In this document: piece after piece, positions 1 to 17,725 of the stretch
Numbering within the stretch: the first letter of the stretch is position 1
Layout of the letters: each line of letters starts with the position of its first letter
From: Thermoproteota archaeon
GTDB taxonomy: Archaea > Thermoproteota > EX4484-205 > JAAOZP01
DNA length: 17,725 nt
Reading direction: 5' to 3'
NCBI GenBank assembly: GCA_049700215.1
Contig: JBNAVT010000030.1
Coordinates: 1-17,725, forward strand
Translations under genes and position numbers: made by a program
The notes under the pieces: model-generated
Seen by the model: the letters and a program-made list of their open reading frames with translations, nothing else
Told to the model about the DNA's origin: nothing
Database searches by the model: none

Positions 1-2
1 CT

Positions 3-137
3 GAGGTTGCACAGTACATTAGCTTGCATGAGTTGAAGGAGACTATTGAGCCTAAGAACTACCTCGGTAAGAATATGGAACTAATAAGCAGGGCGGTTTC
101 TTACGCGAAGTCAAAGCTTGAGAAAGACACGGTTTAG
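3..137 (+). CDS. purB: 3' end (partial) of probable adenylosuccinate lyase
   Basis: Not in the ORF track. Frame 3 is open from the window edge to TAG 135-137 and reads EVAQYISLHELKETIEPKNYLGKNMELISRAVSYAKSKLEKDTV. The 'EL.E.(I/L).P.NYLG' pattern matches the C-terminal domain of adenylosuccinate lyase-family proteins. Only 44 aa are visible. Confidence 0.65.
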   Translation, partial: EVAQYISLHELKETIEPKNYLGKNMELISRAVSYAKSKLEKDTV

Positions 138-156
138 CGGAAGGTGCTGGAAGGAG

Positions 157-774
157 TTGAGCCTGAGCCACGGTGCTCTTGTAGAATCCATAAGGAGGGA
201 GGCTGAAAAACACTATTCCGACGATCCTTCCCATGATTGGCTTCATGCTGAAAGAGTCTGCAGGATGTGCGTGAGAATATGTGAGAAAGAGGGTGGGGAT
301 CCGAAGGTTCTTGTCGCGGCAGCGCTCCTCCACGATGTTGGGATGAAATACGAGTTGGAGCAGGGTGTTGAACATTCTGAGAAGAGTGTTGAAATCGCGA
401 AGGAAATTCTTTCTAGAATAGGTTTTCCAAGCGAGAAGGTTAGCATGGTTCTTGAAGCAATCAGGGCGCACAGGTTTAGAAAAGGCGTTAAGGCAGTTAG
501 CATAGAGTCTAAGATTCTTCAAGATGCTGATCGTTTAGACGCGATGGGCGCCATAGGCGTGGCTAGGACTTTCGCACATGGCGGCAGGAGAGGGATCCAG
601 ATGTATTCAAGTGGCAGAGGCACCGGCTCGACTATAGATCATTTCTACGAAAAGCTTCTTAAGCTGAAAAACAGTCTGAACACCGAAACCGCGAGGAGAA
701 TCGCGGAGGAAAGGCATGCGTTTATGGAAACGTTTCTTTCAAGGTTTCTGAAGGAGATTGAGGGAGAAGCGTAG
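157..774 (+). CDS. HD-domain metal-dependent phosphohydrolase (YedJ/YpgQ-like)
   Basis: Motifs HDWLHAERV, AALLHDVG, HSEKS, AHRF, LQDADRLDAMGAIGVARTF and HFYEKLLKL. Start moved from 118 (overlaps the purB end) to in-frame TTG 157, which follows AGGTG at 142-146. Confidence 0.9.
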   Translation: MSLSHGALVESIRREAEKHYSDDPSHDWLHAERVCRMCVRICEKEGGDPKVLVAAALLHDVGMKYELEQGVEHSEKSVEIAKEILSRIGFPSEKVSMVLEAIRAHRFRKGVKAVSIESKILQDADRLDAMGAIGVARTFAHGGRRGIQMYSSGRGTGSTIDHFYEKLLKLKNSLNTETARRIAEERHAFMETFLSRFLKEIEGEA

Positions 775-904
775 GTTCCCCCTTGTCTAGATGCTTAGAT
801 AACTCGCAGCTAGTTCCGTTCACCCTCCACTGCTTTTTACAGGATTATACTCCCGGCAAAGAGCATGTTTAAAAACTTCTTCTCACGGTTTCTCACCGGC
901 AGCC

Positions 905-1660
905 TTGCCTATACAGGTAGTCTTCATAGGGCCAGCGGGATCGGGAAAGACGACGCTTGTCAAAGCCTATGGAGACTGGCTCTCTAAAAGTGGCGGGAAG
1001 GTTTCTTTCATAAATCTTGATCCAGGTGTTGAGAAAACACCGTATCCTCCATCCTTCGACATACGTGTCTTCTTCACGGTTGATGAGATAATGAGGAGAG
1101 AATCACTCGGCCCCAACGGGGCTATGATAAGAGCAATGGATATTCTAGCTGAGAGAAGCGTGGAGTTCGCCTCCCAGATAAGTATGCTGGAGGGAGACTG
1201 CAGGCTTATAGACACGCCTGGTCAAAGCGAGCTTTTCGTTTTCAGAAGCGCCGGGCCGGAGATAGTGAGAGGGCTCTCCGCGGTCGATAGGACGATAGTG
1301 GTTTTCCTTATAGACGGCCAGCTCATATATTCTCCAAGCGACCTTATAGCGGTTTTTTCACTCGCAGCGGCCTGCAGGCTTAGGCTCAACGTGCCCTTCG
1401 TCCACGTTGTAACGAAGGCTGACGTTTTAAGCAGGAGCGACCTTGGAAAACTGATGCAGGAGCCGGAGTACCTGGAGGGGAGGATTGCGGAAGAAGAGGC
1501 TGGCCTCCTCCAGGAATACGTGTTGGAGTATTCCAAGATAGTTCACCCTCTTATAAGGAGGCAGAGGACGGTTCTGGTTTCAGCCTTATCCGGAGCTGGG
1601 CTGGACTTTATGGATTCTCTAATTCACGACGCTACGTGCGAGTGCGGAGATCTTCGCTGA
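905..1660 (+). CDS. GPN-loop GTPase (archaeal GPN/PAB0955 family)
   Basis: Walker A GPAGSGKT, NLDPG, the diagnostic LGPNG loop, DTPGQSE, G4-like TKAD and VSA. C-terminus ends CECGDLR. TTTAAAAA at 868-875 lies upstream. Confidence 0.93.
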   Translation: MPIQVVFIGPAGSGKTTLVKAYGDWLSKSGGKVSFINLDPGVEKTPYPPSFDIRVFFTVDEIMRRESLGPNGAMIRAMDILAERSVEFASQISMLEGDCRLIDTPGQSELFVFRSAGPEIVRGLSAVDRTIVVFLIDGQLIYSPSDLIAVFSLAAACRLRLNVPFVHVVTKADVLSRSDLGKLMQEPEYLEGRIAEEEAGLLQEYVLEYSKIVHPLIRRQRTVLVSALSGAGLDFMDSLIHDATCECGDLR

Positions 1661-2036
1661 GCTTTTTCTCATGTATTTTAACGAGCTCCTCATAGTATTC
1701 CCCTGAAGCGATAGCGTCTTCAATAAGCTTCATCACCAGGTATACCTCGGTGAAGAAAACAGTATCATCCGCCAGGAGAGCCCTGTTCTTCAACTCTCCC
1801 ACCCTGTGTAAGACGCTTAACCCGGCGTCCATCAGCGTGAATACGAGAACCGTGTGCTTCAACTCTTTTAGCGGGTCCCTGAAGCACTCCGCCAGGAGAA
1901 TAAGCCTGTTGCCAAGACTATTCATATCGTCGAGATTCATGTTCAAACCATCATCGATACACTTCTTCATAGAAACGTTTATCGGAGTCAAGGATCCCTG
2001 AATCTCGGAAAGAACCCTTCTCAAACCTTCCGTCAA
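1632..2036 (-). CDS. Hypothetical protein, probably helical (134 aa)
   Basis: Fills the gap between the GPN gene and tldD. Natural amphipathic composition; divergent from tldD; overlaps the GPN 3' end by 29 nt. No family recognised. Confidence 0.7.
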   Translation of the reverse strand: MTEGLRRVLSEIQGSLTPINVSMKKCIDDGLNMNLDDMNSLGNRLILLAECFRDPLKELKHTVLVFTLMDAGLSVLHRVGELKNRALLADDTVFFTEVYLVMKLIEDAIASGEYYEELVKIHEKKLSEDLRTRT

Positions 2037-2131
2037 GCCTTAGCAGTAATATTTGGCTTTAAGCCCTAGATTAATTTTTCCCCAGGGTTTGAGAGAGGTT
2101 TATAAGTCTCTTCAACATGGTTAACAAAGGA

Positions 2132-3565
2132 ATGAACGATGTCTTCGAACTCTTGAAAAAGGTTCTCGACTATGCTGTTGCAGCAGGCGCCTCCTATGCT
2201 GAAGCAAGGTTCCACAGCGATTCTCACCGCGGAGTATCCCTTAGGAACGGGGGGGTGGAGGGCGTTATGGCGAGCTACGAGGTGGGAATGGGGATCAGGG
2301 TTCTGGTTAACGGTGGACTCGGCTTCGCCTCCACCAACATGCTTAAACCGGAAAACCTCACCAGGGTTGTGGATAAAGCGGTTAAAATGGCGCGGGCATC
2401 CTCATGCTTGAAGTCAAGCAGGATATGTTTCTCGGAGGAGGAGGCTTACTCGGTTGACTGGCGGGTCTCTGAGAAAAAGAGGCTTGAAGACTGGTCTTTA
2501 AGCGGCAAAATCGACTTCCTGAAAAACCTGGATAAGGCTGCGACAAGCCAGGGGGTTAACGTTTCATCAAGACACATAGGATACTCTGAGAGGAGGACTG
2601 AGAGGGTTTACGCGAACACGGAGGGCGCACTGGTCTCAGCAGTGGTTCCACGACCCTCGTTTTTCGCGCTGATAACCGTGACAGACCCTTCCAAGGGAGT
2701 TATACAGAGGACCATTCAATTCGGAGGGTCAGGCGGCGTAGAAATCGTCGAATCCTGGAAGCTTGAGGAGAAACTGGGTGCTGAGGTCAAGACTCTTCAC
2801 AAGATGCTTACAGAGTCTGTCAGAGCCCCGGAGGGAGTTATGGACGTTGTAGTCGGCAGCGAGGTCGCGGGAATAATTTCTCACGAGGCCTCGGGACACC
2901 CTGGGGAGGCGGATAGGATACTTGGAAGAGAGGGGGCTCAGGCTGGTGAATCCTACTTGAAAGCAGAAGACTTGGGCAGGAAAATAGGGAGCGAGGCTGT
3001 TAACGTGGTTGACGACCCCGCTATACCGGGGTCATACGGGTTCTATCTTTTCGACGACGAGGGTGTTAAGGCAAGGAGGAAATTCTTGATCAAGGAGGGG
3101 AGAATATGCGAGTTTCTCATGAACAGAGAGACTGCTGCGAGGCTCGGCGTTAAGAGTAATGGTTCAGCCAGGGCCTCAAGATACGGCGTGGAGCCGATAG
3201 TTAGAATGTCCAACACCTTCATTCTTCCTGGCGACCATAGTCTTGAAGAGCTTTTAAGCGACGTTGCTAAAGGCGTTTACGTGAAGAGCTTCATGGAGTG
3301 GAACATCGACGACAAAAGGTGGAACCAGCGGTACGTGGGGCTGGAAGCCTACATGATAGAGGAGGGTAGGATAACTAGGCCCGTGAGAAACCCTGTGATA
3401 GAGATAACTACTGAAAGGCTTTTCTCAAGCGTTGACGCGGTCGGGAAGGATTTGGATTTCGTCGCAGCGACCTGCGGAAAGGGAGACCCGATGCAGGGCA
3501 TGCCAGTATACATGGGTGGGGCGAGCTTCAGGATGAGGAACATCATGATCAGGGGGGTTGGTTAA
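2132..3565 (+). CDS. tldD: TldD-family metalloprotease, catalytic subunit
   Basis: GIRVLVNGGLGFAST, metal motif HEASGH..EAD, FDDEGV, RMSNT and C-terminal CGKG.P.Q. ATG 2132 is preferred over 2117 because TTTATAAG (2099-2106) lies 25 nt before it. Confidence 0.93.
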   Translation: MNDVFELLKKVLDYAVAAGASYAEARFHSDSHRGVSLRNGGVEGVMASYEVGMGIRVLVNGGLGFASTNMLKPENLTRVVDKAVKMARASSCLKSSRICFSEEEAYSVDWRVSEKKRLEDWSLSGKIDFLKNLDKAATSQGVNVSSRHIGYSERRTERVYANTEGALVSAVVPRPSFFALITVTDPSKGVIQRTIQFGGSGGVEIVESWKLEEKLGAEVKTLHKMLTESVRAPEGVMDVVVGSEVAGIISHEASGHPGEADRILGREGAQAGESYLKAEDLGRKIGSEAVNVVDDPAIPGSYGFYLFDDEGVKARRKFLIKEGRICEFLMNRETAARLGVKSNGSARASRYGVEPIVRMSNTFILPGDHSLEELLSDVAKGVYVKSFMEWNIDDKRWNQRYVGLEAYMIEEGRITRPVRNPVIEITTERLFSSVDAVGKDLDFVAATCGKGDPMQGMPVYMGGASFRMRNIMIRGVG

Positions 3566-3567
3566 AG

Positions 3568-4896
3568 ATGGTTGAGCTGCACGAGAAGGCTTTGAAAATG
3601 CTTGCCGACAGGGGTGTCGAGGAAGCTATAGTGACTCTTTACGAGTCTGAGGAAAACTCCGTGAGGTATGCTAACAACGAGCCTACTATAGCTCTTTCAG
3701 AGAACATCAGCACCCTGACGATATACAGCAGCATTAAGGAGAGGTGTTTCGCAGGGAGTTTTGAAAACGTGTCTGAGGATTTCCTGGAGAAGATCGTCGA
3801 CGACGTGGTGACCCTCACTAAAAACACTCCTCCAACACCTTTCTACGCGCCTCTTCCAAGGGGAGTATTCAACTACAGGGTTGGGAAGAGGGTGGAAAGG
3901 AGGATTAGACAGCTTGACGAGCAGCTTGTTTCACTTGTTTCCGAAGCCGTTAAGGCGAGCAGGGAGGCGGGTGCGGAGAGAAGCGCGGGAATACTCTACT
4001 CGAGCCACATGGTTGAGAAACTCGCGTCTTCAACAGGCTTAAGCCTTCAAGAAGAGTTTGCATCCCTCACGCTTAACCACCGCGCGTTCGCCAGCCCGGA
4101 GGCGACAGGACAATGGGTCTCATGCTCCACGAGCCTCGAAGGCTTCAACCCTTACGATGCAGGTAGGAAGGCTGGGGAAATAGCTGTGGCGAGCCTCAAC
4201 CCTGTTCTCATCGACGAGGGGGCTTACGATGTCTACATGGGGCCCCTAATATTTGCAAACATTATGAGCGAGGTAGCTGGCTTCGCCTCAGGCTTCCTCG
4301 TACAGATAGAAATGAGCTTCATGACAGGCAAGATTGGCCAGAAAATCGGCTCTGAGAAACTAACTATCCGCGACGACCCCACGATGCCAGGTGGGCTTGG
4401 CGAAAAGATTTTCGACGACGAGGGCATACCGACTCAGAAAACAATCATAATTGAAAACGGTATTCTCAGAAGCTACCTGCATAACAGCAGGACAGCCAAG
4501 ATCGCTGGAGCATCGTCAACCGGCAACGCTGGAATAATAAGGCCCCACCCGTGGAACATCGTGGTTGAACCCGGAAACACTAAGGAGGATAGTATGCTGC
4601 AGAAACTGGGGAAAGGACTATACCTAACCAACTCGTGGTACCAAAGGTATCAAAACTACAGGACTGGAGACTTTTCAACCATCGTGAGGGACGGAGCGTT
4701 CTACGTGGAGGACGGGGAGGTTAAGCACCCGGTTAAGGGGATTCGAATAAGCGACAACCTCCAGAGAATCATCTCAAACATTGAGGAGCTCTCTGACAGG
4801 CTTTACGGAATACGCTGGTGGGAAGTCAGTACCCCTACGTATGTTCCCACAGCAATAGTCAGGAACGTTAGAATAACCAAAGCCTTTGGTCAATAG
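3568..4896 (+). CDS. pmbA: TldE/PmbA-family non-catalytic partner subunit
   Basis: Starts 2 nt after the tldD stop. Has DDP...FDDEG.PT, IIENGIL.SYLHN..TA, STGNAG and TGDFS, and lacks HExxxH. Confidence 0.9.
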   Translation: MVELHEKALKMLADRGVEEAIVTLYESEENSVRYANNEPTIALSENISTLTIYSSIKERCFAGSFENVSEDFLEKIVDDVVTLTKNTPPTPFYAPLPRGVFNYRVGKRVERRIRQLDEQLVSLVSEAVKASREAGAERSAGILYSSHMVEKLASSTGLSLQEEFASLTLNHRAFASPEATGQWVSCSTSLEGFNPYDAGRKAGEIAVASLNPVLIDEGAYDVYMGPLIFANIMSEVAGFASGFLVQIEMSFMTGKIGQKIGSEKLTIRDDPTMPGGLGEKIFDDEGIPTQKTIIIENGILRSYLHNSRTAKIAGASSTGNAGIIRPHPWNIVVEPGNTKEDSMLQKLGKGLYLTNSWYQRYQNYRTGDFSTIVRDGAFYVEDGEVKHPVKGIRISDNLQRIISNIEELSDRLYGIRWWEVSTPTYVPTAIVRNVRITKAFGQ

Positions 4897-5036
4897 CTTA
4901 GATAGCGCGCGGCATTATCGTGACACCATTGGATTGATTGCGAAGAACCGGCTCTTCAACCGGCTTAAATGATCCAGTTCATTCTTCAGGATGCTTGTGA
5001 CCTTAGATAGGAAGTTAAAACTGTTATTACGTGCTT

Positions 5037-5408
5037 CTAGAGTGCCTCTTCCTCTATTCCCTTGCTCACCAAGAATTCGTTCATCATCTTCTTGCTCAAG
5101 ATCATCTCTCTGGCTTCGGCAATGGCATCGACCCTCCTCACGATCTCGTCGATCAATTGCTCATCGCTCATCCTCGTTGAGTCGAAGGTCGTCACGAAGC
5201 CTGATTCATAGTCTATTTCGAACTTAACATCGAGTTTATGCTTCTCGCTAACCCTCCTAGCTACTTCATCGGCCCACATGTGCTCCTTCTCGAAATCATA
5301 AAACGAAACTAGGATAGCTCTTATGCCGAGCTTGTTCCACTTAAGCCTTATTGGCTCCTCCAACCGGATCTCAGGTATAAAGCGGGGCAAATCAATAGCG
5401 GAGGGCAC
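5037..5408 (-). CDS. Hypothetical protein (123 aa), possibly the C-terminal part of a frameshifted gene
   Basis: Protein-like composition, GTG start with GGAG 4 nt upstream. The frame stays open upstream to about 5481, overlapping the Cys-rich ORF. Confidence 0.6.
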   Translation of the reverse strand: MPSAIDLPRFIPEIRLEEPIRLKWNKLGIRAILVSFYDFEKEHMWADEVARRVSEKHKLDVKFEIDYESGFVTTFDSTRMSDEQLIDEIVRRVDAIAEAREMILSKKMMNEFLVSKGIEEEAL

Positions 5409-5422
5409 TATGCTCCAAGGCT

Positions 5423-5662
5423 CTAAAAGGGTGCGGAGCTCGCGAAGCTGTCCGCCTTCGGCGGCGAGTAAGAACCGGATTTAACACAGACTGAGGCGTA
5501 AACACAGGTCTTGCAGCTCACCGTGAGGTCCCTTACCCTCAAGCCCCTGGAGACGCACAGGTTAACAAGACAGGCATCCATCCTCGAAGGAGTGCAGCCG
5601 CCGCATAATTGGTATAGTTCACAACCCCTGCATGGCTTCCAGCATCGTCCAACTCCACCCAT
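5423..5662 (-). CDS. Small Cys-rich metal-binding protein (DUF3795-like pattern)
   Basis: 10 Cys within residues 7-59: C-x3-C-x2-C-x5-C-x2-C-x7-C-x4-C-x13-C-x2-C-x5-C. TATA-like GTTAAATA on the minus strand at 5692-5699. Confidence 0.7.
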   Translation of the reverse strand: MGGVGRCWKPCRGCELYQLCGGCTPSRMDACLVNLCVSRGLRVRDLTVSCKTCVYASVCVKSGSYSPPKADSFASSAPF

Positions 5663-5719
5663 CGGTTTACATAAATATAGTGCTAAGGAGATATTTAACT
5701 AAAACCCTTGAGTATTAGC

Positions 5720-6838
5720 CTAGATCAACCCGGTTATTATCGCGACGCCTACTATTAAGAGTAGGACGCCTGCCAGGAGTCTCATGTATCTCCTTTTCTC
5801 AATCCTCCAAGCGTCGATCTCAATCACGCTTCTGCCGAAGTATACTGTTAGGAGTATTGCTACGAGCGGTAGTATGAATACCAGATTGTAAAGGAGGAGT
5901 AGGAGGAATACTTCAAGCGTCAAGCCTATTTCAGAAAGCAGGTATAGTATTGTTATGTATATTCCTCCTGTACACGGGAGTTCAACCATTGAGACCGCCA
6001 TGCCGACTAGAAAGCCTCCGCCAATGCTTATCGTCTCCGAATACTTGCCTAGGATTCTGGTTAGGGCTCCGGGCTGCTCAAGGCTGAAACCCCTTCCATA
6101 GTAGAAGAACTCTTTAAACTCTAGAATGCTGAACAGGATGGCTGCTGAACCAACCAAGTAGCGTAACAGGCTTCTGAACGAGGCTATGCTGATCACGTAC
6201 AGCAAGCCTATTCCTGCAGCCAAGTAGGACGCCATTACGCCCGTAATGAAGGCTACGCAAGTGGTCAGCATTCTTCTCGACGAGCCCGCTTGAAGAGAGT
6301 ATGTGATGAGTAGAATAATCGTTGCGAATGCGCATGGGTTCAACGAGTCTATGAGGGCTGCGACGATCACGCTGACCAGCGGGGGCAGGGTGACAGTAGG
6401 CTTATGCTGCTCAATAAAAGCCATTATTATTTCTCCAGCCTTATCGTGGTATTCACGGCCATGGCTGTACTCAAGTATGGTTTCCTCAAGGTTTTTAGTG
6501 ATCTCTTCCTCGCCAACCAGGCACGTGTCTCCTATGAAGACCATCGGAACCTCGCGAAGCTCCTCCGTTATGTTGAAGCCTTCGGTGAGAGCAATGAATA
6601 ACTCTATATTTGTATCGTTGCTGGATATGTCGAACCTTTTGAAAACTACTTCAGGATGCCTCGTCTTAATGCTGCTGATGTAGTCCTCAACCCTAGCGCA
6701 ATGCTCACACCCCTCGGCGACGAAGCAGTAGACAGTTATGGTTTGAGGCGTGGCGAAGACTGTTAGGCGAGCAGCCAATAGTAGAGCCGTTAAAACAGTC
6801 AGAAACACCGGAGGATTTAGGGAGGAAGAATGAGCCAA
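5720..6838 (-). CDS. Thioredoxin/glutaredoxin-like domain fused to a CcdA/DsbD-type transmembrane electron transporter
   Basis: N-terminal signal/TM segment, CEHC and cis-Pro motif VPMVFIG, then about 6 TM helices with the paired CcdA cysteines DSLNPCAF and VELPCTGG. Confidence 0.88.
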   Translation of the reverse strand: MAHSSSLNPPVFLTVLTALLLAARLTVFATPQTITVYCFVAEGCEHCARVEDYISSIKTRHPEVVFKRFDISSNDTNIELFIALTEGFNITEELREVPMVFIGDTCLVGEEEITKNLEETILEYSHGREYHDKAGEIIMAFIEQHKPTVTLPPLVSVIVAALIDSLNPCAFATIILLITYSLQAGSSRRMLTTCVAFITGVMASYLAAGIGLLYVISIASFRSLLRYLVGSAAILFSILEFKEFFYYGRGFSLEQPGALTRILGKYSETISIGGGFLVGMAVSMVELPCTGGIYITILYLLSEIGLTLEVFLLLLLYNLVFILPLVAILLTVYFGRSVIEIDAWRIEKRRYMRLLAGVLLLIVGVAIITGLI

Positions 6839-6849
6839 GATTAAGACCC

Positions 6850-7737
6850 TTATTTTAAAACGAATGTTTTAGTCACGTTTAGGCTCAACGTGTTGTATCG
6901 AACGACGCATGAAAGATTGTTCAGCCCGCTTGAAATCCCGTAGCAAGGCGAGCATGGAATATCGATGCTGAATGATTTAGAGTTGAAGCCTTTTTCAACA
7001 TTAACCTGTAGAACTCCAGACGGGTCAATCCATTTATTGTTCACAACATACCCTCTGTAACGGCTCTTAAAGCCAAATATTTCGATATTGATGCGGCCAA
7101 GCTTCTGACTGCTGAGCACAATTATCGTGAAGTTAACCTCGCCTTTAGACAACTGGTACTCTTCTCTATCAGTTAGAGCTGAGAGAACAATCGTCAAGTC
7201 TTCTTGAGAATAAATACTGGTGGTATAGGAGTTAAGCTTTGAAAGGTATTTGTTAGCACTCTCAACCGCCCCTATGATCTCTAAACATGTTTCAGCCAAG
7301 CTACGGTTTACGAGCCAGTAGGAGAAGAATTCTAAAACGCTTTGATTATAACTATTGCCATCAGCCATGTGGCTATACTTGTCGTCGAAGAGAAGAGCAC
7401 TACCATAATCAGCCGCGTCAACACGCTCCATTAGAAAAGAGATTCTTTCAAACCTCTGTTGCTCACGCAAATACTGGGTATAGTCTAGACTATTGTTTAG
7501 CAGCCAGTGTGAGAAGAAGCCTAGGACACTCCGGTTATATTCTCCATCAGAAGCCAGATAACCGTATTTCTCGTCGAACAGGGAAGCCTTAGCGTAATCA
7601 GTCGTGTTAGCATATTTCATGAGTGAAGAAATCCTCTCCGACCGTAAACGCTGCTCAGCATAGTATTGATAACCGAAATAACCCGCCGTGACCAATATGG
7701 TTACGATCGCCAGCGTGACTATGGTTCCATGCCGCAT
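6850..7737 (-). CDS. Membrane-anchored surface protein with internal 63-aa duplication and C-terminal CxxC
   Basis: Single N-terminal TM, many N-x-S/T sequons, repeat ERIS.LM...DY..A.LFD.KY...YN.SVL.FFS.WL.N.SL twice, and IPCSPCYG. ATG 7737 is preferred over 7761 from the TATA position (7764-7771, minus strand). Stop is 11 nt before the Trx-CcdA start. Confidence 0.82.
   Translation of the reverse strand: MRHGTIVTLAIVTILVTAGYFGYQYYAEQRLRSERISSLMKYANTTDYAKASLFDEKYGYLASDGEYNRSVLGFFSHWLLNNSLDYTQYLREQQRFERISFLMERVDAADYGSALLFDDKYSHMADGNSYNQSVLEFFSYWLVNRSLAETCLEIIGAVESANKYLSKLNSYTTSIYSQEDLTIVLSALTDREEYQLSKGEVNFTIIVLSSQKLGRINIEIFGFKSRYRGYVVNNKWIDPSGVLQVNVEKGFNSKSFSIDIPCSPCYGISSGLNNLSCVVRYNTLSLNVTKTFVLK
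7297..7644 (-). repeat. Intragenic tandem duplication, 189-nt period
   Basis: Residues 40-92 and 103-155 of the 303-aa ORF align without gaps at 29/53 identity (hand count). Confidence 0.9.
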
Positions 7738-7763
7738 TCCTCTCCTAAACATCTTCCACATGA

Positions 7764-7777
7764 ATTATAAACTTTTC
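7764..7777 (-). promoter_or_regulatory. BRE/TATA promoter for the surface protein and Trx-CcdA operon
   Basis: Minus strand reads GAAAAG-TTTATAAT, 26 nt before ATG 7737. Confidence 0.6.
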
Positions 7778-7827
7778 AAATTCCGCTCGAATTTTCTGGA
7801 GTCAAGCCTTATCTACACCCGTTTGTA

Positions 7828-7863
7828 TAAAGTTTAAATAATAGTTGGATAAAACACCCAAGT
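7828..7863 (+). promoter_or_regulatory. BRE/TATA promoter plus palindromic operator, copy 1
   Basis: TAAAG-TTTAAATA (TATA 7833-7840), a 4-nt gap, then TTGG-ataaaacac-CCAA (7845-7861). ATG follows at 7869. Confidence 0.78.
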
Positions 7864-7868
7864 ACCTA

Positions 7869-8423
7869 ATGACCCATACTCAGTCAAGGCTTCTAGCGAA
7901 AAGGGTTGCCATGCTAGCCGTATTGACGGCCCTAGCAATCTCCTCAAACTATGTTCTGATAAGCCTGCCAAACGTTAAGCTTATGGATGCGATAGTTTTC
8001 GCGTCAAGCATGGCTATGGGTTTAAAGTTTGGAGCAATACTCGCAACACTCATATGGATGGTCTACGGGACCTTGAACCCCTACGGGTTCAGCCTACCGA
8101 CGCTAATAGTCGTTACGCTCAGCGAAATGATATACGTATTGTCCTCAAAAATACCACCAGCATTAGGATTCAAGGCTGATGGAGTAAACATCCATAATTC
8201 TTTAGTTCTTGCTTCAATAGGGCTGTTTTCAACCCTGATATACGATCTTGCGACGAACGCCTTTGTAGGATACTTGTTCTATGGATCTGTTTTAATGGGG
8301 CTAGTCACGATGAACTTCCCCATCCCCATGGGTATTATTCACGAGCTTTCCAACGCATTATTCTTCCCGATCGCTGTACCAGTCATATACAGGGTTTTGA
8401 AAGGCGGTACCGCTGCTCCTTAA
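7869..8423 (+). CDS. ECF transporter S-component, CbrT-like (predicted cobalamin/corrinoid specificity)
   Basis: About 184 aa with roughly 6 hydrophobic helices. N-terminal 'VAMLAVLTALAI' followed by 'LPNVKL', the PNV signature I associate with CbrT-like S-components. A DUF4430 gene lies next to it. The ORF-track TTG start at 7845 falls inside the operator, so ATG 7869 is used. Confidence 0.8.
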   Translation: MTHTQSRLLAKRVAMLAVLTALAISSNYVLISLPNVKLMDAIVFASSMAMGLKFGAILATLIWMVYGTLNPYGFSLPTLIVVTLSEMIYVLSSKIPPALGFKADGVNIHNSLVLASIGLFSTLIYDLATNAFVGYLFYGSVLMGLVTMNFPIPMGIIHELSNALFFPIAVPVIYRVLKGGTAAP

Positions 8424-8473
8424 GAAATTGCTTACGTTGTAAAAACTTCATGAAAAATACGCGCCGGAGGAGA

Positions 8474-8620
8474 ATGAAAGAGGGGAAGAAACAAAGAGAA
8501 CTTTTTAGAGCACAGACAAAACAACCTTGTGCACTTGATAGGGACGCGCATCATGATTCATTGTATAGCGCGCGATTCGCTCGTGTTCCGAATATTTGGA
8601 GAATTCATAAAGCTTGGTAA
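8474..8620 (+). CDS. Possible 48-aa small ORF (doubtful)
   Basis: GGAGG at 8466-8470, then ATG 8474; reads MKEGKKQRELFRAQTKQPCALDRDAHHDSLYSARFARVPNIWRIHKAW. No recognisable motif, and the SD spacing is short. Confidence 0.15.
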   Translation: MKEGKKQRELFRAQTKQPCALDRDAHHDSLYSARFARVPNIWRIHKAW

Positions 8621-8709
8621 AGGCGCGCTCTTCCGTATGTCGCGCAAACCCAGTATTTCACAACCATGAATTTCAACTATAACTTTATATGCAACGCTCT
8701 TTTCTACCT

Positions 8710-8772
8710 GCGTTTTGCGCATCGCAAAGCGCGCACTATTATTATACTCCTGGAATTGTAGTACGTGCGCGC
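8710..8772. other. Two overlapping, mutually exclusive inverted repeats
   Basis: GCGTTTTGCG-cat-CGCAAAGCGC (8710-8732), and GCGCGCAC (8729-8736) pairing with GTGCGCGC (8765-8772) with further imperfect inner pairing. Confidence 0.5.
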
Positions 8773-8811
8773 CTACTGGCTCCAGTCTCCGTTTGTAATA
8801 ATAACTCGGAG

Positions 8812-8847
8812 TAAAGCTTAAATAAAGGTTGGATAAAATGACCAACC
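8812..8847 (+). promoter_or_regulatory. BRE/TATA promoter plus palindromic operator, copy 2
   Basis: TAAAG-CTTAAATA (TATA 8817-8824), then GGTTGG-ataaaatga-CCAACC (8827-8847). 8812-8845 matches 7828-7861 at 28/34 nt. Confidence 0.78.
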
Positions 8848-8871
8848 AGCGCTACGGAGGGTGTGGGAACA

Positions 8872-9369
8872 ATGTCTAAGGAAGCTCGACATTACAAGAG
8901 GCTTTTAATAATCGCAGTTATCATTTTTGTAGCAGTACTCGTTGGAGAAACCCTCTACCTAGTTGGTCTTATGAGACGGTTGAACACGCTTACGGAGGAA
9001 ATGGAGACCCTCGCGAGGAGCGTTGAAACAATAACTCTAAGAGTAAGCCTCCTCGTAAAGTATGACAATGACACCGGAGTATGGTTCAATAACACTCTTG
9101 TACCCGTCGGCTGGACCCTGTTCAACCTGACCCTTTATGCTCTGGGAGGAAAAGTAGATTATCAAGTACACCCGTTCGGCGTGTTCGTCACGGGGATAAA
9201 TGGCGTGAGCCAGCATGGGAGTCACTACTGGTTCTGGTACAGGTGGGATCATGAGACGCGGGACTGGATTCTTGGGGAAACGGGTGCAGACTCATATGTT
9301 CTCAGGCGTAATGACGTTTTAGCATGGTATCTTGCAGACGCAAGCAGTTGGCCGCCGGCTAAGCCTTAA
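8872..9369 (+). CDS. Membrane-anchored DUF4430 / transcobalamin-like C-terminal domain protein (CbrS-like, predicted corrinoid binding)
   Basis: N-terminal TM, short coiled segment, then G.TLF.L...GVFVTGINGV...YWFWY.W...GADSYVL...DVLAW, typical of DUF4430. GGAGG at 8856-8860 precedes ATG 8872. Confidence 0.85.
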   Translation: MSKEARHYKRLLIIAVIIFVAVLVGETLYLVGLMRRLNTLTEEMETLARSVETITLRVSLLVKYDNDTGVWFNNTLVPVGWTLFNLTLYALGGKVDYQVHPFGVFVTGINGVSQHGSHYWFWYRWDHETRDWILGETGADSYVLRRNDVLAWYLADASSWPPAKP

Positions 9370-9403
9370 CGTTTTTTTATAAGCCCCGTTCAATCTATTA
9401 TAG

Positions 9404-10018
9404 TTGTCGACGCTGGTGTCTTTAAGAAGGATTGCCCAGGAATGCATGAAACACCCTAAGCACTATACGCCTGGCCACGTTCTCCTAACCATTCTACACA
9501 TAGGTGAGGGCTCTGTTTCACGGGCTAAGCTTCAAAAACTGCTCGGCCTAGGAGAGGCCTCTGTCAAAAGCATGGTTAAATGCATGAAGAAACATGGTTT
9601 AATCTCTACTTCGGCCAGCGGCAGCAGGTTAACCAGCAGGGGAATAGGGGTTTTTAAACGCGTTAGGCTTCAGGTTCCAGAGCTTAGGAAAATCGGTTTG
9701 GACTATTTGTCGGTTGGAAGGGTTAATTACACGGCTGTCTTGAGAAACATGGAGCCCCTTGACGCTTTGAAGATCAGGGATATGGCTGTTAGACTTGGGG
9801 GGAGTGGGGCGGTGCTCCTCTCCCTGGAAGAAGGGGGTCTTAAAATACCTTATGTCGCGGAGGACCTTAGAAGCATCTCGGCTAAAGACTGCAAGGAGCT
9901 TAGCAAAATGAGCCTTAAAGACAAGGATTTCATACTTGTTGTGGGTGGGGAGGATGACCGTTCAGCCCTGGGGGCCCTAGGGTCGATACTTCTGGAGCTG
10001 CTTACGCGTCAAGCTTAA
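9404..10018 (+). CDS. Winged-helix protein with DUF4443-like C-terminal domain (putative transcription regulator)
   Basis: HTH and wing: SRAKLQKLLGLGEASVKSMVKCMKKHGLI...GSRLT.RG. C-terminal 'IRD.AVR.GG.GAV...GGL..P' pattern. TTTATAAG at 9376-9383 upstream. Confidence 0.8.
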   Translation: MSTLVSLRRIAQECMKHPKHYTPGHVLLTILHIGEGSVSRAKLQKLLGLGEASVKSMVKCMKKHGLISTSASGSRLTSRGIGVFKRVRLQVPELRKIGLDYLSVGRVNYTAVLRNMEPLDALKIRDMAVRLGGSGAVLLSLEEGGLKIPYVAEDLRSISAKDCKELSKMSLKDKDFILVVGGEDDRSALGALGSILLELLTRQA

Positions 10019-10045
10019 ATCTGGGCGTGGAGCATTAGCAGCAGG

Positions 10046-10888
10046 TTGACAATAGCCGTTTTAACGCATAAGCCATACTCGTACTCATCCATACGCCTTA
10101 TGGAGGAGGCGGGCAAGCATGGCGTCGGCTGTCAACTTGTCTCGTTCAGCGACACGGCGCTCCTTGTGAAAGAAGGCAGGGTTGAGCTCAGGGTTTTCCA
10201 GGATAAGGGGGTTCGAAGGGTTTTCTCAAGGCCCAAAACCCTGTTAAGCCCTATAATGATGTACGCGCTCTCGTTAACCAGGATTCTTGAGGAGGAGGGG
10301 CTTTACGTTGTTAACCCGTTTAAAGGGTTCATGAATACTCTAGACAAAATGATTACCTATAGGAATCTTTGCCTTAGGAATCTTCCAATACCTGATTCGC
10401 TGCTCACGCCTTCGCGGGAAAGAATTCGGGAAATGTCCCAGCCCTTCTTCCTGAAGCCGATATACGGCTCAAGGGGGAGAGGGGTTAAACTCGTTGAAAA
10501 CATGAACGCCATGCCTAGTCTGGAAGCCCACGGCGCATGGGTTGCTCAAGCCCCAGCTAGGGACCTGGACTGGGACCTCAGGGTGCTCGTCCTAGACGGC
10601 CGTGTGCTTGCAGCGATGAAAAGAGTTTCGAATAAGCCTGTTACGAACATATCTCAAGGCGGGGTTGGGGAAGCCTTTGGGAAAGAGGGGGAGGTGGCGG
10701 AGCTGGCCGTAAGGGCTTCCGAGGCTTTAAACTGTGTTTTCGCTGGTGTCGACATGTCTTTCAAGCAAGGCGAAGCTTTTATACTTGACGTTAACCCCCA
10801 ACCGGATTTCATGGGTGTTGAGGAAGCAACCGGTGTGAACGTGGCTCGAGAGATAATCCGCCACATGTTTTCCAGGGTGGGGGGATAG
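10046..10888 (+). CDS. RimK/CofF/MptN-family ATP-grasp alpha-L-glutamate ligase
   Basis: VVNP...DK, KPIYGSRGRGV, DLRVLV, R...TNISQGG, FAGVD and DVNPQP (canonically EVN). CTTAAATC at 10014-10021 lies 24 nt upstream. Confidence 0.88.
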   Translation: MTIAVLTHKPYSYSSIRLMEEAGKHGVGCQLVSFSDTALLVKEGRVELRVFQDKGVRRVFSRPKTLLSPIMMYALSLTRILEEEGLYVVNPFKGFMNTLDKMITYRNLCLRNLPIPDSLLTPSRERIREMSQPFFLKPIYGSRGRGVKLVENMNAMPSLEAHGAWVAQAPARDLDWDLRVLVLDGRVLAAMKRVSNKPVTNISQGGVGEAFGKEGEVAELAVRASEALNCVFAGVDMSFKQGEAFILDVNPQPDFMGVEEATGVNVAREIIRHMFSRVGG

Positions 10889-10890
10889 TC

Positions 10891-11508
10891 TTGAAGACGA
10901 TTGGCCTAGTTATAGCGCTTGGACATGGGGAGGAGGGTTTCGTAGAGCTGAACCAGCTTGAAGGGTTCCCGGTTTTCCTCCACGTCGTCAGGAACATTGG
11001 GGAAATAGCTGAGGAAGTAGCCCTAGCAGTGGCTAGGGATTCTCAGAGCCTTTTTGCCGAAGCCGTTTCCCAATACGGCTTCGAGGAGTGCAGCATCCTA
11101 GGCTTAAACAATACTGAAGACCTGTTCAGCACTTTTAAAGAATGCTTGGAGAAGGTTTCGGGTGAAGTGGTTGTAACCGCTCCGGCTAACGCTCCCCTCA
11201 TACCTGTTGACATACTCGCCCTTCTAGCGGAGCTCTGCGAGAAGAGGGATGCTGTGCTGGTTAGGGATGTGAAGGGGGGTGTGGACTGGCTCCTATCCGC
11301 CTACAAGAGGCGGAGCTTCATGGATGTTGTTGAAGCAAGGAGGCCGGGGGGCTTCGAAGAGCTCGTCGACGGGCTGAGGAGAGTCATGTACATAGCATAC
11401 TCCAGTTTGAAAGACATCGACCCTATGCTTTTCACTAACATAAGGGTTACGCGTGCCTCCGACATACCTTTCGTAGAGAAGATCCTTAAGGGGTCGAGGA
11501 GGCGTTAG
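10891..11508 (+). CDS. MobA-like nucleotidyltransferase-fold protein with degenerate catalytic motifs
   Basis: Overall layout follows archaeal MobA (G.P...HV; EEVALAV; P..APLI...IL..L; AV.VR...G.V..L.SAY; L..IDP.L), but the LAGG/R..G..K, CD, EPL and N.NT motifs are altered. Confidence 0.7.
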   Translation: MKTIGLVIALGHGEEGFVELNQLEGFPVFLHVVRNIGEIAEEVALAVARDSQSLFAEAVSQYGFEECSILGLNNTEDLFSTFKECLEKVSGEVVVTAPANAPLIPVDILALLAELCEKRDAVLVRDVKGGVDWLLSAYKRRSFMDVVEARRPGGFEELVDGLRRVMYIAYSSLKDIDPMLFTNIRVTRASDIPFVEKILKGSRRR

Positions 11509-11509
11509 G

Positions 11510-12256
11510 ATGATCAGGATATTCGGGATAAAGTACGACGGCTTCATTAAAAAGGGCGATAATCTTGCTAAAATAACTATAGAGTCGCTCCGGAAGGATG
11601 GTGTGGAGGTTGAGAACAGGGACGTGGTGACGCTCACCCATGTTGCGGTTTCCAAGGCCCTGGGCTGCACGATTAGGCTTAGCGAAGTCAAGCCGAGCCC
11701 CCTGGCGGTAGCGCTTGCAGACAGGCTCCGCAAGCCGCCTGAGGAGGTGGAAATCATACTTAGGGAGAGCAGGGAAATAGTTAGGCTGTCCAGAGGGCGG
11801 ATAATAACTAGGAACAGGGGTGGAATAGTCTGCGCCAACTCGGGAATAGATTTGTCGAACGTAGACGGGGGCTTAAGCATGGCTTTCCAGCCGAGAAACC
11901 CGGACAGGATTGCTAGGAGGATAAGGAAGCAGTTTCTAGACGAGAATGTTGATGTTGGAGTAATAATAACGGATTCTTTTGAAAGGCCATTCAGGATGGG
12001 GCAGGTTAACATGGCGATAGGATGCTCCGGTTTAGCCCCCATTAAAGACTTGAGGGGTAGAACAGACCTGTTCGGATACGTTTTAAGGTTTAAACGGATG
12101 GCGATCGTCGACGAGCTTGCTGCTGCAAGCGAGCTTGTTACAGGCAGCTCTTCAGAAGGCTTCATAGGCGCGTTAGTAAAGGGGTATCAGTATGATTTCT
12201 CAGACGACGGTGTTAAAAGCATTCTGAGAAGCAGAAAAACAGACTTGTTCCTTTAG
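11510..12256 (+). CDS. cofE: Coenzyme F420-0:gamma-L-glutamate ligase family protein
   Basis: IKKGDNLA, VSKA.G, CANSGIDLSNV, IITDSF.RPFR.G..NMAIG.SG, DLRG.TDLFG and DELAAA..LV.G. Confidence 0.9.
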   Translation: MIRIFGIKYDGFIKKGDNLAKITIESLRKDGVEVENRDVVTLTHVAVSKALGCTIRLSEVKPSPLAVALADRLRKPPEEVEIILRESREIVRLSRGRIITRNRGGIVCANSGIDLSNVDGGLSMAFQPRNPDRIARRIRKQFLDENVDVGVIITDSFERPFRMGQVNMAIGCSGLAPIKDLRGRTDLFGYVLRFKRMAIVDELAAASELVTGSSSEGFIGALVKGYQYDFSDDGVKSILRSRKTDLFL

Positions 12257-12317
12257 GCTTCGAAATCTTTTAAACCCGTGAAGAAACTGTTAATAACCCT
12301 CCTACCATTTAGGAAGC

Positions 12318-13013
12318 ATGGTTGAAGGCGCCCCGGTTATGCACGAGGGAGAGCTAATCGGGTTTGTTAAGAAAGAGTATGAGACTGCTAGGCTGATAGA
12401 GGTTATTCTTACGCGCGACCCCGGGAGGCAGATAGATCTTAAGGCTCTTAAAGAGGATTTAAGAAGGCTCTCCAAGCCATATAAGGCTCTTTCCCCGGAA
12501 GCCGCTGAACTACTGGATGAGGATTCAATACTGGTTAGCAGGGCCCTGGCCAACTCGGTGGCACTGCCCTTCGTTAAACCTGTTATGAAAACCCTGGTTC
12601 CGTTAGAGATGTTCAAGCCAATAGCCGGGACCCAGCACATCCTTCAGATGGACCTGCCGGGCCAAGACCTGACCTTCGGCATTGAAGACAGGCTTGCAGG
12701 CATACCTGGGTTGGCTGGCGAATGGTTTGTGGGCAGGGTTGACGGGATAATAATCAGGAGGAGACACGGGTCTGTGGAAGTGCCTGTTAGAACCGGCATG
12801 ATGGCTCCGCGCGCTGAAGGGGCGGGAGAGTGCCTCACCATCTTCGACTTAAACAATGGTTTGAAAACGTTCAAAACGCTTGCTGAAGCGAACATCCCGA
12901 TCATGCATGGTGACGTCATGCTTGTAGACGGGGCTCTGGATGAAAAGAAGGCTGTTTTAAGGGCGAGGCTCATCTTCCTTATAAGGTCTAGAGAGATGTG
13001 GGTTTTCGACTAG
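12318..13013 (+). CDS. Hypothetical protein (231 aa)
   Basis: Long ORF with typical composition. The beta-rich C-terminal half (FVGRV...GDVMLVDG...LRARLIF) hints at an OB-like fold; family not recognised. Confidence 0.75.
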   Translation: MVEGAPVMHEGELIGFVKKEYETARLIEVILTRDPGRQIDLKALKEDLRRLSKPYKALSPEAAELLDEDSILVSRALANSVALPFVKPVMKTLVPLEMFKPIAGTQHILQMDLPGQDLTFGIEDRLAGIPGLAGEWFVGRVDGIIIRRRHGSVEVPVRTGMMAPRAEGAGECLTIFDLNNGLKTFKTLAEANIPIMHGDVMLVDGALDEKKAVLRARLIFLIRSREMWVFD

Positions 13014-13651
13014 GAAACCGGTTTAACCATTGTCGCGACGATTTCAGGGTTTTCAGAGAGCACCCCTATTTTCCAAACAGGCAGGATTAAGCAGCCCTCC
13101 AAAACCCTTGCCTCAGAATCTAGAAAAGTAACCACCACCGGGTAGACAGGCTTCCTAGTGTTCCTCCTTTCCAGTAGGTGGCGAGATAGTTTCCTAGACC
13201 TCTCAAGCTGAAGCCTACAGGCTGAATGAATATTATAGTTTCTCTTAACCCACTGCTTGCAGTCTATTGAAATAAGCATCCTCGGCGCCTCGACTAGGAC
13301 GTCAACCTCCCTAACAGTCTTTTCAAGGTTGAACCTGAAGTGCTCCATGACTCTGAAGCCCTTAACCCTGAAAACTTCAGCGATAATTCTTTCAAAACCC
13401 CTCCAGTTAACCGATTTTAAAACACTTTCAAAACTGACTCCGGAATCAACCGCGTGTTTAACAAGCATTAGAAAGCCTTCGGGAAGCACTTTAACCCTCC
13501 CTCCTGACTCCACGGCCCCGCCTCCTTCGGAAAGCAGCCTTAAACACTCCAAGTACTCCGACGCTTCCCTCCTGCCTACCAGCGGCCCCTCCTCCAGAAG
13601 CCTCTTTAAAAGCCTGAGGCAGAGTGTTCCTCCACATTCCCCGGATGACAT
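13010..13651 (-). CDS. PD-(D/E)XK nuclease-fold protein (Mrr_cat/restriction endonuclease-like)
   Basis: WRGFERIIAEVFRVKGF...REVDVLV...ISIDCKQW, after an N-terminal winged-helix-like segment. Convergent 4-nt overlap with the upstream gene. Confidence 0.85.
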   Translation of the reverse strand: MSSGECGGTLCLRLLKRLLEEGPLVGRREASEYLECLRLLSEGGGAVESGGRVKVLPEGFLMLVKHAVDSGVSFESVLKSVNWRGFERIIAEVFRVKGFRVMEHFRFNLEKTVREVDVLVEAPRMLISIDCKQWVKRNYNIHSACRLQLERSRKLSRHLLERRNTRKPVYPVVVTFLDSEARVLEGCLILPVWKIGVLSENPEIVATMVKPVS

Positions 13652-13670
13652 GCGAGAGAGTAGGATGAGG

Positions 13671-13686
13671 AAGAATTATATTTATG
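13671..13686. promoter_or_regulatory. Probable bidirectional TATA element
   Basis: AAGAATTATATTTATG is the only AT-rich block in the 52-nt gap between divergent starts 13651(-) and 13704/13707(+), and lies about 20-25 nt from each. Confidence 0.5.
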
Positions 13687-13703
13687 GTTTGGAGCGTAGA
13701 ACA

Positions 13704-14186
13704 GTGTTGAACACGGCCTGGGCGATGATAATCATAGCCCTGTTGACCTGCCCTCAGACCACGGGAAACGGGGAGGAAGTCTACGTTACTGTAGTTTTGA
13801 AGATAACCCCCTTCGAACCGCCGGGAAGACACGATTTCAAGGTATACGTGAACGGTTCTTCAAACCCGTTTGGAGCGGAGCTTAAAGTAGATGCTTCTCA
13901 ACCCCTTGTTTTCAAAGTCCCGAAAGGGAGCTACCTGCGGATAAGCGGTGAGCTGGAGATAGCTGGCGACTATGGCTTCTGGTTCAGGCTGGAGAACGTT
14001 AACGGTACGGGTCGCTCCATAGAGTTCAGGGCTGACCGTGACTCCACGGTTTTTCTAAGCTATACGACTAACCACCTTCTTGCATCACCATATTTTATAG
14101 CTGTCTACTTGCTTTTAGCACTACTTTTCATCAGGAGACTAGTCGCATCGCCGAAGCGGGTGAAAACTTTAAAAAGCAGCGCGTGA
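13704..14186 (+). CDS. Small surface protein: signal peptide, beta-rich domain, C-terminal TM anchor
   Basis: Only the 3' part of the 309-aa track ORF. Hydrophobic N-terminus (LNTAWAMIIIALLTC), sequons NGS and NGT, and C-terminal SPYFIAVYLLLALLFI followed by a basic tail. Start is uncertain (13704, 13707 or 13665). Confidence 0.75.
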   Translation: MLNTAWAMIIIALLTCPQTTGNGEEVYVTVVLKITPFEPPGRHDFKVYVNGSSNPFGAELKVDASQPLVFKVPKGSYLRISGELEIAGDYGFWFRLENVNGTGRSIEFRADRDSTVFLSYTTNHLLASPYFIAVYLLLALLFIRRLVASPKRVKTLKSSA

Positions 14187-14199
14187 ACAAACTGTGGAA

Positions 14200-14757
14200 A
14201 TGAGCAGGAGTAAGCCTATTATTCTGATCGCTGGAGAGCTTGGGGCTGGTTGCACGGAGGTTGGGGAGCTTCTTTCCAGAAAGCTCGGCGGCGTAGAAGT
14301 TTACAATACTGAGAAATTCATAAGGAGCATTGTTTCCTCCCCGCACCTGAGTTTCCAAACCCTCGTGGCGAAATCAATCTCGGGTGAGATAGAGATAGAG
14401 AAGGTTTTGCAGAGCCTGGTTCTCGACGTGGTTAATAATGGTCCCGCAATAATAGAGGGTAGGAGCGCCCTGTTCGCGTTGGCTCGCGAAGTTGATCTGA
14501 AGGTCTTCCTGTATAGTGATTTCGACGGCAGGCTGAAGCATATAGCTGATAAAAGGAAGACTGACGACTTGAAGCAGATAGAGGAGGATATTAAGGCTTC
14601 AGACATAGATAGGAGCAGCCTTGTTGAAAGGCTTTTTCACAGGAATTGGAGAGACCCCTTGCTGTACGACGTTATGATAAACACTTCTAAAGTGCCTTAT
14701 GAACAAGTCGCTTCATTCATAATCGAGGCCCTGAAGCTTACGCATGATCGTTATTAG
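14200..14757 (+). CDS. Cytidylate kinase-like protein (Cmk / cytidylate_kin2 family)
   Basis: IAGELGAGCTEVG (P-loop with Lys replaced by Cys), IIEGRS, LKVFL and YDVMINTS. GAAAAC-TTTAAAAA (TATA 14168-14175) lies 24 nt before ATG 14200. Confidence 0.85.
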   Translation: MSRSKPIILIAGELGAGCTEVGELLSRKLGGVEVYNTEKFIRSIVSSPHLSFQTLVAKSISGEIEIEKVLQSLVLDVVNNGPAIIEGRSALFALAREVDLKVFLYSDFDGRLKHIADKRKTDDLKQIEEDIKASDIDRSSLVERLFHRNWRDPLLYDVMINTSKVPYEQVASFIIEALKLTHDRY

Positions 14758-14773
14758 GACTCATGCTAAACGT

Positions 14774-14787
14774 TAAAGATTTATATA
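14774..14787 (+). promoter_or_regulatory. Consensus BRE/TATA promoter for the small basic protein
   Basis: TAAAGA-TTTATATA (TATA 14780-14787), 23 nt before ATG 14811, which is leaderless geometry. Confidence 0.75.
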
Positions 14788-14810
14788 TGACTCGACGGGA
14801 AAATATCATC

Positions 14811-14969
14811 ATGAGCGGAGCCAGTACTGGTGGAGAAGCAAAACCTGCACAGCCTGCGCCTGCACCTGCACCAGCGCCTGCACCTGCGCCTGCGAAGCCT
14901 CCAGCAAAGAAGGCTAAGAAGCCTGCTAAGAAGGCTAAGAAAGCCAAGAAAACCAAGAAAACAAAGTAA
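14811..14969 (+). CDS. 52-aa Pro/Ala/Lys-rich basic protein resembling histone H1 tails
   Basis: MSGASTGGEAKPAQ(PA)7KPPAKKAKKPAKKAKKAKKTKKTK. 15 Lys and 1 acidic residue. Variation among the (PA) repeat units is confined to third codon positions. Has its own TATA, a TAATAA double stop and a T-tract. Confidence 0.8.
   Translation: MSGASTGGEAKPAQPAPAPAPAPAPAPAKPPAKKAKKPAKKAKKAKKTKKTK
14853..14894 (+). repeat. 7 x 6-nt tandem repeat CC(T/A)GC(A/G) encoding (PA)7
   Basis: cctgcg cctgca cctgca ccagcg cctgca cctgcg cctgcg. Confidence 0.9.
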
Positions 14970-14992
14970 TAAAGATAGCTCGCGCTAAATCG

Positions 14993-15005
14993 TATTTTTT
15001 CTCTT
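14993..15005 (+). terminator. Archaeal oligo-T terminator
   Basis: TATTTTTTCTCTT about 25 nt after the small basic protein stop, before the convergent HAD gene. Confidence 0.55.
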
Positions 15006-15012
15006 CGCATGC

Positions 15013-15648
15013 TTAGCACACTAGTTTGACAATATCTTTAAGATTGCTTACGACGAACATGGCTTCATGACCATCCGGCGGAGGGGCGCCGGGTTTGGCA
15101 CAGAGGATGGATGTTTTAACAGCTTTAAACATGCTTTTATCGTATACCGTGTCCCCGACTGCAGCAGTCTCGTTCAAAGGAATAGAGTATTTTTCACACA
15201 CCCTTTTTAAAACATCCACTTTTCTAGAGGGATCCACGTTGATTTTCACGATCCCCGTAAAACAGCCACGGCTGTCGAAAATCATCTGGTTGGAGACGCA
15301 TTCATCAGCGGCAAGTATTCTGCACACCCTTTCGGCAAGCACATCCAGGCCGCTCGTGACAATTACTCTCAACACCCTTTTTTCCCCAAGCTGGCTAAAC
15401 ACCCAGCGAGCCTCCGGCTTCACCCTAACCTTGGAGAAAACCTGCTCGAAAAAGGCTTTGGGTAGCCCCCGGGGCCACAGGCTGACGTCGTGCTTCACGA
15501 ATTCCTCGTAGCTTATTTCCCCTCTGGAGAATTTTTCAAGCGCCCTCCTAGCAATATGGTCAGTCCCCAGGAACCTGTGTACAGTACGCCAGCTGCTCTC
15601 ATCCTCGACAAGCGTACCGTCCATGTCGAAGAAAACTATCCTAATCAT
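15013..15648 (-). CDS. HAD-IB family phosphatase (phosphoserine phosphatase SerB-like)
   Basis: Motif I FFDMDGTL, SSW, motif II IVTSG, motif III K (SRKVDV) and motif IV AVGDTVYD. Confidence 0.9.
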   Translation of the reverse strand: MIRIVFFDMDGTLVEDESSWRTVHRFLGTDHIARRALEKFSRGEISYEEFVKHDVSLWPRGLPKAFFEQVFSKVRVKPEARWVFSQLGEKRVLRVIVTSGLDVLAERVCRILAADECVSNQMIFDSRGCFTGIVKINVDPSRKVDVLKRVCEKYSIPLNETAAVGDTVYDKSMFKAVKTSILCAKPGAPPPDGHEAMFVVSNLKDIVKLVC

Positions 15649-16210
15649 ATGTAGCGAGGCTCATTGTTTCAACGAAGGCTGCTGCGAGCAGGAGGCTGCC
15701 GACTATTAGGAGGGTTGTCAAGTATCCTCTGAGCTCCCTGTTAACCCTTTTCTCGATTATGGCGAAAAGGCCGGCTAAACCTTGGGCTGAGGCTAAGCCG
15801 TATGCTAGGAATTCAAGTATACCGGATGGTGTTGAAAGAAGCCGGATGGCGAGCGAGAGCGAGTTCAGGCTTCTCAGAGTTGAAATAGCTGATACAGCAA
15901 CCCCGGTTGTTGACGAGGAGATTATGCTGAACCCGAATCCAGCCACAGGTATCATCATTATGATGCTTAGGGCAAGATTATGCGCAAAAATATCCAGCGG
16001 CCCAGTGAAACTTATGCTTCCCGAAACAGAGGCATATATTTCCTCGGCTAAAGACTTGTCAAGGGGGATTACGGAGGAGAGGAGGAAAACAGTTGAAAAC
16101 AGGAAGACCGTTATCGGGAAAAGACCCCACTTTGTGTGGAGGAACGGGGGGAACGCTCCACTGTCCCGATTACCCCTGTAGCTAAAGCTTAGTTTTTCAA
16201 CAGTCCACAA
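15641..16210 (-). CDS. SpoIIM (DUF95) family integral membrane protein
   Basis: IFAHNL...IPVAG, TPSGILEFLAYGLA..QG and LLLAAAFVE. Overlaps the HAD start by 8 nt. Confidence 0.82.
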   Translation of the reverse strand: MWTVEKLSFSYRGNRDSGAFPPFLHTKWGLFPITVFLFSTVFLLSSVIPLDKSLAEEIYASVSGSISFTGPLDIFAHNLALSIIMMIPVAGFGFSIISSSTTGVAVSAISTLRSLNSLSLAIRLLSTPSGILEFLAYGLASAQGLAGLFAIIEKRVNRELRGYLTTLLIVGSLLLAAAFVETMSLATYD

Positions 16211-16304
16211 ACTTGGAGGACCCTTGCACCGCCCAAAATATAAGGTTTACTGAAGGATTACACTCTTGCTGCTTTTAAATAGCTCAGGCTCGACGTTTCA
16301 AAGC

Positions 16305-16883
16305 ATGGGCGGTGAAGACGTGGTTAAGGCGGAGACCCTGTACTGCGGAACCGTAATATCGCTCCTCAGGTACCATGTTGTGCTCGAAGGCAGGAGGCTT
16401 CTGAGAGAGGTTGTCGAGCACCCGGGTGCTGTCGCAGTAATACCTGTTAGCGAAGACGGTAGATTAATAATGGTTAGGCAGCATAGGCTTCCGGCTGGAA
16501 GAAGCCTTCTAGAAATACCGGCTGGGACGAAGACAGCCGGCGAGGATGATGAGGAGTGCGCCCGCAGGGAGCTTCTGGAGGAAACAGGGTACAGGGCGCG
16601 TGTCCTTAGGAAAGTCTTGAGCTTCTACCCTGCACCCGGCTACTCAACCGAGAAAATAACGTTGTTTTTCGCAAAAGGCTTGGAGAAAGCTGAGCAGAGG
16701 CTTGAGGAGGACGAGGCTATAGAAGTGGTTGAGAAACCCGTGGAGGAGGCTTTGGAAATGCTTAGGAACGGCCTGGTGGAGGACGCTAAGACGATCATCG
16801 GGCTATACTGGCTGGCCGAGCAGCTGAAGCAGTCGGGCGCGCCGGATAAGGCTGTGACCAATACCCATATATTTGAGCGTTAG
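16305..16883 (+). CDS. Nudix hydrolase, ADP-ribose pyrophosphatase (NudF) type
   Basis: REVVEHPGAV, VRQ.R, LEIPAG, complete Nudix box GTKTAGEDDEECARRELLEETGY, PGYSTE and DAKT. TTTAAATA (16274-16281) lies 23 nt before ATG 16305. Confidence 0.92.
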   Translation: MGGEDVVKAETLYCGTVISLLRYHVVLEGRRLLREVVEHPGAVAVIPVSEDGRLIMVRQHRLPAGRSLLEIPAGTKTAGEDDEECARRELLEETGYRARVLRKVLSFYPAPGYSTEKITLFFAKGLEKAEQRLEEDEAIEVVEKPVEEALEMLRNGLVEDAKTIIGLYWLAEQLKQSGAPDKAVTNTHIFER

Positions 16884-16895
16884 AAGGCGTTTTCT

Positions 16896-17714
16896 ATGAG
16901 TGGGAGAAACATGGTTTTGCCGACGCTTGATTACGCTAGGGTTGCAAGCCACATAGTGGCGAGGCTCAGGCAGTATTTCCAGGAATCCGGGAGGGAGACG
17001 GGAGTAGTGGGATTATCTGGAGGAGTGGACAGCAGCGTAGTAGCATACTTGACGACGATGGCTCTCGGTAGAGAAAGGACCAGGCTCTACCTCCTGCCTT
17101 CAAGCTCCACCCCCAGGGAGGACATGGAGGACGCTATGAGCGTCGTCGAGAGGCTTGGAATACCGGAGGGAAACTGGAGGACAATAAGCATAGACGAGAT
17201 TGTTGAAGCCTTTGAGAGGAAGCTTGGGCAAATGGGCAGGGTTGAGAGGGGGAACATAATGGCGAGAAGCAGGATGACGATACTTTACCACGAGGCTGCT
17301 GTGAACAACGGGCTGGTTATAGGGTCGGGGGATAGGAGCGAATACCTCGCGGGATATTTTACGAAACACGGTGACGGTGGGGCTGATGTTCTCCCGATAG
17401 CAGGGCTATACAAGACTCATGTGAGGCAGCTCGCAGAGTATTTGAAGATTCCCGAGAGAATATGGATTAAACCGCCTTCCCCAGCCTTATGGCCGGGGCA
17501 GACGGCCGAGGAGGAGCTGGGGGTAGACTATAAGACTCTGGACACCATACTTTACCTAAGGTTTGACAGGAGGCTTAGCGGGGAAAGGATACACATGGTT
17601 TCCGGAATACCCTTAGAGACTGTTGAAAGGGTCCTGCTAAGGGTTAGGCTTACCAGGCACAAGAGGAGACTCCCGAAAAGGTTCGAGATAGACTACGAGG
17701 AAATGAGGGTTTAA
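16896..17714 (+). CDS. nadE: NH3-dependent NAD+ synthetase
   Basis: GLSGGVDS PP-loop, GNIMARSRM, G.GDRSE...GYFTKHGDG, LYKTHV, KPPSP.LWPGQT.EEELG and HKR. No glutaminase domain. Confidence 0.95.
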   Translation: MSGRNMVLPTLDYARVASHIVARLRQYFQESGRETGVVGLSGGVDSSVVAYLTTMALGRERTRLYLLPSSSTPREDMEDAMSVVERLGIPEGNWRTISIDEIVEAFERKLGQMGRVERGNIMARSRMTILYHEAAVNNGLVIGSGDRSEYLAGYFTKHGDGGADVLPIAGLYKTHVRQLAEYLKIPERIWIKPPSPALWPGQTAEEELGVDYKTLDTILYLRFDRRLSGERIHMVSGIPLETVERVLLRVRLTRHKRRLPKRFEIDYEEMRV

Positions 17715-17725
17715 CGTTTTAGACG

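Follow-up and report, generated by a model that had tools for sequence, protein, structure and literature searches.

A palindromic promoter element shared by two predicted corrinoid-uptake genes of Brockarchaeota, with a DUF4443 protein as candidate repressor

A large part of the world's cobalamin is made and used by archaea, but to our knowledge none of them has the B12 riboswitches around which bacterial B12 metabolism is arranged. The locus described here raises the question of how an archaeal promoter pair ahead of two predicted corrinoid-uptake genes, one for an ECF S-component and one for a DUF4430 protein, is controlled. The pair lies in a stretch of 17,725 nucleotides, from here on the window, which was analysed together with its genome of origin (G000) and with related loci. 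From the letters of the window it had been proposed that both promoters carry the same operator, read by a dimeric and possibly corrinoid-sensing repressor. Having followed this up, we lean towards the reading that a one-component DUF4443 repressor uses both 17-bp elements as its operators, controls a corrinoid capture and import pair and has a corrinoid as its effector.

The operator pair and its conservation in the order

Promoter copy 1 (TAAAGTTTAAATAATAGTTGGATAAAACACCCAA, from 7828) and promoter copy 2 (TAAAGCTTAAATAAAGGTTGGATAAAATGACCAA, from 8812) are 984 nt apart, and recounting on the sequence gave identity at 28/34 positions, at the places that the sequence-only reading had named. In both copies TTGG begins 4 nt past (T/C)TTAAATA, and the palindrome of copy 2 indeed widens to GGTTGG-N9-CCAACC. 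The features are collected in Table 1.

Table 1. Features of the locus, in positions of the window.
Feature	Position	Strand	Basis or remark
BRE-like TAAAG and TATA box TTTAAATA (TATA 7833-7840), S-component gene	7828..7840	+	direct sequence reading
Operator 1, TTGGATAAAACACCCAA	7845..7861	.	left half-site intact; right half-site with 2 mismatches to TRTCCAA
CbrT-like ECF S-component, 184-aa membrane protein	7869..8423	+	family profile match to ECF-CbrT structure
TATA box CTTAAATA of DUF4430 gene	8817..8824	+	direct sequence reading
Operator 2, TTGGATAAAATGACCAA	8829..8845	.	right half-site with 1 mismatch
Operator 2, extended form GGTTGG...CCAACC	8827-8847		
cbrS-like protein, 165 aa: N-terminal membrane-anchor helix and DUF4430/transcobalamin-beta-like domain	8872..9369	+	weak PF14478, fold match
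Winged-helix and DUF4443 protein	9404..10018 (start TTG 9404 or ATG 9446)	+	PF14544, 2P8T match

The window holds exactly two matches to TTGG-N9-CCAA, as had been noted, where 0.32 would be expected; as 10 of 200 shuffles reach two, this count by itself is weakly significant. In the 2,089,643 bases of G000 (completeness 94.6%) the pattern occurs at 9 sites as against 45 for a reversed control pattern, and of these 9 it is the window pair only that a TATA box precedes. A PWM made from 34 orthologous sites, the window's two included, scored operator 2 at 23.9 bits and operator 1 at 19.9 bits, while the next-best place in the genome reached 12.8 bits. The pair is thereby confirmed, and by the PWM the proposed regulon consists in G000 of these two promoters alone.

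The form of the element had to be corrected, since relatives do not show a 4-9-4 element but a 7-3-7 palindrome, TTGGAYA-WWW-TRTCCAA. The TTGG and CCAA arms are kept as described, but the three adjacent mismatches once assigned to the spacer fall within the right half-site. This half-site is degenerate in G000, with CACCCAA and TGACCAA in place of TRTCCAA, a weakening that counts against our main reading.

Phylogenetic footprinting across the order (Brockarchaeota) showed a palindrome that is retained while its flanks drift: in 22/23 orthologous loci the S-component gene is preceded, at a distance of 20-55 nt, by a copy that departs from TTGGAYANNNTRTCCAA at no more than 2 positions. At one locus, L019, no operator with 3 mismatches or fewer was found, which counts against the main reading. 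Before the DUF4430 gene a second palindrome, with different flanks, is present in each of the 12 loci of the genus that have the two genes unfused. A TATA box of the TTTAAATA type stands at the matching place in most orthologous loci, with the palindrome beginning 4 nt after its end in most loci of the order; in the window and across Brockarchaeota the site sits between TATA box and start codon, over the expected transcription start; for the window the two starts are predicted at about 7863 and about 8847. Among the 26 genomes of the order, the exact TGGAYAWWWTRTCCA was found 33 times (29 at the S-component/DUF4430 locus, 2 at nrdD promoters and 2 intragenic, in coding sequence), as against 1 site for its reversed control pattern in the same genomes, and the palindrome is almost confined to this locus. 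A mobile element was also considered for the 388 nt that separate the S-component gene from the second promoter, and was rejected because this spacer is single-copy in the genome and matches nothing at the loci of the relatives.

The cbrT-like mRNA is likely leaderless or nearly so, as had been suggested, with its ATG 7 nt past operator 1 and room for a leader of about 8 nt at most. The expected absence of a riboswitch also holds, as no Rfam family, RF00174 included, attains its gathering threshold anywhere in these 17,725 nucleotides.

The two genes and their corrinoid context

The 184-aa protein is likely a CbrT-type S-component, for which cobalamin or cobinamide transport is predicted. The profile of its family (A2, 13 sequences) was searched against all PDB chains with E up to 10, and among all solved structures it matched 6FNP chain A only (E 1.1e-5), which is the structure of ECF-CbrT (PMC5997447); the second match was one unrelated chance chain at E 0.42. 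The CbrT match is remote and covers the first 100 residues only, which counts against the main reading, and the window protein gave no Pfam or NCBIfam match, with 0 families even at E 10. Among its 13 relatives, PF12822 was found in 4 (best 7.1e-7) and PF07155 in 2. The S-component is fused to the DUF4430 protein in five loci (L008, L009, L019, L021 and L022).

For the neighbouring gene, the assignment to DUF4430 stands by fold but falls short by score, because PF14478 reaches 20.3 bits against a cut-off of 23.8, while Foldseek returned the fold of the transcobalamin beta domain. The same model matches weakly in 12/14 relatives (best E 5.7e-5), and an Asgard counterpart (in L046) passes it with 69.8 bits. 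The fold search was needed since the sequence profile of the family found nothing significant in the PDB, the best match being a lectin at E 0.08. With the predicted model (pLDDT 89.3), ranks 1-17 were 3u7z and the beta domains of transcobalamin, haptocorrin and intrinsic factor (E 6e-6 to 5e-4; TM 0.73-0.79 on small targets), and comparison with the isolated human beta domain (5no0, 5np4) gave TM 0.73-0.74. CbrS, from which the name cbrS-like derives, is presumably a DUF4430 protein as well.

The genome encodes NrdJ and one B12-binding-domain protein, and neither CobS nor CbiB was found in it at 94.6% completeness; since B12-dependent enzymes are present and these two are not found, the organism probably depends on corrinoid uptake. 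An ECF module is encoded elsewhere, with a CbiQ/EcfT gene (C9:9090-9668) and two ABC_tran genes before it. Brockarchaeota depend on corrinoid methyltransferases (PMC8065059). The arrangement resembles CbrT/CbrS of Lactobacillus delbrueckii (nrdJ-cbrS-cbrT-pduO cluster; PMC5997447) in the CbrT profile match, in the small second protein and in an ECF module located elsewhere in the genome; it differs in that the match is remote (E 1.1e-5) and in that some relatives carry S-component and partner as one fused protein. Taken with the footprinting and with the enrichment described below, which complete the computational checks that the sequence-only reading had named and all came out in its favour, these family checks support the earlier view of the two as corrinoid-uptake genes under a shared promoter element.

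A candidate regulator and the palindrome in other lineages

The repressor that the sequence-only reading had postulated is most likely encoded by the third gene of the stretch it described (9404/9446-10018). Its product matches PF14544 with E 4.2e-13 and 49.5 bits, the cut-off being 27, and its winged helix-turn-helix (wHTH) weakly matches the CggR_N and PH0730-like_N models; residues before ATG 9446, an N-terminal extension, are conserved in relatives. PH0730 of Pyrococcus horikoshii (2P8T) is a full-length homologue by profile (E 2.6e-19), and the predicted model (pLDDT 93.5) has TM 0.80 to 2p8t, a structural-genomics entry whose title names no function, ligand or DNA site. The C-terminal alpha/beta domain resembles the GAD insertion domain of AspRS over about 100-120 columns (TM 0.40-0.46, normalised to model length), and a Rossmann-type B12-binding domain (PF02310) was not found in the protein. 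We know of no characterised member of the DUF4443 family, and our literature search found it named nowhere. The trio of S-component, DUF4430 and DUF4443 genes is kept across the order and recurs in Asgard loci and in one MAG of Nitrososphaerota. Further downstream follow RimK-like, MobA-like and CofE genes, which were considered as a link to an F420- or folate-type substrate; they are treated as mere neighbourhood, since their synteny was seen in 14/14 genus-level loci but at none of those from other families, from that MAG or from Asgard.

Enrichment of the palindrome before corrinoid and cobalt genes was found in other lineages, where it precedes nrdD, cbtB-cbtA and btuFCD-type operons. Its half-site reads TTGGATA in Thermoproteota and TAGGATA at the Asgard loci. 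In the sister genus g5, whose genomes encode the B12-dependent NrdJ as well as the B12-independent reductase nrdD, the operator lies behind the TATA box of nrdD (2 loci, L065 and L066); 27 other nrdD-family loci scanned had no site above 11 bits. In ammonia oxidisers (AmoA found in 5/5 tested genomes) all 16 exact sites are at the promoter of cbtB-cbtA, a predicted cobalt transporter, and a DUF4443 gene lies within 1.7 kb of the site in 14 of these 16 cases. In family f7, 5/5 sites head a Peripla_BP_2-FecCD-ABC (btuFCD-type) operon, and a divergent DUF4443-like gene, detected by a local HMM and then by hhalign (probability 94.9%, E 4.4e-8), stands beside it in 4/5; PF14544 itself was found in none of 17 genomes of this family, and profile A1 had no convincing match in the 5 that bear a site. 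No DUF4443-type gene was found near the site in G134 (f7) and G353 (an ammonia oxidiser), and in G180 such a gene is far from the site; both count against the main reading. Three further exact 17-mers, L135 and L136 within coding regions and L137 in the interval that separates glnA from an Lrp gene, were taken as chance or unrelated.

Could the shared 34 nt be a simple local promoter duplication, i.e., common descent and no operator? The window count that shuffles can reach and the BRE/TATA part (TTAAATAA), which is generic with 92 occurrences in the genome, would fit; this explanation is nevertheless rejected as highly improbable, since in 22/23 orthologous loci the palindrome is kept, and is a better one, despite diverged flanks, since it is nearly unique per genome and since in other classes it recurs before unrelated genes of cobalt and corrinoid function. 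It is less improbable, though still unlikely, that a real operator is read by another transcription factor and that the DUF4443 gene is merely a conserved neighbour. The regulator gene is apart from the operator in genera g5 and g2, and DUF4443 (325/401 sampled Thermoproteota genomes) is far commoner than the exact 17-mer (34/401), both of which also count against the main reading, as do its unrelated neighbours in many other families (HSP20, PAC2, GPN-loop ATPase and ABC ATPase genes); the function of the family may not be uniform everywhere. The cbtBA operon of ammonia oxidisers, moreover, has an extra small HTH gene after cbtA, but this was rejected as the shared binder because G000 encodes no homologue of it (best E 0.36), which points to DUF4443 as the shared factor. 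Against another factor also stand the presence of a DUF4443 gene in 23/26 genomes of the order (one copy in 22, two in G003) and the observation that, in each of the four lineages examined (Brockarchaeota, ammonia oxidisers, f7 and Asgard), the only regulator gene found next to the palindrome is of the DUF4443 type.

A similarly low probability is given to a metal sensor, with the same operator and DUF4443 regulator but a cobalt ion as effector. The operator at the cobalt transporter genes of ammonia oxidisers fits it equally, and the wHTH resembles that of the metal repressors DtxR, MntR and IdeR; however, the alignment to these is limited to the 65-75 residues of the wHTH, the DtxR-type metal-binding and dimerisation domain is absent, the C-terminal half being DUF4443, and few potential ligand residues are conserved (H11, D112 and D161 only), a scarcity that, as these are the potential ligands of metal and corrinoid alike, counts against the main reading too. 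In Brockarchaeota, the targets are the CbrT-like S-component, the transcobalamin-beta-like binder and nrdD, and with CobS and CbiB not found in G000, cobalt would say little about cofactor supply. Bacterial cbtAB is itself reportedly B12-regulated, according to Rodionov et al. 2003, which also speaks against cobalt. An activator or dual-function regulator in place of a repressor seems less likely again. In ammonia oxidisers, and at the one f7 locus that was read in detail, the operator directly precedes the TATA box; this counts against the main reading, as the mode of action there could differ from that in Brockarchaeota, and some archaeal factors (TrmBL1, Ptr2) activate from such a position. 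In ammonia oxidisers, however, operator and TATA box are just 3 nt apart, so that the site overlaps the BRE and also fits repression, and in Brockarchaeota the site downstream of TATA and over the expected start is the classical repressor position.

Proposed mechanism, related systems and significance

In the DUF4443 repressor reading that we favour, binding, dimerisation, repression and the corrinoid effector are each predicted. A DUF4443 dimer would bind TTGGAYA-WWW-TRTCCAA, and because the palindrome begins 4 nt past the TATA box, over the expected start, the bound dimer would admit TBP/TFB and block recruitment of RNA polymerase. The membrane-tethered, transcobalamin-beta-like DUF4430 binder would capture corrinoid for the CbrT-like S-component, which would draw its energy from the EcfA-EcfA'-EcfT module that G000 encodes at another place. 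Once intracellular corrinoid is sufficient, it or a derivative would be bound by the GAD/3H-like C-terminal domain of the regulator, and the corrinoid-loaded regulator would shut both promoters.

Such a system would share with the bacterial cobalamin riboswitch regulons (RF00174) the kind of genes controlled, namely corrinoid importers, cbtAB and B12-independent isozymes (nrdD), as well as the logic, here proposed, of shutting off when B12 is plentiful; it differs in that the signal there is an mRNA leader, whereas here it is a promoter DNA palindrome with a predicted protein reader. One-component vitamin repressors such as NiaR (HTH and 3H domain) and BirA are similarly built from a wHTH and a small ligand-binding domain and have palindromic operators at promoters of uptake or synthesis genes, the sensor domain here being DUF4443 and the effector a proposed corrinoid. 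Both are among the Foldseek matches of the DUF4443 model, although overall TM to NiaR is 0.25-0.29 with rmsd 12-16 Å. RbkR and ThiR are archaeal one-component vitamin repressors. CarH/LitR and AerR-CrtJ are bacterial proteins that couple cobalamin to transcription, mostly in light sensing, and have the Rossmann-type domain PF02310 that the DUF4443 protein lacks. Rodionov et al. 2003 (J Biol Chem) are also said to have described a 'CBL-box', predicted for some archaea as the signal of a hypothetical B12 regulator, with no regulator named; this too would be a protein-read DNA signal before archaeal B12 genes in place of the riboswitch. Our literature search found no description of an archaeal B12-responsive regulator, and the term 'CBL-box' gave no match.

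The locus offers a compact and testable system, with one protein of 190-204 aa, one 17-bp site and two promoters. Experiments are feasible, as the cbtBA-linked site and DUF4443 occur together in ammonia oxidisers, some of them cultured, and Sulfolobus acidocaldarius, for which genetic tools exist, also has a DUF4443 gene. Marine ammonia oxidisers supply much of the B12 of the ocean. More tentatively, and with less confidence than for the window itself, we suggest that DUF4443 proteins may be the missing archaeal B12 sensors: ancient one-component repressors with a GAD/3H-like corrinoid-binding domain and a GGATA-N3-TATCC box, which would govern the import of corrinoids and of cobalt, and also which ribonucleotide reductase is used, in Thermoproteota, the marine ammonia oxidisers included, and in Asgard archaea. 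The palindrome would also allow B12 and cobalt regulons to be predicted from archaeal metagenomes, and a protein/DNA pair would take in archaea the part that B12 riboswitches have in bacteria.

Form of the promoter element in the window and across the order

The sequence-only reading proposed that a pair of cobalamin-uptake genes shares a protein-controlled TTGG-N9-CCAA operator, and direct reading of the sequence bears out that the two promoter copies match at 28 of 34 nucleotides, with the motif starting 4 nt past a (T/C)TTAAATA box in both. The motif is found twice in the window against 0.32 expected, a count which was reached in 10 of 200 shuffles and is, taken alone, only mildly unusual. 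The whole 2.09 Mb assembly holds 9 sites versus 45 for the reversed control pattern, and a TATA box precedes the motif only at the two window sites.

Promoter copies and genes of the studied locus, in window coordinates
Feature	Position	Sequence	Motif or family match
Promoter copy 1	from 7828	TAAAGTTTAAATAATAGTTGGATAAAACACCCAA	TTGG-N9-CCAA at 7845-7861
Promoter copy 2	from 8812	TAAAGCTTAAATAAAGGTTGGATAAAATGACCAA	TTGG-N9-CCAA at 8829-8845
Membrane protein, 184 aa (S-component)	7869-8423		no Pfam or NCBIfam match of its own
DUF4430-like protein, 165 aa	8872-9369		DUF4430, 20.3 bits, sub-threshold (cut-off 23.8)
Winged-helix + DUF4443 protein	9446-10018; alternative start TTG 9404		PF14544, 4.2e-13

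Membrane-protein orthologues are present in 23 of the 26 genomes of the order Candidatus Brockarchaeota (window's own genome counted), and phylogenetic footprinting of their promoters, a check suggested in the same reading, showed a palindrome with at most two mismatches to TTGGAYANNNTRTCCAA 20-55 nt upstream of the gene in 22 of 23 loci; no such palindrome precedes the gene at the remaining locus (L019). The distance from the TATA-box end to the palindrome is 4 nt in most loci, while the remaining flanking bases are variable, and in each of the 12 genus loci with unfused genes the DUF4430 gene has a second copy ahead of it. The shared palindrome stands, but not its TTGG-N9-CCAA shape, as the relatives show arms of 7 nt and an A/T spacer of 3 nt (e.g., TTGGATAAATTATCCAA); by their sequences, the three mismatches that had been assigned to the spacer are located in the right half-site of this longer palindrome. 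The right half-site is degenerate in the window's genome, and the window's own two operators are weakened, a point against the proposed regulation. With a matrix built on 34 sites, the two window sites among them, these score 23.9 and 19.9 bits and the rest of the genome no more than 12.8 bits. Exact TGGAYAWWWTRTCCA has 33 sites across the 26 genomes, 29 of them at the S-component/DUF4430 locus, versus 1 for its reversed control.

At 388 nt, the stretch from the end of the S-component gene to the second promoter (8424-8811) is longer than in most relatives, where it measures about 60-140 nt. No other copy occurs in the genome and nothing in the relatives' loci matches it; it contains an antisense 95-aa ORF (8558-8845) without a Pfam match.

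Products of the three genes

A profile of 13 membrane-protein orthologues gave a single match among solved chains, 6FNP_A (E 1.1e-5), which upholds the proposed CbrT-like family; according to PMC5997447, 6FNP is the ECF-CbrT vitamin B12 transporter and cbrT is located in an nrdJ-cbrS-cbrT-pduO cluster. Among 13 relatives, PF12822 is matched in 4 and PF07155 in 2, and an EcfA-EcfA'-EcfT module is encoded elsewhere in the window's genome. The DUF4430 assignment misses the Pfam cut-off, but the modelled fold (pLDDT 89.3) is transcobalamin-beta-like: the N-terminal part forms a long helix that includes a hydrophobic anchor, followed by a predicted beta-rich domain, for which structure ranks 1-17 are 3u7z and cobalamin-binding beta domains (transcobalamin, haptocorrin, intrinsic factor). 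In five relatives (L008, L009, L019, L021 and L022) the S-component and DUF4430 are fused in a single reading frame, which argues that the two proteins act together; with the start codons chosen, the fusions measure about 343-444 aa (358-452 aa as open frames), and these loci carry one operator.

The DUF4443 gene probably starts at TTG 9404, since residues ahead of 9446 are conserved in relatives. Within the order, 23 of 26 genomes carry it (single copy in 22, two in G003); the trio is retained in genera g1, g3, g4 and g6, and in g5 and g2 the gene lies on a different contig. Its profile matches PH0730 (2P8T) over the full length (E 2.6e-19), and the protein model (pLDDT 93.5) reaches TM 0.80 to 2p8t. 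In the model, the wHTH is similar to the ones in CggR, DtxR and MntR, and the C-terminal domain is similar to the GAD insertion domain of AspRS, with about 100-120 columns aligned and TM 0.40-0.46 relative to model length; overall similarity to the niacin repressor NiaR is low (TM 0.25-0.29, rmsd 12-16 A). After a 27-nt gap, genes for a RimK-type ATP-grasp ligase, a MobA-like nucleotidyltransferase and CofE (F420-0:gamma-glutamyl ligase) follow at 10046-12256, a synteny found at 14 of 14 genus-level loci and absent beyond the genus.

The box in other lineages

The suggested enrichment before corrinoid or cobalt genes is seen at three kinds of loci. In genus g5, whose genomes also encode the B12-dependent NrdJ, the palindrome lies 3 nt past the nrdD TATA box in the two genomes with an assembled nrdD promoter (in a third, nrdD is at the contig start); no site was found in the nrdD promoters of other genera. 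In a family of ammonia oxidisers (AmoA in 5/5 genomes tested), all 16 exact sites immediately precede the TATA box that serves a gene pair encoding 71-82 and 240-244 aa, confirmed by Pfam as CbtB or CbtA in 8 loci; 14 of the 16 have a DUF4443 gene no more than 1.7 kb away, in most cases divergent from the pair. In a third family, f7, each of 5 sites heads a Peripla_BP_2-FecCD-ABC operon; PF14544 matched in 0 of 17 genomes, and in 4 of 5 a 196-206-aa gene adjoining the operon could be aligned with the profile of DUF4443 (hhalign probability 94.9%, E 4.4e-8). At two f7 loci (L139:232-1002, L140:4124-4891) a tetrapyrrole (corrin/porphyrin) methylase gene adjoins the palindrome-bearing btuFCD-type operon.

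In nearly all ammonia-oxidiser loci (L119-L134) a conserved 109-113-aa HTH_20/TrmB-like gene follows cbtA (e.g., L132:2578-2904) and could be a second regulator of the cbtB-cbtA operon; no homologue was found in the window's genome.

In two Asgard loci (L046, L047), GTAGGATATTTTATCCTAC directly behind a TTTAATAA box heads a DUF4430-x-S-component-DUF4443 operon. In a Nitrososphaerota MAG (L045, 5836-5870) the three genes are divergently arranged around a 17-bp palindrome, GGATGGATAATCCATCC, which has the same TGGAT half-site but a spacer of 1 nt instead of 3, which leaves it uncertain how this palindrome relates to the box.

Effector and mode of action

The operator is almost certainly a real protein site. 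A simple local promoter duplication, the alternative which the sequence-only reading itself named, is rejected, as the palindrome is kept in the orthologous loci and recurs before nrdD, cbtB-cbtA and the f7 operons. From the comparative data we consider it very probable that the DUF4443 protein is the binder, even though DUF4443 is far commoner than the exact box (325 of 401 sampled Thermoproteota genomes, versus 34 for the exact 17-mer and 5 for its reversed control) and has unrelated neighbour genes in many families, which counts against this reading. For the effector, a corrinoid is slightly favoured; cobalt would fit the cbtBA case, which counts against a corrinoid. The window's genome encodes NrdJ and one B12-binding-domain protein, and neither CobS nor CbiB was found in it (94.6% complete). 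Brockarchaeota are described in PMC8065059 as dependent on corrinoid methyltransferase systems. An Rfam scan of the window matched no family.

The nrdD of this genome (C11:2986-9867, outside the window) is one 2431-aa open frame matched by the NRDD model in five separate pieces, which suggests several inteins; in close relatives the match is split likewise, and their open frames are 1107-2826 aa long.

As a general rule the TATA box is centred about 26 nt upstream of the transcription start; if this holds here, transcription would start near 7863 and near 8847, and the operators would thus cover roughly -18 to -2. The S-component mRNA would be nearly leaderless, and the leader of the DUF4430 mRNA would be about 25 nt long and include a GGAGGGTG element. 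By binding the palindrome as a dimer, the regulator would keep polymerase from being recruited, a mode of action known from archaeal repressors. Repression is very probably the action of the candidate regulator, although among the ammonia oxidisers, and at the f7 locus examined closely, the operator precedes the TATA box, which counts against it. An ATG within operator 2 opens a 13-codon frame (8838-8879), whose TAA overlaps the DUF4430 start region; should transcription begin near 8847, this frame probably has no significance.

A CBL-box was reportedly predicted by Rodionov et al. in 2003 for a hypothetical archaeal B12 regulator. The literature searched for DUF4443 and for the CBL-box gave no mention, and the passages of a review mentioning a B12 regulatory element are silent on an archaeal protein regulator. 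As tested here, the box is identical between Brockarchaeota, ammonia oxidisers and family f7.
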